In this document: in pieces, positions 1-64,000 of the stretch
Layout of the letters: the number at the start of each line of letters is the position of its first letter
Numbering within the stretch: the stretch's first letter is position 1
Source: a virus
Lineage: Duplodnaviria > Caudoviricetes
Strand: one strand, 5' to 3'
Virus record (IMG/VR): IMGVR_UViG_3300028176_000004
Location: 411-64,410 of that record
Length of the DNA stretch: 64,000 bases
The notes under the pieces: model-generated
What the model saw: only the letters and a program-made list of their open reading frames with translations
Told to the model about the DNA's origin: nothing
The model's database searches: none
Translations under genes and position numbers: made by a program

Positions 1-623
1 TCGGCTTCGGTGTACGGTTTACGATTTTTGAATACAATTCGGTTCACTTTATCAAACGTGAAATCACCGCCTGACTCTTGGTCAATACCCAAACGAAGTG
101 AAAGACCATCCAAATCTGAGAACGTATCAAAACCATCCTCATCTGGGTCGGAATCGCTGAGAACACCGTCAAGAGTTTTTCCAAAACAATAAAATGAATT
201 GTCCCAAATCTGCCAACCCTTTTCTGGTGCTGCATAGTCTTTGGTGTTGAACAACTGACGCTCTTGTGGTCTCAAATCTTTAACCATTTGAGGGTCAACA
301 TTGCTCTTTTTAGACAACTTGGCAGCATACTCACAAATCGGGCACTTTTTACCCGCTGTCATCTTCGGGCACACATAGGACTTACTCTCAGCACCCACAT
401 TTCTATGTGCATAGAATGTACGCTCATAGTGTAATTCACCCTTATCCGCCCATGGATTGCCTTCACCTACCACATACGATAGAATATCCACAATGGCCTT
501 ATTCTTGGGCTTGAACATCGACACACCATCGGGTATTCGTATCATGGTACTGCCACCCGTCATGTGCTTTTCAGCACGCTTCCTTACATTAGACGCAGCA
601 CTGCTTCTTTTTCTCTTTGTCAT
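1..623 (-). CDS. Single-stranded DNA-binding protein, T4 gp32-like (N-terminal part, runs off the window)
   Basis: Hand translation from ATG at 623 (SD GAAAGG) gives MTKRKRSS...YERTFYAH...YVCPKMTAGKKCPICEY..., open to position 1. It has a Zn-binding Cys cluster and lies next to a UvsY-like gene. Confidence 0.75.
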   Translation of the reverse strand, partial: MTKRKRSSAASNVRKRAEKHMTGGSTMIRIPDGVSMFKPKNKAIVDILSYVVGEGNPWADKGELHYERTFYAHRNVGAESKSYVCPKMTAGKKCPICEYAAKLSKKSNVDPQMVKDLRPQERQLFNTKDYAAPEKGWQIWDNSFYCFGKTLDGVLSDSDPDEDGFDTFSDLDGLSLRLGIDQESGGDFTFDKVNRIVFKNRKPYTEA

Positions 624-641
624 AACTAACCTTTCATTGAT

Positions 642-761
642 TTACTTAATTTTGTTGGCTATTTGCTTTCCACGATAGAACGCAAACACGGCAAACTTTA
701 CAATAAAATATCCCACAAAGGGTGATATTGCTACCAATATATAAATATCAATTCTATTCAT
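642..761 (-). CDS. Small membrane peptide (39 aa)
   Basis: MNRIDIYILVAISPFVGYFIVKFAVFAFYRGKQIANKIK; overlaps the stop of the upstream gene and fills the gap before SSB. Confidence 0.55.
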   Translation of the reverse strand: MNRIDIYILVAISPFVGYFIVKFAVFAFYRGKQIANKIK

Positions 762-1224
762 TTTTGGCCTTCCTTCTTCTGCTCCTTGTTCGGGCAGTTT
801 CTTTTCTCATATCATCAGTAGCATCATCATCTTCATATGAACTTGTGAACGCCTGAGAATGGGAATAGCACAACTCCTTCAAAGAATGCTTTTTATGCTC
901 CAACGCATTACAAGCACCTTGAAGAATATCATAGTCATATTTCGCCTCAGCCACATCTGCCACTGCTTGAATATACCACTCGTGCTTTATTATTGTTGAT
1001 GCTACAGCACCCTCAGTAATTTTTGATAATCCAAACTTGAGTGGATTTTTCCTAATCATCAAATCCAATTTAGCTTTCACCACGTCAAGTCTATTTTTTT
1101 GTAAATCCATAAACTTGCGTGCCGCCGCAGTCTTTTCCGTATAATTATATACCAAATCGGCTTGCTTCAAAAGCTCTTTAGCTAAATCCATCTCATCAAT
1201 TTGAAAATCTGAATGTTTCTTCAT
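754..1224 (-). CDS. UvsY-like recombination mediator
   Basis: 156-aa all-helical protein with the FQIDEMDL...KITEGAVASTI...ALEHKKHSLKEL pattern; adjacent to SSB, and the genome encodes RecA. Confidence 0.65.
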   Translation of the reverse strand: MKKHSDFQIDEMDLAKELLKQADLVYNYTEKTAAARKFMDLQKNRLDVVKAKLDLMIRKNPLKFGLSKITEGAVASTIIKHEWYIQAVADVAEAKYDYDILQGACNALEHKKHSLKELCYSHSQAFTSSYEDDDATDDMRKETARTRSRRRKAKNE

Positions 1225-1228
1225 ATCA

Positions 1229-2152
1229 TTATCCGTGTAAAACTTCGTAGCAGGCAGCCACTACGCCCGCTGCTTTATTATCGTAGAATGGTGCGGAAAA
1301 TGCCTGTATAATTAAAAATGCTCTATCAGCTAAATATCCACCACTCAACAAAACACTCTTAGCATAACCCAATACGCACCACCGAATCGTCTCAGAATCA
1401 TTCAACTCCATTTTACGTAACATAGCGGCGATTTCCGGCCACTTTGCCTTGGGGTTGTGTAATACCCTGGCCAAATCGATTGCTGCCTTTTCGTCCACCA
1501 TTTCCGCAACACCCTCCAACATATCCTCTGTGGTGGTGAGATTTATAACCTTATGGAGTGAAACGAGTGCTGTGCGGGCTGACTTATCCGAATTTTTAGC
1601 AATCTTTGCCAAAACCTCATCAGGCAGCATCTTACCTTCTTTTTCACAAACGGATTTCAACAAATTTATCAAATCAGCTTCTTTAATGGGCTTGACCTCA
1701 AATTTAGTGAACCGGTTTCTCAAAGTAGGAATTAATTTTTTCGGGTCAGTAGTAGCCATGAAAAAATATACATGACTTGGTGTATCTTCCGTCATCTTGA
1801 GAAATGCGTTTTGCGCATCGGTCGTCATCTTATGCGCCTCATCAATAATCCACACACGGGCCTTACCCGATATTGGACTCAAGCTCATCCGCTTTCGAAT
1901 ATCTCTAATGCTTGCGATACCATTAAAATCAGCACTGTTAAGCTCTTCCACGTCCTGCTCACCGGCATCCACATACTGACAAAGAATCCTTGCCAGTGTA
2001 GTTTTACCACATCCGCTTTCCCCTGTGAAAAGAACGGCATGCGGGACAGCTTCGGCTTTAATAAGTTGTTTGAGTGCTTTCACAGCTGAATCTTGCCCAA
2101 TAACGGCTTTGAAATTCTTTGGACGGTATTGTTTGTAAAGTTCTAACGACAT
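1229..2152 (-). CDS. dnaX: DNA polymerase III gamma/tau-like clamp loader
   Basis: LYKQYRPKNF N-terminus, Walker A GESGCGKT, Walker B IIDEAH, NAFLKMTED, LRNR arginine finger; SD GAGGA before ATG 2152. Confidence 0.9.
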   Translation of the reverse strand: MSLELYKQYRPKNFKAVIGQDSAVKALKQLIKAEAVPHAVLFTGESGCGKTTLARILCQYVDAGEQDVEELNSADFNGIASIRDIRKRMSLSPISGKARVWIIDEAHKMTTDAQNAFLKMTEDTPSHVYFFMATTDPKKLIPTLRNRFTKFEVKPIKEADLINLLKSVCEKEGKMLPDEVLAKIAKNSDKSARTALVSLHKVINLTTTEDMLEGVAEMVDEKAAIDLARVLHNPKAKWPEIAAMLRKMELNDSETIRWCVLGYAKSVLLSGGYLADRAFLIIQAFSAPFYDNKAAGVVAACYEVLHG

Positions 2153-2166
2153 AAAAAGTTCCTCGA

Positions 2167-3585
2167 TTAAAATGAATATTCTTGTTTGTGATACCAACTT
2201 TGATTAATGGGGGCCACCTCAGCTTCAATTTCCAACTGAGTGGTTATCCATTTCCACTTCTTACATATATCTTGAGTCATGACGGTGTTAGCAATTTCTA
2301 AATAGTCTTTCAATTCCTTCGCATAAACATCTGCCACAATACTATCGTGAATCTGACCTACTATTAAACTTTTCATTTTATATTTTGTTAATATTTTTTG
2401 AATACGTATCAAGCTCCATAATAAGCAATGAAATGCGGTTCCTTGAACAACATAGTTTGTCACTTCTTTTCGATTGAATACGCCTTCGGTTCGAAATCCG
2501 GTCAGCGTTTCAAAATACCCTTTATGGCAATACGCATCCCACCACTCAGACTTCCATTGGTTGTAGACTTTGAAACGATTATTCCAAAAATCATTTTCCA
2601 CCGCTTTCATATGATGAATAAATTCATGTGGCTGCGGCGGTGTATCTCTATTATACACGCCCAGTTCCGTAATACCCTTGCGTTGTAAATGCGTATACAA
2701 TGACGTTCCATCCCGCTTCACCAAATGCATCTTTTCAATAGAACCCCATAAACTGGTAGCATTACTCACAAACCAATCCCCGTAAAACTGAGGAAAAACA
2801 AACCCGCCTTTTCCACAATCTCTCAAGTTCTTTATCCGCTTTTTATCACCGGCAATTTCAGGGTCATTTATCATTTCAATCTTATTCAACTTAAAACACT
2901 GCTGAGCCATATCCCTGTGCATATCCTTAGATTTATCATGTAGATAATCGTACATCACAGGGTCATGATGATACCACGTGGCGGCATGAACTTCCACGCC
3001 CGAATAGTCAGCTTCAACAATATGGTGGCCGTCTCTGGGAATGAAACATTGTCGTATTAATTTACCAATCTCAGGGTCACGAATCGGTATATTTTGAAAG
3101 TTGGGTGAGTCTGATGAGCTGCGAAATGTAACCACAAAATTTAAGTTGAAACTTGGATGTACGATACCATTGTCTGTTGCTTTTTTAATTCCCAACAAAT
3201 ACGTTCCCATTGCCTTTTTTAATTTAGCCAGCTTCAAGTATCTACGTACAAACGCACTATCAATAGTTGATAACGCTTCCTCATCAACTTTATCCTTACC
3301 CGTATCAGTTTTGGATGTACTCACATACTCAAATTGCTCAAATAGTATTGTCGCCAATTGCTCTCTACTATCCAAATTAAACTTTTGGCCGTATGTCTTT
3401 CGCCAGGCTTTGTATATCTTATCGGCTTTCATTCTATCTACAATTGTTCCAATTTTAGCCTTAGTTTCTGATATAGCTTTGAGTAAATATTCTGTATCAA
3501 TCCGCATACCATTTTTCTCAACTTGAGCTAAAGCAATAACACCCTCGTGAAATAACTCGTATGAACTTGCATTAATCGGTCGCAT
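2167..3585 (-). CDS. polA: Family A DNA polymerase, polymerase domain only
   Basis: TFRSSSDSPNFQNIP, motif A EADYSGVE, motif B RDCGKGGFVFPQFYG, motif C QIHDSI; own SD (AGGAG) before ATG 3585. Confidence 0.92.
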   Translation of the reverse strand: MRPINASSYELFHEGVIALAQVEKNGMRIDTEYLLKAISETKAKIGTIVDRMKADKIYKAWRKTYGQKFNLDSREQLATILFEQFEYVSTSKTDTGKDKVDEEALSTIDSAFVRRYLKLAKLKKAMGTYLLGIKKATDNGIVHPSFNLNFVVTFRSSSDSPNFQNIPIRDPEIGKLIRQCFIPRDGHHIVEADYSGVEVHAATWYHHDPVMYDYLHDKSKDMHRDMAQQCFKLNKIEMINDPEIAGDKKRIKNLRDCGKGGFVFPQFYGDWFVSNATSLWGSIEKMHLVKRDGTSLYTHLQRKGITELGVYNRDTPPQPHEFIHHMKAVENDFWNNRFKVYNQWKSEWWDAYCHKGYFETLTGFRTEGVFNRKEVTNYVVQGTAFHCLLWSLIRIQKILTKYKMKSLIVGQIHDSIVADVYAKELKDYLEIANTVMTQDICKKWKWITTQLEIEAEVAPINQSWYHKQEYSF

Positions 3586-4789
3586 ACAACTCCTGTATTT
3601 TATTTTTGCTAAAGGCCAACATCTGAATCTCAGCAACCTTAAATGTAACCAACGAATCCATACCATTATATAATAATAAATCGCCAGTTGGTATTTGATG
3701 TATCTTATTTAGTTTGGATGTACCGGATGACTCCAATAAATGATTTACACTATCGTTATAACTCTTAACACCTAACAACACATACGCTTGAAATTTTAAA
3801 CCTGTAACTTTAGGCTGACTATTTATAATATGAGCGGCAATCATTGTATCCCAAAACCAATTTCTCACCTTTGTTCCTACCTTTTCCACCGTCCATCTTT
3901 CTTCAAACTTTAAGTTGGCCGCCATTTTCTTGCTTTCATTGCGAAATAGATTATACATCACCTCACATATTTCATCATTCCAACTGAAAGCGATAGTTCT
4001 TCGCCCACCCCAACATATAGAACAAGAAAATAATTCACTGCCTTTTATTTCCGGCTTCAAGCAATTCGCCTCATAATCAAAAGCAAATGGCTGCTTCTTT
4101 TTCGCCATATCGTTTATATATTTTACGGCCAAAGACGGCCTTGCAATAATCTCAATATCTCTTTCGTATATCGGCAATACACCCCAAGGATAATCAAAAC
4201 ACTTATCCAACGATGCTAAAAAATATCTTTTGAATAATACTTTCTTGACTTCACTTCTATCATCAAAGAACGCCGGATGGTAATTGGGGGCAATCCACAT
4301 GTTTAGCGTTTGGCAGGGTATGTTATAACCCACCCAACTATCTAAGGCAGGAAATTTTTCAGACTTCCACGTTTGACCAATTACCATTTTAGTGGACGCA
4401 TACCCCATTGGTATTACAACTTTGGGTCGGTGCTTTTTAATAAACCTTAAAAAATATGGAAAACACGCCGCTATCTTTGCATCATCAATTTTTTTATGGT
4501 GAGTATGGCATCGAATCGTGTGCCCTACCCAACAATCATCCCTGGCTGATATACCCCTCTTGGATAGTATGCGTTCAATGTAACGGCCCGCTGTAGTGTC
4601 CCAAAACGCCACACCATTATCTTCAGCCACAGACGGAACCTCAGACAATATCAAAATCCCCTTTTTACCCCGTCCTGAATATTCTATTTTGGGAGTGCAA
4701 CAGCTGCGATACAATCCACACCCACCGCACAACGGAATGCTGCCGGTGGGTGCCTTCTTCGCATACTTAGACATCGAAAAAAAACTCAT
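3572..4789 (-). CDS. Family-4 uracil-DNA-glycosylase-like domain fused to a 3'-5' exonuclease (N-terminal half of an SPO1-type polymerase)
   Basis: CGGCGLYRSCC Fe-S-type cysteines, SEVPSVAED (diverged motif A), YHPAF; exonuclease motifs FDYE, NLKFE, WDTMIAAH, YNGMDS. Confidence 0.85.
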   Translation of the reverse strand: MSFFSMSKYAKKAPTGSIPLCGGCGLYRSCCTPKIEYSGRGKKGILILSEVPSVAEDNGVAFWDTTAGRYIERILSKRGISARDDCWVGHTIRCHTHHKKIDDAKIAACFPYFLRFIKKHRPKVVIPMGYASTKMVIGQTWKSEKFPALDSWVGYNIPCQTLNMWIAPNYHPAFFDDRSEVKKVLFKRYFLASLDKCFDYPWGVLPIYERDIEIIARPSLAVKYINDMAKKKQPFAFDYEANCLKPEIKGSELFSCSICWGGRRTIAFSWNDEICEVMYNLFRNESKKMAANLKFEERWTVEKVGTKVRNWFWDTMIAAHIINSQPKVTGLKFQAYVLLGVKSYNDSVNHLLESSGTSKLNKIHQIPTGDLLLYNGMDSLVTFKVAEIQMLAFSKNKIQELYATD

Positions 4790-5787
4790 ACCACCGCCGC
4801 CATCAAACAAGTAACATATTGCATTTTACCCTGTTTGACTTTCAACCGGCCTTCCGTTATCTCGCACTGATTGTTCTTCGCCAAGTCTACTAACAACTTG
4901 GGTGCTATTCTGAAGGATATGTTGTGGCCTTCGTATTGGATATGCTTTATCTCACTAAACCATCCACTCGCACCTTCACCCTTAATTTTCATAGCACCTG
5001 GCCTTAAATGAACCTCAATGCTTTTATCTTCAATATTTTCAATTGAAAATACTTCGGCCCTCTCAACAGCATCTTTAATATCCTTGGGCAGAACCGTCTT
5101 TTCACCATCCACGTCAAAACTCTTTGATATGTCGGGATAATCTTCCACGAATCGCCGGCACGACAAAATCAACCCTGAAGGATTTCTAAAATGGATCCAA
5201 TTGCGTGTTTCGGAAAACTCAGTCATATCCAAAGCTTGTATATTTTTCAAGCTATCTTTCCTGATAACAATCTCTTCACGCACACCTGTCATAATATTAT
5301 ACCTACCAGCCTGTGCGTTGTCGCACGCCTCTACCCACTCTGGATGAACGTGAATACACGTTAATGCAAAATGACTTTCATCCCTGCTGGCACAAGAACT
5401 TACCATGGAAACTGCGGTTCCAAAATCCTCTGGAACTGGTTTCCATTTCTTTGGAGTTTCTAAAGATTCAAGCGGCAATAAAATTTCGGCTTCAGCCCTG
5501 ATGCCTGATTTCTTCTTCTTACCGCTCACCAACAATTCACCTTCAGTAAGAGTGATATTCAAATCATCCTCTTTAAGCTTCTTCAATAAACTTAACAATG
5601 GTGCTGCCTGAACTGCGCAGGTCAAATCCATACACGTTGGGAATCGGGCAGCCACCTCATCATTAAAGGTTATCACCTGACCATCTGAAAAAACAAAACA
5701 GTTGCTTTGCTCAATCTGCTCCTTGGCCGATAATCCTGGTGTCACGGCTTCCAATTCTTTCAACAATAAATCTCTGTTTACTCTCAT
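4786..5787 (-). CDS. dnaN: Beta sliding clamp-like protein
   Basis: MRVNRDLLLKELEAV N-terminus, RDESHFALTCIH, YPDISKSF and three repeated clamp-like domains; next to DnaX and the polymerase. Confidence 0.8.
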   Translation of the reverse strand: MRVNRDLLLKELEAVTPGLSAKEQIEQSNCFVFSDGQVITFNDEVAARFPTCMDLTCAVQAAPLLSLLKKLKEDDLNITLTEGELLVSGKKKKSGIRAEAEILLPLESLETPKKWKPVPEDFGTAVSMVSSCASRDESHFALTCIHVHPEWVEACDNAQAGRYNIMTGVREEIVIRKDSLKNIQALDMTEFSETRNWIHFRNPSGLILSCRRFVEDYPDISKSFDVDGEKTVLPKDIKDAVERAEVFSIENIEDKSIEVHLRPGAMKIKGEGASGWFSEIKHIQYEGHNISFRIAPKLLVDLAKNNQCEITEGRLKVKQGKMQYVTCLMAAVV

Positions 5788-5798
5788 CTTGTTATCCT

Positions 5799-6593
5799 TT
5801 AATTATTCTCATTTTGAAAAACTTTTAGAATCCATTTTGGATTTAGTCGTAACTTAAAATACATCAAGCTATCACTATCACAATGACCACCATCGTTCAC
5901 TAACTTTTTACGGTTTTGGATATAAGGCATTTGATAAAAATTATATCGCATAAGTTCATTCAAAAATGGTGTACCGTCATCAATACAATATCGATAATTT
6001 ATGAACGCATAATTTTCATCAAAAACATTCATCCCCACACACACGCCGTCATTAAATAACCCCCAACGATTTTTCCCCATAAGAACAAATTGTATCAGGA
6101 GTTCGTTATCAAATAACTCACGGCCATCAGCCCATTTTAACAATAACGTCTCAGCTGCTTCGCTGTCCTCTAAACTATCGGTCAACGGTCGATATACTAA
6201 AGCACCACCGCTTCTTGCTGGATATTTGCGTATGTTCCTGCGGAACGCTTTCCACTGCTTACCCTGAAGGTTGTTAAATGATTTGGGGTCGTAAATATAT
6301 TGATAATCCAAAACCTTGAAATGAGTCTTTTGTGATTTACCATCTTCCACCACGCTGCTATAAAAGGGCACACTGGTCTCTAATTCCCCCAAAGCATTCA
6401 ATGGTGGGAAATACCATTCCCCATTATCCTTAAAACCCCTCAAACCACCGTCAATAGAATACTTCAAACCCTTGAGTTCAATATACTCCAGGCTCATCCA
6501 GAAATTTGGCAAATGCTTAGCTTTCTGAATCGCCGCTAAGTATTCCAAGATTTCCGCCCTTTTTCGCATCTGAGTTGCTGTTAGTCTTTCCAC
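5799..6593 (-). CDS. DUF2156-like GNAT (MprF/LPG synthase C-terminal type, putative aminoacyl-tRNA-dependent transferase)
   Basis: DYQYIYDPKSFNNLQGKQWKAFRRNIRKY and VNDGGHCDSDSLMYFKLRLNP match the DUF2156 pattern (DY.Y...L.G...R / N.G....L..FK..L.P). Start codon uncertain. Confidence 0.7.
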   Translation of the reverse strand: MERLTATQMRKRAEILEYLAAIQKAKHLPNFWMSLEYIELKGLKYSIDGGLRGFKDNGEWYFPPLNALGELETSVPFYSSVVEDGKSQKTHFKVLDYQYIYDPKSFNNLQGKQWKAFRRNIRKYPARSGGALVYRPLTDSLEDSEAAETLLLKWADGRELFDNELLIQFVLMGKNRWGLFNDGVCVGMNVFDENYAFINYRYCIDDGTPFLNELMRYNFYQMPYIQNRKKLVNDGGHCDSDSLMYFKLRLNPKWILKVFQNENN

Positions 6594-6672
6594 GGCACTT
6601 CTTTCTGTTTTTAACTAATTTATTAATTAATGCTTTAGATACACCGCCACTTTTTCTGCTTTTACCGCCCAT
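6517..6672 (-). CDS. Small basic Gly/Lys/Ser-rich peptide (51 aa)
   Basis: Hand translation MGGKSRKSGGVSKALINKLVKNRKKCRGKTNSNSDAKKGGNLGILSGDSES; SD AAAGGA about 7 nt before the ATG; overlaps the DUF2156 start. Confidence 0.55.
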   Translation of the reverse strand: MGGKSRKSGGVSKALINKLVKNRKKCRGKTNSNSDAKKGGNLGILSGDSES

Positions 6673-6690
6673 ATGTATTTCCTTTAACTT

Positions 6691-7398
6691 CTAACCGCCC
6701 AATTCATCATATACACACTGAGAAATGATACCCGTGAAGGGCATCGCCTTCTCATTACTTTCGAACAAAACTACATCTTTACCAACGAAGTAAAATGCTA
6801 CGGAACCCACAAAAGAAAACAACGCCAAAAAGTCATTAGTTCGCACCCCTATGGATGAAAAATCTTTCAACGGTTCAGCCGCTAACAATCCATCAGACTT
6901 CTGCTGTTTAATGGTAACCACCGAACCGGAATATATGTTGCGTTGCTGGCAAATAAATTCACCGCCTTCCACCTTGAATTCAATGTGGGATAATTCCTCA
7001 TCCAACAACTTAATAAAATCCTCATCCAAAACAATCTTATTGCAACGCTTGGCTGAAGACACTACATCTTTATAATACTTTTGAACCTGCTTGGGTGAGT
7101 GGTCAGGTGTCCGGCAGGACTTCTGACGAATGTACTTGCCTTCTTTTTGAATGAAAACAATCCGTCCATCTTTCTCAGTGAACTTATTGCTATCATAATC
7201 AGACGCCATAAACGACACCGGATGCTCAAAAGTTTTTTCACCCCTTCGCAAAGGGCAACGCATTAGCACGGTGTGGTCTTGATTCATAATGAATACCGAA
7301 TCGCCTAAACAATAGATAGTATTCTTCAAACGTCCATTTTGCTGTAATGCCGCCGCATGCGCAAAAATATTTTCTACTCTTTTTCTCACTTCATTCAT
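6691..7398 (-). CDS. Hypothetical beta-rich protein (possibly clamp-like)
   Basis: 235-aa ORF with SD AAAGGA and an upstream promoter motif; no motif recognised. Confidence 0.6.
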   Translation of the reverse strand: MNEVRKRVENIFAHAAALQQNGRLKNTIYCLGDSVFIMNQDHTVLMRCPLRRGEKTFEHPVSFMASDYDSNKFTEKDGRIVFIQKEGKYIRQKSCRTPDHSPKQVQKYYKDVVSSAKRCNKIVLDEDFIKLLDEELSHIEFKVEGGEFICQQRNIYSGSVVTIKQQKSDGLLAAEPLKDFSSIGVRTNDFLALFSFVGSVAFYFVGKDVVLFESNEKAMPFTGIISQCVYDELGG

Positions 7399-7423
7399 AT
7401 CATATCCTTTTATGTTAAACTAC

Positions 7424-7437
7424 ATATATAAATCGTA
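7424..7437 (-). promoter_or_regulatory. ACGATA-type promoter motif (variant TACGATTTATATAT)
   Basis: Intergenic variant of the motif seen at 11841, 42352, 45390, 50050, 50154 and 50636. Confidence 0.45.
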
Positions 7438-7440
7438 GAC

Positions 7441-7827
7441 TCAGTGGAATTTAATCTGTTTATAAGCAAACTTTTTCCACTTCCCACCATCTAAATATTT
7501 TTGTACGACACTTTCCTCAATCCCTAATCGCATACAAACAATGCTAAGTGGCTTCTTACGCACTATATGTTGAAAGTAGATATATTCCCCAGCTGACTCA
7601 TTTACAGACGTATACGGCAAATCTGCCAACGGGTACACATCATACTCTTTCTTGTCCGGATAATCAGTAGCATCTTGACAAATACGCTCAAACGATTTTT
7701 CAACGTCATTCGCCTTCTTACCCAAAGCACGTGCTATGGTAGTGAATGGGATGCTACGAGTGGCGCAGAAAAATATAAACACATATCCATTATCACCATA
7801 CTGTTTATTCACATTACCGTCCATCAC
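7441..7827 (-). CDS. Putative tandem-HTH DNA-binding protein
   Basis: Two HTH-like segments, FTTIARALGKKANDVEK and PLSIVCMRLGIEESVVQKYL; start overlaps the radical SAM stop. Confidence 0.5.
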   Translation of the reverse strand: MMDGNVNKQYGDNGYVFIFFCATRSIPFTTIARALGKKANDVEKSFERICQDATDYPDKKEYDVYPLADLPYTSVNESAGEYIYFQHIVRKKPLSIVCMRLGIEESVVQKYLDGGKWKKFAYKQIKFH

Positions 7828-9224
7828 ACTAAACCTTTCAAAATATCTAATCTAAAATCACTATTATCAAAACGCCAAATTATGTTGCCGTCTGAATTAC
7901 CGGCCACATCCAATCCTCTACTCCAACTATGGCTGTACGCATCGTTACCCCCACAATTCCACAATTGGTGAACTTCCTGTTCTAATGCTTCTGATAAAAA
8001 GCCACCACGCTTATTTACCCAAGCCGCAAATTGCTTCCAAGTGGTTGGCTTTCCCTTCTTGGATTTTATATAACGGGCCGCCATTACCGTACAACCCCAA
8101 TTCATGCCAAAATCCTTAAACCAATCACCCACTTCACAACAAACGGATTGGTCGTTGTCGGGATTATTTCCCATATCAAACGTAGAACAACTGAACCCTT
8201 CTTTGCGGAACTCTTTCATAAATTCACCCAGCAACAAACTTCCCAACGCCTGAGAATCGCACCCTGCTAAAACAATCCTTTGCCAATCCAATCCCACGTT
8301 CTTGAAACTTTGACTGATACCTGGATTTTTAGCGGTGTATGAATACGTATCAAACGTGATATTCTTCACGCCAATACGTTTCATATCTTCCATGTACTTC
8401 ATAACATCTTCTTGCCGGTCATTTACAAAAGGTAAAAACGGCTCAATGCGGGCAACTACTCTAACCCCTGCCTGTACAAGTTCTTCCATGGCGTCCACTC
8501 TTTCTTGGTAGGATGGTGCGCCTGGTTCAATGGACTTTAATAATTTATCATCACTACTAATCAACGTGATATGAATAGCAGTTCCGGCCTTATTTCGTGA
8601 TAATGCTTTAACATATGCGCTCTCACCCACCAACGCTGATTTCGTGTTTATCATCAACGGATATGCATTGTCTGCTAAGTATTCCAGCAACTGTAAAGCA
8701 ATTCCATACTGCTTTTCCTCTTCCAAAAAATCTTCAAAACGAATACCGAACCTCATGGGTATCTGCATGGCTATTGCCTTGGCAACGGAATTTTTAACCG
8801 CATGAGGGTCGGTGCCTCGTAACACCATCATTTTATCTAATTCTGTTTTGTACTTATCTGGATTGCAATGACGATACCCCATTGTTTTACTGTTATCAAA
8901 AAACGCCGTATATAACGATGCCCTGAAGGCATTTGCATAGCAATATTTACAATCAAACGGACACAAAAGCCCATCCCAAATATCTATATTCAACGGCATA
9001 GGACACGCCGCCGCTCTACACGATATTTCAACAAAGCTGTTTACTTCTTCCGTATTCAGCAAACGTTCCTGCTTCACCCAATTTTCACCGTTCAACTTGA
9101 ATTCTTGATATCCGGTTTTACGGCCTTTTTCTTTGACAGCTTTAGCCTTGGTCTTGTGTGTCAAAAATCCGCTCATACGAGGAACTATTTTGGAAACGTC
9201 TTTTCTCAAATCCCAATAACTCAT
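7824..9224 (-). CDS. Radical SAM enzyme, spore photoproduct lyase (SPL/SplB)-like
   Basis: CPMPLNIDIWDGLLCPFDCKYC contains CX3CX2C; also VVARIEPFLP and a C-terminal CCEVG. Confidence 0.85.
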   Translation of the reverse strand: MSYWDLRKDVSKIVPRMSGFLTHKTKAKAVKEKGRKTGYQEFKLNGENWVKQERLLNTEEVNSFVEISCRAAACPMPLNIDIWDGLLCPFDCKYCYANAFRASLYTAFFDNSKTMGYRHCNPDKYKTELDKMMVLRGTDPHAVKNSVAKAIAMQIPMRFGIRFEDFLEEEKQYGIALQLLEYLADNAYPLMINTKSALVGESAYVKALSRNKAGTAIHITLISSDDKLLKSIEPGAPSYQERVDAMEELVQAGVRVVARIEPFLPFVNDRQEDVMKYMEDMKRIGVKNITFDTYSYTAKNPGISQSFKNVGLDWQRIVLAGCDSQALGSLLLGEFMKEFRKEGFSCSTFDMGNNPDNDQSVCCEVGDWFKDFGMNWGCTVMAARYIKSKKGKPTTWKQFAAWVNKRGGFLSEALEQEVHQLWNCGGNDAYSHSWSRGLDVAGNSDGNIIWRFDNSDFRLDILKGLV

Positions 9225-9287
9225 TTTATACTTTCATCAAATAATTATTGTTGTCTTAATATCATTGTCTTAATATCGTTAATGTGC

Positions 9288-10001
9288 TTACAATCCAAAC
9301 CCTTCTAAAATCTTGATTGTAAATTTATCCTTACAATCAATAAACACTCTATCAAATTTACCCTTTTTTGCTTTTACTAACATTACATGTTTATTGGGGT
9401 ATAAATATACACTTTCAATTCCCCATCCCATCAGGTTTATAAAGGACTCAGCAACGTTCAGATAATCATTTAATCTATCAATATCCCATTTCTTTAAAGA
9501 AAAAGGAAAGACGTCAGTCCATATAAAACATTGTGTGGTAGCAGATAGCATTTGAAGAAAAGACAACACCATTTTAATTTGCTTTGTGAATGTAAACCTG
9601 TTGTGGTCAAAAAAGCAACAATCAATAGTGGTTCCCCCCCTTTTAAGTAGACGTTGTGTAAGAACATCACGATTATAAATACGTTGATTTGGAAAAAAAC
9701 GTTCCAAACAATGCACCAAATCAATGTTTATATCATTCAATATCATTATAGGGTCATGAAGTTCTTTTATCATAGCACTACTAAATCCAATTCCAGCAAA
9801 TGGCTCTAAATAAGTTTTTACATTTTCTTCAGAAAGAAACGCATACAAACCGTTAAGCTTATAAACTAAATCAGTGTTTTGATTCATCCCCTTTTTTATT
9901 TTTTTAATTGATGTGAAACTGGTTTTTACTTTTTCTGGAACATCTATCACATAAGATATTTTTCTATTGTAGCATTTCATTTCCATTATAAAGTCCTGCA
10001 T
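9288..10001 (-). CDS. Class I SAM-binding (methyltransferase-fold) enzyme with a non-canonical catalytic motif
   Basis: Motif I YLEPFAGIG, ILNDIN, IYNRDV; FFDHNRF sits where DPPY would be expected. Confidence 0.7.
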   Translation of the reverse strand: MQDFIMEMKCYNRKISYVIDVPEKVKTSFTSIKKIKKGMNQNTDLVYKLNGLYAFLSEENVKTYLEPFAGIGFSSAMIKELHDPIMILNDINIDLVHCLERFFPNQRIYNRDVLTQRLLKRGGTTIDCCFFDHNRFTFTKQIKMVLSFLQMLSATTQCFIWTDVFPFSLKKWDIDRLNDYLNVAESFINLMGWGIESVYLYPNKHVMLVKAKKGKFDRVFIDCKDKFTIKILEGFGL

Positions 10002-11049
10002 CTTTCATAGTGTAATTATCGCATTTTGTACCGTGTAAAATTTTCTGTGCTAAATCCTTGTCGCCGATACCTTCCCACGTTTTTTCCAAAACCTGTTCCG
10101 GTGTATATCCTTTTTGAAGTAACCGCTTCCAATAATGTGTATTTCCTCTGGTTGGATTGGGAACGTTTATTCCACAACAGGTGTTTGCCTTTTCTTTCCA
10201 TTCAGGGCCGGTGTTAACAAAATCAGGGCAACCTAAGAGCATATCATGCTTTTTCGCTATATCACACAATTGTTGCTGAATCTTCTTCCAATGTTGGTCT
10301 TGATTATATTTCCATATCTTTTCAATATCCACGCCGATATTACACAACCGCTTCGCCACAAAATCATTAAAATGAAAATTATATGTATTGTAGCTTTTCA
10401 CGCCAATAGATTTTAACCGCACCACCATATCTTCGAATTGAGAGACGGTATGGAATCCTGGGATAAAAGGTTCACCATTTACACCAACATTATATCCTAA
10501 TTTGATATACTGCTTGATATATTTCAATCTTTTGTCAATTGTGGGTGTCCTGCCCCGTTCCAATAATTCTTGGTCTATATCACCCCCAGGACTTATAACA
10601 GGCATAATACTCAACAACCCCTCTTCATTGGCAGAGGACAGCAAAGCTTCATCCCTATACAAAGTATTCACGAACCTGGTTTGTATAACAAAACTCCACT
10701 TGAGTTTTATTAAAATCTGAAGAATTTGATGCGATACCTCATATTGAAGTTCCGCTGGTTGGTATGGGTCTGATTTATTTCCTAATCGCAATGTTTTTTT
10801 GCGGTAGAGTGCGTGAGCTAAGGTGGTGTGTGGATTTTTATTTTTTAATCCATTTACCAATTTACGCTCCACATCCTCTGGGTTGGCCGGTCGTAAATCT
10901 GTACCCCAAACATGATTTAATCGCCGAACCCAACAATGGTGGCAATCAACCAAACAATTCCAATATGAGTCTATGGAAAGAGACAAGGGGCAATATAAAC
11001 AATCACCCCTAACTCCCACCGCTGCTTTGTATGTTTTCATCAGGCTCAT
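9964..11049 (-). CDS. Second SPL-like radical SAM enzyme
   Basis: CPLSLSIDSYWNCLVDCHHC contains CX3CX2C; GNKSDPYQPAE (SplB/Rv2578c-like), VNGEPFIPG and a C-terminal CCG. Confidence 0.85.
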   Translation of the reverse strand: MSLMKTYKAAVGVRGDCLYCPLSLSIDSYWNCLVDCHHCWVRRLNHVWGTDLRPANPEDVERKLVNGLKNKNPHTTLAHALYRKKTLRLGNKSDPYQPAELQYEVSHQILQILIKLKWSFVIQTRFVNTLYRDEALLSSANEEGLLSIMPVISPGGDIDQELLERGRTPTIDKRLKYIKQYIKLGYNVGVNGEPFIPGFHTVSQFEDMVVRLKSIGVKSYNTYNFHFNDFVAKRLCNIGVDIEKIWKYNQDQHWKKIQQQLCDIAKKHDMLLGCPDFVNTGPEWKEKANTCCGINVPNPTRGNTHYWKRLLQKGYTPEQVLEKTWEGIGDKDLAQKILHGTKCDNYTMKDAGLYNGNEMLQ

Positions 11050-11786
11050 TTCATTTTCTTGATTTGGCCACCCTTACGTGCTATGATACCTATGCGCTTC
11101 AAAATGGCTATAACCTTATTGTAGGCATATGCCGCTTCCTTGATGTTGTTCTTGCCACCGTTCTCAGCATACGAATCATCTGCCGCCGTAATAACGTCAG
11201 ACTCACTTTTAACAGCACCCGTTTCCAACGCCATAATTACATCCACTGTAACGTCTACACGTGTAATTTTTTTGTCAGCTGCGGCGTTCTTCAACTTCTT
11301 CGCCGGTTCCTCAGCTTCTTCGGCTTTCTTCGATTTCTTGACCTTTTGGGCTTTCTTGACCGGTGCTTCTTCGGCTTCTTCGGCTTCTTCGGCTTCTTCG
11401 GCTTCTTCGGCTTCTTCGGCTTCTTCAGCTTCAACCTCTTCGGCTTCTTCCTCAGCTTCAACCTCTTCGGCCTTCTTGGACTTTCTTGAACGCTTGGACT
11501 TCTTGGCAGGTGCGTCTTCAGCTTCGGCTTCTTCGGCCTCATCCGATATTTCGATTGACTCTTCAATCAACGCCTGAAGAATAGCAGTTTGACGCTCATC
11601 ATCAAACGTGGATGCTATCTCATCACCCTCACCTTCCAACAGTACCGGAATCTGGGACAGGGTCTTTTCGAATTTCTCATCATCCCACTGACGGGCAGCC
11701 TTGTACCCCAAACCCTCTAATACCAAAATCACTTCTTCCTTGGTTGCCTTTACGGTTGCCGCTTCATTTTTTGTTTTCTTTGCCAT
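11046..11786 (-). CDS. Acidic/basic low-complexity protein with an (EEA)n tract
   Basis: ORF with SD AGAGGA before MAKKTK; alternating EEA-rich and KKSK-rich blocks; helical C-terminal domain. Confidence 0.75.
   Translation of the reverse strand: MAKKTKNEAATVKATKEEVILVLEGLGYKAARQWDDEKFEKTLSQIPVLLEGEGDEIASTFDDERQTAILQALIEESIEISDEAEEAEAEDAPAKKSKRSRKSKKAEEVEAEEEAEEVEAEEAEEAEEAEEAEEAEEAEEAPVKKAQKVKKSKKAEEAEEPAKKLKNAAADKKITRVDVTVDVIMALETGAVKSESDVITAADDSYAENGGKNNIKEAAYAYNKVIAILKRIGIIARKGGQIKKMK
11365..11427. repeat. 9-bp tandem repeat (GCTTCTTCG) x6 plus one variant, encoding EEA x7
   Basis: Directly visible in the sequence. Confidence 0.95.
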
Positions 11787-11840
11787 CTTCGTGTCCTCTT
11801 GTGTTTTATTAATTTTTAACATCCTACGTACATTACATTC

Positions 11841-11854
11841 AATATATTATCGTA
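11841..11854 (-). promoter_or_regulatory. Promoter motif TACGATAATATATT heading the radical SAM operon
   Basis: Identical 14-mer at 42352-42365; near matches upstream of metK and other genes. Confidence 0.6.
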
Positions 11855-11890
11855 AAAGCAATGATAAATTGCAATAAGATTTTTAACTTT

Positions 11891-13300
11891 TTATGGATAA
11901 ATTGATTTTATAGCAACGTCACCAATATCCTTACACCCAGCCACATGAACGCATCGGGCCACTTCGAACTCCTCTTCACGCCGGACAACCCAATTTAATC
12001 TGGTTATTTGCTTCTTTTTCTCTTGTTCGTTCATATTTAGTCCAATCATACCCGTCACATGGGCGTTTTTTCGCTTATCGTCTGAAAAATTCTCTTGGCG
12101 GATAACTTCGGCTGTATACGCCGCCGAATCGGATTGAGTGGCCGTAACTAATAAACAATGATATTTTTGACTTACCCCACGCAGTTGCTTCCACGTTTCA
12201 TTTATCCGGTCTCTGCCCTCAACTCCAGGATAAGTCATATCCAAAATATCGGCATAGTCCAATACGATAACATCTGGAACCCAACCATCCAACGCCCAAC
12301 CATCCAGTATAGATTTAATCTTGTTAACATGAAGTGAACTGTTGGTGTGGCAACTTAATTTGAAATATGTTTCCCTGCTTCGAATCTTTGTCTTCAAAAT
12401 CTTCTTACACGCTTGCCAAGCCACTTGCCAGGATAATGGAGTGGTAAAAACTTTAGACTTATATTTTACCATCGCAACTTTTTGGTCATTATCCTTTTTC
12501 ATCGCCACCGGAATCTGAACTGTTTTCACATACACTGGATGGCGTGCTACTCGTACCATCAACCGTTTCATTATCTGATTTCTACTATTATCACCAGCCT
12601 CAAAGAACGCAACACGCCGCCGCTGTAACGATGCTCTGAAAGCAATATCGTGCAACCAAAAACTTTTACCCCTCTTGTCGGGTGCCACCAATGCAATAAA
12701 ACTATCACGGGCCAAACTATTACCAAAAAACAACCCCAAATCCCCACTGTACTGAACTATACTTTTTTGCTGTTGTTCGAATGCTTCTTGAATTACGGTC
12801 TTGGATTGAAAAACATCAATCCCTTCGCCACCACCTAATTCTATCTGATTGAAAGTAATTATGGCCTCATGAGCCTTTTCCGCATTACCCAAATCCAAAT
12901 AGGTCTCGATGGTATCTTTCAGCTTTTCAACCTGAACCCTGTTGAAATACCTACCAGCCAAATCTAATACATAATCTGGATTGACTTCATGTTCTTCGTT
13001 TTCAACATCTACCACCGCAATAAACTTCTCAATCAACGTTACCAAAGCATCATCATCAATCGAATCCGCCCACGTGGTATAAATATGCTCAATGTCGGCC
13101 CTGGGTGCTTTTTCATAACTCTTATAATAATCTACACACCACTTGCCAACCAAATTACTCCAATTGTTTTTGAATAACCCACCACCCATCCATTTGGATG
13201 CTATTCTACTCAACACATAATCATTCACAATCATACTACTCAAAATCACTCGTTCATCTTTGCGGTCAAACTTTTTGATTTTCATAAAATTCCTTAACAA
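11891..13300 (-). CDS. dnaB: DnaB-like replicative helicase
   Basis: Walker A APDKRGKS, Walker B IVLDYADI, LVTATQSD, FSDDKRK; next to the primase. Confidence 0.88.
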   Translation of the reverse strand: MLRNFMKIKKFDRKDERVILSSMIVNDYVLSRIASKWMGGGLFKNNWSNLVGKWCVDYYKSYEKAPRADIEHIYTTWADSIDDDALVTLIEKFIAVVDVENEEHEVNPDYVLDLAGRYFNRVQVEKLKDTIETYLDLGNAEKAHEAIITFNQIELGGGEGIDVFQSKTVIQEAFEQQQKSIVQYSGDLGLFFGNSLARDSFIALVAPDKRGKSFWLHDIAFRASLQRRRVAFFEAGDNSRNQIMKRLMVRVARHPVYVKTVQIPVAMKKDNDQKVAMVKYKSKVFTTPLSWQVAWQACKKILKTKIRSRETYFKLSCHTNSSLHVNKIKSILDGWALDGWVPDVIVLDYADILDMTYPGVEGRDRINETWKQLRGVSQKYHCLLVTATQSDSAAYTAEVIRQENFSDDKRKNAHVTGMIGLNMNEQEKKKQITRLNWVVRREEEFEVARCVHVAGCKDIGDVAIKSIYP

Positions 13301-14411
13301 GTTTCAAATATTCGCATGCGCTCTTATTCTCACCATCCCACTCTTTATTGTACGACATTATCCTACGTATAAAATCGTCATTATCCAATGAAAATATATA
13401 AGCATTCAAACTTCGGTTCCAATCCGTCCAATTATGAACTTTAGCATAAATCGCCGTACAAAAATTATCCATATACACAGTTGGCTCTGAAACATATGAA
13501 TGAAGGTAATTAACAAAGTGGTTTAAACTCTCGTCAGACTTATTCACCAAAGCTTTCACTTGTTTATGCGCTCTATAATATCGCTGATAGTTCTCATAAG
13601 TGGTTTGTAATGATTGAAGTAAATGGGTCTCATCTACATTACCCCATAAACTACTTTGACGGGCAATCTTTTTAATCTTGGAGGAAATGATTATCAGTTC
13701 ACCGGAATTAATGGCTGCCTGTTCTATGGCTATAAATTTATCACAAAATGATTTAGCCGAATATGCTTGGTGAACGTATTTTTTTCCAAAATTAGCAATA
13801 TACCAATCCAATACTTTTTTCATACGAGAATGAGAAATTCCTTGGTGGTGAAGTTTAACAAACTCCTTCGTCCAATTTTTTATATTAATGGTGCGAAATA
13901 CTTTATGTTTTATTTGGATGATACTTTCTAACTTCTTGGCGCAAATCTCTTCCATTGGTATTTCTTCTTTATACAACAAACCATTAATAATTTTATTGGA
14001 ATTGTCGCTGCCTTTGGCTGTGACTCTTCTTTTATTATTATCTTTATAAGCATTTATGTATGAGTTATCCACAGTCTGGTTTTCCATGACTGTGGTGGGG
14101 TGGTTGGTATAGAAATTAACACGCACAAAATGACCTGTGATTTGTCCGTTTTCATTCTTATCCGCCGCACGTTCAATTAAACCCAATCTCGATAATATCA
14201 TTGATAATTTCCTGATTTTATCTTTTCCACACTTCAATCCTTTAGCAGCAAAATCAACTGTCGCCTTCGGTCGGTTCGTCTTTTGCCAAACAGCTGTGTA
14301 ATAATAAAAATTATATAACCCAATCAATCCAATCGGGTCATCTTCCTTCAATAGCAAATCATAAGTTGCCTTTGGAATAACTATTGGCCTGAAGTCAATA
14401 TCTTTCATCAT
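13266..14411 (-). CDS. Putative replication initiator (N-terminal winged HTH)
   Basis: AAKGLKCGKDKIRKLSMILSRLGLIER HTH followed by an Asn-rich linker; lies between primase and helicase. Confidence 0.55.
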   Translation of the reverse strand: MMKDIDFRPIVIPKATYDLLLKEDDPIGLIGLYNFYYYTAVWQKTNRPKATVDFAAKGLKCGKDKIRKLSMILSRLGLIERAADKNENGQITGHFVRVNFYTNHPTTVMENQTVDNSYINAYKDNNKRRVTAKGSDNSNKIINGLLYKEEIPMEEICAKKLESIIQIKHKVFRTINIKNWTKEFVKLHHQGISHSRMKKVLDWYIANFGKKYVHQAYSAKSFCDKFIAIEQAAINSGELIIISSKIKKIARQSSLWGNVDETHLLQSLQTTYENYQRYYRAHKQVKALVNKSDESLNHFVNYLHSYVSEPTVYMDNFCTAIYAKVHNWTDWNRSLNAYIFSLDNDDFIRRIMSYNKEWDGENKSACEYLKLVKEFYENQKV

Positions 14412-15283
14412 TTCATCAATTTCCTTATTTTCTTAATTTCTGCCGTAGATGCTGCCCCTGGGTCTTTACTATCCAATACCACATTATAGGTGTCTCCAGG
14501 ATATAAACTCAGCAGGTCGGCCAGCCTGGTGGCTTGCTGCTGGGCTACAGGCTCATTGTCAAAACATATAACCCGTAAAGGGTATGCGCTTATGCGTAGA
14601 ATCTGAGATTGAGAAAAATCCATCCCCAAAGTTGCCGTGGCCCCAGGGCCGATTTTCCAAGCATCCGTCACTCCTTCCGTAACAGCAATCGCATGGCGGC
14701 AATATTCCTCACCATATAGCACATCTTTTTTATTCATTGACTCGCACGTCTTTGGTGCGTGGAAATATCGGCTGCCTTCTTCCTGGATGGAACGTGTAAG
14801 CCAGCTGACGGTTTGTCCGTGGTATGTGATTGGAATGTATATTTTGCCGGTCTGACTGCCGCCGCCGATACCAATGCTTTGTATATCCCACAAACGAACT
14901 AACTCAGCACAATCAAATCCACGCTTTTCTAAATATCGTTGATGTATGCGTAAAAGTGGCCGAATCCCTTTGGGAGTTCGCAGAGTATGAATTTCAGCTT
15001 GTTTACGTGCTATGACGTCTGGAATGATATCTTTTAACAAGGCTTGAGCTGAAGAATAATTTATATTCAACAAAGCAATTACAGCATCAGCCACGCTTTT
15101 CTTTCCACAACGCCAGCAGTTGACGTAATGAAACTGCTGAGAATACCCCATATGATATTTTCCGGTGTTCCTACCGCAAAAAGGGCAATCGAATTGAATC
15201 CAACCTGCACGGGCGTGGTGATGTTTTCCATTACCATCTATGTATGGTATTTTATATTGTTGAAGAATATCTTGGAATTTCAC
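14408..15283 (-). CDS. DNA primase (Zn finger + TOPRIM)
   Basis: CPFC...CWRC zinc finger, VTEGVTDAW, FDNE and DSKDPG TOPRIM motifs. Confidence 0.9.
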   Translation of the reverse strand: MKFQDILQQYKIPYIDGNGKHHHARAGWIQFDCPFCGRNTGKYHMGYSQQFHYVNCWRCGKKSVADAVIALLNINYSSAQALLKDIIPDVIARKQAEIHTLRTPKGIRPLLRIHQRYLEKRGFDCAELVRLWDIQSIGIGGGSQTGKIYIPITYHGQTVSWLTRSIQEEGSRYFHAPKTCESMNKKDVLYGEEYCRHAIAVTEGVTDAWKIGPGATATLGMDFSQSQILRISAYPLRVICFDNEPVAQQQATRLADLLSLYPGDTYNVVLDSKDPGAASTAEIKKIRKLMK

Positions 15284-15453
15284 TTCAGCAATCTTTCATT
15301 ATCCTCTAACCGGTCTTTCATCATACTCACAATCATAGCTTTCATACTGGTTTGACGCTTGGCGCAATACGCCTTGAAATGTGCTTTCAACTCTACGCTC
15401 ACACCATTTAATAGCAATGCTGTGGTTTTCTTCTTTCCAATATTTCTTAGCAT
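15280..15453 (-). CDS. Ribbon-helix-helix protein (57 aa)
   Basis: Hand translation MLRNIGKKKTTALLLNGVSVELKAHFKAYCAKRQTSMKAMIVSMMKDRLED...; overlaps both neighbours. Confidence 0.65.
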   Translation of the reverse strand: MLRNIGKKKTTALLLNGVSVELKAHFKAYCAKRQTSMKAMIVSMMKDRLEDNERLLK

Positions 15454-16844
15454 TTTTGCCGCCTCAGTTCTTCTTCCAATAAATCAAATATCTTTGAGTT
15501 ATTAATTTTTTCACTACCGTCTAAAATCTGAGATATTATGCCTTGTTTCTCTTGTATAATTTTACATAGTTTTTCTTCAATGGTTCCCTTCGCCACCAAG
15601 TAATATATCTTGGCTGTATTTAGCTGCCCTATTCGATGTATACGGGCCTCAGCTTGGGAATGCTTACCAGGTGTCCAGTCCAACTCTATAAACGCCAGGG
15701 TGCTGGCTGCTGTCAGTGTTATCCCCTCACCTGCCGCTCGTATATTACCGACAAACAGTCGGATTTTCTTGTTTCGCTGAAATATATCCACCGCATACTG
15801 TCTTTTCTTACCCGTCACACTACCGTCTATATACACGGTTTGGGCTTTGTATCGGTTCACTATCATTTTGAGTATATTGCGATGCGTGCACATTAGAACC
15901 AATTTTCCATCTGTATTCACAAAGAAATTATCCACCCATTCAAAAACCGCCGCCATCTTGTGTTCCGCCGCCAATCGTTTCAAATACGCCATCTGTACTA
16001 ATTTTTCCGCTTTTTTAGCCTTCGCCGCCTTCGCCGGTGAAGTGCTTTTGAGCCATCGGATGAAATTGCGTGAGGCTGCTTTATATTCCACGGCACCGGC
16101 TTTGGACAAGTCTAATGGAATCATCTCAACCTCAGGGTCAGCAACTTCTTTCAAATGGTCTTTCTTCAATCGTCTTAGCATTCCGTGCCGTTTTAATTTG
16201 GCGTGAAGTTCACCTAAATTATTTGCCCCGTCAAAATCCCACTTGCCTCGTTTCTTCACTGGATTACAATACCGGAACGCAAACGCCCAATATGAGCGAT
16301 ATTTGGACGGCCATATAAGATTTAATGTTGCGTAGAGTTCCTTGGGTCTATTGGTGAGTGGGGTGCCACTCAGGGCCAGTATGTAGGGTGTATGTCTGCT
16401 TAATGCTTTCACATTTTTATATCGCTGGGTGGTGCGTTCCTTGATATATTGGTTTTCATCCAATATCAATAAAACCGGTTTAATGTTACGAATGATGTGC
16501 TGTACCCAGAATCCCAATATATCATAATTTATTATGATAACTTTAGAATGGGGTGCCGGTGATGTGCGAACCTTTTGCCCCTCGATAACATCGGCCCTGA
16601 TACCCGTCATTTCAAATACTTTTTGTTCCCACATCCATTTGAGTGATGCGGGACATACAATGATGGCTGGATATATTTTCCGAATCTTCATATATGCAAT
16701 TGCTTGGATGGTCTTGCCTAATCCCATTTCATCCGCCACCAACGCCTTCCCATCATGTTTTTTGATATGCATAACGCCGTCATATTGAAACGGCTTCAGC
16801 TGAATATCGCCCACCCATTTTCGTTTCCAATCATCATTCATCAT
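15447..16844 (-). CDS. SNF2-family (HARP/ZRANB3-like) helicase
   Basis: ADEMGLGKT, DENQ (motif II variant), LSGTPLTN, GEGITLT, QAEARIHRIGQ. Confidence 0.9.
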   Translation of the reverse strand: MMNDDWKRKWVGDIQLKPFQYDGVMHIKKHDGKALVADEMGLGKTIQAIAYMKIRKIYPAIIVCPASLKWMWEQKVFEMTGIRADVIEGQKVRTSPAPHSKVIIINYDILGFWVQHIIRNIKPVLLILDENQYIKERTTQRYKNVKALSRHTPYILALSGTPLTNRPKELYATLNLIWPSKYRSYWAFAFRYCNPVKKRGKWDFDGANNLGELHAKLKRHGMLRRLKKDHLKEVADPEVEMIPLDLSKAGAVEYKAASRNFIRWLKSTSPAKAAKAKKAEKLVQMAYLKRLAAEHKMAAVFEWVDNFFVNTDGKLVLMCTHRNILKMIVNRYKAQTVYIDGSVTGKKRQYAVDIFQRNKKIRLFVGNIRAAGEGITLTAASTLAFIELDWTPGKHSQAEARIHRIGQLNTAKIYYLVAKGTIEEKLCKIIQEKQGIISQILDGSEKINNSKIFDLLEEELRRQKC

Positions 16845-17367
16845 TCACATCCTTTACTAAATAGTGTTGAATGGTTTTGAATGACGCTTCCACATCCTTC
16901 TTTTTATGCCCTTTGCCCCGCAGAAAACTCATTAGGGCATGTTTAGCCTTACGACAATCACCGGCTGTATCCTTTAAGAGTTCCATAAATTCGCTGGGTG
17001 CGTTGTTAATCGTATCCAGCACCAGAATCGCCAAATCATCTTCAGCCAGGTCTGCCTTTATCTCCACCCAGAATGTGTCCGGTGCTGCTTCGGTCTCATT
17101 GCGATAATAAGTCAAATCCCTATTGCGCCCGCAGGACTTCCTCAGCTCATCCAAAAGTCTATAATGAATCTTTTTTTGAACCCACGGTGTGAATGGTGGG
17201 TCGGTCGGTTTGTGTAGGGTGTATGTTTCCGTAAAAACCAAATTTGCTATACCAATCAAATCATCTAATTCACCACCATAGGTGCGGTAAAATCGAACTG
17301 CCGCTGCTACGCATAATCCAGCCACATCTTCGTATGTCGCTGCGATTGCCACCTGATGTATATTCAT
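16834..17367 (-). CDS. Sigma70 region-2-like phage transcription factor
   Basis: ELDDLIGIANLVF...PFTPWVQKKIHYRLLDELRK resembles sigma regions 2.2-2.4. Confidence 0.6.
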   Translation of the reverse strand: MNIHQVAIAATYEDVAGLCVAAAVRFYRTYGGELDDLIGIANLVFTETYTLHKPTDPPFTPWVQKKIHYRLLDELRKSCGRNRDLTYYRNETEAAPDTFWVEIKADLAEDDLAILVLDTINNAPSEFMELLKDTAGDCRKAKHALMSFLRGKGHKKKDVEASFKTIQHYLVKDVNDE

Positions 17368-17382
17368 ACGACAACTTCCTTT

Positions 17383-17541
17383 TTAATTTTTAGCAATAAA
17401 TTCCTTGATGGCCGTCTTTGCGAGTTGCGACCAGGTTACACTTTGACCAGTTTTCTGACGTTGGTACTTGGCTATTGCTTCCAGCTTTGCGGCCAAATCC
17501 GCCGGACATCCATATGCTTTATACTCTGCTTTCTTTCCCAT
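17383..17541 (-). CDS. Ribbon-helix-helix-like regulator (52 aa)
   Basis: MGKKAEYKAYGCPADLAAKLEAIAKYQRQKTGQSVTWSQLAKTAIKEFIAKN. Confidence 0.6.
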   Translation of the reverse strand: MGKKAEYKAYGCPADLAAKLEAIAKYQRQKTGQSVTWSQLAKTAIKEFIAKN

Positions 17542-17665
17542 TTTTACTTCCCCTTACTATTTTCTGAATTTCTTTATCATCGTCTATGCTGGTGAACGTC
17601 ACCCACATAATTCGCAAAACGGCTGCCGCAACAGCCATTATAATCCAAAATAAAACTGAATACAT
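17519..17665 (-). CDS. Small membrane protein (48 aa)
   Basis: MYSVLFWIIMAVAAAVLRIMWVTF...; SD GAAAGG. Confidence 0.55.
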   Translation of the reverse strand: MYSVLFWIIMAVAAAVLRIMWVTFTSIDDDKEIQKIVRGSKNGKESRV

Positions 17666-17725
17666 ATCTTACCTACCTTTCAAATATTAATTGATTTAAG
17701 ACACAAAAGAATTGGCCGGAATAAA

Positions 17726-17986
17726 TCACCATTGACTTTCTAAAAATACTTTTTGATTTTTTATCGCTTGCTGAAATCGTTCCTCTGTTTTGGTAACATT
17801 CCGCCATACCAAGTTCCACTGAGAACCTAATTGAACCCAAAAATATTCCCGCACCTGTTTATTCCCCTTCACCAAATATGGTTTTCTTTCTCTATCTTGT
17901 ATAATAGCATAAACTTTTTTGAATGTAGATGCTTTGATTGTAAATTCTACTTTGTCCGTATTTTTATCAATTACCGTAAAATCCAT
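17726..17986 (-). CDS. Hypothetical protein
   Basis: 86-aa ORF with SD AGGAG. Confidence 0.65.
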   Translation of the reverse strand: MDFTVIDKNTDKVEFTIKASTFKKVYAIIQDRERKPYLVKGNKQVREYFWVQLGSQWNLVWRNVTKTEERFQQAIKNQKVFLESQW

Positions 17987-18008
17987 AATATCACTCCTAT
18001 TAAATTCA

Positions 18009-18029
18009 GGGCCGGAACTTGTCCGGCCC
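18009..18029. repeat. Conserved hairpin GGGCCGGA-N5-TCCGGCCC (copy 1)
   Basis: Intergenic inverted repeat; related copies at 43378-43396 and 46808-46830. Confidence 0.85.
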
Positions 18030-18041
18030 GTTCTGGTTTGA

Positions 18042-18500
18042 TTAGTCTACCTTTTTACCGTCTACTATCTTCCAAATTTCACCGCCAGCCGTAACACCCA
18101 GAATGAAGGGAAAATCATGGCCGTTGCTACCGTTGTCTGTATGCTTATAGGATAAACCGCCACGGAATAACATCACTAATTCTGGAAAATCAGTTTCTAC
18201 TCCTCTACGAAGATATAAATCACCTGTCACCTCTACCCATTTCATAATAGAACTAAAAATACCGCAATTTAATTGGGTGGGTTCTATTATTTCTGAAATC
18301 AGACGGTAGCAAAATCTGCCATATGATGACTGATTTTTTATTGTCGTAATTGAAAGATGGGCAAAGTTGAGTTCCAACCGTAAAAAATCCTGAATCGCTG
18401 TTTGAGCATTCTCAATCGTTTTAATGGTGATTTCTTTTCCGCCCACAAATGTGCTTGTAACTTTTTCGCCCGCTTCTGTTATTGCAAGATAATTTTCCAT
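18042..18500 (-). CDS. Hypothetical early protein
   Basis: 152-aa ORF directly after the promoter cassette SD GAAAGGTTAG. Confidence 0.7.
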   Translation of the reverse strand: MENYLAITEAGEKVTSTFVGGKEITIKTIENAQTAIQDFLRLELNFAHLSITTIKNQSSYGRFCYRLISEIIEPTQLNCGIFSSIMKWVEVTGDLYLRRGVETDFPELVMLFRGGLSYKHTDNGSNGHDFPFILGVTAGGEIWKIVDGKKVD

Positions 18501-18504
18501 TTCA

Positions 18505-18650
18505 CTAACCTTTCAAAATCGTTTTAATATTCAAATTTACTTAACTACTGAATATGATTATAATCTTTTAAGCTTATAAGTCAACGTCTTTTTTCAAGAT
18601 TTTTATGATTTTTTCTAAAATCCACGTTTTTACATCCGGCCTGTGGGAAA
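18505..18650 (-). promoter_or_regulatory. Repeated sigma70-type promoter cassette (copy 1)
   Basis: Minus strand TTGACT-16 bp-TATAAT, upstream AAAACGTGGATTT box, SD GAAAGGTTAG; 145/146 identical to 56898-57043 in inverted orientation. Confidence 0.85.
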
Positions 18651-18655
18651 ATATT

Positions 18656-19270
18656 TTACACCTTTTTAAAATAATAGGTATAAATATCATTTCTGCCAAA
18701 CAACCGGCTTTCCGAATCGTCCAACATTTGTATTTCATACCCTAACGAATAAAACCAGTTTATTAATCCGGTCTGGGTGAAATAATAGATGTGTTCCCCT
18801 GGTTTGTAATGGCGTGAATCTTTCACAGTATATTTGTTATGGAAAATTGGAATGGAAACGAATATATGCTTGGGGGAATGATGGTCTTGAATAAATTCTT
18901 TTGGGTCGTCTAAATGCTCCAAACTGTCCCAAAAAGTTAGCACATCATATCGGACATTATGTTTTTCTAACATCCCGCACTTTTTCAACCATTCCAACGC
19001 CACTGGATTGACATCCGCTCCATCTACGTTTATTTTGTGTTTTAAACACTCACGAATGAAATGGCCGGAACCAATCCCCACATCCAATACAGGTAAATGT
19101 ATTTCAGACAAATTCCTAAGTAACAAGTTTACACGGTAAGATGTTATGGATTGTCCGATGGGTGTATTTTCATACTGTAAATACGTATCTAAATACTTTT
19201 TATCATATGAAATTCTTTCTTCCTCACCACATCGTAAAACACCCACGCCATTATGCCACTTCATTTCCAT
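18656..19270 (-). CDS. Class I SAM-dependent methyltransferase (Methyltransf_23-like)
   Basis: VLDVGIGSGHF, GADVNP, YDVLTFWDSLEHLDDP. Confidence 0.85.
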   Translation of the reverse strand: MEMKWHNGVGVLRCGEEERISYDKKYLDTYLQYENTPIGQSITSYRVNLLLRNLSEIHLPVLDVGIGSGHFIRECLKHKINVDGADVNPVALEWLKKCGMLEKHNVRYDVLTFWDSLEHLDDPKEFIQDHHSPKHIFVSIPIFHNKYTVKDSRHYKPGEHIYYFTQTGLINWFYSLGYEIQMLDDSESRLFGRNDIYTYYFKKV

Positions 19271-20144
19271 AGATTATGCCCTTCAAACTTTCAATTAGTA
19301 TATCTTCATTAATAGTTTTATCACACGCATGATTTTTATTTTTACACATACAATATTTATCCGGTAGAATATGTATGGGACTGCCTGCCCCTGGTGCGTG
19401 TATAAAATCTGAATGATTAAATCCACCCATGCCGCCGTGAATAATTATTGCCGGAATCTTCCAAGCCATTGAAAAGGGTGCCGCCCATCCAACGCCGCTA
19501 ATTAGTATTTTGCTGGAAAGAACTGTTTGAATTATCTCATCAATACTCATTTCACCTCTTTCAATATACTTACTCGCATCCATCGGTCGGAACTCCTGAT
19601 ATTTTTCGTTCACGTCATCCACATCCGCCAACACCCACGTTTCAATACCTATTTCCTCAAGATAATCAATAACCAGTTGAATATACTTCTGTCGAGCACT
19701 TCGGGCCGGAACGCTCCATTCAGTTCGAATGGTAGATGGTCGAATGATAGCAATATTTTGTTTTTGTACTTCGGGCATTCTTAAATCTAAATGATAATCA
19801 GAATGCTCCACGTTGATTGATTTACATAATCCTTGGTAATAGGGCATGTTCAAATTGCGATATGTTGAATATGATAATTGTGTAATATGCCGGTGAATTT
19901 TATCCGGTAGATTAAAAAATAAATCATCATATTTCTTCATATTTTTACATTGAGTTCTTAAATTATGGTGGGGTGGTCGGATGGGAAAAATATTATCTGA
20001 AAATTTAGAGTATTTCCACAATTGGGGCCACGATGTTGGAATGTATACGTTGGCGGAATATTTTTGAACCAATAACTCCACCGCTCCAATTTCATATATA
20101 GTATCACCCAATCCATTCATTGCTTGTTGTATATGTATATTCAT
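19251..20144 (-). CDS. GT-B glycosyltransferase, GT9 (heptosyltransferase)-like
   Basis: NGLGDTI N-terminal motif, SIDEIIQTVLSSKILIS...IPAIIIHGG and a Cys-rich C-terminus. Confidence 0.75.
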   Translation of the reverse strand: MNIHIQQAMNGLGDTIYEIGAVELLVQKYSANVYIPTSWPQLWKYSKFSDNIFPIRPPHHNLRTQCKNMKKYDDLFFNLPDKIHRHITQLSYSTYRNLNMPYYQGLCKSINVEHSDYHLDLRMPEVQKQNIAIIRPSTIRTEWSVPARSARQKYIQLVIDYLEEIGIETWVLADVDDVNEKYQEFRPMDASKYIERGEMSIDEIIQTVLSSKILISGVGWAAPFSMAWKIPAIIIHGGMGGFNHSDFIHAPGAGSPIHILPDKYCMCKNKNHACDKTINEDILIESLKGIIYGNEVA

Positions 20145-20146
20145 GA

Positions 20147-23100
20147 TTATTTAGCCACATTTTTACTTTGCTCTATCATAATATTCACGTTACTTTTCAC
20201 ATTATGCGTTACAGAAGTTCCATAATTATAACTACTCATTGTATAACGTATGAAAATAGTCCTGGTAGATGTATTCAGAAAATCAAATGAACCCCAAACT
20301 GCCGCACCAGCAGATACAGCCGTAAATGTAAAGGAATCTAACACTGTAGAACCGGTCATTATTTTTACAACCAACGTTCCCAATCCGCCGCCTGGAGAAT
20401 ATGCCACCCCACCTTGAATTCTTTGTCCTGCAATAATTGAATAACCAACTTCATTCTTATCAACACTTGATGTACTGGTGGTTCCTATATTTTCAAATCC
20501 ATTAGTTCCTGCAGGGTCATTTCGCAGGGCCATAGCAGGGCCGGTAAGATAAACAGGGGCAACAATACCCGCCAAAGTATCACTATCTATGGTGGTGGCC
20601 TGCAGATACCCAGCCACAATACGATCGGCTGTAATTCCTACTGTGGCCCCACTAACCCCAATTATATCAAACCAATCTGTACCCCCATTTATAGTGGCTT
20701 GAATACCACTGGTTGATATTTTTAGTTTCTTGTCGCCATCCAAAGTCAAAATTAATTCACCGGATGTTACGGTGCCCAAGTTGGCTTGTATGGCGGACAA
20801 CGTGGCTACACTCAACCGGTCGGCTGTAATGGTGGATGCTTGGATAATACCGCCGTGAATTATCTTTTGCGCTTCGGCTGGATATGCTACGCCGGTATCA
20901 TTAAAAGCCATCAACCACTTACCGGTTCCTATCACATCACCCAATGTATCCGTATCACGCATCACACCTGTATACGCTGTATCCCAATAAATGTATTTTT
21001 TATTTGAAGAACCCGCTGTGATAGTATATTCCGTTCCGGCATAAAGTAACTTAATATCACCCACCCCATCATCACTTTCCCACTTCACATATCCGGCTGA
21101 AGGTGAGTTATCCGTCCACTTGAAATTACGTGTGAATGGCACATTCAACGCCGTGTCACCCAACCCATTAAATAATTGAATTGGGAATCTGTTCTGAATA
21201 TCTTCCAAGGTCGGCTGATTGCCTAAATTCGTATCACTGTAGGATGGCGTTTTACTTGAACTGAAAACTGTGGGTGAATTAACGTCCTCACCATCATAAA
21301 TCTCATCGCTATAATTTACAGCTGTAATGGTGGCTATTTGTTCGGATGAACGGCTGATGGAAAGAACTCTATACAACTTTTGAATCGCCGTGGGAATCCC
21401 GAACACATATAAATCCTCAGTAGTGGGAACCGTCTCAAAAGCCACCGTCACATAAATCTTTCGGCTAAAATAAATCTTCCCATCACCAGTAGCATCCGGC
21501 AACGTTTCATTGAATGTTATCTCAGTTGTACCACCAGTATCATACACAGCATCCGCCACCGTATAATCACCATCATTACCTGTACTACCAATTATTGTAA
21601 CTATGGTGCCTTTTGGATAATCGCTCACCACATCACCGTTTACCGTAATTCCAATGGGTGCTGCGGTTGCTATGACTGTATACGTAGTTGTAACAGTTTT
21701 ACTTAATAGTTCATCGGTACTCAATCTCAATTGTAATGAATATTCAGTTCCTTCCACTCGTTCTAAATTTTTATCCACCACAATATAATCGCTTCCAGCA
21801 GAAACAACCCGCCCACCGTCATTCCACTCAGGAATATCATGCTGAACTATAATCACATCACCCAAACAACACGCTATGGCGTCAATGGATGCTTGAAATT
21901 CAATCATCGTATATTCTTGAAGATTTTTGGACAAACGCCTCATTCCCAATCGCCACGCTTCGCTTTCCTTGGTAACGCCAAACAATTCCAGAATAACTTT
22001 ATTTTGAGGATTGTTAATATTATCATCAAACACCGTCAATGTGGTTCTGTCGAAGTCTTGACTTTCATCCAAGTAATGGATTTCAATTTCGCTTGCTCTA
22101 TCAATAAACGGTAAGAATGATTGCTTGAAAGAACTTTTCAAGATATTGCCCATATTGAATAATTGTACGGGTGAGGATGGTTTATCAATAGCTAATGAAA
22201 TTTTAGTACCCTGTAAAATCGGAACGCATCCCGCAATACCGCACAACCGCAACGCAGCATCCCACACGGATGTTTCCTCACTAAATCCGCCGTTGAACGT
22301 CATTCTCTTTTCAGTTCCACCGTCTCCATCCGGCACGCTATCATCACACCATTCCGCCAATTCAATAAATTTATCCAAGTCTAATCTCTCAGGGTCAACG
22401 CCGCTGTACGATACTACAGTATATGGATTTCCTGTACTTCCATCACCAATTATAACGGGCTGTGTGAATATATCCCACAGAACCCACGCAGGATTGTTAT
22501 TATACTCCAACGTCCATACCGTTCCATTACTTACCGCTATAATTGCCCCTAACTGGGTTGCCGCAACGTTTAGCGAACCTGATATCTGGTCGGTTGCCAA
22601 TGCTTTTATTCCTACCAGCGATAAAAATGGATATTGGAATCCATCACTGATAATCTCTCTGACGGTGTAGAATCGTACTGAATCCCCATACCGGCTGGAA
22701 CTCTTCTCAGCTGTTAATTTAGTAACCCTGATATCATACTTCACACCATTCAATATTTCAATCGGCCCTGAACCGCCTGTGTATGCGGTATTGGTGTCAA
22801 AAGTTTTACGTAAAATTGATGTGCTGTCGTTGGATATGGTGTCGTTGACTAATGTAACCCAACCACCCAAATTGGTTCCTGAAATTTCAATTTTAATCTG
22901 AACTGAATTACTACCAATTGAACCGTCATCCTTAGCGTAAAACAAACCCCTATCAAATACCAACTCAATTTCCAATCCATCAAAATCATTATCCGGTGCG
23001 GTATACGTTCGGGGTGTTCCATAGATGACTTTTAAGTTGGGTTGATATTGAGCCTTCACCACCATAAAAAATGAAATTGAATCTTGCGTATCCAATCCCA

Positions 23101-23821
23101 AAGCTTCTTCAATTTCCACATCTTCGAAGTTCGTGTGAATCTGGTCGTTAATCCAAACTTGCTTCACACCACTCACTTCCTCAATACCTACCACAGGCCC
23201 TTCACCCAACGCAATTAAAGCATATAGAATCTGACTGACTTCATCGTCTTTCATTTCTGTGTAAGTAGAAATAATATTCCCATTCAACTTATTCTTACCA
23301 TAATACTTAGGTATCACTTCACCTTGCTTTTGAACTGTGTTGGGTTGCCATGAATAAATCTGAGGAACTGAACTGCCGCTGTCTGAGAGTTCTGGTTGGG
23401 GAACCAGTGAGCTGATTAACAATCCACCGCCCACAACCAAGCCAATCATTAGCATATTGTACCCCAATCCGGTCGTTACCCCGCCCGTTAGCATACCCGC
23501 TAAATATGGTGCGCCCCACATAGTGAACGCAATCATTGCTATCGCACCCCACATACCCTTATTATCATTACCGCCGCCTTCAATAACCGGAATTATTGCC
23601 AGTTGGTCTTGAGGTTTCAAAAACGTAACACCCCAAAACGCTTCTTCAATAATCTGCCCGTTGATACTCATTTTGACGGACACGTCTGCCGGAATTAATT
23701 TTTTATGTATTTCTAAAAGATTGCTGACTTCCATCGGCACCAGTTCAGTTCGTCTCTGTGAACGGTCGAATGGACTTTCAACAACTATAATCTCATGACC
23801 TGTATTTCCAGTAGCCATCAA
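20147..23821 (-). CDS. Tail tip/host-specificity protein (lambda gpI+gpJ-like)
   Basis: N-terminal ubiquitin-like segment ending PVIEGG, VIPKYYGK, YPFLSLVGIKA, NNPAWVLWD, IACCLGDVI; follows the L/K-like genes. Confidence 0.85.
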   Translation of the reverse strand: MMATGNTGHEIIVVESPFDRSQRRTELVPMEVSNLLEIHKKLIPADVSVKMSINGQIIEEAFWGVTFLKPQDQLAIIPVIEGGGNDNKGMWGAIAMIAFTMWGAPYLAGMLTGGVTTGLGYNMLMIGLVVGGGLLISSLVPQPELSDSGSSVPQIYSWQPNTVQKQGEVIPKYYGKNKLNGNIISTYTEMKDDEVSQILYALIALGEGPVVGIEEVSGVKQVWINDQIHTNFEDVEIEEALGLDTQDSISFFMVVKAQYQPNLKVIYGTPRTYTAPDNDFDGLEIELVFDRGLFYAKDDGSIGSNSVQIKIEISGTNLGGWVTLVNDTISNDSTSILRKTFDTNTAYTGGSGPIEILNGVKYDIRVTKLTAEKSSSRYGDSVRFYTVREIISDGFQYPFLSLVGIKALATDQISGSLNVAATQLGAIIAVSNGTVWTLEYNNNPAWVLWDIFTQPVIIGDGSTGNPYTVVSYSGVDPERLDLDKFIELAEWCDDSVPDGDGGTEKRMTFNGGFSEETSVWDAALRLCGIAGCVPILQGTKISLAIDKPSSPVQLFNMGNILKSSFKQSFLPFIDRASEIEIHYLDESQDFDRTTLTVFDDNINNPQNKVILELFGVTKESEAWRLGMRRLSKNLQEYTMIEFQASIDAIACCLGDVIIVQHDIPEWNDGGRVVSAGSDYIVVDKNLERVEGTEYSLQLRLSTDELLSKTVTTTYTVIATAAPIGITVNGDVVSDYPKGTIVTIIGSTGNDGDYTVADAVYDTGGTTEITFNETLPDATGDGKIYFSRKIYVTVAFETVPTTEDLYVFGIPTAIQKLYRVLSISRSSEQIATITAVNYSDEIYDGEDVNSPTVFSSSKTPSYSDTNLGNQPTLEDIQNRFPIQLFNGLGDTALNVPFTRNFKWTDNSPSAGYVKWESDDGVGDIKLLYAGTEYTITAGSSNKKYIYWDTAYTGVMRDTDTLGDVIGTGKWLMAFNDTGVAYPAEAQKIIHGGIIQASTITADRLSVATLSAIQANLGTVTSGELILTLDGDKKLKISTSGIQATINGGTDWFDIIGVSGATVGITADRIVAGYLQATTIDSDTLAGIVAPVYLTGPAMALRNDPAGTNGFENIGTTSTSSVDKNEVGYSIIAGQRIQGGVAYSPGGGLGTLVVKIMTGSTVLDSFTFTAVSAGAAVWGSFDFLNTSTRTIFIRYTMSSYNYGTSVTHNVKSNVNIMIEQSKNVAK

Positions 23822-24188
23822 TTTTATCTCTCCATTGAAGTGAATTCAAGTTTTCAACACAAACGTGCTTGCGAGGAACTATGTGAATAAATCGTCTTTC
23901 ATCCAGTAACATCCCCATATGCGTTACATACTTTGGATGTATTCTAAAAGTAACCACCAACCCACCACCAGGCTCATCGATACGCACAAAATCTTCTTTA
24001 ATTTGGGATATAACACCATCACGTTCTTTCAGGTCTATAACTGGCTGTTCTGGTGGTAAAAATAACCCATTAGCCTTGGACAACGCCACGCAGAAGTTCC
24101 AACAGTTGTATTCATCCGGCCCGTTACCCTTGATTTGGAATTTCTTATCCATGAATTTAATATACTCAAACAAGTCGCACCCCACCAT
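23793..24188 (-). CDS. NlpC/P60 tail assembly protein (gpK-like)
   Basis: GPDEYNCWNF (catalytic Cys) and THMGM (His). Confidence 0.85.
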   Translation of the reverse strand: MVGCDLFEYIKFMDKKFQIKGNGPDEYNCWNFCVALSKANGLFLPPEQPVIDLKERDGVISQIKEDFVRIDEPGGGLVVTFRIHPKYVTHMGMLLDERRFIHIVPRKHVCVENLNSLQWRDKIDGYWKYRS

Positions 24189-25665
24189 TTCTCAACCCTG
24201 GGAATCCGCCGAACCTGGGTGAATTATTTCGCTCACGACAATCCGTCAAAATTCTTTTACAAAACGAATACCCCACGACACCACCGCCCGTGTAAGCTGT
24301 AAAGTTAGAACTATCAGTGGCGTTCAAATAGAATGAATAATCATCGATTAATTCAATAATATATTCCTGACCGTTCAACTCCACCGTTCCTTCCACGCTA
24401 TCAATTCGAATGCTTGTGGCTTCAATTAAATCGTGCGGCGTGCTACCGGTCGAAATTACAACCCTATCAGTGCCCGTCAATGTAATATCGTCAATCGTTG
24501 TACCTGCATACCCGCATCCCACACTCTTAAACTTCCACCGGCAATGTAATGAAATATATCGCTCTAATGGATAACGTTGATTGAGTAAGTTGGGTGAACC
24601 TAAAGTGAAACTCACCCATCTTTCATCTGAGCTACAACTCACCACATCAAAACTCATATCCAGTTCCGTATAATTTTCACTCAGCAAATTGGAATTCACT
24701 ATCATCAACCGAACCACCGAACCAATCGCACCTTTTAGTTCCTGAAGTTTGGGTTGGAGGAACCTGGATATATTACTAACCTTCACCACCAGTGAACTCA
24801 CTTCACCTTTATCGTTTTGTTGATATGGTTCAATTTCAAAGGGGAACGCTGTATATGTTGCGTCATACATTCCCAATTCAACATTATAGATAACACCAAC
24901 CTCTTCAGAAGATAATACACTGGAGTATATTCTGACCTCATCTATTTTACCACTGAATGAATTATATGTAACAGGCCCTGTCTTACCAAAACGCATATTA
25001 GTAGCTGCTTGAGAAACAACAGTGCCCGATGGAATGGTTGAGGGCTCAAAAGCCACCACACTCCCATTAACGTATAAAATGGGAACATTAGCATCACTTG
25101 ACGAATCATATGTGATGGCTATATGAGTCCAGGCTGCTGTACTGAGCGGTGCAACCCATAACCCTGATGTGGCGGTGAATGGTGCGTAGAATAGAATAGC
25201 AGTTCCACTGGCACTAAGAACAATCTTGAAGTCGCCTTTAGACCAAATAACTTTATTTGAATTGACCCCTGCCCATAACCAAAAACTAATGGTTCCCATA
25301 CTTTCAAATATGGACTGTAGTGATATGTCATTTCCACAATCTATTTGAGATGCGGTAGAGAAAACAGCACAATTATTCTTAAATCCACTCACAAATGTTA
25401 ATGAATTCACCCCCACGCTATCATTAAAATTAGCAGAAGAATCATGCACAATACCATCAGCGGTGCTCTCATCCATTTTCCAATTCGCTTCTAAAGTGGC
25501 CGTGGGAATATTCACTTTGTCCTCACCGTATACCACATCACTCGTATTCTTAACCAAACGGAATATGGTGTTGTCTGTGAGTGTTATTTTAGCTAACACT
25601 AACCAAGCACCGGTGGATGATAATTTATTTTTTTCAAGAATGATTGCTGGATTTAAGTTTTTCAA
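24166..25665 (-). CDS. Minor tail protein L-like with an inserted LamG domain
   Basis: gpL-like ends (AFPFEIE...LVVKVSNI; CRWKFKSVGCGY...CKRILTDC Fe-S cysteines) around a LamG segment (ANWKMDE...WTHIAITYD...GKIDEVRIY). Confidence 0.8.
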   Translation of the reverse strand: MKNLNPAIILEKNKLSSTGAWLVLAKITLTDNTIFRLVKNTSDVVYGEDKVNIPTATLEANWKMDESTADGIVHDSSANFNDSVGVNSLTFVSGFKNNCAVFSTASQIDCGNDISLQSIFESMGTISFWLWAGVNSNKVIWSKGDFKIVLSASGTAILFYAPFTATSGLWVAPLSTAAWTHIAITYDSSSDANVPILYVNGSVVAFEPSTIPSGTVVSQAATNMRFGKTGPVTYNSFSGKIDEVRIYSSVLSSEEVGVIYNVELGMYDATYTAFPFEIEPYQQNDKGEVSSLVVKVSNISRFLQPKLQELKGAIGSVVRLMIVNSNLLSENYTELDMSFDVVSCSSDERWVSFTLGSPNLLNQRYPLERYISLHCRWKFKSVGCGYAGTTIDDITLTGTDRVVISTGSTPHDLIEATSIRIDSVEGTVELNGQEYIIELIDDYSFYLNATDSSNFTAYTGGGVVGYSFCKRILTDCRERNNSPRFGGFPGLRNGGVRLV

Positions 25666-25668
25666 TTT

Positions 25669-26016
25669 TTATGCCTCAATTAAAGAAAAAGTAGCAGACC
25701 AATCACGAAATTCAGAACTATCCAAATTAAATTGAATTGGTGCCTCGAATCGTACATTATGTGTTTGGGCGTCCTTCGGATTAACCCATTGAAATATTTC
25801 ACTTCCTATCATTACGGATTGCTGAAAATTCTTCAATGCTAAATAGTCGACATCACTCAAACCCTTATAGAACAACTCCCATTTATTTTTAATATTGGTG
25901 TGTCGTGCTCGTGTTTCTAATTTTCCATTTTCAAATTCGCTTTTGATAGTTGGGTCGTTGGCTATCATTTCGGAATAACCACTCACCTCTTCAATTAATG
26001 TTGGATATGTTTTCAT
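25669..26016 (-). CDS. Distal tail protein (gpM-like)
   Basis: SEFENGKLETRARHT...IFQWVNP; directly after the tape measure gene. Confidence 0.7.
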   Translation of the reverse strand: MKTYPTLIEEVSGYSEMIANDPTIKSEFENGKLETRARHTNIKNKWELFYKGLSDVDYLALKNFQQSVMIGSEIFQWVNPKDAQTHNVRFEAPIQFNLDSSEFRDWSATFSLIEA

Positions 26017-26018
26017 AA

Positions 26019-28874
26019 TTAACTTTTCATCATTCTACGTAAAACGCCATTGCTATTTATGTTTTCAACAACCACGTCAACAACAAACTTCCGTCCATCA
26101 AATTTAACACCACTGGAATCGGCCTTGATTTGACTGTTGCTGTTGTTGCTAATATTAATCTGAACTGAGGGTGCAATGGAACCTGCTCTGCCACCCTTCG
26201 GTATCACACTTTCACCTTTTTGAAGTATGGCTGGAAATTCATCACCTGCCAAACCATTATGAAGTCTGGGAGCACCAACAAACGCCGCCGCTGATACGCT
26301 TCGGGTGGAACCGGAACCCACCATGCCGCCGCTGTGTTTAACTTCAGCACTCACCTTAGAACCATCCATACCAAATCCGAATATTGCCAGAGTGCTTTTA
26401 ACTAAAGTGGCCCGAATCATAATGGTGGTAATATCGGCCAAAATGGATTTTGCCATATCTTTCCATTCCGCCTTACCTTCCATAATCATCTGCGTCAGGC
26501 CTGCGCTTATGTTATCTATTGCGCCCGTGGCCACTGACGCTAAATTACCCCATATGTCTAAAGACTGTGCGGAATACTCAGCGAACCTGGCCTGGAAAGA
26601 ACCTAACTTTTTCAAGCTCTCTTCATACTTCTCCAACATCGATTGCTGTTTAGCTAAATCACCAATATAATCTTTTTGAAGTTGGGCTTTGAACGCTTCT
26701 TTTTGAACCGCTCTTTCCCTTACGTCATTAATAGTTCCCAGCATACGATACTCTTCATTCAACGCATCAATCATTCGCTGACTATCTGTTGCCATCACCT
26801 TCAAATCATTTTTACTTTGCTCAAATACGGATTTTTCAGTCTTTTCAGAATTTTGAATCATCGGAGATAACGCATCCACGCCTTTTCCTTCACCACCACC
26901 ATTCAACAAACCCTTAAATTTATCTTCAATCCAACCAAAGTCCGAATCCATTTGAGTCTTGGTAGAATCCATCAACGTCATAAAACTTTCGGCTGTTGCT
27001 AATCCGAATGCCTGAAGGTAGACAGCCCCAAGTTCCAATCCACCTTTAACATCTTGCCCAAATTCTTGAATCTCTAATTTTGCGGTTTGGAAAGTTTGTG
27101 TTATGCCGTCCGTGAACGCATTTAATTTTGCCATAGTGGCTTGAAATGTTTGGGTGTAGCTCGTGTCAGCATCAAACATAGACGTTTTCAACCCATGACC
27201 TTTTACTATACCCGCCATTAATTCACCAGCAAACGCCGCATTTCCGGCAATTTCGGCCACTATCTTCTTCCAATTCTGCGTTATTATCTTGAACCCTTGG
27301 GTAAATGCTTTGATTAGTTTACCTATGAAGCTGTTTGCCACGGTATCATATATCCATAAAAACGTATCACGAAAAAGATTAGCAATCCCTTTCAACGTTA
27401 CTATCACCGCATCATAAATACTCGTAAAGATAACTTTGAAAAAATTATACGTAGCATTCAACGCCTCTCGCACACCGTTGGTGCCTTGTATTGCCGCCGC
27501 TCGTAGTACATAAAAAGAACCTACAAGCAAAGCTATTGAACCCACCACGGCAAGCGCACCAGCCGTAATGCCACCCATAAAACCAACCATAGCAACATAT
27601 GCCCCCACGATAAGACTTTTGAGAGGCACGAAGATGATTATCATCTTACCCAAACCCCAAATCACCGGCCCCGCTGCGGCTGCTACAACGCCCAATTTAA
27701 CAATCCACTCCTGCGTACTGGAATTCAATCCACCCCAATACTCAGTAGACTTAATAACATATTGATTTAATTTTAACATACTGGGTGCTAAAATCGCCCC
27801 AATACCAATCGCAGCATTCACCACATTATTCCACATTATCTTCATTTGAGATGAAAACGATTTCAATTGCTTCTCAGCCACGTCTTGTGTGGTGCCACCA
27901 GCTTTGCGTAATTCTTTTTCATAGAATCGAATTTTATCACTCAGCCCTAATAACTGTTGAACCGCTATCACGGAACGGTCTTGGAACCCTAACATTTCAA
28001 ACGTCATTTTTTTCTGCTGGTCGGACATCGTCATCATACGAGTTTCCAACTGTTCGATAACATCCGCATAATTTAGCATCTTGCCCGTATTATCATACAC
28101 AGCAATCCCCATATTTTTCCAAGCCGCAGCCTGATTAATTGAAGCTGTTTGAAGGTCTCTGGAAAAGATGTTAAACTTTTCACCTGCTTCCATTCCCTTC
28201 ACACCCTGGTCGGCATACGCCGCCAATACCGCCACGCCTTCTTCCATATCTTTATTTAAAATTTTTAATGCCGAACCTACCTTATTAGTCAGGGACTCAC
28301 TGAACTGTACCGTGGACGCATTCGCCAGGGTGTTGGCTTTGATAAGAACGTCTGTGACTTTTACTAAATTCTGAGTATTTTCCGTAGCATCTTTCACCGT
28401 CAAACCTAAAGCACTCTGTGCATCTGTCGCCAAATCTGTCGCCAACGCCATATCAAACGCACCCGCCGCCGCAAATTTTTCCATAGCAGGTAGTGCTGCC
28501 ATTGACTGCGCCGCATCCATACCCGCTGAGGCCAGGTAGAAGTATGCTTTGGCAAGGTCGTTAGATGATGTGATGTTCTTGGAAGAAATAGCCATGGCCG
28601 TTCTTTCCATTTCTTTTCGAATCTTGGGCGTGATACCGGACATGATGGCTAAAGATTTTGTCATGGAATCATCGAAATTAGAAAATGCCTTGGTTGACAA
28701 AGCTTGTACCGCCGCTAATGGTGCTGTAATGTACTTTGTCATTGAACGGCCCGTAGTTTCCAACTTCTTACCAAACCTCAACAATTTAGCATCCGCCGCA
28801 TTTAACAGCTTATCATATTGGCTGGTATCCGCTCCCAGTTTTACTACTAACGAACCCAAATCATAATTTTCCAT
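26019..28874 (-). CDS. Tape measure protein (TP901-type core)
   Basis: 951 aa, DLGSLVVKLGAD N-terminus, GVKGMEAGE, hydrophobic central segment. Confidence 0.92.
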   Translation of the reverse strand: MENYDLGSLVVKLGADTSQYDKLLNAADAKLLRFGKKLETTGRSMTKYITAPLAAVQALSTKAFSNFDDSMTKSLAIMSGITPKIRKEMERTAMAISSKNITSSNDLAKAYFYLASAGMDAAQSMAALPAMEKFAAAGAFDMALATDLATDAQSALGLTVKDATENTQNLVKVTDVLIKANTLANASTVQFSESLTNKVGSALKILNKDMEEGVAVLAAYADQGVKGMEAGEKFNIFSRDLQTASINQAAAWKNMGIAVYDNTGKMLNYADVIEQLETRMMTMSDQQKKMTFEMLGFQDRSVIAVQQLLGLSDKIRFYEKELRKAGGTTQDVAEKQLKSFSSQMKIMWNNVVNAAIGIGAILAPSMLKLNQYVIKSTEYWGGLNSSTQEWIVKLGVVAAAAGPVIWGLGKMIIIFVPLKSLIVGAYVAMVGFMGGITAGALAVVGSIALLVGSFYVLRAAAIQGTNGVREALNATYNFFKVIFTSIYDAVIVTLKGIANLFRDTFLWIYDTVANSFIGKLIKAFTQGFKIITQNWKKIVAEIAGNAAFAGELMAGIVKGHGLKTSMFDADTSYTQTFQATMAKLNAFTDGITQTFQTAKLEIQEFGQDVKGGLELGAVYLQAFGLATAESFMTLMDSTKTQMDSDFGWIEDKFKGLLNGGGEGKGVDALSPMIQNSEKTEKSVFEQSKNDLKVMATDSQRMIDALNEEYRMLGTINDVRERAVQKEAFKAQLQKDYIGDLAKQQSMLEKYEESLKKLGSFQARFAEYSAQSLDIWGNLASVATGAIDNISAGLTQMIMEGKAEWKDMAKSILADITTIMIRATLVKSTLAIFGFGMDGSKVSAEVKHSGGMVGSGSTRSVSAAAFVGAPRLHNGLAGDEFPAILQKGESVIPKGGRAGSIAPSVQINISNNSNSQIKADSSGVKFDGRKFVVDVVVENINSNGVLRRMMKS

Positions 28875-28884
28875 TACAACTCCA

Positions 28885-29259
28885 TTATTTCGGTTTCTTG
28901 GTTGCTAAAAATCTACGCCAAAACGGTTTTGTACTTGATATGGTTTTTTCTGGTTTTTCTTCGGCTGTCTTTTTATCTTCAAACTTCAGTAAAAACGTTT
29001 CAAGTTTACCTACACGCCCAGGCTTGTCTACCCATGACCGCCGCATTTCAGCAATCATAGCAGCAAAATAAAAATGGTCGTATGAGTTCTTGCGTTTTTC
29101 TTTATCAAGTTCATTCTTCCATTCCGCATCCAGTCGTATATACTCCATCCATTGAACGAATTCTGTTGATGTAGTTTTCTGTTGTACTTCTTGAACCGGT
29201 AAATGAAGGTGAGACGCCAGCCGATACCAACCAAACGTCTCACCTTCTTTTAGTTTTTT
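28885..29259 (-). CDS. Tail assembly chaperone gpT-like extension reached by -1 frameshift
   Basis: The -1 frame from the slippery site reads KLKEGETFGWYRLASHLHLPVQEVQQKTTSTEFVQWMEY... in frame with ORF 28885-29148. Confidence 0.8.
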   Translation of the reverse strand, partial: KKLKEGETFGWYRLASHLHLPVQEVQQKTTSTEFVQWMEYIRLDAEWKNELDKEKRKNSYDHFYFAAMIAEMRRSWVDKPGRVGKLETFLLKFEDKKTAEEKPEKTISSTKPFWRRFLATKKPK

Positions 29260-29588
29260 ACCGTCTCAGCTTCAGCCTTTTCACCGATGCCGTTGACTTC
29301 CTGACAGATTTCAAAAAGACCTGTTATCAATTTTGAAGGCCATTCCTGAATCGTCTCTTTAATCACGGCCACGCCGTTGGTGTCCTGAAGACAAGTGGCT
29401 ATCAGTTGAACTTGAACGCCACCAGTGGATGATACTTCAATTTTATCGGTATTATCCTTGACGTTCAATTTGGCTCTGATGGTTTTGAGAAACGCATCAC
29501 GCTGTGTTCCGCTCATTTCCATCACAGTATATACTTGCCCGTCAATCTCAACTTCCACTTGGTCTTTTACGGTCGTAAACTTTTTCAT
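29250..29588 (-). CDS. Tail assembly chaperone gpG-like
   Basis: Between the major tail and tape measure genes; ends GTA AAA AAC TAA (A AAA AAC slippery heptamer). Confidence 0.8.
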   Translation of the reverse strand: MKKFTTVKDQVEVEIDGQVYTVMEMSGTQRDAFLKTIRAKLNVKDNTDKIEVSSTGGVQVQLIATCLQDTNGVAVIKETIQEWPSKLITGLFEICQEVNGIGEKAEAETVKN

Positions 29589-29639
29589 AAATTGTCCCCT
29601 GTTATAAAAATAATAAAGTTACATACTTTTCAATACACA

Positions 29640-30092
29640 TTATGCTGTAGGCACATCACTCCAATCAGGGCCGGTTTCTTCACTGGAATCATTCTGATTG
29701 CTTGGGATGATTTCAATGTCAGCTGTCGGTTGTGTTCCTTCTTCCAGGCTTCCAGGTTTGAAAGAATTCAACCAACCCCAGAACGCAACTGAAGAACCAT
29801 CTGGGAAATTGACTGTGATGAGCTGATTAACATTCAACATGGTCAAAATCTCATCATACAAACTTGACTCATAAGTCACAGTCAAACTCATCGTTGAAAT
29901 GGTTAGCAGTGTCTTGGGCTTCTTGGTGCGATACAATGTGTTACGTAGTGTCGTTGTATCGATTTCACCCCCACCGTCTAAACCAGGCGGTGTTATAGAT
30001 TTCTCTTTGAACGTTATCCCAGGGCCACCGCCAGTGGGAGCATTCGCAAGGATTATCGTTGCGCCTTGGCCGTCTTCAATAATTTCACTCAT
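29640..30092 (-). CDS. Major tail tube protein
   Basis: EIDTTTL...TKKPKTL...FPDGSSVAFWGWL pattern; position in the tail operon. Confidence 0.8.
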   Translation of the reverse strand: MSEIIEDGQGATIILANAPTGGGPGITFKEKSITPPGLDGGGEIDTTTLRNTLYRTKKPKTLLTISTMSLTVTYESSLYDEILTMLNVNQLITVNFPDGSSVAFWGWLNSFKPGSLEEGTQPTADIEIIPSNQNDSSEETGPDWSDVPTA

Positions 30093-30108
30093 CTGAAATT
30101 CCTTTCAA

Positions 30109-30600
30109 TTATACTGTTATCATTTTCAAACTCACCGTCATACTGGCGGTAAACAAAAAACGCCGTTGTTCATCTTGTCCGATATATAAAATATTGGATA
30201 CCCGTGTTATATTATATATCTTATAACTTCTATCAGAAATTACTACTGTTTTATATTTTATTTCATCCAAATTCGCACAAATGTCTATAATTTTCTGCCA
30301 GCCATCCTGATAATCCTCACTGCGGACTTTTATTTGCACCCCAGGTTTTTCCAAAACACCGCCACGTGAAAGGTGTCCGGACAAATTACCACCCACATCA
30401 TATACCACACCGCAGGTTTCACTTTGTTCCGTATCAGGCATAAAACTAATGAATAAAGGCCATGCAGCCTCATCGTCAGGAACGCTCATCACGCCCAAAA
30501 CCTCGCACAAATAATACGCCAAAATGGATGCTGGGGATTGAACGCCTTCCACCCACCATAATCGATTTACTGGATGTGCTGTGATTGTAATTACACTCAT
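30109..30600 (-). CDS. Tail terminator-like protein
   Basis: PGVQIKVRSEDY...YIGQDEQRRFLFTASM; just upstream of the major tail gene. Confidence 0.7.
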   Translation of the reverse strand: MSVITITAHPVNRLWWVEGVQSPASILAYYLCEVLGVMSVPDDEAAWPLFISFMPDTEQSETCGVVYDVGGNLSGHLSRGGVLEKPGVQIKVRSEDYQDGWQKIIDICANLDEIKYKTVVISDRSYKIYNITRVSNILYIGQDEQRRFLFTASMTVSLKMITV

Positions 30601-31334
30601 ACTTCTACCACCTCAAACTCTAAAGGATTATCAAAGTTGTATCCGGCCTTCGCCGCAAACAGGTAGTATGTGCCAGGCGTGAGATAACACACCAAGGTGC
30701 CAAAGTTATCGCTCACCCCTGATATAATAACATTCCCACCAACATCAGTTAAAGACACCCATACTGAAGCATTCGCCACCGGTTGGTCTGATGTGTCCTG
30801 GATATTGATTTCTTGCCGAATTGCACCGGCCTCAGGAGTGAATACCGCTTTCCAATCATCTTTGTTGGTGTAAGAATCTAAGGCTGTATGAATATCGGAT
30901 TGTGACAAGTCATTCAAAGCGGTGATGTCTGATACTGCCGCTGGGTCGGCTGGTAAATTATCAGTCTGGGCTTTTATGGCGTCAACTATACCGTCCACCA
31001 CGCCCACATTAGTATGTATTTCATCAACATTCGCGTCCATACTTATTATGAGAGCATTCGCAGTAATAATATCATCCACAGCATCCACATTCACTTCTGG
31101 TATGTATTCGCCGCCACCCACAATAGTATCCACCGTGGTTTCATCGTGAACTATTACCCTATCACCAGCAGCCAATCCGGTGATAACACCCGCATTAGAA
31201 TACAAACCGCTTCCAGCAGGTTCTTCAGTTAAAGTTACCGCAGCCCCACGCAACGTCCATGTACCCGCATTACTGTAATAGACGTATGCTTTGAGAACTT
31301 TACCGGTAACATATGATGCTGAAATTTCTTTCAT
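30597..31334 (-). CDS. Putative virion structural protein with a C-terminal Ig/carboxypeptidase-regulatory-like segment
   Basis: PVANASVWV...LTPGTYYLFAAKAGYNF; lies in the structural operon. Confidence 0.5.
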   Translation of the reverse strand: MKEISASYVTGKVLKAYVYYSNAGTWTLRGAAVTLTEEPAGSGLYSNAGVITGLAAGDRVIVHDETTVDTIVGGGEYIPEVNVDAVDDIITANALIISMDANVDEIHTNVGVVDGIVDAIKAQTDNLPADPAAVSDITALNDLSQSDIHTALDSYTNKDDWKAVFTPEAGAIRQEINIQDTSDQPVANASVWVSLTDVGGNVIISGVSDNFGTLVCYLTPGTYYLFAAKAGYNFDNPLEFEVVEV

Positions 31335-31336
31335 TG

Positions 31337-31531
31337 CTATTCACCTTTATTCTTGATTGATGCTTGCTGTCTGAGTTGGATTTCTCGCATTATGGCTTGC
31401 TTGTTGTTGGTTAAAACTTCCAAGTCAAATACTGTCCTTCCATGAATCTCAAATAATTCAGCTTCAGTACAATCTTTTAATTCCTTCAATTCTTTTTTGT
31501 CAGCCATCTTCGTGTCCTTTATATTTTTCAA
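31337..31531 (-). CDS. Hypothetical small coiled-coil protein
   Basis: ORF with SD AAGGA before MADKK. Confidence 0.55.
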   Translation of the reverse strand: MKNIKDTKMADKKELKELKDCTEAELFEIHGRTVFDLEVLTNNKQAIMREIQLRQQASIKNKGE

Positions 31532-31544
31532 TTTGTAGTAATTT

Positions 31545-31946
31545 TTATATCATTTCTTGCGGCGGAACCTCACCCGAATCCAACCATAATTCACCCGTAG
31601 GTATATCAACAACCGGTGGGGCCTTAATTTCACCAACTGTTACCGTACCATCTTTATTGATAACATAATCATTGGGTGGTGTTAGTGGGGTGTAGCTATT
31701 ATCAATCTGGTATAGCAGCGTTTGTATAGACTGTGAGAATACAAACAGCTCAAATGCTTCTGCACCAAAACGGTCTAATACGGCTTGCGCTGATAATCCG
31801 TCTGAGTTATTCCATATCAAGTTGAAGATGTAGGTGTGCTTATCTTTAATCTGATTAAAAAGATTAGCATTCACCTTACGAATCACTGACTCAGCTTTCT
31901 CTAACTTGAGAGCTTCAGTTGGCTCTATTTTATCCATTATACTCAT
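31545..31946 (-). CDS. Hypothetical virion protein
   Basis: 133-aa ORF in the structural operon. Confidence 0.6.
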   Translation of the reverse strand: MSIMDKIEPTEALKLEKAESVIRKVNANLFNQIKDKHTYIFNLIWNNSDGLSAQAVLDRFGAEAFELFVFSQSIQTLLYQIDNSYTPLTPPNDYVINKDGTVTVGEIKAPPVVDIPTGELWLDSGEVPPQEMI

Positions 31947-31957
31947 TTGATTTTATC

Positions 31958-32119
31958 CTACACTAAGGTTGATATTAATGCACCCGTGTCATCCACGGTT
32001 ATTTTATACTGTTTCGTGCCATCTGGCGTAGTAAGGATGATACCCTTGCCCACAACGAAAACAACATCGCCGGTCGTATCGGTATCACCGTATATTGTTG
32101 GTTCTACTAAGCTACTCAT
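31958..32119 (-). CDS. Small fibre-like structural peptide (53 aa)
   Basis: MSSLVEPTIYGDTDTTGDVVFVVGKGIILTTPDGTKQYKITVDDTGALISTLV; coupled to the upstream stop. Confidence 0.6.
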   Translation of the reverse strand: MSSLVEPTIYGDTDTTGDVVFVVGKGIILTTPDGTKQYKITVDDTGALISTLV

Positions 32120-32799
32120 TGCTTAAAACTCCTTGCTAAAAGCTTAATTTCCTTATCTGATAAAGCACGGTTGTAGATGCGGACATCGTCCATGATGCCT
32201 GAAAACTGACCTACATTTGTATACAGACTACCCAAAGACAAATTTCCAGAATTACTAACACTCCCTTCATTGTATGAATACTCTCCGTCGCCTATTCCAT
32301 TTAAGTAAATGTATACACGCCCAGTGACCTTATTAACAATAAAACCTGCATGATACCACTTGTTGTTTTGTAATGGCGTAATTGAACTCACGCTCCTACC
32401 ACTATCAACAGCGTCACCTATTTGAATGTTAAACACGTTACCACGAACATCCATACGGTAACCCTGCCACCCATTTCTTTTGTGTATAAAACACCATCTA
32501 TCATCTGTAAGATTGTGACCTACTATATACAACCAAGTGAAAAAACTAAAACTATTTTCACCAAAATTAAGACTTTCATTGTTCCCGCAACCAACAGCAT
32601 CGCTTGTACCATTAAAGTTCAATCCCTTGCCACCGTCTGGAATAGCATCAACATATAACGGTGTGCCGCTATGAACGCCATCGTTACCGTTACCGGAAAC
32701 ATCCTTCAGATGCCCGTTCATCGTCCACCACGCAACCAGCCCATCAGTCGGGCCGGTGTCATTGATAGATGCTATAATCTTGTTATTGCTTATAATCAT
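32116..32799 (-). CDS. LamG/ConA-like domain protein
   Basis: GLVAWWTMNG...KWYHAGFI...GIMDDVRIYNRALS. Confidence 0.88.
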   Translation of the reverse strand: MIISNNKIIASINDTGPTDGLVAWWTMNGHLKDVSGNGNDGVHSGTPLYVDAIPDGGKGLNFNGTSDAVGCGNNESLNFGENSFSFFTWLYIVGHNLTDDRWCFIHKRNGWQGYRMDVRGNVFNIQIGDAVDSGRSVSSITPLQNNKWYHAGFIVNKVTGRVYIYLNGIGDGEYSYNEGSVSNSGNLSLGSLYTNVGQFSGIMDDVRIYNRALSDKEIKLLARSFKQ

Positions 32800-34193
32800 G
32801 GCTTGGTGCTTTCGTATATTTGTGTGCTTTCAGCTTGAGATAAAGCACGGTTGTATATTCTTACGTCATCGATTAAACCACCAAGCATTTGTGTTTGTCC
32901 CGCTATCGTTGGTGGTGTCATATTTGGATTTCGTGCTATTGATAATTTATTGTAACCTGTGCTTGGATTAAAATATAGTCCAGTAGGTGTTGTTGTATCT
33001 TGTAAAACACCGTCCACATATATAAATTGGGCTCCATTTTTAGCAACAGCGGTTACTTGATGCCAAGTATTTTTTGAATGATATAAAGTTGTTATTTGGG
33101 TGACATTATAATTATTAAAAATTAATCTAAATGGAGAATCTGCGTACCCTGATGCATAAGCAATTAGATGGAATCTTGATGCTGTTGATGAATTACTGAT
33201 AATCGGTTGATAGTAATTTACATCCTTAGAAATATTCACCCAGCAGCATACTGAAATATCTCCATTTGCTTCAATACTATCTATTGCTGGAAAATCAACA
33301 TAGTCATCCACACCATCAAACGACATACACTTATTCTTCACGCCAGCACTATACACGGGTGAACCATAAGCAACGCCGTCATTACCGCCAATACTGTCTT
33401 TGGTGTTGCCGTTCAGTTCGTAATAAGCAACAAGACCATCCGTTACAACCTCATCGAACTCCGGTGCTATGACCTCAGATTGAGATGTGAACTTGGGTAG
33501 TTGTGTACGATACAACGTATCGACCTCTGTGGGTGTGAGGGCACGATTGTAAAGGCGTACTTCATCGATTGAGCCTGATATATAGATACCAACTCTGCGA
33601 CCAATATTAAGGGGTGATACGGAATCAAAAATACCTGTAACTATATTTGCAGATGAAAATAGCACACCATCAATGTATAATTTTTCATTAGATGTCCTAT
33701 CAAAAACCAAAACCAAATGGTGCCAAGCCCCATCATTTATTTGCGTGAATCCGCCTGAAAAATAGCGATAAGCGCCCACTATACTTTCATCTATTGTTAA
33801 AAACTCAATATAGTGGTTATCTCTCCTCGCATATAATGCCCACCCAGGAGTCCCACCTATTGCACCTTTAGATATTACAACCTGTTCATTATTACTACCA
33901 AGTATCTTAACCCACGTAGAAATTGAAAAACTATCATTTGCAAAATCTAACGAAGTATCATTCCCACAATTAACGTAATCATCCACCCCATCAAACTCAA
34001 CACAAGAACCTACTCTACCAGCTACATAATTAGGAGTGCCACCGAAAAAAGTACCATCATTACCATTACCAGATGTATCAAGTAAATTACCATCCAGTTT
34101 CCATTCGCCAACTAATCCATCTCGAACATCTTGGTATTCAGTGAACTTGAGGGCGTGGATTGTAGCATCCTTTGTTACCATTACATTCGCCAT
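32796..34193 (-). CDS. Double LamG-domain protein
   Basis: Two GLV.(W/Y).L.G...IDEVRLYNRAL units. Confidence 0.88.
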   Translation of the reverse strand: MANVMVTKDATIHALKFTEYQDVRDGLVGEWKLDGNLLDTSGNGNDGTFFGGTPNYVAGRVGSCVEFDGVDDYVNCGNDTSLDFANDSFSISTWVKILGSNNEQVVISKGAIGGTPGWALYARRDNHYIEFLTIDESIVGAYRYFSGGFTQINDGAWHHLVLVFDRTSNEKLYIDGVLFSSANIVTGIFDSVSPLNIGRRVGIYISGSIDEVRLYNRALTPTEVDTLYRTQLPKFTSQSEVIAPEFDEVVTDGLVAYYELNGNTKDSIGGNDGVAYGSPVYSAGVKNKCMSFDGVDDYVDFPAIDSIEANGDISVCCWVNISKDVNYYQPIISNSSTASRFHLIAYASGYADSPFRLIFNNYNVTQITTLYHSKNTWHQVTAVAKNGAQFIYVDGVLQDTTTPTGLYFNPSTGYNKLSIARNPNMTPPTIAGQTQMLGGLIDDVRIYNRALSQAESTQIYESTKP

Positions 34194-35125
34194 TACGCCG
34201 CTCCAATCACATTGAATTCGATTGCTTCTGATGTGGAATCATAGGTGATGGTTGCGTTATCGCCTAACTTAAAACCAGATGCTGGTTCGGCTTCAATACT
34301 TTCATAGGATTTAATTGTACCGTAATTAAACTGATTAACGGTCCAGTCAGGAGTTCCAACCGTCATGCTATTACTACCTAATATCAATACATCGAACATA
34401 CCCGCAAACTGAGTGAATAACAGTTCAGTAATGTATGATACGGTTTGACCCAAGACATTAGTTTTAATATCAAGATAACCGCTTCCCAAATATAAATTAG
34501 CAGAACCATGAATATTTCCAGTAACGTCTAATGGGTGGAGTGGATTGGAGTTTTTAATACCCACATATCCATTAATAGCTAAACTCAATTGATACAAGGT
34601 TGCACTTTCTGGTGTAGCATTAGCTGATAAGTATAGTGGTTTTGGGCCACCCGCACCAGAATATATAACCCCAGCCTGATAATAACCAAGTGAATTCCAC
34701 CCAATGGCCAGTCTATGACGATTGAGTTGATTTGTTGGTGTTCCTAATCCATATATCTCAAGGGTGTTGTGGTCGCCCTCATCACCATTTAAAGTGAAAA
34801 AGCGAAATTTACTTTGAGTATCAGCTATTTGCTGTTGTAATCCCAAGATATTATAATCACCTGTGGCGTAACCTTGACTCCATACAAATTTATAATTGGC
34901 GGATGTACCTACAAATTTATCCATCAAATTCGCTGATAAAATATTTATGTTACCGGAACTCAATTCATAAGTTCCCAAATCCACATTACCACTCGCACCT
35001 GAATACGGCACATAATTTGCAATGTCCGATATTTGTGACGCCGGAATACTAATTTCACTTTGCGTAAAGTGTTGTCCTGCTTGGTAGCCAGCTATGTGGT
35101 CGTGATGTATTATAGGTATCAGCAT
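34193..35125 (-). CDS. Tail fibre/spike-like protein
   Basis: YVPYSGASGNVDLG and GYVGIKNSNPLHPLDVTGNI fibre-type motifs. Confidence 0.55.
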   Translation of the reverse strand: MLIPIIHHDHIAGYQAGQHFTQSEISIPASQISDIANYVPYSGASGNVDLGTYELSSGNINILSANLMDKFVGTSANYKFVWSQGYATGDYNILGLQQQIADTQSKFRFFTLNGDEGDHNTLEIYGLGTPTNQLNRHRLAIGWNSLGYYQAGVIYSGAGGPKPLYLSANATPESATLYQLSLAINGYVGIKNSNPLHPLDVTGNIHGSANLYLGSGYLDIKTNVLGQTVSYITELLFTQFAGMFDVLILGSNSMTVGTPDWTVNQFNYGTIKSYESIEAEPASGFKLGDNATITYDSTSEAIEFNVIGAA

Positions 35126-35562
35126 TATAAACTGTCCTTTATGATTTCCAAGATTTCGGCTTGTTTCCTTTTCACCGGAACTTCCAGAAATTTATACTGT
35201 TGATTTTCACCTCGTTGGAAGTTTCCACTTTTCACCGTAGTCACCCTTGCGTGTGCTAATCGCTCTTTGTGTTTCATATTATACACCTCACCGTGCGTAG
35301 CAAACGGATTTTCGTGAACGTATATAGCATATGCCGCCGTATAGCCAACAAAGACTGTTGTCTTGAATCCTTTTCCCTTCGCCCTGGTATATGCGCTGGC
35401 CTTTAGAACGCCCAGCTGTACGGGCACAATATCGGTGCTCTCGTTCTGAATGAATAATCCGGCACGCTTCAATCCACGCTCAAACGCCGCCGCTTGAGAT
35501 GCTATAGCCCGCTTCATATTCCTTCTTACATCTTCCACACCTTGTATACTTACGATTTTCAT
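35125..35562 (-). CDS. HK97 gp10-like tail completion protein
   Basis: IVPVQLGVLKASA, VGYTAAYAIYVHE, YKFLE. Confidence 0.75.
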   Translation of the reverse strand: MKIVSIQGVEDVRRNMKRAIASQAAAFERGLKRAGLFIQNESTDIVPVQLGVLKASAYTRAKGKGFKTTVFVGYTAAYAIYVHENPFATHGEVYNMKHKERLAHARVTTVKSGNFQRGENQQYKFLEVPVKRKQAEILEIIKDSL

Positions 35563-35903
35563 AAATATGCAACCCTCAAAAACTTTGTAGCTTTGATATT
35601 CGGAATCTTATCAAACCGCATAATCTCACCAGCACCCTCATTCAACGTTGGATTGTCCGCATCCGTCAAAGTCACCACCGTTCCCAACCATAAGAATCCG
35701 CCCACTGTTAAATCTACGCCGGAATACACTTTGGATGAACTGGTTGCTTGTTCTCCATTCACCGTCACATACAACTCATTAGTATCTTCCCATCGCACGC
35801 TTATATCTACCGCAGCCCCAAACTTTCTCTTACCGTAGGAACCGGCCTGAAGTGGGGGCCAATAGACGGCTGATTGTTTTAACATTTTGGTGTAGATACT
35901 CAT
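35559..35903 (-). CDS. Head closure protein
   Basis: AVYWPP...GKRKFGAAVDISVRWED; neck position. Confidence 0.65.
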   Translation of the reverse strand: MSIYTKMLKQSAVYWPPLQAGSYGKRKFGAAVDISVRWEDTNELYVTVNGEQATSSSKVYSGVDLTVGGFLWLGTVVTLTDADNPTLNEGAGEIMRFDKIPNIKATKFLRVAYL

Positions 35904-35907
35904 TGGA

Positions 35908-36201
35908 TTATCCTTGACTAAAATACTGAATTAATAGTCGGTTTGTTTCGTCAATTTTAGTGCTTAAGGTATCATTCTTTTTTTCGATGCGGTTCATTGT
36001 CGCTTCGATATTATTTTTAGTGATATCACATGTCTCTTTGGTTACGATGCGAACGTGCTTATTTATATGAACGTCAGAATCATTGGTATGACTCACAAAT
36101 TTCCATAGCAATCCACCCACCGTACCCAAAAATCCCAAAATCAAAGTTACAAACACAGCTACAGCACCCCAACTCACGACAATTGTTATTCCAGTCATCA
36201 T
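35908..36201 (-). CDS. Membrane protein (holin-like candidate)
   Basis: N-terminal transmembrane helix followed by a coiled coil. Confidence 0.4.
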   Translation of the reverse strand: MMTGITIVVSWGAVAVFVTLILGFLGTVGGLLWKFVSHTNDSDVHINKHVRIVTKETCDITKNNIEATMNRIEKKNDTLSTKIDETNRLLIQYFSQG

Positions 36202-36224
36202 AGTTACCCTTCATCAATGTTTAA

Positions 36225-36599
36225 TTAATTTCCAATCCATGTGATACCAACCCGTGGTTTAATACCCTTTTTCATCTTTTGGTTCAATGAACTCAAGTTC
36301 CCACTGGTATCTAAGCGCATCGCCGTCTGACCATAAAAGGAACTATCAAAACCCAAATCAACTGCGTTTTGATAGTTCACACTTACGGGCCCTGCTTTTT
36401 CCGCCGCTAATCTTGGGTCAAAATTAGTATAGAAATGTGCGGCCAGATAACGCTCAATGCTTTCCAATCGGTCATCAGCATAATCATTATCTACACATAA
36501 TTCAGATACTAATTGATTGGCTATTGAAATGAAGGGTGATAAATCAAACCCCTCTTCAACTTCAATAATTAACCGAACTAAAATATCAGTGGTTCTCAC
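36225..36599 (-). CDS. Head-tail adaptor (DUF4054-like)
   Basis: IERYLAAHFY...AGPVSVNY...SSFYGQ. Confidence 0.75.
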   Translation of the reverse strand: MRTTDILVRLIIEVEEGFDLSPFISIANQLVSELCVDNDYADDRLESIERYLAAHFYTNFDPRLAAEKAGPVSVNYQNAVDLGFDSSFYGQTAMRLDTSGNLSSLNQKMKKGIKPRVGITWIGN

Positions 36600-36611
36600 G
36601 GCAGGCTCCCA

Positions 36612-37025
36612 TTAGATAGTTGTTTTGATAACAGCCACAATTTCTTTGGTTTTGTCACCCTGTTTATCGTTCAACGCCGTTTTCAATGGAATTTTGTCCG
36701 TCAATCCGTTCTTATAAACTTGGATGCCTCGTACAGTCTCAGTTGTAGCCACTTTGTATTCATTTTTCCGCTTGGTCTGCCACCAGGTGGAAACGGCCAA
36801 AATACCACTTCCCAGCATAGCAACTACCGTCTCAATATTATCCGGTATGAGTGCACTAATGATGGGATTTCTCATCATCACATCACCAGCTTCAGTCGTT
36901 TGTTGGGCAATTTCCGCCGCTCTGTCGGCCTGCACTTTCTGAGCCTCAGTGCATCCTACCAAAAGACCTATAGACAAAATCAAAACCATCAACATTAAAA
37001 ATATTCTTGGTCTAATCCATTTCAT
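36612..37025 (-). CDS. Lipoprotein with an internal transmembrane helix (lysis/spanin candidate)
   Basis: Lipobox LLVGC and a second hydrophobic helix. Confidence 0.45.
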   Translation of the reverse strand: MKWIRPRIFLMLMVLILSIGLLVGCTEAQKVQADRAAEIAQQTTEAGDVMMRNPIISALIPDNIETVVAMLGSGILAVSTWWQTKRKNEYKVATTETVRGIQVYKNGLTDKIPLKTALNDKQGDKTKEIVAVIKTTI

Positions 37026-37672
37026 AATAATCCCCTTTCAAATTCGCTGCGAGACATCGTCTCAAAGCATTTCAAATCGCTATCATCATTCACATTAATT
37101 ACTCGATGACCTGGAAATTTATTATCCAAATCTTTTTTCACAATTACAAAGTTTTTCATCATTCTATCATACACCGCCGAATTGGGCTTGTCTAATCCTA
37201 ACGCATGCCAGTTGCTCTGGCCGTTGGTAAGCTTCATATCAAACCCTAACATATACACGGTTGTAGCACCTAATATTAATGCTAAATTAAGTGCGCCGGC
37301 ACCCGTATTACCATTAAACCCAATCGCATCGTGATATAATCCCACCTGCCTACGTTGCATTGTCCTAACCCAGTTATATTTGGCGTTGACTATTTTGGCG
37401 TGAGTGGTGACCACTAACCCTTCGAATTCTTTTAATTGGTCGTGATAAGTTTCAAAAAACTTGAAATCACTAAAAAGACAAATCCTACAAACTTCAGGCC
37501 CTAATGTAAAAGCTGAATTACATCCAATCGTATTTTTACCGGCTAACAGGCCAAATGGAAAAGCTTCCAATGACCTGCCACCGCCGATAATATACGCTGT
37601 TTGACCTTGCCAGCAATTACTTGGAGTCCAATGAGCCATATTATTCCTCGTCAATGGAATCTTCGTCATCAT
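37022..37672 (-). CDS. DUF115/Maf/MptE-like (sialyltransferase-fold) putative glycosyltransferase
   Basis: YIIGGGRSL, IGCNSAF, FSD, NTGAGALNLALILGATTVYMLGFDM. Confidence 0.75.
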   Translation of the reverse strand: MMTKIPLTRNNMAHWTPSNCWQGQTAYIIGGGRSLEAFPFGLLAGKNTIGCNSAFTLGPEVCRICLFSDFKFFETYHDQLKEFEGLVVTTHAKIVNAKYNWVRTMQRRQVGLYHDAIGFNGNTGAGALNLALILGATTVYMLGFDMKLTNGQSNWHALGLDKPNSAVYDRMMKNFVIVKKDLDNKFPGHRVINVNDDSDLKCFETMSRSEFERGLL

Positions 37673-38054
37673 ACTCGGAAAGAAACGTTTTCATCTCAAT
37701 CTTTCCAAGCTTATCCGATATGGCTTCATCATCCTTAACAGCTACAAAGGAACCATCTTTCTGATAGACGGTAATGCCGGTGGAATTGTCTACACCAAAC
37801 TTCTCAGTCACATCCTTGCCCAAACTCTTACCAACCACCTTTTTACCGGCAACGGATTGTTTAGGTATGAATGGTATCTGGGGTGTGTTGCCAACTACCA
37901 ATTTACCAACGGGTGGTTGTGATACCGCTATGAACTTATTTGGAAATACTTTATCCAAATTCTTCAGGCTTGCTACGGTATCACCCTTGGTGTAACGCTT
38001 TCCATCACGGTCTTCATACATTCCGTTTGTAACTTTGAAAAATTTCATACTCAT
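37641..38054 (-). CDS. Hypothetical protein (post-capsid, packaging-chaperone position)
   Basis: ORF with SD AGGAG immediately after the capsid gene. Confidence 0.6.
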   Translation of the reverse strand: MSMKFFKVTNGMYEDRDGKRYTKGDTVASLKNLDKVFPNKFIAVSQPPVGKLVVGNTPQIPFIPKQSVAGKKVVGKSLGKDVTEKFGVDNSTGITVYQKDGSFVAVKDDEAISDKLGKIEMKTFLSEYDDEDSIDEE

Positions 38055-38109
38055 GTTTCTGTCTCCTGTTATAAAAATATTAATTCAAACGCTATCAATC
38101 AACGCCAGA

Positions 38110-39165
38110 TTATATAGAACCCTGAACCAGACCTGTGCGGCTGTTATAGTCGCAACGAATCTGTGGAACCAAAATAGCCATAACCTTGAAGTTGATTTGC
38201 ATACCGCCATTGCTTTCCCACTGTACGGTGGTGATATCCATGCCGTTCACCATACGGATAATATCCGAAGTCATCTGGACTAAACCAACTGAATAATCAG
38301 TCATATAATCCAGAGTGCTGACGCCATTGATACCTTCAATTTTCTTCAGGCGGTCTCTCAGGGTCACGCCTGGATATGCGCTGGAATAATCGGCATCCAA
38401 ATACTTATCCCACTTGCTGCTGTAATACAGAGAGTATGGGCCGTAATAGTAGGCATCTTGTGCCTGCTGACGCATCGCCAAAACTTCAGTCACGTGAATC
38501 AGTGGCGTCCAACCGGTGTCAGTTGGGTCGGTGAGTTCTTTTGTAAGGGCATCAGGATAATTTTCCATGCCGTAAATCGAACCGCCGCCAAAGCTATAAG
38601 TGTCTGCAACGCCGATAGCAAGCTTTTCAACTTCCTCAGCAACCTTACGGGCAGACAGTTCCGCCATCGAAGTATCCAGTGGGCTTCCACTGTTTCGGCT
38701 GGTAGCAATCTGCCTTGCGCTGAAACTGAAATCCTTGTGGATAATAGGAAGGGGCAAGTTCACAATATCAAACTGCGGCCTGTCGTTGGCACCCTGACGG
38801 ACACCATCCATGCTTATAGTCGCAGAATTGATATCGCTCATGGACTCACTCTGTAGCACGGTCTTTCCCATACCATTTGGTATAGTGTAGACCAGGCCCT
38901 GACTACGTAAATCATTGACGAACTTTAACCGTGAACGTGCTGCCTTTATAACAACAGAGTCCAGCTGAATCCACTCATCTTTACGCAATGTGGCGGCATT
39001 TTGGGTAGTGCGGTGAGCGGATGCTTCACCGTTTCTTACCACACTTATGTAGCTGTGCTGGTCTTTGCCAATCCACGGCCTCAAAACAGATACATCGCAA
39101 TTACTGGCGATAAGTCTTGAAGCCACAGAACCAGTAGCAGCACCATTAAGAATAAAATCATCCAT
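38110..39165 (-). CDS. Major capsid protein (HK97 fold, encapsulin/linocin-like)
   Basis: ATLRKDEWIQLDSVV, LPLPIIHKDFSFSAR, PLDTSMAELSARKVAEEVE; follows the protease and decoration genes. Confidence 0.88.
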   Translation of the reverse strand: MDDFILNGAATGSVASRLIASNCDVSVLRPWIGKDQHSYISVVRNGEASAHRTTQNAATLRKDEWIQLDSVVIKAARSRLKFVNDLRSQGLVYTIPNGMGKTVLQSESMSDINSATISMDGVRQGANDRPQFDIVNLPLPIIHKDFSFSARQIATSRNSGSPLDTSMAELSARKVAEEVEKLAIGVADTYSFGGGSIYGMENYPDALTKELTDPTDTGWTPLIHVTEVLAMRQQAQDAYYYGPYSLYYSSKWDKYLDADYSSAYPGVTLRDRLKKIEGINGVSTLDYMTDYSVGLVQMTSDIIRMVNGMDITTVQWESNGGMQINFKVMAILVPQIRCDYNSRTGLVQGSI

Positions 39166-39222
39166 TTTAGTAACCTTTCATATAAAATTCATCTAACTTT
39201 TTATCATTCAACGTTTTGCTGA

Positions 39223-39666
39223 TTATACAGCACGGGCAGCACACAGTGTATTCACTGCGCCGGTTCCGGTCAAGTCCAACGCTTCCGCAGCTATATACAG
39301 AACCACACCCGTTACAGTGCTGGTGGAAACGGCACTGGATACAATAAACGTTCCATCACCGCCCGATACCAGGGAATCACCAATGTCAACTTCCTGACCG
39401 GCCTGAATCAAAACATTCAACTCTGTACCCTTGTTGGGTATGAGAGTGGGAACCACCGCACCTGCTGCGTAGGCATCCGCTACAGTTTTGCCTTGAAGTG
39501 CATCTTCAGCCGCAATCATATTCTCAGCAAATTCGCCTTCTGAGGCATGAATCGCAACCTTACCCGTGGATGCTTGGTTTATAAGCATACCAGGATAAAT
39601 CGTGGCCGCTGCTGCCAAAAATTCCTCTTGGCGAACATCACCTTTTGAATGTATTCTTGTTTTCAT
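39223..39666 (-). CDS. Capsid decoration/cement protein
   Basis: E...AAATIYPGML...AEDALQGKTVADAY...LVSGGDGT; lies between protease and capsid. Confidence 0.7.
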   Translation of the reverse strand: MKTRIHSKGDVRQEEFLAAAATIYPGMLINQASTGKVAIHASEGEFAENMIAAEDALQGKTVADAYAAGAVVPTLIPNKGTELNVLIQAGQEVDIGDSLVSGGDGTFIVSSAVSTSTVTGVVLYIAAEALDLTGTGAVNTLCAARAV

Positions 39667-39723
39667 ATTTACTTTCCCTTCAATTATAAAAAATTTCAAT
39701 TAACCCAATAGTGTTTGGACACC

Positions 39724-41154
39724 TTACTTGCTGTCGTAGGTCATTACCGGAATCGGCAACGCTTCTTCAGCCATAGCATTCCCAACCGCAACGTCAGGGT
39801 CAAACTGACCGTCAAAACGTGGCTGTGGTGCGGCTGTGGTAACAGGCTTACACAACGTGTTGATTTTTATCAAATCATCAGTCGTTTTGGTCTGTAACTC
39901 TTCAGCTGTAAACAGCTTCGAATTGGTGGTAATAGACGCAATCAGCTGCTGACGCTGCCTACGGTAAGTCTGAAGACCTGAATTCAAGACAGCCTTCATT
40001 TCGGCTGGTGCCTGTGCGATGTAATCATCCACAGTTGCGATAACCGGTGCGGCTGTATTCTCTACAACAGTTTCAGGCTTCGCTATTACTGTGGCCGGAA
40101 TCGCTGAAACCTCAGTGGCCGGAACGGGTGCTGCTGTATTCTCTACAGGAGTCATCTTGGCCAACACAGCTTCATCCATAGCCATCAACGCCGCTTCATC
40201 TTTCTCTTCCCACTGCGTGGACTTGTTTGCTATCAAGTTAGCAACTATCTTCTTTTTATCCATTTCAATTGTCCTTTCATTTATAGACACATAATCAATT
40301 TTGCGCACCACCTCAAGTGGTATGCCGTTTATTTCAACAACGTCTTTTGTTTTGGTATAGCTCTGTTTGAATAGTCGGTTCTTTTTCTCAAAGATAAAAT
40401 AATCATCGTAAACTTCAACCACCCACACGTATTCATCTTTGCCCTTAACACCATCCATTAATGCTTTTGATATGGCATCACGTACATCACTGAACCCCAT
40501 TTCATTGATTATCAAATTCTCTATTCGCTGAAGGGCAGCAGGAGGCAAACCACCCTTCAGCTGAGGAATAGAGGACACATCAAATGATATTTGTGTTCCT
40601 GCAGTGTTCAGTCGAAGAAAACCAGCCCCATCTTTAATAGAGCAAGCCCCAATCTGGTCTGGTAGAATTGCCAAATGGTCGGGCCGATAATTACGGGCAA
40701 TGCCTACGTATTTCACGCCGTTCCATTCACCTTCTGTGGCCTCATTATCAGTGAATAAACCGGTAGACAATTCCAACATTTCTTTATTTTCCACCGCTGT
40801 CAAAATTCTTTTATCAACCGCCTCACACCGTTCTTTTTCCAACCAACATTCTGCCTTCAATTTGCTATCTTCGAAGACAGTATTCATAATCACGCCGATT
40901 TTACTGCTGGTGAGAATTTCTGGAGTGCATGCGCTGCCGGCATCTGGATGATAAACGATGGATGGTTTATAGTTCCATACTTGTGGTATTTTCGCCATTT
41001 CTTCGGCTGGGTATAATAACGGCCCGCAAGAACCATTCAACACGCCTTCCACCATCATAACAACAGGAACGACAATGTATTCACGGCCTTCCATAGAATC
41101 GTTACGTACTAAAGACTTGCTGCTGTTCTTGGTTATAAAACTTTCAAACGCCAT
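39724..41154 (-). CDS. Prohead protease/scaffold (DUF2213-like)
   Basis: GVLNG...LYPAEE, ELSTG, PDHLAIL...GACS. Confidence 0.85.
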   Translation of the reverse strand: MAFESFITKNSSKSLVRNDSMEGREYIVVPVVMMVEGVLNGSCGPLLYPAEEMAKIPQVWNYKPSIVYHPDAGSACTPEILTSSKIGVIMNTVFEDSKLKAECWLEKERCEAVDKRILTAVENKEMLELSTGLFTDNEATEGEWNGVKYVGIARNYRPDHLAILPDQIGACSIKDGAGFLRLNTAGTQISFDVSSIPQLKGGLPPAALQRIENLIINEMGFSDVRDAISKALMDGVKGKDEYVWVVEVYDDYFIFEKKNRLFKQSYTKTKDVVEINGIPLEVVRKIDYVSINERTIEMDKKKIVANLIANKSTQWEEKDEAALMAMDEAVLAKMTPVENTAAPVPATEVSAIPATVIAKPETVVENTAAPVIATVDDYIAQAPAEMKAVLNSGLQTYRRQRQQLIASITTNSKLFTAEELQTKTTDDLIKINTLCKPVTTAAPQPRFDGQFDPDVAVGNAMAEEALPIPVMTYDSK

Positions 41155-41170
41155 TTTACTATTCCTTTAA

Positions 41171-41214
41171 TAAATAAAAAAGTCCAGTATGATTAGACGT
41201 CATAACTGGACTTT
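41171..41214 (-). terminator. Intrinsic terminator-like hairpin in the leader of the head operon
   Basis: Stem AAAGTCCAGT...ACTGGACTTT followed on the minus strand by TTTTTATTTA. Confidence 0.6.
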
Positions 41215-41242
41215 ATATCAAAGCACCATTCATTTAGCTTTG

Positions 41243-41252
41243 ATTATACTAT
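41243..41252 (-). promoter_or_regulatory. Putative -10 element ATAGTATAAT upstream of the head operon
   Basis: The same ATAGTATAAT occurs upstream of the terminase small subunit (about 56770) and at 50636. Confidence 0.5.
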
Positions 41253-41290
41253 ATTTTTTGAAAAGTAAATAGAAAATTTTCAGAATTTTT

Positions 41291-41452
41291 TTATTTTTGG
41301 TTGAAGTTGGGTGGTTTTATAACTTTCTCAACTCGAATATCAACCACCTTACCGTTTTGGAACGTGACTAATACTTTGCCAAAAAACTCGGGCTCAGCAC
41401 AATTCAATAGCTCCTCTAATACCCATTGCATGTGTTGTTTGTTTTTAGACAT
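41291..41452 (-). CDS. Small DUF2292/YezD-like protein (53 aa)
   Basis: FFGKVLVTFQNGKVVDIRVEKVIK pattern. Confidence 0.55.
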   Translation of the reverse strand: MSKNKQHMQWVLEELLNCAEPEFFGKVLVTFQNGKVVDIRVEKVIKPPNFNQK

Positions 41453-41459
41453 AAGAATC

Positions 41460-41987
41460 CTACCGGCTGATTTTGACTTTCATATCTTTACGGCCCCAGT
41501 TCAATGCATCCTGGTGAGAATCGAAGTATACATCAAAATGGTTGTCGGTAAACTTACTGCCCCCACGGTCTAACACCGGAACGAATCCGGCTGAATACCC
41601 TTCAATATAAACCATTGTGCCGAATGGATATGTGTTTGTGGTTGCTACGAACTTATCACCCTTCAATATAAAATGACCGCTGGCTGTATAACCATCTGCC
41701 CATCGCCCACAGCATTTCTCGCACGCACAATACGCCGTGACAATGGCGTCTATTTCATACACCCCTTTAACGCCCGTAATTTGCTGCCCTATGGCGTCTA
41801 TTTCGGTCATGGGTCTTTCTACCACGGGCGTGAGTTCGGATGACTCTGCGTTGTTTCTGGCTGTACGGTTCGCATCCGTCTGAAACTTGGACTGAAACGC
41901 TAATATCATCATCGATATCATCATCGATATCATCACCACCACCATAAGTAATATTAAAATCTCTACAATTTTCATTTTAGTTCCCAT
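41460..41987 (-). CDS. 3D-domain (MltA-like) cell-wall hydrolase with an N-terminal membrane anchor
   Basis: VTAYC...TASG...PFGTMVYI...VLDRGG...HFDVYF; N-terminal hydrophobic helix. Confidence 0.8.
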   Translation of the reverse strand: MGTKMKIVEILILLMVVVMISMMISMMILAFQSKFQTDANRTARNNAESSELTPVVERPMTEIDAIGQQITGVKGVYEIDAIVTAYCACEKCCGRWADGYTASGHFILKGDKFVATTNTYPFGTMVYIEGYSAGFVPVLDRGGSKFTDNHFDVYFDSHQDALNWGRKDMKVKISR

Positions 41988-42002
41988 ATCAAATCCTTTT
42001 CT

Positions 42003-42266
42003 TCATTTAAGTAACTTATCAACAAGGTCAACCCCACGCTGACCAAATTTTCGTTGCAATGCATTTCTCACCACTTCCTTTTCACCTGCCTGAATTACGT
42101 CTCTGTTAAACTTCAAAATATCAAACCCAAACACATCATTAATATATGTATTGAGAGGAACCTGAAAAACAACCAAAAACGAATCCACATATGTGGTAAT
42201 TAATTTTTGGTTTCGGGCTTTGGTTCGCTCTAAATATGCCCAATCATCTTCGCTAAATCTTGCCAT
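42003..42266 (-). CDS. Hypothetical protein
   Basis: MARFSEDDW... ORF after the promoter motif at 42352. Confidence 0.55.
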   Translation of the reverse strand: MARFSEDDWAYLERTKARNQKLITTYVDSFLVVFQVPLNTYINDVFGFDILKFNRDVIQAGEKEVVRNALQRKFGQRGVDLVDKLLK

Positions 42267-42351
42267 GATATTCCTTATAAAAATAATGTGGTTGCGGGCA
42301 TTTGAAAGGTTTGTTGTAGTTAGGTTATAGGAACCGCCCGCAACCACGTGC

Positions 42352-42365
42352 AATATATTATCGTA
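42352..42365 (-). promoter_or_regulatory. Promoter motif TACGATAATATATT
   Basis: Identical to 11841-11854. Confidence 0.55.
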
Positions 42366-42375
42366 AATAGGATGA

Positions 42376-43362
42376 TTATGCGGCTTGAATTAGTTCAAAC
42401 GCATTCTGCTTCATCCGGCTTCCGTTACCGCCTGTCAGAATCGCACTCTCCATTTTAATCTCGTTTTGGTCGTTACCTTTTTGAACTATAACTGTCTTGT
42501 GATGGTCTACAAATTCCGTTATGGCGTTGAACGCCGCCCACTGGGTGCCCTGAATATTCTCGTGGCCCTTGCCGCCGTGGAATAAATCCAGGATGAGCTT
42601 TTTATCATTCGCCGCCTTCGTGCTGTCTTTTTCCTTCTTGGGGAATAGCTCATCCACAACCGCTGAGAATCTGAGCGTGGTAAGTGGCGTGTTTAGCATC
42701 TGGTTGAAGGTGGCTTCCATACGGGCATAATAAAGTTCGGTGAGCTGAAGGACTTTGCGTGCTTCGGTGATTTTATCTCTGTAACTTTCGGTGTGGCGTA
42801 CAGCTATGGAACTGGTGCTTTTCTTACCCAGGGCAACTGAGAGAGTATTCGCACAAACCACCCGAACTGGCGTCCATTGAACCTTCAAAGCCAGCGAACC
42901 GTCATGGCTCGTAGATAGCAACAAGTATTTCTCCACCTTATCCGGCCCGATATACATGGCCTCTGGGAGTTTTACAGTCAAGAACAATCTACTGCCCCCA
43001 CGTAGACTTCCGGCTGTCTCGTACACAGCCTGGCCTTCGCCGATGAGTGAATCCATAAAGTCAAAACAATCCCTATTTTGGATGATTTCGTAATTGTTAC
43101 CAACCACGCCCAATACCCTGTTATCATCCTCACGGACAACTGCGTGCTTGTCGGGGACTGTAACCCATCCGGCTGAAGATTGAACGTACATATCTTGGAG
43201 TGATGCGGTGGTATCTAATCCGGCCAGGTGTATAGCTTCTGCCGCCGTGAGTGCTTCCTGAACTATCGTGCCTAATCCGTGCCAAGCTGGCTGAGTTGAT
43301 ACAAATCTTTCCATTCCATTAACTACTTCGATTTCATGTGCCATTTTTCTATTCCTTTTCAA
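42376..43362 (-). CDS. DUF932 (phage/plasmid-like TIGR03299) protein
   Basis: PAWHGLG, YETAGSL.GG, STSHDGS, PVRVVCANTL, GTQWAAFNAITEFVDH. Confidence 0.85.
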   Translation of the reverse strand: MKRNRKMAHEIEVVNGMERFVSTQPAWHGLGTIVQEALTAAEAIHLAGLDTTASLQDMYVQSSAGWVTVPDKHAVVREDDNRVLGVVGNNYEIIQNRDCFDFMDSLIGEGQAVYETAGSLRGGSRLFLTVKLPEAMYIGPDKVEKYLLLSTSHDGSLALKVQWTPVRVVCANTLSVALGKKSTSSIAVRHTESYRDKITEARKVLQLTELYYARMEATFNQMLNTPLTTLRFSAVVDELFPKKEKDSTKAANDKKLILDLFHGGKGHENIQGTQWAAFNAITEFVDHHKTVIVQKGNDQNEIKMESAILTGGNGSRMKQNAFELIQAA

Positions 43363-43377
43363 AAAAATATAGTTTAT

Positions 43378-43396
43378 GGCCGGAACTTATCCGGCC
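43378..43396. repeat. Conserved hairpin GGCCGGA-ACTTA-TCCGGCC (copy 2)
   Basis: Intergenic inverted repeat. Confidence 0.85.
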
Positions 43397-43417
43397 CGTT
43401 TTTAATTCGATTATTAA

Positions 43418-43741
43418 TCAACCCTTACTTAAATCATAATTAAAATGATTTATAAGTGCCTGTATATAACCCGTAATGAATTGGTGTTGTAGAGTGTTTA
43501 CATGAAACGGTTCGGTGCCTGGATAAAAAATAACATACTCATCCAATTCATTATTGTACCTAATAGCAATACACATAAATCCAAGCCAATAAGAACCATC
43601 ATCAAATTTAATCTCAAAATCTGAAGATTTAAGACATAAAAAATTAGCAATATATCTCAATTTAGCTTGTTGTACGTCTAATAATCTGTCTATTGCTTTA
43701 ATGTTTTCAAGTGTGCTTTTTCGTAATGTTATTTTACTCAT
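43418..43741 (-). CDS. Hypothetical early protein
   Basis: 107-aa ORF with SD AAGGGA. Confidence 0.6.
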   Translation of the reverse strand: MSKITLRKSTLENIKAIDRLLDVQQAKLRYIANFLCLKSSDFEIKFDDGSYWLGFMCIAIRYNNELDEYVIFYPGTEPFHVNTLQHQFITGYIQALINHFNYDLSKG

Positions 43742-43753
43742 GATTATTTCCCT

Positions 43754-43966
43754 TTATACGTTGTAATTTTTAACTTGAATTTTCTCAACCCGAATAGCTT
43801 CCAAACCACGAATACGCGCAAGAGTTTTACGACATCCGTTGGCTTCTAATTCTGTGGGATATATTGCCTGAAGCCATTTTTGGCCTTCCACTACATCGTA
43901 TACAGCCCATCTGGTAACCATCTTGAATTTTCCGGCCTTCTTATTTTCTTCAAATCTTTTATTCAT
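43754..43966 (-). CDS. Hypothetical early protein
   Basis: First ORF after promoter cassette 2. Confidence 0.65.
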   Translation of the reverse strand: MNKRFEENKKAGKFKMVTRWAVYDVVEGQKWLQAIYPTELEANGCRKTLARIRGLEAIRVEKIQVKNYNV

Positions 43967-43970
43967 CTTA

Positions 43971-44126
43971 CTAACCTTTCAAACATCGTTTTAATATCGT
44001 ATCATTTAACTACTAAATATGATTATAATCTTTTAAGGTTATACGTCAAAGAGAAAAAACTATGGATTTTAGATATTTTTTGATATTTCTCTAAAATCCA
44101 CGTTTTTAGTGTCGGCCTATGGGAAA
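43971..44126 (-). promoter_or_regulatory. Repeated promoter cassette (copy 2)
   Basis: TTGACG-16 bp-TATAAT, AAAACGTGGATTT box, GAAAGGTTAG SD. Confidence 0.8.
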
Positions 44127-44131
44127 ATATT

Positions 44132-45274
44132 TTACATAATATTCAAGTTTATGCTTTCCCAGGGGAATTTTCCACGGCCAAAATGCCCGTTTGTAGCTGT
44201 TCTTTGGTAAATCGGTTCCTTTAGGTTTAATTGCTGGATGATGGAATCTGGCGTCATGTTTACGTTCTTCATTATAGCAGTCCGCAACGCAGCATCATCC
44301 ATCACGCCGGTTCCGAATGTATTCACCCGCACATCCACCGGTTCGGCCACCCCAATCGCATAACTAATACTCACACGGCATTCCTCTGCCAACTGGAGCC
44401 ATACCACGTTCCTTGCGATAGCACGGGCCATATACGCACCGCTGCGGTCTACTTTGGATGGGTCTTTTCCACTGAAGGCACCACCACCATGAACACACCG
44501 GCCACCATAGGTATCTACGATTATTTTGCGACCAGTCAATCCAGTGTCCGCCGCAGGGCCACCCAGGATGAATTGGCCGGTGGGGTTGATGTGGTATTTG
44601 GTGGTGGGTGTGGTTTGGAATTGGTCGTTGTCACCCAGAATCACCGGAATCAACGTGGTAATAATATCACGTTGAATCGTACCCAAGTCCACCTTCAACG
44701 AATGCTGAGTGGATACCACGATGCTCTGTATTTCATGAATACCATCTGGTGTGGTATGAATTGTAACTTGACTCTTTCCATCCGGCTGTAAATAGCTACA
44801 AATACCATCCACACGCCACTTCCATAGCTTCTTGGTGATTTCGTGAGCTAAGTACAATGACGCCGGAATCATTGCCTTGGTATCATCGCACGCATACCCA
44901 TACACGGTTCCCTGGTCTCCAGCACCAGACGGGAATAATGATTTTTTAACACCCATAGCAATATCTGGACTTTGGTGACGGATGTGGACCCGAACATCAC
45001 AGCCTTTGATATTGAATCCGTTCTTTTCATTATACCCCACACCATGGATAACATTCATGGCTATATTCTTCACGAATTCGTCAGACATATCCGCATTACT
45101 CGTTACCTCACCCGCCACCACAAGTAATTTATCCGTGATTAGCGTTTCCACCGCCACATAGCTTTCCTTATCAAACATCAAACACCGGTCAAGTATAGCA
45201 TCTGATATTTGGTCAGCTAATTTGTCTGGGTGTCCTATTGTTACACTTTCACTGGTTTCCCAACGTTCTTTCAT
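44132..45274 (-). CDS. metK: S-adenosylmethionine synthetase
   Basis: TSESVTIGHPDKLADQISDAILD, GAGDQG, DGKSQV, GLTGRKIIVDTYGG, GGGAFSGKDPSKVDRS. Confidence 0.97.
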   Translation of the reverse strand: MKERWETSESVTIGHPDKLADQISDAILDRCLMFDKESYVAVETLITDKLLVVAGEVTSNADMSDEFVKNIAMNVIHGVGYNEKNGFNIKGCDVRVHIRHQSPDIAMGVKKSLFPSGAGDQGTVYGYACDDTKAMIPASLYLAHEITKKLWKWRVDGICSYLQPDGKSQVTIHTTPDGIHEIQSIVVSTQHSLKVDLGTIQRDIITTLIPVILGDNDQFQTTPTTKYHINPTGQFILGGPAADTGLTGRKIIVDTYGGRCVHGGGAFSGKDPSKVDRSGAYMARAIARNVVWLQLAEECRVSISYAIGVAEPVDVRVNTFGTGVMDDAALRTAIMKNVNMTPDSIIQQLNLKEPIYQRTATNGHFGRGKFPWESINLNIM

Positions 45275-45389
45275 TTTTCACTTTCCTTTCAATTTACATA
45301 ATTTATTCGATTAATTTCAATTCGCATCTCAGGCATAAACACACCTTCCTGCTTGTTTGTTAAAATACCCTTATCGATACACCGTTCAT

Positions 45390-45403
45390 ATATTATTATC
45401 GTA
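45390..45403 (-). promoter_or_regulatory. ACGATA-type promoter motif upstream of metK
   Basis: TACGATAATAATAT. Confidence 0.55.
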
Positions 45404-45416
45404 CATACACCCCATT

Positions 45417-45656
45417 CTACGGCTTCAGCTGGGTGCCCTCATTGTATACCAGTTGGGTTGTCCTGGTGTTTGGGTTGTCACCTCGTTTTTGTAACTCCTT
45501 TTCAATCGCTTCTTTTTGTTTTCTCAAATCTTCAGAACTCTGTTGTGTTAGGTCTTTCTCATTTTCCATTTTCATTCCCCTTTCAGGCACAACCGTGAAT
45601 GGTCGGCCAATTTTCATTACCATCGTCAAAAGCATCTTTGAATGGATGCTTTCCAT
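45417..45656 (-). CDS. Hypothetical small coiled-coil protein
   Basis: ORF track; true start probably internal (MENEKDL). Confidence 0.45.
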   Translation of the reverse strand: MESIHSKMLLTMVMKIGRPFTVVPERGMKMENEKDLTQQSSEDLRKQKEAIEKELQKRGDNPNTRTTQLVYNEGTQLKP

Positions 45657-46311
45657 TTTCCATAAATTTAATCAACTCCATAGTCAAGTTTGTAACTGTA
45701 TCCGCCGCCGCTTGAATGGAATCGGACAACTCAAAATGGTCTTGAAAGGTTGATATCAGTGTAGTCATATTTTCTAAATCCTCTGTTAAAATAGCAAAAT
45801 TCGCATCCAGAGCATCTATCACATCCAACAACTCCTGGCTTTTTATGGGATTAATCGGATAAACCAAATCCACTAAAATCTCAGCCTGTTCCCTCACTTC
45901 CTTCCACGATATTGGTGGCGGGTCGTTGTGGGTAGACTTCTCAACCAGAATAATCCGGCTGTATGTGGCTATGGACTTTTTAATATAACACCCGTTCACC
46001 AAGGAATACATCCCAGGGCCTTGGAATCGGATGGGTCTGGCGTTTATATCTTTGATATCCTTCTCACTCATATACCCATCACGCTGGTGCTCTAATTCCC
46101 CAAGAGACAAAACCTCACCCACGGTTTGCATATTTTTAGCTGGGAGTGTCTCCAGCCAGCCACTAAACTGCCCCCAAAGTTCCGGCCTTCGGTCGATATT
46201 GGTTTGAAGTTCCTCTTTGGTTAATCCGTCTTTGACTATTTCCATGAAGGTTCGATTTATATCACCGTTCTGTTTTGCCACTTCGGCTTGTAATTGGTAT
46301 TGTGATTTCAT
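45583..46311 (-). CDS. Hypothetical protein
   Basis: 242-aa ORF, no recognised motif. Confidence 0.65.
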   Translation of the reverse strand: MKSQYQLQAEVAKQNGDINRTFMEIVKDGLTKEELQTNIDRRPELWGQFSGWLETLPAKNMQTVGEVLSLGELEHQRDGYMSEKDIKDINARPIRFQGPGMYSLVNGCYIKKSIATYSRIILVEKSTHNDPPPISWKEVREQAEILVDLVYPINPIKSQELLDVIDALDANFAILTEDLENMTTLISTFQDHFELSDSIQAAADTVTNLTMELIKFMENGKHPFKDAFDDGNENWPTIHGCA

Positions 46312-46322
46312 ACGTCTTTCCC

Positions 46323-46592
46323 CTAATTTCTATTCAATATCTCAATAACTCTATTCACGCACGCTTCCTTACCTTCGGGTGGTGGTGTGAAACCTTTGTG
46401 TTCTACCATAGTATCATAGCACCCACCCACGATATTCCTGTAACCATAACGACATCCAGATAATTCTTTTACCATCCAAAGAACGATTGTTTTGAACTCT
46501 GGACTTTCTACTGGGGTTGTTATCGACACCCGCTGGAGTTCTTGGTTGTCTTCGGCTGCGGTGTTGCCGGTTCGATGTATTCTATTTTCCAT
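46323..46592 (-). CDS. Hypothetical protein
   Basis: MENRIHRT... with SD GAAAGG. Confidence 0.6.
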   Translation of the reverse strand: MENRIHRTGNTAAEDNQELQRVSITTPVESPEFKTIVLWMVKELSGCRYGYRNIVGGCYDTMVEHKGFTPPPEGKEACVNRVIEILNRN

Positions 46593-46606
46593 AATCCGTC
46601 TACCTT

Positions 46607-46786
46607 TCAATAGGTTAAACATCCATATTTACGATTTTCAAAATGCCCCTGGCTGGCGTTAATGTTATACCACTCATCATAATCCTCAAGCTCACCCACC
46701 TCACGCCAGCCGTGTAAATTATCGTGAATCCAGAACTCTGTCACGTTCTGATTTACCCAGTAGACTTTTTTGCTAAAAGTTTTCAT
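46607..46786 (-). CDS. Hypothetical protein (59 aa)
   Basis: MKTFSKKVYWVNQNVTEFWIHDNLHGWREVGELEDYDEWY...; SD AGGGG. Confidence 0.55.
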   Translation of the reverse strand: MKTFSKKVYWVNQNVTEFWIHDNLHGWREVGELEDYDEWYNINASQGHFENRKYGCLTY

Positions 46787-46807
46787 GATTTCCCCTGTGT
46801 TAAAGTT

Positions 46808-46830
46808 AGGGCCGGAATTTATCCGGCCCT
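46808..46830. repeat. Conserved hairpin AGGGCCGGA-ATTTA-TCCGGCCCT (copy 3)
   Basis: Intergenic inverted repeat. Confidence 0.85.
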
Positions 46831-46842
46831 GTTGTGTATTGT

Positions 46843-47334
46843 TTAGAATCCGCTGTGTCCGGCCACGTATTCAGGATATAGCACCAGCATAATCCGATAA
46901 CCCAGCTCAGTGAAGTTCAACATGTCCTGGCCGTCATTTTCCCACACCTCGATTAATCCCTTTTTGACTAATGAGCTGGCTACACCCGCTGTGGAAGTTC
47001 TGGTGCCGGTGATACGTTCCATCTCATCGTATACAGCAAACGCCCAATTTCCGTGGCGGATGTCTTCCACTTCAGCCCAGAATGTGGTATCTTTGGTGAC
47101 GGCCTTTAATAATGTTGACTCTAATTCGGTTAAATAAACGCCTTGGACAGTCTGAGCTGCTTCCAACTTCTGGTCTTGTTTATAGGTTGTGATAACACCT
47201 TCGGTAAAAACTACGGTGTGGCCTGTCTTTTCGATATGGTTCTTGATTTGTTCTTCTTCGCCGCCGCTTGTTATTGGGGCCCACTCGCAATCCAAACATC
47301 TGTAATCCGCTCTTGTTGTTCTGGTTTTCTTCAT
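46843..47334 (-). CDS. Zn-finger + winged-helix-like early protein
   Basis: CLDC...HIEKTGH and AGVASSLVKKGLIEV. Confidence 0.55.
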   Translation of the reverse strand: MKKTRTTRADYRCLDCEWAPITSGGEEEQIKNHIEKTGHTVVFTEGVITTYKQDQKLEAAQTVQGVYLTELESTLLKAVTKDTTFWAEVEDIRHGNWAFAVYDEMERITGTRTSTAGVASSLVKKGLIEVWENDGQDMLNFTELGYRIMLVLYPEYVAGHSGF

Positions 47335-47338
47335 CTCA

Positions 47339-47495
47339 CTAACCTTTCAAAATCATTTTTCAATATCGTATCATTTAACTACAAACCTGATTATAACTTT
47401 ATAAGCTTATAAGTCAAAGAGAAAAAAACGAAGATTTCAGATATTTTTTAATTTTTCTCTGAAATCCACGTTTTAATAGCAACAAGCTGGAAAAT
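47339..47495 (-). promoter_or_regulatory. Repeated promoter cassette (copy 3)
   Basis: TTGACT-16 bp-TATAAT, AAAACGTGGATTT box, GAAAGGTTAG SD. Confidence 0.8.
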
Positions 47496-47616
47496 ATTTA
47501 TGCTTTATCTTGATATTTGTTCTTGTTTGGGTCGGAATCCGTGATGCTTTGTGCCGCCCACGCAGCTATTCCCAGCACAATAAGAATGATACCAGCCACA
47601 AAAATATATCTATTCA

Positions 47617-47877
47617 TCATGAATCCTCGTCAACTAAAGTATTCTCATAACACCCGATACAATACGCTGCCCTGAATCGTCGGTCGGCCTTCCTAACCTT
47701 ACTACCCACCGTGATATCTTCGCCAATTTGAATATATACACGGTCAGTTACCAGATGCCACTGCCCACACTTCATACAAATAAATTTCCCATTTTTTGCA
47801 GCATGTGGGGCGCAGCATTTCTCAGAACGTACTCCACTACCACACCAACATGCATCAACAGCTTTTATCTTCATCAT
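47617..47877 (-). CDS. SEC-C-motif Zn-binding protein
   Basis: CWCGSGVRSEKCC plus CMKC and CIGC. Confidence 0.7.
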   Translation of the reverse strand: MMKIKAVDACWCGSGVRSEKCCAPHAAKNGKFICMKCGQWHLVTDRVYIQIGEDITVGSKVRKADRRFRAAYCIGCYENTLVDEDS

Positions 47878-47884
47878 GATACCT

Positions 47885-48244
47885 TTATCCCTTCACAGGT
47901 TCAACTGGAGGGTGCTGATGGGCTGCCGCTTCTATCGCAAGCAACATCCCAACCAACAACGGCTTGTTGGCGTTCTTGCCCTTCATATTCGGGCCATCCG
48001 CCAAAATGATTTTATGGATGAGGGTGTATCTACTCAATTTACTCATTCGCTCATAATACGTAAATGCATTGGAGTAGAAATTCACCATTTGCTCAATAGT
48101 GGGTTGAGGCACGCCAGAATCCGTGTGGACTTCCTTCTTGGGTGGTGGTGCGGCTTTCTTCACCGCTGGCTTACGAACCCGTTTCTGGGGTGTTGGCGTG
48201 AGTGTGTTGGTGTGGTAGTGGAGTACGTCCTTTTTAGTTTCCAT
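47885..48244 (-). CDS. Hypothetical protein
   Basis: 119-aa ORF with SD AAGGAAG. Confidence 0.6.
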   Translation of the reverse strand: METKKDVLHYHTNTLTPTPQKRVRKPAVKKAAPPPKKEVHTDSGVPQPTIEQMVNFYSNAFTYYERMSKLSRYTLIHKIILADGPNMKGKNANKPLLVGMLLAIEAAAHQHPPVEPVKG

Positions 48245-48396
48245 TGTTTTGCTTCCTTCATATTAAAGTTGAAAAATTAAAAACCGGCTGAAAATTCATA
48301 ACGTTCCCAACCGGTTCCGTTATAAGAGTGCCGATGTTGATTGCGTTAGGCATCGGCAGGTTCATTAGATTATCGGTCATTGGTATGATTTACCAA

Positions 48397-48966
48397 TTAT
48401 CCTACAAAGTGTTGTGTGGGTCGTGGCCTTTGACTTGGGCCTGGTGGGGTGGTTGGTTCCTCATCGACAATAGAACCCTCACCATACCGTTCCAACAACG
48501 GTCGTAAATCTACAGGCTTGTAATTGGCCGGTTTAATCACCTTACCATTAGCGTCATGGTGTACGCTTCCATCTTCATCCACCTTACTCATATTATTCTC
48601 GTGAACTAAATTGAACGCTTCGGCCAGTATATCACCCATCCCGTATACAATGGCCGTTCCTACAACCACATACATCGTATCTACCAATCCATCCAATATC
48701 TCTACCATATCACCCACGGCTATGGCTTCAATGGTTTCTGATAGTTCTGAGGTCATTAATCTTACACGTAACAACGCCGTGGCGGAATCTACCAATTGGG
48801 GCGTATCACCAATCATACAACCGAATGCCCGATGAAAATCAATAAGCTTCTCAACCATATCGGTCAGACGTAATCTGGCTTTCAATTTTTCAATCGCCGC
48901 CATACGGGCCGCCTGAGCTTCTGGGGTCATCAGTGGAACCCAATTTTCTTTTTCTTCCTTCGTCAT
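48397..48966 (-). CDS. MazG-like (PRA-PH/YP_001813558-type) NTP pyrophosphohydrolase
   Basis: DFHRAFG...LRVRLMTSELSE...EILDGLVDTMYV...VHENNMSK...GKVIKP. Confidence 0.85.
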   Translation of the reverse strand: MTKEEKENWVPLMTPEAQAARMAAIEKLKARLRLTDMVEKLIDFHRAFGCMIGDTPQLVDSATALLRVRLMTSELSETIEAIAVGDMVEILDGLVDTMYVVVGTAIVYGMGDILAEAFNLVHENNMSKVDEDGSVHHDANGKVIKPANYKPVDLRPLLERYGEGSIVDEEPTTPPGPSQRPRPTQHFVG

Positions 48967-48979
48967 AATAACTTCCTTT

Positions 48980-49282
48980 TCATTTGAATATAAATTTCAC
49001 TACATTATCAAATGGATATGGGACTATTTCCAGTGGGTGGTCGCCGTCTGTTTGTGCTGGATAAAACCCACTTCCATACGCTACATCTTTCCACACACCC
49101 ACTTCATTAAATCTAAAATCAATTGTAGCCACGGCAAACATTCCAGGCTGCTCCTTTAACTCTACGCAACACCCGATAATACCCGTCAGAACTGTTTGAG
49201 CCTCCTTCGTGGCTTCCTGATGAGGTGTATATATACGGTCTTGTTTATCTGATTTCATATATGTCGCTTTCAATAATCGCAA
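48980..49282 (-). CDS. Hypothetical protein
   Basis: 100-aa ORF. Confidence 0.55.
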   Translation of the reverse strand: MRLLKATYMKSDKQDRIYTPHQEATKEAQTVLTGIIGCCVELKEQPGMFAVATIDFRFNEVGVWKDVAYGSGFYPAQTDGDHPLEIVPYPFDNVVKFIFK

Positions 49283-49321
49283 ATTCCAGTTTTACATAAT
49301 CGATTAACAGCCATATTATCA

Positions 49322-49684
49322 TCACAGTTTCTTTCCATGTTTAAATGGCCTGTACCGATTGTATTCCATCTTAGCCACCACTGCCTTCAATACCGCTAAA
49401 CTTTCCACCGCTGCCAAGTCTAACACCCGTATAATCACATCAGCAAGTTCTTCTTCCAACAAGCTGAAATTGGGTGTGTGGTCTGATGGCTTTCTGCCTA
49501 TTATTTCTATCTCTGTATGAAAATCAATTCGTGCAGCTTCTACTGCCTCAGCTACTTCCGTCATAATCAATGCCAGTCTTTCAATGACAGATGTTTTACG
49601 GTCATGGAATCCGTGCTGTTTGGGATGATTTCCTTTTGAGGTGTTCTTGTTTTGTCGCCGCTGCCGCTGCTTCCATAGCTTCAC
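49322..49684 (-). CDS. MazG-like nucleotide pyrophosphohydrolase (start uncertain)
   Basis: HGFHD...LALIMTEVAEAVEA...EEELADVIIRVLD...AKMEYNRYRPFKHGK. Confidence 0.8.
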   Translation of the reverse strand: MKLWKQRQRRQNKNTSKGNHPKQHGFHDRKTSVIERLALIMTEVAEAVEAARIDFHTEIEIIGRKPSDHTPNFSLLEEELADVIIRVLDLAAVESLAVLKAVVAKMEYNRYRPFKHGKKL

Positions 49685-50018
49685 CCAGGGACTTCGCTGC
49701 CGGTCTTTCTACCTTGTCCGGTGCTTCCAAAATATTCACTGAGGGCAGGATGAAATATATGGCGTTGGTTGGAACCGCAAGAAACGCTCTGCCGCCCTCA
49801 TTAGTATCCACGCCACCATTGGGGTAAAAGTTATATGTCGCCCATACACTTTCCTCATCCAACCTTATCCCCAGAACAAATTCTTTACTACGTCTGCCCT
49901 GCTTACAAATCTCAGCAAACATCGTCTTTTCTTCTTCCGTCAGTAATTTCAATCCCACCCTATTATTCTTCAGGGCATCGGCAACGGCCTTTTGTTTCTT
50001 GGTTAGAAAAATAGTCAT
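49602..50018 (-). CDS. Hypothetical protein
   Basis: 138-aa ORF with SD GGAG; overlaps the MazG frame. Confidence 0.6.
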   Translation of the reverse strand: MTIFLTKKQKAVADALKNNRVGLKLLTEEEKTMFAEICKQGRRSKEFVLGIRLDEESVWATYNFYPNGGVDTNEGGRAFLAVPTNAIYFILPSVNILEAPDKVERPAAKSLGEAMEAAAAATKQEHLKRKSSQTARIP

Positions 50019-50049
50019 AATATCTCCAAATTAAATTATCATTGATTTC

Positions 50050-50063
50050 AGTATATTATCGTT
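50050..50063 (-). promoter_or_regulatory. ACGATA-type promoter motif (AACGATAATATACT); further copy at 50154-50167
   Basis: Intergenic, upstream of the MazG-containing operon. Confidence 0.55.
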
Positions 50064-50378
50064 CATCCATTGATTTCCAGCCACAAAGAATCTGTGATGG
50101 GATAATCTCTGAACTTTTTCATTATAGCCCCTTTATGTTTTAATTAGTTCTTTGATATATTATCGTACATAAATCATAAATACAAATGGCCTGGGTGAAA
50201 CTTAATCCACCCAGGCCCTCTGGTTGTCTGCTTTTTCTTAAAAATTTAACTTATTTTTAACGAGGCATTCCATATTGCGTGGAACTGCGGAAACGTGGCA
50301 GAACACCACAAAGGCATGCTGGTTTGAAACTTACCATATATAACATTTCTTATAATCTTAACATAATAAACTCAACCT

Positions 50379-50621
50379 TTAGGTCGGCCAGTGTTTGGGT
50401 ATGTGTTTGGAAAATTTATCAAGAATTTCATGTAAATCATCCCATGGGATTGGATACCCACCAGCTCCACTAACACATAACTTTAGATATTCAGATATCA
50501 CCGGCACGCTCAAACTATCTTGTGCCCGAATAATAAACACCGGTTCATCATCCGGTATATTTGGAATATCAATCTTTCCATATTTCAAAGATATAGCCAT
50601 TTCACATCCTTTCAAAATCAT
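50379..50621 (-). CDS. Small hypothetical protein (DEPVFIIRAQD motif)
   Basis: 80-aa ORF preceded by the motif TACGATAGTATAAT at 50636-50649. Confidence 0.6.
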   Translation of the reverse strand: MILKGCEMAISLKYGKIDIPNIPDDEPVFIIRAQDSLSVPVISEYLKLCVSGAGGYPIPWDDLHEILDKFSKHIPKHWPT

Positions 50622-50662
50622 TATTAAATCGTAACATTATACTATCGTACATAGATGCAATA

Positions 50663-50953
50663 TCACACTTCTTCCGTCATAACCCTCGATGCGGAATAAT
50701 ACGGTGAACGGAATTCAATCTTTAGATTTTTCATAAATTTCATCCCGTCCTTAGGAAAGAACCGTTCACCCATCTCACCCATTATTCCTTTTGTCTGTAA
50801 CGCTTTGGCAAACTCTGAGTTTATTCCACTCCAATCAAACTTACCATCTGAATATGTAATAGTACCATCAACAACTTCCTTGAAAGTTTTATCCGGCCCG
50901 TCTTGTAGTGATATAAAATTCACCCTATGTATCTTTTTTGTTTTCTTTGCCAT
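50663..50953 (-). CDS. Small protein downstream of the MuF-kinase (immunity candidate)
   Basis: 96 aa, starts 13 nt after the MuF stop, SD AAAGGA. Confidence 0.6.
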   Translation of the reverse strand: MAKKTKKIHRVNFISLQDGPDKTFKEVVDGTITYSDGKFDWSGINSEFAKALQTKGIMGEMGERFFPKDGMKFMKNLKIEFRSPYYSASRVMTEEV

Positions 50954-50966
50954 TTTGTACTTTCCT

Positions 50967-52910
50967 TTAATTCGTATTCACCATAAAATTAATCGTGGAC
51001 TCACCCAATTTCAGCTTTTCTTTATTTTTTGGAAGTCTCTTATTTTCTAACATCCATTGATTTCGATAAAACACCTCATCAACTTCTTTGGGTGATAGTA
51101 ACTTCTGTAATGTTGCACGAACTTCGGCTTCAGAATCCTTTAACCGCTGACAAGCGGCAACCAAATCATCACTCAACGCCACCAGCTTCCCACTCTCAGC
51201 CCATCGGTCAGCTTTTAAGAATCCGTAACAACGAATATATAAATCATCTTCATATTGCGCCCCTATCAATTGAAACGCTAATCCATTATCAATCGCCGCA
51301 ACTTTTTGAACGCCGTTTATGCTGTATATCATAGCATTGGATGAGTGCCTGTCAGTTTGTCCGATAATAAAATCAAACATTGCTAATTTAGTATCATCCA
51401 CCGCCAAATACACTCCTTTAACATCCCCTGGAACCCCAAATCTCAAACCATTCTCTAATTCTCTAACTGTTTTGGCATTGTTTACAAAATATTGAAAACT
51501 TCCCACCTCACCTTTAATTTCCTTCAACACCGTGGGTGGTACCAAGTTCAAGTCCATTACAGTATCTATTTGATATGCTGCCACTTCACGGTTCGCATAC
51601 GTTCCGGCTGGGATGCCCCTTCTCAATCTTGGTTCTTCTTGCGATATAGGTTTGTGAACACCTTTGATACCATTGGATACTTTATAACTACCATTGGCAC
51701 CACTATTAATGGGCTCATACGTTACGGAATCCGCCACTGATAATTTCTTTTCAATAATCGGTTTGTATTTTTTGGAATAGTCGGATGTTAATGGTAATTC
51801 ATCCGACACCACCGGCTGCGGTATGGTGGTGGGCTTTCCGGTGGATGTTCTTTTTATCATGGTGGACTTCTTCTGCGCTTCGGCCTTGGCTTTGCGTAGT
51901 ATAGAACGTGCCCTGCGGTCGGCTGCTGCGAATGGATTGAGCCCAGAAGTTCTTATGGGTTTCAGTGTTTTCATCTTCAACGCACCGGAATCGGTCGCAG
52001 TTCCCCTATATCTGGGTGGTTCGGCTGCCGTACTGTCCGCAGGTGCGGCTTTCTTCGCTTCGCTGGCCTTTGACTTGGGCTTCAAGAATACCGGCCTCCA
52101 AGAGCACCTACAATTGGGATGTACCGGTATCAATCCACGGGCTTCGTCAATCGTCATCACCTGCCCCTCTAATCCGGCACACTGCTCGCATACCTTCTCA
52201 TCATGACTGGTAGACAATTCCACATCAGCAACAACTTCCTTGAACCCCATCTTTTCCAAACCATCCAACTGCCCTTCCGCATGGGCGTGGATGACTTCGG
52301 TTCGGGCCAATACCAACGCCCTCTTACGAGTGATAGCACCTATGGAGTTGTTGATATTACGTGCTATCTCAAAAGGACTTTTTCCATGAACTAATCCGTC
52401 AGCCATAATCGTAGACAACTGTGAGGCCATAGTGTCCGTGATACCCTTAAGCTGATTATATGCCCGCTCATAGACCATCTGGACTTTCGACATCATTTCT
52501 GGGGCCGCAAAAGCACTCGTCAGGAACTCTGCTTGGCGTCCATTATAGTATTCTGGCTTTTCATTAAACCCACGGGCCTTCTGCGCTTCGTTGAAACTTC
52601 GCACTACGCCTTTTTTATAAGCACTTTCCACATACTTATTCGTCCATAATAATTTTTTATTATCAACGTCCAGCACGCCAGCTTCAATCTGCTTATCCAA
52701 CCAAGCTCGAAATGCTTTGGCTTTTTCCGCATCCGTCACGAACTGAAAACGTGGAACCGCATTACCAATAAACTTGGCCGGTCGTAGGTTCAACATATCG
52801 TTTTTTATAATGGCGTCATTTATTGTACCTCGTAGTTGCCGGAATCGTTTATTCATCTCACCAACAAACTGTCTACGAAGCAATGTTGTTCTGCTTGGGT
52901 CTGTTTTCAT
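50967..52910 (-). CDS. Head morphogenesis protein (MuF/SPP1 gp7) fused to a PI3/4-kinase/HipA-like C-terminal kinase
   Basis: MuF core IARTE-like LARTEVIHAH...VCEQC...IPVHPNCRC; kinase motifs SGANGSY, VHKP, REVAAY, QTDRHSSN, IDNGLAF. Confidence 0.85.
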   Translation of the reverse strand: MKTDPSRTTLLRRQFVGEMNKRFRQLRGTINDAIIKNDMLNLRPAKFIGNAVPRFQFVTDAEKAKAFRAWLDKQIEAGVLDVDNKKLLWTNKYVESAYKKGVVRSFNEAQKARGFNEKPEYYNGRQAEFLTSAFAAPEMMSKVQMVYERAYNQLKGITDTMASQLSTIMADGLVHGKSPFEIARNINNSIGAITRKRALVLARTEVIHAHAEGQLDGLEKMGFKEVVADVELSTSHDEKVCEQCAGLEGQVMTIDEARGLIPVHPNCRCSWRPVFLKPKSKASEAKKAAPADSTAAEPPRYRGTATDSGALKMKTLKPIRTSGLNPFAAADRRARSILRKAKAEAQKKSTMIKRTSTGKPTTIPQPVVSDELPLTSDYSKKYKPIIEKKLSVADSVTYEPINSGANGSYKVSNGIKGVHKPISQEEPRLRRGIPAGTYANREVAAYQIDTVMDLNLVPPTVLKEIKGEVGSFQYFVNNAKTVRELENGLRFGVPGDVKGVYLAVDDTKLAMFDFIIGQTDRHSSNAMIYSINGVQKVAAIDNGLAFQLIGAQYEDDLYIRCYGFLKADRWAESGKLVALSDDLVAACQRLKDSEAEVRATLQKLLSPKEVDEVFYRNQWMLENKRLPKNKEKLKLGESTINFMVNTN

Positions 52911-52921
52911 TATTTATCCCT

Positions 52922-54403
52922 TTACTTTTTAACAACAACCTTTTTAACAGGCTTCTTCTCATCCTTACTCGTTGGGGTCTGCTCTATTGGGGTGCCGTCT
53001 GGATTGACTTCGGGCAACGGTTCTTCTTCAATCCTCTCACCATCTTCCGTCCAGCCGCTTTGTTCCTTCATAATGGCTGCGGCTTCGTCTTCAGTATACC
53101 CCATCACCATAGTAAGATACAATTGCGGGGGCATTAAGCTATCTACGCCGCCAGCCACATATTTTACCAGGGCATCGGTTTTGTGAACGATGATTTTTGC
53201 TTTTTCTTCTTCCGTCATTTCTTCATCCGGTTCCCAGAACACAAAATACTCTTCAATAAACGGCAGCACGCCCATCAGCATCAATCGGTCGATTAACGGC
53301 ATCAAGATGCTTTCCGTAGCATAGGATGTTTGACGTTTATAAATACGCCGCCGCCATGCTTTGCTATCTTGGCTGGATGATAGTTCACCACGTTCACTTC
53401 CTTCGAATATACGCTTGGGAACGTTCAATGATACGCATATGAAGTTAACTTGTGCGTCCAGGTGTCCGGTTGGGTCGGCAACTTGCGGTTCCAATGATTT
53501 CGCCGTGACGCCGCTCAAAGCTAAATAACGTTGAAGACCTTGTGAGTAAGCATCCATTTGCTCTTTGATACTTTCTTCATCCAACGTCACATCCTGTAAA
53601 TCAGGATTAATCTCAAACGACAATCCTGGGAATCCACCATTCCAAAACATTTGACCGCTGCCGCCCAGAATCTTTTTAATATCCAAAAGCTGATTATATA
53701 CCTTTTTCATTCTTGGCGTTCCAAACAATTCACTCCCACGCCGATTGTCAGCTGTATGAAGAACCCTGGTCCAATGAACTACTAATGTTTTTGTTTCACC
53801 ATTAGAACCAGTATCAATGATTATGTTATAACTCATTGGCATACCATATCGTGGTGAGTTGATATCCCCACAAGTTCGGTTGATAGTTATCTTACTTTCA
53901 TCAAACACTTTCAAATATAAAAGTTCTTTTTCACCACCACCATTGCCTTTCATTACACCCGTAATTTCATCAATACCATCCACGTAATCAGACAATGGTT
54001 TTCCGTCATTGATACCAAAAAGCATTAATCCATATCTACCAATTCCGCTCAATATATCCAACTCCTGTGTATAAGAATACAAATGGGACTGTTTAATCAA
54101 CGCCACCATCTTTTTCTCAAACTCAGTTTCATTGCTTTCTTCTGTCTCGTAGATGAGGGGGAACTGTCCCCAAGTCTCCTCAGGAAACAACTCAACTACT
54201 CTTCCAGCCAATCCATTCCTTTCATACATCACCTTATAATCATTGATAGTTATCTCAGTTGGATACCCGCATTCATTATCTACATTATCATTGGATGTAG
54301 TTAAGTTTCTCAATATACTCTCTCGTATACTGGTAGCATTTTGGATAATATTAAAATCATCCATATTTACTTTTAACTTTCTCATTGTCTTATTTCCTTT
54401 CAT
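52922..54403 (-). CDS. Portal protein (DUF1073-type)
   Basis: RNGLAGRVVELFPEETW, VHWTRVLH, FGTPRM, VPKRIFEGSERGELSSSQD; follows the terminase. Confidence 0.85.
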   Translation of the reverse strand: MKGNKTMRKLKVNMDDFNIIQNATSIRESILRNLTTSNDNVDNECGYPTEITINDYKVMYERNGLAGRVVELFPEETWGQFPLIYETEESNETEFEKKMVALIKQSHLYSYTQELDILSGIGRYGLMLFGINDGKPLSDYVDGIDEITGVMKGNGGGEKELLYLKVFDESKITINRTCGDINSPRYGMPMSYNIIIDTGSNGETKTLVVHWTRVLHTADNRRGSELFGTPRMKKVYNQLLDIKKILGGSGQMFWNGGFPGLSFEINPDLQDVTLDEESIKEQMDAYSQGLQRYLALSGVTAKSLEPQVADPTGHLDAQVNFICVSLNVPKRIFEGSERGELSSSQDSKAWRRRIYKRQTSYATESILMPLIDRLMLMGVLPFIEEYFVFWEPDEEMTEEEKAKIIVHKTDALVKYVAGGVDSLMPPQLYLTMVMGYTEDEAAAIMKEQSGWTEDGERIEEEPLPEVNPDGTPIEQTPTSKDEKKPVKKVVVKK

Positions 54404-54469
54404 TTTTTCTTTTTTATTTTTATCATTGATTTATATTTTGCATCTATACCTTACCAATGATATTTATTT

Positions 54470-55975
54470 CTAATATCTCTTTTTCCATCCACCAACCACA
54501 GTTACCTTTTTATTCAGAATATTGAAAGCACCTGAGCTGGCGTCTGTTTGGTCTTTGTATTTGCTGTATGGAAAGAACTCCAGCTCATCGATATATGCCT
54601 TGTTCCATAGACCTGGTTTCATGAATACATTACCATTATTCACCTGGACGCTGTATGGGTCGGCACGGGTGGTTTTATCGCCGGATGGTCTGTCGGTTAT
54701 GACTTTGTGGCCTGGAAGGTTTTTGACGGTGTTCTCGGCACTCTCTTTTCCGCCACTTCCTGGTTCTTGCTCTAATCCTATTTTGACTTCACGTCCATCC
54801 ATATTGGCCGTCTCTTTTATTATTCTTTCTCTTTTTTCGCTGCTCCATTGACCTCTGACTACATCCAATATCCAGAATCTCTTACTCAAATCCAACCCCA
54901 GTAAAACACCCACCGTGTATGCACCGCCGTCCTTGGTTCCGGCCTTGTCCCAGAATCGAATTTTACTGGCAAATTTAGCTGGCGGCAACTCCACACTTAT
55001 GCGTTCCGTTTTGAACATTCCGCCGCCTAAAGGAACTGGGTGTTGACTGAACTGTCCGGCATATGCATACTCACCCAACGCTGTACGGTTCTCAGCCAAT
55101 ATCTTTTTACTCAATCGAACTTCATCCATCAATCCATTGGTATAATACTTTCGCAAACCCTTCGGTTTTATCAATGGACTTTCCTCAGCAGGTAAACAGA
55201 TATGCTTGAGTGGGTATTCGCCGGTGTCGGCCAGAAGTTGTTCCGCCTTTTCTATCATCTTGGTGGTGGGGTCGTCTTGATGCAGTCTTTGCATAATTAG
55301 TATTATGGGTGTCACGCTTTTATTTCTCTTTCGTGTTGGCAGAGTTTCACTCATCCATCGGTTGGCTGTACGCAATTCCGTCTCACTAATCGCCTGATTT
55401 GGGTTCAACGGGTCATCCACAATAATGAAATCACCGTGCTTGCCCGTAATGCTACCACCCACACCTACAGACATCCTGGCACCTTTTTTGGTAGTTGCAA
55501 AATAACTTTTGGTATTCTGGTCTTCAGATAATACCACCCACGGAACCAGTTTTTTATTCTTGAGGGAATAACGAGTGCTGAAGCATTTTTGATACTTCTC
55601 ACTCATTACCACATCACGATTTTTACGGCTCAAGTCCATTGCTAAATTATCAGCATAGCTTCCACCAATGATACCAGCTGAGGGCATACACGTCCATATC
55701 CACGCCGGCAAAAAGATACTACATATGCTGCTTTTACTCGTGCCTGGGCTGATGTTTATCACCAAGTCATATTCTTTCTCTTTTCGGGCAAATACTCTTT
55801 CAGATATGGCCTGAAGTTCGTTACATAAATATTCGATGTGCCAATTCAAAACAATCGGTTCGGGTACAACTTCATCCCAAAATTCCTTTACAAAATCGAA
55901 AAAACTTTCACGGCATACGCTCGCAACTACATCATAATAATCAAACGCCGGTTGTACTGGTTTACATAGCTTCAT
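54470..55975 (-). CDS. terL: Terminase large subunit
   Basis: INISPGTSKS Walker A, IIVDDP, IMQRLHQDD, FWDKA...YT nuclease motif, DQTDASS. Confidence 0.92.
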   Translation of the reverse strand: MKLCKPVQPAFDYYDVVASVCRESFFDFVKEFWDEVVPEPIVLNWHIEYLCNELQAISERVFARKEKEYDLVINISPGTSKSSICSIFLPAWIWTCMPSAGIIGGSYADNLAMDLSRKNRDVVMSEKYQKCFSTRYSLKNKKLVPWVVLSEDQNTKSYFATTKKGARMSVGVGGSITGKHGDFIIVDDPLNPNQAISETELRTANRWMSETLPTRKRNKSVTPIILIMQRLHQDDPTTKMIEKAEQLLADTGEYPLKHICLPAEESPLIKPKGLRKYYTNGLMDEVRLSKKILAENRTALGEYAYAGQFSQHPVPLGGGMFKTERISVELPPAKFASKIRFWDKAGTKDGGAYTVGVLLGLDLSKRFWILDVVRGQWSSEKRERIIKETANMDGREVKIGLEQEPGSGGKESAENTVKNLPGHKVITDRPSGDKTTRADPYSVQVNNGNVFMKPGLWNKAYIDELEFFPYSKYKDQTDASSGAFNILNKKVTVVGGWKKRY

Positions 55976-56765
55976 TCGTCACCAGCTTTCTTCGGTTCAT
56001 TGACTCCAAAATCCTTCGCCTGTCTTCCAACGACAACTCCAATTCATCCACCGTCATAACAGTGTGATTTACTTCGCCGCTCACGTTCATATTCAAATCG
56101 ATTTTTTCTGAATAGCCTCTGTCCTTGTTCAAAGTCTTATTCGCAAAAATTGTAGCTTGGGTGTCGCCACTCGCAATGAGATTGAATAAACTGTCTTCTA
56201 AAAAGTTCTTGCGGTGCCAAAGAATCTGCTCGATTAATTCAGCAAATCCTGGGTCATTTTCCTTCCAATAATAAAACATTCGCTTATCGATACCAACCAC
56301 ACGCATTGCTTGACTGATGCTGAAATTAAAAGCAACCCAAGCATGGATGAAAAGATATTGGCGTGCGCGTTTGGTTCCTCTTTCGGTGAAAAGTTTTTCG
56401 ATTTTTTCTTGCCCCGATATTCCCATATCATTGATAAGTTCGATTTCATCCCACAACGGTTTTAATGCCTTGGGTAGTTTTCCGGTTACATATTTACTGA
56501 ATGAAAGTGGCTCCAATTCTCTCTGTTTATAAATTCGATAACCTCGTGCGATTGCGTTTTTGAAGATGGGCCGCTTCTTTTTCCAGGCGGAATACGTTCC
56601 AATATTTATTCCCAACGCACTCGAAATTTTAAATTCACTGATACCGCTTCTTGCGAGTTCATATGCTGTTATTGGCATATCATCATTCCATTTTCCCAAC
56701 GGTCGGTTTATCATATTTCGTTTCTTTTTTATCATACGTACCTCTTTTATAAATATCAATCTCAC
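55962..56765 (-). CDS. Terminase small subunit-like HTH protein
   Basis: Two HTH segments, TIFANKTLNKDRGY; immediately upstream of terL. Confidence 0.7.
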   Translation of the reverse strand: MRLIFIKEVRMIKKKRNMINRPLGKWNDDMPITAYELARSGISEFKISSALGINIGTYSAWKKKRPIFKNAIARGYRIYKQRELEPLSFSKYVTGKLPKALKPLWDEIELINDMGISGQEKIEKLFTERGTKRARQYLFIHAWVAFNFSISQAMRVVGIDKRMFYYWKENDPGFAELIEQILWHRKNFLEDSLFNLIASGDTQATIFANKTLNKDRGYSEKIDLNMNVSGEVNHTVMTVDELELSLEDRRRILESMNRRKLVTNEAM

Positions 56766-56897
56766 TCTATTATACTATAACAACGCAGAAAAAAAAGTAT
56801 ATATTATATATATGGAAGTTTATTAGTGAAATTGGCTTATTATTATCCGGTCGTGAGGGTACTTATCAGTTATTATTTGAAACTTTTTATGATAAAT

Positions 56898-57043
56898 TTT
56901 CCCACAGGCCGGATGTAAAAACGTGGATTTTAGAAAAAATCATAAAAATCTTGAAAAAAGACGTTAACTTATAAGCTTAAAAGATTATAATCATATTCAG
57001 TAGTTAAGTAAATTTGAATATTAAAACGATTTTGAAAGGTTAG
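56898..57043 (+). promoter_or_regulatory. Repeated promoter cassette (copy 4, inverted; -35 box TTAACT)
   Basis: 145/146 nt identical to the reverse complement of 18505-18650; mismatch at 56966. Confidence 0.85.
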
Positions 57044-57047
57044 AACG

Positions 57048-57244
57048 ATGCTAACAGTAGTAACATTAGATGAAAATAATAGAGTGATACGTTGTAATTT
57101 AGTCCAAAACTTATCTATCAAAGGTATGCTAAATTGAATAAAAATACCGGAATACAATACACCGGTGAACGTATTAAAAATGGTCTACACGTCAGAACAT
57201 ATATGTGTGGAAATGAAACTATTATTGTAACTGAAATAAAATAA
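57048..57244 (+). CDS. Two tiny coupled ORFs (29 aa at 57048-57137; 36 aa from TTG at 57134-57244)
   Basis: The first follows the cassette SD; the second overlaps its TGA. Could instead be one frameshifted gene. Confidence 0.35.
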
Positions 57245-57282
57245 TCCCTTACCATCCACATAAACCATAACAGGAGCAAATT

Positions 57283-57531
57283 ATGAGAAGAAAAATAAAA
57301 ATCACAGCAAAAAATAAATTTCACAATACATCAAGTTATTTCTATGCGTGGGGTGATACCCGATTTTACATCACCAGAAGACAATACAAATATATGTGGT
57401 CTAAACTTTGCGGAACCTATGGTTGCTGCTGCGGTGTAGAATTAATGGATGGTGATGGAAATTTGTATTCCTTGAAAGCCTTCCCTTTACACACCTCTAA
57501 TTCAGATACATATGAATTGATAAAAGAATAA
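57283..57531 (+). CDS. Hypothetical Cys-containing protein (best-supported plus-strand gene)
   Basis: 82 aa, SD AGGAG, CGTYGCCCG, followed by a terminator. Confidence 0.65.
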   Translation: MRRKIKITAKNKFHNTSSYFYAWGDTRFYITRRQYKYMWSKLCGTYGCCCGVELMDGDGNLYSLKAFPLHTSNSDTYELIKE

Positions 57532-57573
57532 CCAACCCATGGCAGGTCGCATCCTGCCCAAATACCACTAAAT

Positions 57574-57607
57574 AAAAAGCATTAGAATCGCCACTCTAAT
57601 GCTTTTT
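57574..57607. terminator. Bidirectional intrinsic terminator
   Basis: AAAAAGCATTAGA-8 nt-TCTAATGCTTTTT between convergent genes. Confidence 0.85.
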
Positions 57608-57675
57608 TAGTTTTACCCTTCCCGATACCCATCAGCAGGATAATAATCACACCTACACACAGCCGCTTTGCTTGT

Positions 57676-57825
57676 TTACCACTTCGTCCAACTCAATAGA
57701 ACATATACCAAAAACATCTGAATAAGAAATAGCATATGAAGAAATATCTCACCCGTAGAAATTCCATTAGCGTAACATAGAGCAATCGTGATTAACAAGC
57801 TCCATAGAATCTTATTTCCCCTCAT
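57676..57825 (-). CDS. Small membrane protein (49 aa)
   Basis: MRGNKILWSLLITIALC...FLIQMFLVYVLLSWTKW. Confidence 0.45.
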   Translation of the reverse strand: MRGNKILWSLLITIALCYANGISTGEIFLHMLFLIQMFLVYVLLSWTKW

Positions 57826-58039
57826 TATCACCCACCTTCGGCCATTCCAAGAATCTGGTGAATGTCCTTCGAAAATCAGAACTTTGTAAAATTGCGATGT
57901 GTGGTTTCTTTTCCACAACCGTGTACCCGATGGCCTTCATATGCTTAATCCGCTTCACCAGGTCTTTTCTCTTCACAGCATACACGCTCACCACCCTGGC
58001 TGGCGTCTCGTGGTTCGTTACAACTTCAGACCACATCAC
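57812..58039 (-). CDS. Hypothetical protein
   Basis: 75-aa ORF coupled to the SbcC C-half stop. Confidence 0.55.
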   Translation of the reverse strand: MMWSEVVTNHETPARVVSVYAVKRKDLVKRIKHMKAIGYTVVEKKPHIAILQSSDFRRTFTRFLEWPKVGDNEGK

Positions 58040-58623
58040 ATATTCTCCAAATCAATGATATTTCCCGTCTCATATTCCTTTACACCTGTTACCATAATAA
58101 TCTGGATGCCAAAATCTTCGGCCAGGAACTCCAGCATTTTGGTAACCTTCTGCCGGTAGGTGGGTGAGTGGACTGACTTAAAAGGTTCATCCATCACCAT
58201 TAGCTTTCGCACCTTCGGCTTGCTTAAACATATACAACTCACCCGTAGAGCAAACGCCGCCACTTCTGTAACGCCGCCAGAATCTTCATTCAATGGATCA
58301 AACTCCTCTCTGCCTTCCTTGATAATTACCAGTTGGGCTTCGGTTCGATTTCGTTTTTTGACGAAGTTCATTTTGAACCCATATCCCTCACCAAACACAT
58401 ACTCCATACACCTACTCACCACCGAAGATATCTGACGGTGAGCTGTTTGCTGAATCTGCTGTGCTACGGCTTGCGCTATCTCCAAACTTTTCTTACAAGC
58501 CTGTAACGATAACGCCGCTTCCATCTGCGCTTTTTCTTCAGCTTCCTGTTGGAGTTTCAACAGGTCTAATTCCGAAGTCATTCTATTTACAATCTTTCGA
58601 TATATTTGTATATCATTCCGCAT
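58036..58623 (-). CDS. sbcC: SbcC/Rad50 ATPase, C-terminal half
   Basis: Signature DSGGVTEVAAFALR and Walker B/D-loop VMDEPF. Confidence 0.85.
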   Translation of the reverse strand: MRNDIQIYRKIVNRMTSELDLLKLQQEAEEKAQMEAALSLQACKKSLEIAQAVAQQIQQTAHRQISSVVSRCMEYVFGEGYGFKMNFVKKRNRTEAQLVIIKEGREEFDPLNEDSGGVTEVAAFALRVSCICLSKPKVRKLMVMDEPFKSVHSPTYRQKVTKMLEFLAEDFGIQIIMVTGVKEYETGNIIDLENM

Positions 58624-58876
58624 TTGCCGACCTTATTTCATCCCACTTACCTTCAAACTTTTCCAGCTCAGAACTCAGCCTGGCTTCCAACTTTTCCAAC
58701 TGGCCGGTCTTTTGTTCGCATAGCTTCCGACCATCAGTTAAAGTCTCACAACCAAACTTATCCTTTAGTTGAGTGAGTGTTTGCTCTAAGGCACCGGCAG
58801 CTTTGTTTGCCTTTTGTTCCGCCGATTCAATCCGGCCCTTTAGGGTCATATACTTGTTTAATGCTTTTTCATCCAT
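58613..58876 (-). CDS. Small coiled-coil protein (possible SbcC arm piece)
   Basis: 87-aa heptad-rich ORF between SbcD and the SbcC C-half. Confidence 0.6.
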   Translation of the reverse strand: MDEKALNKYMTLKGRIESAEQKANKAAGALEQTLTQLKDKFGCETLTDGRKLCEQKTGQLEKLEARLSSELEKFEGKWDEIRSANAE

Positions 58877-58879
58877 ATC

Positions 58880-59818
58880 TTACCTCTTAACTGATTTTAA
58901 TAAAATCGATTTTACCCTGCGTGACACTTTGTGTTCTTCCACGTACTGAACGATACTCGTGGTGAAGTCCATACCGTTATCGCCCAGCTTTTCCAACTCT
59001 CGCACAAATTCCGATAACCCATCATCAATATCAACTTCATCCTCTGGATTAACCGTTTCCAAATGAACGTCTTCACTTACATCTAACTTTACAGATATCA
59101 CTGTATTATTATCGCACAATACACCAATTCGGGGCTCATAATTTACCTCATCACTTTTCCGTCTAAAGAATCCGCCGCAATTCCAAACCAATTCCCCGTT
59201 CCGGCCCACCGCCTCAAACCCAATATGATTATCCCCAAATACACAAATATCATTATTATGTAAATCTTGTTTTTTAATCAGGTCAGCTGTACTTGCTTGG
59301 CCATATCCAGCACCCTTCTGCCATACATACTGGTGCTGAACTAATACGGACATCACCCCATCATCCTCGAATCGCTTGGGTGAATCGGTGGGTGAGTCTT
59401 GTCCGAATGGAATGCCGGTCAATCGAATCTTAACCCCATTAGATAAAAGCTTCATAGTTCCGTCCAAGTGAATTATCCGGCCCGTTTTGACCAACGTCCA
59501 ATATGCTGATTTTTCCTTTTCCCCGTAGTTGTGTTGGGGCAGGTCGTGCTGACCTGGGATGGCGTACATAATGGGTAGATTATCGATGGCAAAATTTACC
59601 AACTCAGAACTCTGATGCGCTCCATACCATTTATCGAATACATCACCAGCACATATCACTGGCACCCCCAACTCGTTACGCAAGGATGTTAGTTGACTTA
59701 ATTGACGTTTCATAGCTTTCAGCCAATCCGGCTCAGCCGAACGCCATATAGGTGGTCGAAGTGATAGATGAATATCTGCTACAAAAATGGCTATGGGCTT
59801 ACAGTAGTTTGTCCGCAT
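58880..59818 (-). CDS. sbcD: SbcD/Mre11-like metallophosphoesterase nuclease
   Basis: ADIHL, AGDVFD, PGQHD, FGDNH motifs. Confidence 0.88.
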   Translation of the reverse strand: MRTNYCKPIAIFVADIHLSLRPPIWRSAEPDWLKAMKRQLSQLTSLRNELGVPVICAGDVFDKWYGAHQSSELVNFAIDNLPIMYAIPGQHDLPQHNYGEKEKSAYWTLVKTGRIIHLDGTMKLLSNGVKIRLTGIPFGQDSPTDSPKRFEDDGVMSVLVQHQYVWQKGAGYGQASTADLIKKQDLHNNDICVFGDNHIGFEAVGRNGELVWNCGGFFRRKSDEVNYEPRIGVLCDNNTVISVKLDVSEDVHLETVNPEDEVDIDDGLSEFVRELEKLGDNGMDFTTSIVQYVEEHKVSRRVKSILLKSVKR

Positions 59819-60816
59819 AAAGGACAAACATCCATTTCCATCACTAACTCTAAACACTCTTTCAGTTCGCCCGCTAATTCCTTTTGAATCTTTTGCCATT
59901 TTGCACCTTCTTCAATTATCTTGGATAGTTCTTGTACTTCTGATTTTAGGTTTTGCGCTTTTTGATATACACTGTCTATTTTGCCGATGGATGGCGGTTG
60001 GTTGTTTAGGCACTTTTGGCAACCGGCTGCGAAATTTAACAACACAGTCAGATCTTGTATATCCCTGTTAACCTTTTCATATTCATTCGCCACCTCAGTA
60101 CAACCCTTACCAATCAAGCTCAAATCACGATAATCCAACTTGGTTTGCCTGAGTTTTATACTGGTATCTATGAACTGTTGGAGTATGGTTATTTGTCTTT
60201 CCATCAACTCGCATTTTGCTTCCCATACCTCAATCACTTCCAATTCATCCCGAATAGCAGGAACATTGGTGTATTGTGCTATTTTCTTTTCAATCTCATC
60301 AACTCTACCATTCACAACATCTACCGTTACGCCCAATTCATTCTTATGTGAATTGAGATATTTCAAGCACTCATCGATTTCACTCAAATCCACGATAGCA
60401 TTCAATTGCCGGCTTATTTCGCCGCCTGTATTAGAAAACCAAAAAGGTTTATCATGTTGTGTTTGAAAATTAAGTTCTTGACTATTAAACAAGTGTGCTA
60501 TCGGTTCCGGCACTACGTTCCCAAACGCCGTAAAATCATCAGGCACCAAGCTGGTTCGGTAAAAATTACTGCTGGACTTTCTTTCCCGTTCCACCACCGC
60601 ACCGCCGTCTATTTTAGCCGATACAATACACCGGTTGCCCCCATTACGAATGTAACTATTGCCTGGGGCCTCATTAAGAACCAACCATCTCAAAGCTCGT
60701 AACACGCTGGACTTGCCACTGTCACTTCGTCCAACAATAACGTTGACCCCTGGTTGAAAAGATAGCACTAATTTTTTGTGTTTTTGAAAATTTAATATTC
60801 GTAATTTTTCAATCAT
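59791..60816 (-). CDS. sbcC: SbcC/Rad50 ATPase, N-terminal half ending in a zinc hook
   Basis: NFQKH, Walker A GRSDSGKSS, Q-loop QTQHD, terminal CPLCG. Confidence 0.88.
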   Translation of the reverse strand: MIEKLRILNFQKHKKLVLSFQPGVNVIVGRSDSGKSSVLRALRWLVLNEAPGNSYIRNGGNRCIVSAKIDGGAVVERERKSSSNFYRTSLVPDDFTAFGNVVPEPIAHLFNSQELNFQTQHDKPFWFSNTGGEISRQLNAIVDLSEIDECLKYLNSHKNELGVTVDVVNGRVDEIEKKIAQYTNVPAIRDELEVIEVWEAKCELMERQITILQQFIDTSIKLRQTKLDYRDLSLIGKGCTEVANEYEKVNRDIQDLTVLLNFAAGCQKCLNNQPPSIGKIDSVYQKAQNLKSEVQELSKIIEEGAKWQKIQKELAGELKECLELVMEMDVCPLCGQTTVSP

Positions 60817-61093
60817 GTCTGTACCTCATTCTACGGTTCTTGGCCAATATCTCCATCGAATACCCTATTTTAATCAAAGCACTCGTACCATACATAATCA
60901 TCCTAATTTTATCCTCACATTTAAGTTTCTTTTGGTAATAGTCGGCGTGGGATAATGTATGGGAAAATACACCATATTGACTACGGGTATCATAATATGC
61001 CCATTTAGTCACCCAATAGTATAATTTATCAACCTTTAATCCCAGGCCATGGTTTATATTTTTTTCGAAATGATTTGGCTGATTTTTTCTCAT
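60809..61093 (-). CDS. Hypothetical protein, paralogue of 61029-61319
   Basis: Shares KLK(C/Y)EDKIR.(I/V)M(Y/F)G with its neighbour. Confidence 0.65.
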   Translation of the reverse strand: MRKNQPNHFEKNINHGLGLKVDKLYYWVTKWAYYDTRSQYGVFSHTLSHADYYQKKLKCEDKIRMIMYGTSALIKIGYSMEILAKNRRMRYRHD

Positions 61094-61319
61094 CTTCAGT
61101 TAAAATACCCCATCTTTCTGCTAACTTAACAGTATCACTCTCGCCAAACATTACTTCACGAATCTTGTCTTCATATTTTAATTTTCTCATAGTGAAATCA
61201 ATACCCATCATACTGTCTTTCACTCTACGAGTAGCAATACCACCGAATCGTGAAAGGATGTCTGCCCTGGTCCAACGCTCAATCAAAATCTCTAATTTTT
61301 GCGCTTGTTGTTTCGTCAT
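61029..61319 (-). CDS. Hypothetical protein, paralogue of 60809-61093
   Basis: Shares KLK(C/Y)EDKIR.(I/V)M(Y/F)G with its neighbour. Confidence 0.65.
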   Translation of the reverse strand: MTKQQAQKLEILIERWTRADILSRFGGIATRRVKDSMMGIDFTMRKLKYEDKIREVMFGESDTVKLAERWGILTEDEKKSAKSFRKKYKPWPGIKG

Positions 61320-61894
61320 TATAAATTCACCATAATTGTTAAAATATTAATCGGATGAACCGCTGATATAAAGTCGTTGAAAGGCATGATAAACACCTTC
61401 TGTTTAGAAATGTATTTGGAATTGAATTTCAAAATCGCAAAATTTTCAACTCTCTTAAAATCCGCCCCATTCTCACGCAACATACGATATAATTCAAATG
61501 GAAAATAACACATGCAACTTCGCCGGTCTCTTTTAACTATTAAAAACCAAAATTTAACCCCTGAATTATTTTGGTCTGTCTGGGCTTGAAAAATAAAATT
61601 TTCATATGTTTGGATTGCCGCCTTTTCAGGCTTGTCTAAAATGTTGGCAAAGTTATCTTTGGAATATCCCCGTTTCAACTCAATACTTATTAAATCCAAA
61701 AGTGGCTGACCTATAGGGTCAACCGCTTGTATATCGCCGCACTGGCCATAAGTAGATTTTTGCTGCTTGCTACGAGTTTTTGCCATTGCGCCGCTTCCAG
61801 CTGTTCTCCAATAAATATCATCCCGCTTTCCCTTGCTCCACCACAACGATAGTTGTCGGCATATCAACCGTTCAAAACTGCTGCCCTTCGCCAT
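61319..61894 (-). CDS. Holliday junction resolvase (Hjc-type PD-(D/E)XK)
   Basis: KGSSFER, RTAGSGA, GDI, IELK. Confidence 0.8.
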   Translation of the reverse strand: MAKGSSFERLICRQLSLWWSKGKRDDIYWRTAGSGAMAKTRSKQQKSTYGQCGDIQAVDPIGQPLLDLISIELKRGYSKDNFANILDKPEKAAIQTYENFIFQAQTDQNNSGVKFWFLIVKRDRRSCMCYFPFELYRMLRENGADFKRVENFAILKFNSKYISKQKVFIMPFNDFISAVHPINILTIMVNL

Positions 61895-61895
61895 A

Positions 61896-62699
61896 TCAAC
61901 CTTTCAGCCTGGTAGCTTTTTGGATTGTCACCATTATTTGTTTAATATCATACATCACACGGCTATCTCGTTGTAACTCCATTATTGGTGTACCTTCAAA
62001 TGGAAGTCTCACCAGTCGTTTATTTCTCATAACAATATCCCTGGATGCACGAATCGTCTGATATGCTTTGGCTGTTGGGGACAACTCTTTCCTCAAATAC
62101 TTTATAGCTGTTTTCTCACCAACGCCGGTGATGCCCTGTATGTTATCTGAGGAGCACCCCGACATAGCCTTAATTTTAGCCCATTGATGTGGATACACCC
62201 CATACTCCTGTACAAATCGGCTGTATGTCATAAACTTCTTATGATTAAAAATAGATATGTTAAAATTCAAAAGTTGAAACATATCGTGGTCGGTCGATAC
62301 TATTACAGCAGTATCTTCTTCAGATAAATTTTGGGCCAAGCTGGCTATCAAGTCATCACCCTCAAACCCCTTATACCAAAATATATTCTTATACCCCATT
62401 TCAGGCAAAATGGTTTTCCTCAGTTCTTGAACGGCCTGTTGAAATGCTTTATCTTCGGGCAACATTTCTTTCTCATGACGATGTGCTTTATATTCAGGAT
62501 AAATTTCAGCACGTTTATACGGCCCCGCATCCCAGCAAAATGCTACGTTCCGGCACTTATGGTGTGAACGAATACTATCTACATCACGAATAAATCCAAA
62601 CATTGTTGCTATTTTTATATCATCAGGGTCGGTGCTTCCTGATGCGTACCTGGCCCGATAACACAAATGATTACAATCTAACAAAAGCCACTTACTCAT
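61896..62699 (-). CDS. 5'-3' exonuclease/flap endonuclease (Pol I N-terminal type)
   Basis: LLDCN, YKAHR, EGDDLIA, STDHDMFQL, GCSSDNIQGITGVGEKTA. Confidence 0.9.
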   Translation of the reverse strand: MSKWLLLDCNHLCYRARYASGSTDPDDIKIATMFGFIRDVDSIRSHHKCRNVAFCWDAGPYKRAEIYPEYKAHRHEKEMLPEDKAFQQAVQELRKTILPEMGYKNIFWYKGFEGDDLIASLAQNLSEEDTAVIVSTDHDMFQLLNFNISIFNHKKFMTYSRFVQEYGVYPHQWAKIKAMSGCSSDNIQGITGVGEKTAIKYLRKELSPTAKAYQTIRASRDIVMRNKRLVRLPFEGTPIMELQRDSRVMYDIKQIMVTIQKATRLKG

Positions 62700-63768
62700 A
62701 TTTAATCTTTCTTTTCACAGTACATGCTTTCTCAATCTCATTCCACGTCTGAATCACCAACAACTTCAACTCTGGCTCCAAATCATTGCTTTCAATATAA
62801 GCCACAATCTTTTCTTCACCGCCTTTAATACCAAAATCAGTTGCATCTATCATACCCGTTTTTGTGTTTTTATCCCAACCACCTTCATCACATAAATACC
62901 TAACGCATCCGCCCACATCATCAAATCCAAACGAATAATATATTGGTAGTGTAACGGTTCTATCTTTCCCAGTCAAACGGTTCTTCTTACACCGTATAAC
63001 ACACTCATTCCCAATGTTACGCTTCTTACCCCTAACTGTCCGGACAATTGGTGCTTTGACACTGCTCCACAACTCTAACGTGGCATAAAAACGTAATGCG
63101 TGCCCGCCCGAACGTGTCTTGGTCGGAAACATACTGGTAATACTATCTCTGGTTTGACATAATACGATAAGAATGGAACCGCTCTCACGCAACGGGCCGA
63201 TTATCCGCCGCAAACCCGCACTGTTCTTCTTCGCCTTCCCATCACCATAGGAACCGGTGGTTGGTGTACCTTTTCTGGATGCTGCCCGTACTTTTTGAAA
63301 TTTATCTTCTTCAGAATCGCTCGATAATACATCCATTGAATCCTGAATATAAATAACCGGCCTGGAACCCTTAACGGCATCATCCAAATGATAATAAAAC
63401 TCTTCAATGGTAGTGGAATACACAGGCATCCCGTCTTTCATCGCCGGTGGTTCCAATCTTTCCGCCACGGCCTTCCCAAAGAACTTCGCCAAATCCATCA
63501 ACGCCCCATCTTCACCATTATCATAAATAAATCGATAATTAGCAAAACTGGGATTAATAGCTGCTTCGGCCAAACAAGTCAATGATAGAAATGTTTTTCC
63601 ACTGATAGAATCACCCACCAGAAAAAAATACTTACCTTTTACAAATCCACCAAAATGCTTACCGCTACACGCCAAATTAAGTAGTGTACTTCCAGTGGAT
63701 AAAAAATCAGATTTTTTTAATCTTGGTTTCTTTTCTTCAACCGTCATATCTTTTATAATTTTTTTCAT
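62692..63768 (-). CDS. recA: RecA/UvsX-like recombinase
   Basis: LSTGSTLLN, GDSISGKT, QDSMD, SGGHALRFYA, KKNRL. Confidence 0.88.
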   Translation of the reverse strand: MKKIIKDMTVEEKKPRLKKSDFLSTGSTLLNLACSGKHFGGFVKGKYFFLVGDSISGKTFLSLTCLAEAAINPSFANYRFIYDNGEDGALMDLAKFFGKAVAERLEPPAMKDGMPVYSTTIEEFYYHLDDAVKGSRPVIYIQDSMDVLSSDSEEDKFQKVRAASRKGTPTTGSYGDGKAKKNSAGLRRIIGPLRESGSILIVLCQTRDSITSMFPTKTRSGGHALRFYATLELWSSVKAPIVRTVRGKKRNIGNECVIRCKKNRLTGKDRTVTLPIYYSFGFDDVGGCVRYLCDEGGWDKNTKTGMIDATDFGIKGGEEKIVAYIESNDLEPELKLLVIQTWNEIEKACTVKRKIKYE

Positions 63769-63772
63769 ACAT

Positions 63773-63805
63773 AAAAAATGAAGGGCAGTTTGACCCACCC
63801 TTCAT
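63773..63805 (-). terminator. Intrinsic terminator after the SSB-like gene
   Basis: ATGAAGGG...CCCTTCAT stem followed by a T-run on the minus strand. Confidence 0.7.
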
Positions 63806-63828
63806 CCTTTCATCCAATAAAAATAATC

Positions 63829-64000
63829 TTATTCAAAGTCATCATCGTCATCGAAGTCGTCGTCATCTACCGGTGCCACCTTCTTGGCTTTCTTCGCATT
63901 CTTCGCCTTCTTCGGCTCATCATCATCGTCATCGAAGTCGTCGTCATCTACCGGTGCCGCCTTCTTGGCTTTCTTCGCCTTCTTCGGCTCATCGTCGAAG
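63829..64000 (-). CDS. Acidic repetitive C-terminal tail, probably of the SSB at 1-623
   Basis: FDDEPKKAKKAKKAAPVDDDDFDDDDEPKKAKNAKKAKKVAPVDDDDFDDDDFE-stop, built from a duplicated unit. Confidence 0.7.
   Translation of the reverse strand, partial: FDDEPKKAKKAKKAAPVDDDDFDDDDDEPKKAKNAKKAKKVAPVDDDDFDDDDDFE

Follow-up and report, generated by a model that had tools for sequence, protein, structure and literature searches.

A conserved phage gene set that joins two radical-SAM enzymes to an extra sliding clamp and a tandem-GNAT protein, probably devoted to DNA hypermodification

The DNA analysed here (the window) is a 64,000-nucleotide stretch from the genome of an uncultured phage (Caudoviricetes), positions 411 to 64,410 of the IMG/VR record IMGVR_UViG_3300028176_000004. 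Re-reading of the sequence confirmed the eight ORFs and the motifs that had been noted between 5799 and 11822. All of these ORFs, like the two genes bordering them, lie on the minus strand, and several overlap (acidic protein/RS1 4 nt, RS1/MTL 38 nt, RS2/128-aa ORF 4 nt, p51/P264 77 nt). The upstream border of this variable slot is a DnaB-like helicase (11891..13300), recognised by weak divDNAB and phage_DnaB matches and conserved in 65 loci according to locus clustering. The downstream border is P333 (4786..5787), which matched phrog_947 ('DNA polymerase processivity factor') with an E-value of 2.8e-32. Wherever a clamp-loader locus extended far enough upstream (29 loci), P333 was found, whether the module described below was present or not. 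P333 is the ordinary processivity factor of the replisome. The window contains no tRNA gene.

The 258-aa acidic protein adjoining the helicase (11046..11822) had been counted as a member of the gene set. Its homologs directly follow the helicase in module-free sister phages (L122, L113, L139, L160 and others), which assigns it to the replication backbone. The 128-aa ORF (7441..7827), formerly described as a tandem-HTH protein, had no family match in searches with Pfam, PHROG and NCBIfam profiles; its cluster has two members in 82 loci and it is not a conserved module member. P235 and the acidic gene have an upstream motif in common. This motif hints at two transcription units, and the hint counts against the preferred reading given below.

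Two core genes encode radical-SAM enzymes of the SplB/COG1533 type: RS1 (9964..11049, 361 aa) and RS2 (7824..9224, 466 aa), the latter with an N-terminal extension. The motifs CLVDCHHC and SDPYQPAE of RS1 and CPFDCKYC of RS2 were read at the places where they had been reported. In RS1 the CX3CX2C motif (C32/C36/C39), C20 and the CC pair 291-292 are invariant in 38 aligned homologs; the CX3CX2C motif of RS2 is invariant in 22. RS2 scored 36.6 bits (6.4e-9) with the Pfam Radical_SAM model PF04055 (cut-off 29.5). RS1 and RS2 are paralogs (hhalign 99.8%), and through this tie RS1 also belongs to the radical-SAM superfamily. RS2 has 544 homologs, one of them with an intein, and was the best conserved protein in a four-locus comparison of the replication arm (55-62% identity to relatives vs 37-50% for PolA).

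Closer family assignments were tried and rejected. Both proteins matched the NCBIfam models of PA0069 (NF033668; RS1 63.9 bits, 1.2e-17; RS2 50.8 bits) and Rv2578c (NF038135; RS1 53.3 bits, RS2 58.6 bits), with E-values spanning 1e-14 to 1e-17. These scores are far below the curated cut-offs of 360 and 430 bits, and indicate relatedness, not membership. Membership in the spore photoproduct lyase (SPL) family was rejected as well: with the SPL model TIGR04070 (cut-off 400 bits) RS2 scored 13.5 bits (E 0.026) and RS1 had no match. The AF2 model of RS2 (pLDDT 74) matched radical-SAM folds at Z 11-13, SPL being nominally the best solved structure at Z 13.1, with LipA and NifB trailing by only about 1. 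So narrow a lead counts against the preferred reading given below. The RiPP maturases SuiB and SkfB are also among the fold matches.

Apart from gp53 of phage M6, no radical-SAM enzyme is known to introduce a modification into DNA. In profile-profile comparison RS1 aligned with M6 gp53 at 98% (hhalign, E 1.6e-13) and RS2 at 82% (E 1e-5); by these profiles both proteins are clear, if distant, homologs of gp53. The family phrog_13321 was matched by RS1, RS2, RS3 and M6 gp53 alike (RS2, 4e-24). Membership in the gp53 family proper was rejected: RS2 matched phrog_9252, the glycinyl-thymine isomerase family of M6 gp53, with an E-value of only 0.0072. In the tree of the radical-SAM proteins gp53 sits on a branch of 5.5 substitutions, without supported placement in any group. 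Because this branch is so long and unplaced, neither paralog is regarded as a gp53 ortholog, a point against the preferred reading given below. M6 gp53 is itself an SPL-like enzyme, which isomerises glycinyl-thymine in DNA (PMC8989533).

Between P333 and RS2 lie three further core genes. The product of P235 (6691..7398), described earlier as a 235-aa protein of unknown type, has in its Atlas model the two-domain clamp fold of PCNA/gp45-type sliding clamps (TM 0.66-0.69 to PCNA, gp45 and beta-clamp clusters over ~205-214 residues). It is an extra clamp-like protein of the module, present in 54 of 55 complete loci. The gene p51 (6517..6672) encodes a basic peptide of 51 aa. In an alignment of 32 homologs the N-terminus does not vary (MGGKSRKxGGxS..LI), the basic middle part does, and the C-terminal end is of the GL/LF type; the motif occurs between P235 and P264 in 61 of 66 loci.

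P264 (5799..6593; 53 of 55 complete loci) had been called a DUF2156 GNAT, and this call was upheld by a tandem-GNAT fold at high model confidence (AF2 pLDDT 95). In Foldseek the best match was 2hqy (DUF2156; 4.6e-10), followed by MprF/aminoacyl-PG synthases (1e-8 to 1e-7), with further matches to L-PGS/A-PGS, FemX, Sbb17 and ATE1. The P264 profile also matched 2hqy, with alignment of the DYIY...GKK..R..I..F-type motif. With PF09924 (DUF2156/LPG_synthase_C) P264 itself scored 21.9 bits (1.1e-4), under the cut-off of 27.5, and 11 of 36 family members matched this model. The modelled structure thus has the fold of aminoacyl-tRNA-dependent transferases; use of an aminoacyl-tRNA donor is a prediction.

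At least two radical-SAM genes were present in all 55 complete related loci, whereas none of the five core genes (RS1, RS2, P235, p51 and P264) occurs in the 26 sister loci that share the replication backbone (P333 and clamp loader). The five genes form a set found only as a whole, and their recurrence in 55/55 complete related loci is not due to chance. MetK, proposed earlier as a partner of the module, did not co-occur in five relatives. In one sister locus (L090) the slot between helicase and P333 is empty. Seventeen sister loci free of radical-SAM genes show both slot borders, and in eight of them (7 distinct sequences) the slot is filled by QueD-QueE-FolE-DpdA-like genes. Another locus (L110) carries a C5 DNA methylase there, and two more (L152/L153) a gene with a weak match to a DNA-methyltransferase family. 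The module and the 7-deazaguanine set never occurred together in the 29 loci examined. The helicase/processivity-factor slot is the place where this phage group keeps DNA-modification genes.

The position between RS1 and RS2 varies with lineage. In the window it is occupied by MTL (9288..10001, 237 aa), which has a homolog in 16 of 55 complete loci. The description of MTL as a SAM-binding enzyme lacking DPPY proved correct: EPFAGIG and FFDHNRF are present, and the protein has a class I SAM-methyltransferase fold whose Atlas structure is nearest to tRNA m6A37/MTS amino-methyltransferases (TM 0.63-0.67). Alignment of the family shows G72 and D132 to be invariant and gives motif IV the form D-[FH]-N-x-F. 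A D12-class N6-adenine DNA methyltransferase was considered and rejected: the N-terminal match to D12/Dam (PF02086) scored 18.1 bits against a cut-off of 22, and there is no (D/N)PP(Y/F) motif IV.

The commonest gene between RS1 and RS2 (33/55 loci) is a homolog of M6 gp52 (34% identity over the full length, E 6e-46), which lies directly upstream of RS2 in most such loci and among cultured phages matched only M6-, Yua- and Bordetella CN1-type clusters. A homolog of PaMx11 gp47 (28% identity, E 1e-25) is rare; it was found between RS1 and RS2 in L016 and L025, where its context was verified. The modules of the relatives mix radical-SAM, PLP, aldo-keto reductase, FAD, glycosyltransferase-like and methyltransferase genes. 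Homologs of gp52 and gp47, the relatives' tie to glycinyl-thymine, are absent from the window, and this counts against the modification reading.

The original prediction had reported no known entry enzyme, and profile searches bore this out: PF00303, PF18724, PF18748 and PF12851 had no match in the 64,410-bp record. The ThyA-family dUMP hydroxymethylase (PF00303) was absent from the phage's own genome and from five relatives, three of them complete, and TET/JBP (PF12851) from the own genome and three 100%-complete relatives. The same genome and three relatives gave no 5-hmdU DNA kinase with PF18748 and no amino-acid:DNA transferase with PF18724, the model of the aGPT-Pplase2 clade; the M6 gp54 and gp51 proteins likewise had no match in the record. 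Two of the three 100%-complete relatives without known entry enzymes carry the gp52 homolog. The thymidine hypermodification pathway already described (Lee et al. 2018/2021) was rejected for the window, in which its hydroxymethylase, kinase, transferase and gp52/gp47 were not found. A published metagenome survey took the kinase as its starting point, and for this reason could not find the clade.

Evasion of restriction, suggested earlier as the purpose of the modification, fits badly with the composition of the genome. GATC occurs 4 times vs 243 expected, CTAG 0/70 and CGCG 3/98, and TGCA and CATG are also depleted. The relatives show lineage-specific site avoidance, T-containing sites included. 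Such strong avoidance indicates that the DNA is not broadly shielded from type II enzymes.

The homology to gp53, the gp52 and gp47 homologs of relatives, the co-occurrence of the core genes and the use of the slot in sister phages support reading the block as a coherent and conserved module with a link to DNA hypermodification in phages. That link and the absence of entry enzymes are what stands of the original interpretation; the parts given to the acidic protein, the unknown 235-aa protein, MetK and restriction evasion do not. The module is probably a DNA hypermodification set with entry chemistry that has not been described. Our preferred reading, to which we give a probability of about 0.58, is that 5799-11049 is a copy of the module that builds an amino-acid-derived hypermodified base, probably at thymine C5, in newly replicated DNA. 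We infer that the thymine methyl may be activated by radical chemistry, and that an amino acid and SAM-derived groups would then be added. P235 would ride the DNA as a platform. One radical-SAM paralog would activate the base by a 5'-deoxyadenosyl radical, at the thymine methyl if the analogy with SPL holds, and the extra conserved cysteines could relay electrons or hydrogen. The base would then be joined to an amino acid (probably glycine), possibly delivered by P264 from aminoacyl-tRNA, and the other paralog might rearrange the adduct, as gp53 does. Tailoring would differ between lineages: relatives would decarboxylate or oxidatively cleave the side chain, and here MTL would methylate it with SAM, a step that the phage's own MetK may support. 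The products of aminoacyl-tRNA transferases are esters or amides, and how these would give the amine- or carbon-linked adducts handled by gp52 and gp47 is not obvious, which speaks against this scheme. We are doubtful of its boldest form, in which direct radical attack on C-H functionalises canonical thymine, or some other normal base, within duplex DNA, without oxygen or 5-hmdU, on the module's own clamp and with an amino acid from aminoacyl-tRNA. If true, entry into hypermodification would be fully post-replicative, requiring no special nucleotide pool, and this would be the first aminoacyl-tRNA-dependent DNA modification.

In a rival reading the substrate is p51 and not a base. The peptide could be a ribosomal precursor or carrier on which the radical-SAM enzymes, MTL and P264 act in a RiPP- or PEARL-like manner, the product being a modified peptide that binds DNA or the clamp. 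Its invariant 16-residue N-terminus, its translational overlap with P264 and its gain and loss together with the enzymes agree with such a role, as do the resemblance of the RS2 fold to SuiB and SkfB and that of P264 to the peptide-forming aminoacyl-tRNA enzymes Sbb17, FemX and ATE1. Nevertheless, we consider peptide or protein maturation improbable: sequence searches found no SPASM or RiPP-recognition family, p51 consists of variable, low-complexity sequence in its C-terminal half, the module contains a sliding clamp and sits in a DNA-modification slot, and the tailoring genes of relatives are homologous to enzymes shown to act on DNA-bound glycine.

About equally improbable is a pre-replicative role, with the nucleotide pool or a small molecule as target: a free (deoxy)nucleotide would be altered, or a nucleoside-like metabolite made, and the product incorporated or turned against the host. 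The varying enzyme combinations of the relatives resemble a natural-product cluster, and the phage encodes MazG-like pyrophosphohydrolases besides MetK; MazG and MetK are, however, missing from the five relatives, and the module is accompanied by neither a nucleotide kinase nor an alternative polymerase. A dedicated clamp is sensible only on DNA, and it is on DNA polymers that gp52, gp53 and gp47 work (PMC8989533). It is very unlikely that RS1 and RS2 serve SPL-like repair at the fork, where they would undo photoproducts or other lesions of the phage DNA by direct reversal. Such repair would agree with the location of the genes in the replication arm, with the nominal first place of SPL among solved folds and with the name 'DNA repair photolyase' that homologs bear in source records, but not with the TIGR04070 score, and it leaves two to three paralogs, the tailoring enzymes, the aminoacyl-tRNA transferase and the peptide unexplained. 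Moreover, sister phages swap the set for base-modification genes, not for repair genes.

Among known systems, the 5-NedU pathway of M6 and Yuavirus comprises a ThyA-like dUMP hydroxymethylase, the 5-hmdU DNA kinase gp54, the amino-acid:DNA transferase gp51, the PLP decarboxylase gp52 as well as gp53, a radical-SAM isomerase. The module resembles it in the SPL-like radical-SAM homologs of gp53 and, in most relatives bearing gp52, in a gene order equal to gp52-gp53. It differs in lacking hydroxymethylase, kinase and amino-acid:DNA transferase, and in having two to three radical-SAM paralogs where M6 has a single enzyme; an extra clamp, a peptide and a transferase of the aminoacyl-tRNA type come on top. 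In addition, the window has no gp52 homolog and neither paralog is orthologous to gp53. With the 5-NmdU/5-AcNmdU pathway of PaMx11 (gp46-gp49) the clade shares the homolog of the FAD-dependent lyase gp47 in L016 and L025. This homolog is rare in the clade and absent here, and no equivalents of gp46, gp48 and gp49 were found.

Enzymes of the SPL family handle thymine-methyl radicals in DNA. SplB (PDB 4fhc) has the same radical-SAM TIM-barrel and is the best structural match of RS2 (~250 residues aligned), whereas identity is 13-16% and the extensions at both the N- and the C-terminus are different, the conserved CC motif among them. P264 shares the tandem-GNAT fold with DUF2156/MprF C-terminal aminoacyl-PG synthases, FemX and Sbb17; unlike these, it is a soluble protein of ~260 aa whose gene lies in a DNA-modification module of a phage, and the literature searched contained no link between DUF2156 and phage DNA. 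The phage 7-deazaguanine clusters (FolE, QueD, QueE, DpdA) consist of unrelated enzymes acting on another target base, but they are likewise centred on a radical-SAM enzyme, and in sister phages they lie in this very slot between helicase and processivity factor.

The source record measures 64,410 bp, with an estimated completeness of 93%, and the window covers nearly all of it. Every gene in the region 4786-13300 lies on the minus strand. In transcription order, the gene for a DnaB-like helicase (11891-13300, 469 aa) is followed by those for an acidic protein (11046-11822, 258 aa), the radical-SAM protein RS1 (9964-11049, 361 aa), the methyltransferase-like protein MTL (9288-10001, 237 aa), the second radical-SAM paralog RS2 (7824-9224, 466 aa), a 128-aa ORF (7441-7827), P235 (6691-7398, 235 aa), the short peptide p51 (6517-6672, 51 aa), P264 (5799-6593, 264 aa) and P333 (4786-5787, 333 aa). 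Downstream of P333 lie a UDG-like/3'-5' exonuclease gene, a family A polymerase and an AAA+ clamp loader. The sequence motifs quoted in the original prediction were all found in the ORFs, and the starts of several genes overlap the upstream stops. The intergenic regions upstream of P235 (7400-7445) and of the acidic gene (11823-11875) have a TACGAT-W-W-ATAT motif in common (minus strand), a candidate phage promoter, which hints that the block is split into two transcription units. No relative of the block turned up when cultured phages were searched at the DNA level, and the family A polymerase is at most ~25% identical to cultured-phage polymerases.

The original prediction expected the block to recur as a linked gene set in other phages. 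To the window and four earlier loci we added 80 IMG/VR loci fetched with the RS2 profile, and clustered the ORFs. At least two radical-SAM genes were present in all 55 loci spanning helicase to P333; P235 occurred in 54 and P264 in 53 of these. Of the 66 loci with both P235 and P264, 61 have the p51 motif between the two. Using a clamp-loader profile, 80 more loci were fetched out of 563 IMG/VR relatives, only a subset of them module-positive. In 29 of them at least 7.5 kb was available upstream of the clamp loader. P333 was present in all 29. All five core genes (RS1, RS2, P235, p51 and P264) were present in three, which came from contigs already known to be module-positive, and the remaining 26 had none of the five. 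These 26 sister loci keep P333 but lack P235, p51 and P264, which places the latter three in the module and not in the basic replisome. The predicted linkage thus held for the radical-SAM genes, P235, p51 and P264 but not for the acidic protein, which has homologs behind the helicase in module-carrying and module-free phages alike. Nor did it extend to MetK, which, like the MazG/PRA-PH-like genes (44132-45274 and 48397-49684 for MetK and these together), has no counterpart in five relatives; all are local, lineage-specific additions.

RS2 scored above the Pfam Radical_SAM threshold. Both paralogs match the NCBIfam radical-SAM models PA0069 and Rv2578c (1e-14 to 1e-17), but so far under the equivalog cut-offs that membership was rejected, and both match phrog_13321, a family without assigned function. 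Their profiles align over 323 columns with 99.8% probability, and beyond CX3CX2C they share a cysteine just ahead of the cluster and a C-terminal CC motif. Searches of PDB sequences with RS1, RS2 and A1 (phmmer and profiles) gave nothing useful. When the AF2 model of RS2 (pLDDT 74) was compared with solved folds, spore photoproduct lyase (SPL) was nominally the top match (Z 13.1, ~250 residues), with LipA, NifB and SuiB within about one Z unit below it. Because of this narrow lead, and because the SPL model gave only 13.5 bits, the earlier description of the two proteins as SPL-like is fair at the superfamily level, judged by the RS2 fold, but neither is a true SPL.

RS2 had 544 homologs in a collection of 5.8 billion proteins; the best 120 of these are at least 55% identical to it, and many are encoded on contigs of ~60-79 kb. 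With hundreds of RS2 homolog clusters the clade is large. Among cultured phages no RS2 homolog was found beyond two faecal contigs. In a gene by gene comparison with four relatives, RS2 was 55-62% identical versus 37-50% for the polymerase. One RS2 homolog (P0027, 604 aa) carries Hint and intein-splicing domains; inteins usually reside in essential, highly conserved enzymes. In a phylogenetic tree RS1, a divergent RS1 type, RS2 and a third paralog formed four clean groups.

The SAM-binding enzyme originally noted as lacking DPPY is MTL. It has a class I methyltransferase fold, nearest in structure comparison to tRNA m6A37/MTS amino-methyltransferases (TM 0.63-0.67), and its family alignment retains the motif I glycine and has an invariant aspartate, in D-[FH]-N-x-F, at the (D/N)PPY position. 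Membership in the D12 methyltransferases was rejected by family searches. The DUF2156 assignment of P264 was borderline at the sequence level and is borne out by the fold: a model with pLDDT 95 matched the DUF2156 structure 2hqy best (E 4.6e-10), followed by MprF/aminoacyl-PG synthases, FemX, Sbb17 and ATE1. By its predicted structure P264 has the tandem-GNAT fold of aminoacyl-tRNA-dependent transferases. Its profile, run against a representative library, retrieved in-family proteins only (531 at E<=1e-3, 272 at E<=1e-30).

P235, previously listed as an unknown, is a clamp by fold: the Atlas structure aligns with those of PCNA, T4 gp45 and beta clamps (TM 0.66-0.69); a profile search of PDB sequences found nothing. 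P333 is another protein, a processivity factor by its match to phrog_947 (2.8e-32). The phage thus encodes two clamp-type proteins, P333 being universal in the wider group and P235 occurring only with the radical-SAM module. The peptide p51 begins with an invariant stretch (MGGKSRKxGGxS..LI), continues with a basic middle of variable sequence and closes with a GL/LF-type end; it is a genuine, conserved gene. The 128-aa ORF had no match in family searches and a homolog in one other locus only. In NCBIfam the acidic protein matched only one model, for a major capsid protein, and far below threshold (23.9 bits against a cut-off of 75); this is apparently a spurious hit caused by the low-complexity AEE/KKSK repeats of the protein.

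MTL (13 of 16), N6_N4 DNA methylases, some RS1 proteins and p51 share a type of C-terminus in which a basic linker leads into a short G[FL]G?[LF] or LF tail; it is seen in MTL (9288-9310) and p51 (6517-6560) of the window and in homologs in L002-L084. Such tails might act as a common docking signal, possibly towards the extra clamp. A predicted complex of P235 and MTL scored 0.00, which bears neither for nor against such binding. A PIP-like sequence, Q..I..LPF, at the end of proteins in the polymerase cluster was dropped, since split polymerases have their exo/pol junction there.

Seventeen module-less sister loci show both helicase and P333, and hence what else the interval between them can hold. 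In L090 it is empty (41 bp gap). Eight loci, representing seven distinct sequences, have a 7-deazaguanine-type set there, QueD-QueE-FolE with a DpdA-like transglycosylase (phrog_887), as in L139 (1287-6070) and in L101, L113, L122, L134, L159 and L160. L110 has a C5 DNA methylase and another methyltransferase, L152/L153 have two proteins weakly matching a DNA-methyltransferase PHROG, and the others have different small, unannotated gene sets. These contents identify the interval as a DNA-modification island, of which the radical-SAM module is one alternative filling. In our view no other single observation argues as strongly as this shared slot for an action of the module on DNA.

Inside the module, the position between RS1 and RS2 is itself variable. 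In the 55 complete loci we found a ~280-aa PLP enzyme in 33, MTL in 16, an aldo-keto reductase in seven and an FAD oxidoreductase in one (L025; also in the incomplete L016); an N6_N4 DNA methylase was present anywhere in the locus in 16, and three loci (L018, L036, L050) had none of these. RS1 and RS2 are directly adjacent in L023, L036, L052 and others, and in the window phage MTL occupies the position alone. Six loci have a DUF362 protein and the divergent RS1 type upstream. This type (~20% identical to RS1) was seen in L003, L013, L031, L040, L065, L074 and L079, preceded in most by the DUF362 protein, and sometimes accompanied by a GT2-like protein. A third radical-SAM paralog (504-520 aa) occurs with small proteins without assigned function in L027, L052 and L077.

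Aligned along its whole length, the PLP enzyme of the relatives shares 34% identity with gp52 of Pseudomonas phage M6 (E 6e-46), and its matches among 50,697 phage records, 66 in all, were confined to phages of the M6, Yua and Bordetella CN1 types. The FAD enzyme is a homolog of PaMx11 gp47, with the context verified in phage PA_LZ03. gp52 decarboxylates C-alpha-glycinyl-thymine in DNA, gp47 cleaves N-alpha-glycinyl-thymine, and gp53, an SPL-like radical-SAM enzyme encoded beside gp52, isomerises one glycinyl-thymine adduct into the other (PMC8989533). In profile comparisons M6 gp53 matched RS1 (98%, E 1.6e-13) and RS2 (82%, E 1e-5), and it also matches phrog_13321. In the tree gp53 has a very long branch and joins no group with support, so the relation is one of homology, not orthology. 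The window has no gp52 or gp47 homolog; its link to glycinyl-thymine is therefore by family and not direct.

We put the probability that the module modifies DNA bases at about 0.58. On this reading P235 would serve as a platform riding on replicated DNA. One radical-SAM paralog would make a base-centred radical or oxidised electrophile, at the thymine methyl by analogy with SPL, with the three extra conserved cysteines as a candidate electron or hydrogen relay. An amino acid would then be joined to the base, the second paralog would rearrange the adduct as gp53 does, and a lineage-specific enzyme would finish it. The swappable tailoring gene predicts a family of related yet distinct bases, of which the window phage, through MTL, would carry a methylated and not a decarboxylated variant. 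The narrower proposal, in which thymine is activated directly at a C-H bond and the donor is aminoacyl-tRNA, seems to us unlikely. Acyl transfer from aminoacyl-tRNA alone gives no amine- or carbon-linked adducts of the kind used by gp52 and gp47; P264 might aminoacylate the side-chain amine, or p51.

The latter possibility touches on a different, unlikely reading, in which the module serves the maturation of p51 and not base modification; p51 does travel with P264 and the radical-SAM genes, but the gp52 and gp47 homologs of the relatives resemble enzymes that act on glycinyl-thymine in DNA, which speaks against it. As unlikely is a substrate that is a small molecule or comes from the nucleotide pool, a reading to be set against the modification genes that fill the same slot in sister phages and the clamp fold of P235. 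SPL-type repair, the least likely of the three, would suit the nominal top fold match of RS2, but the SPL model score speaks against it. Base modification, the reading we prefer, has to accommodate the restriction-site content of the genome. In window 1-64000, GATC occurs 4 times (243 expected), CTAG 0 times (70) and CGCG 3 times (98); TGCA, CATG and GCGC reach 0.38-0.45 of their expected numbers, and TCGA, CCGG, GGCC and AATT occur at normal frequency. In relatives the avoided sets are different ones, specific to each lineage, and include T-containing sites; L082, for example, lacks GATC, CGCG, GTAC and TCGA. Such avoidance in window and relatives makes it evident that type II enzymes can still reach the phage DNA. 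Any modification would then be partial, sequence-limited or directed at other defences, and the proposal that it serves to evade restriction fits poorly with the extreme avoidance of GATC, CTAG and CGCG.

To our knowledge, in all characterised thymidine hypermodifications 5-hmdU is made before replication and is then acted on by a DNA kinase and an amino-acid:DNA transferase. As the original prediction had noted for the hmU synthase, hmU kinase and TET/JBP, family and protein searches of the window genome and the relatives searched, among them three 100% complete genomes, two with a gp52 homolog, gave no match to the ThyA-family hydroxymethylase (PF00303), the 5-hmdU DNA kinase (PF18748, M6 gp54), the amino-acid:DNA transferase (PF18724, M6 gp51) or TET/JBP (PF12851). 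A published metagenome survey was seeded on the kinase and so could not have recovered this clade, and our literature search found no paper describing it. Compared with the known pathways, the clade lacks the starter enzymes but keeps the downstream enzymes or their relatives. If the radical-SAM paralogs and a tRNA-type transferase replace the starters, the module would place chemical groups on ordinary DNA by a new route, which would interest enzymologists and developers of DNA-labelling tools; it would also exemplify a second sliding clamp dedicated to a modification machine, and be an anaerobic counterpart of the TET/JBP route.
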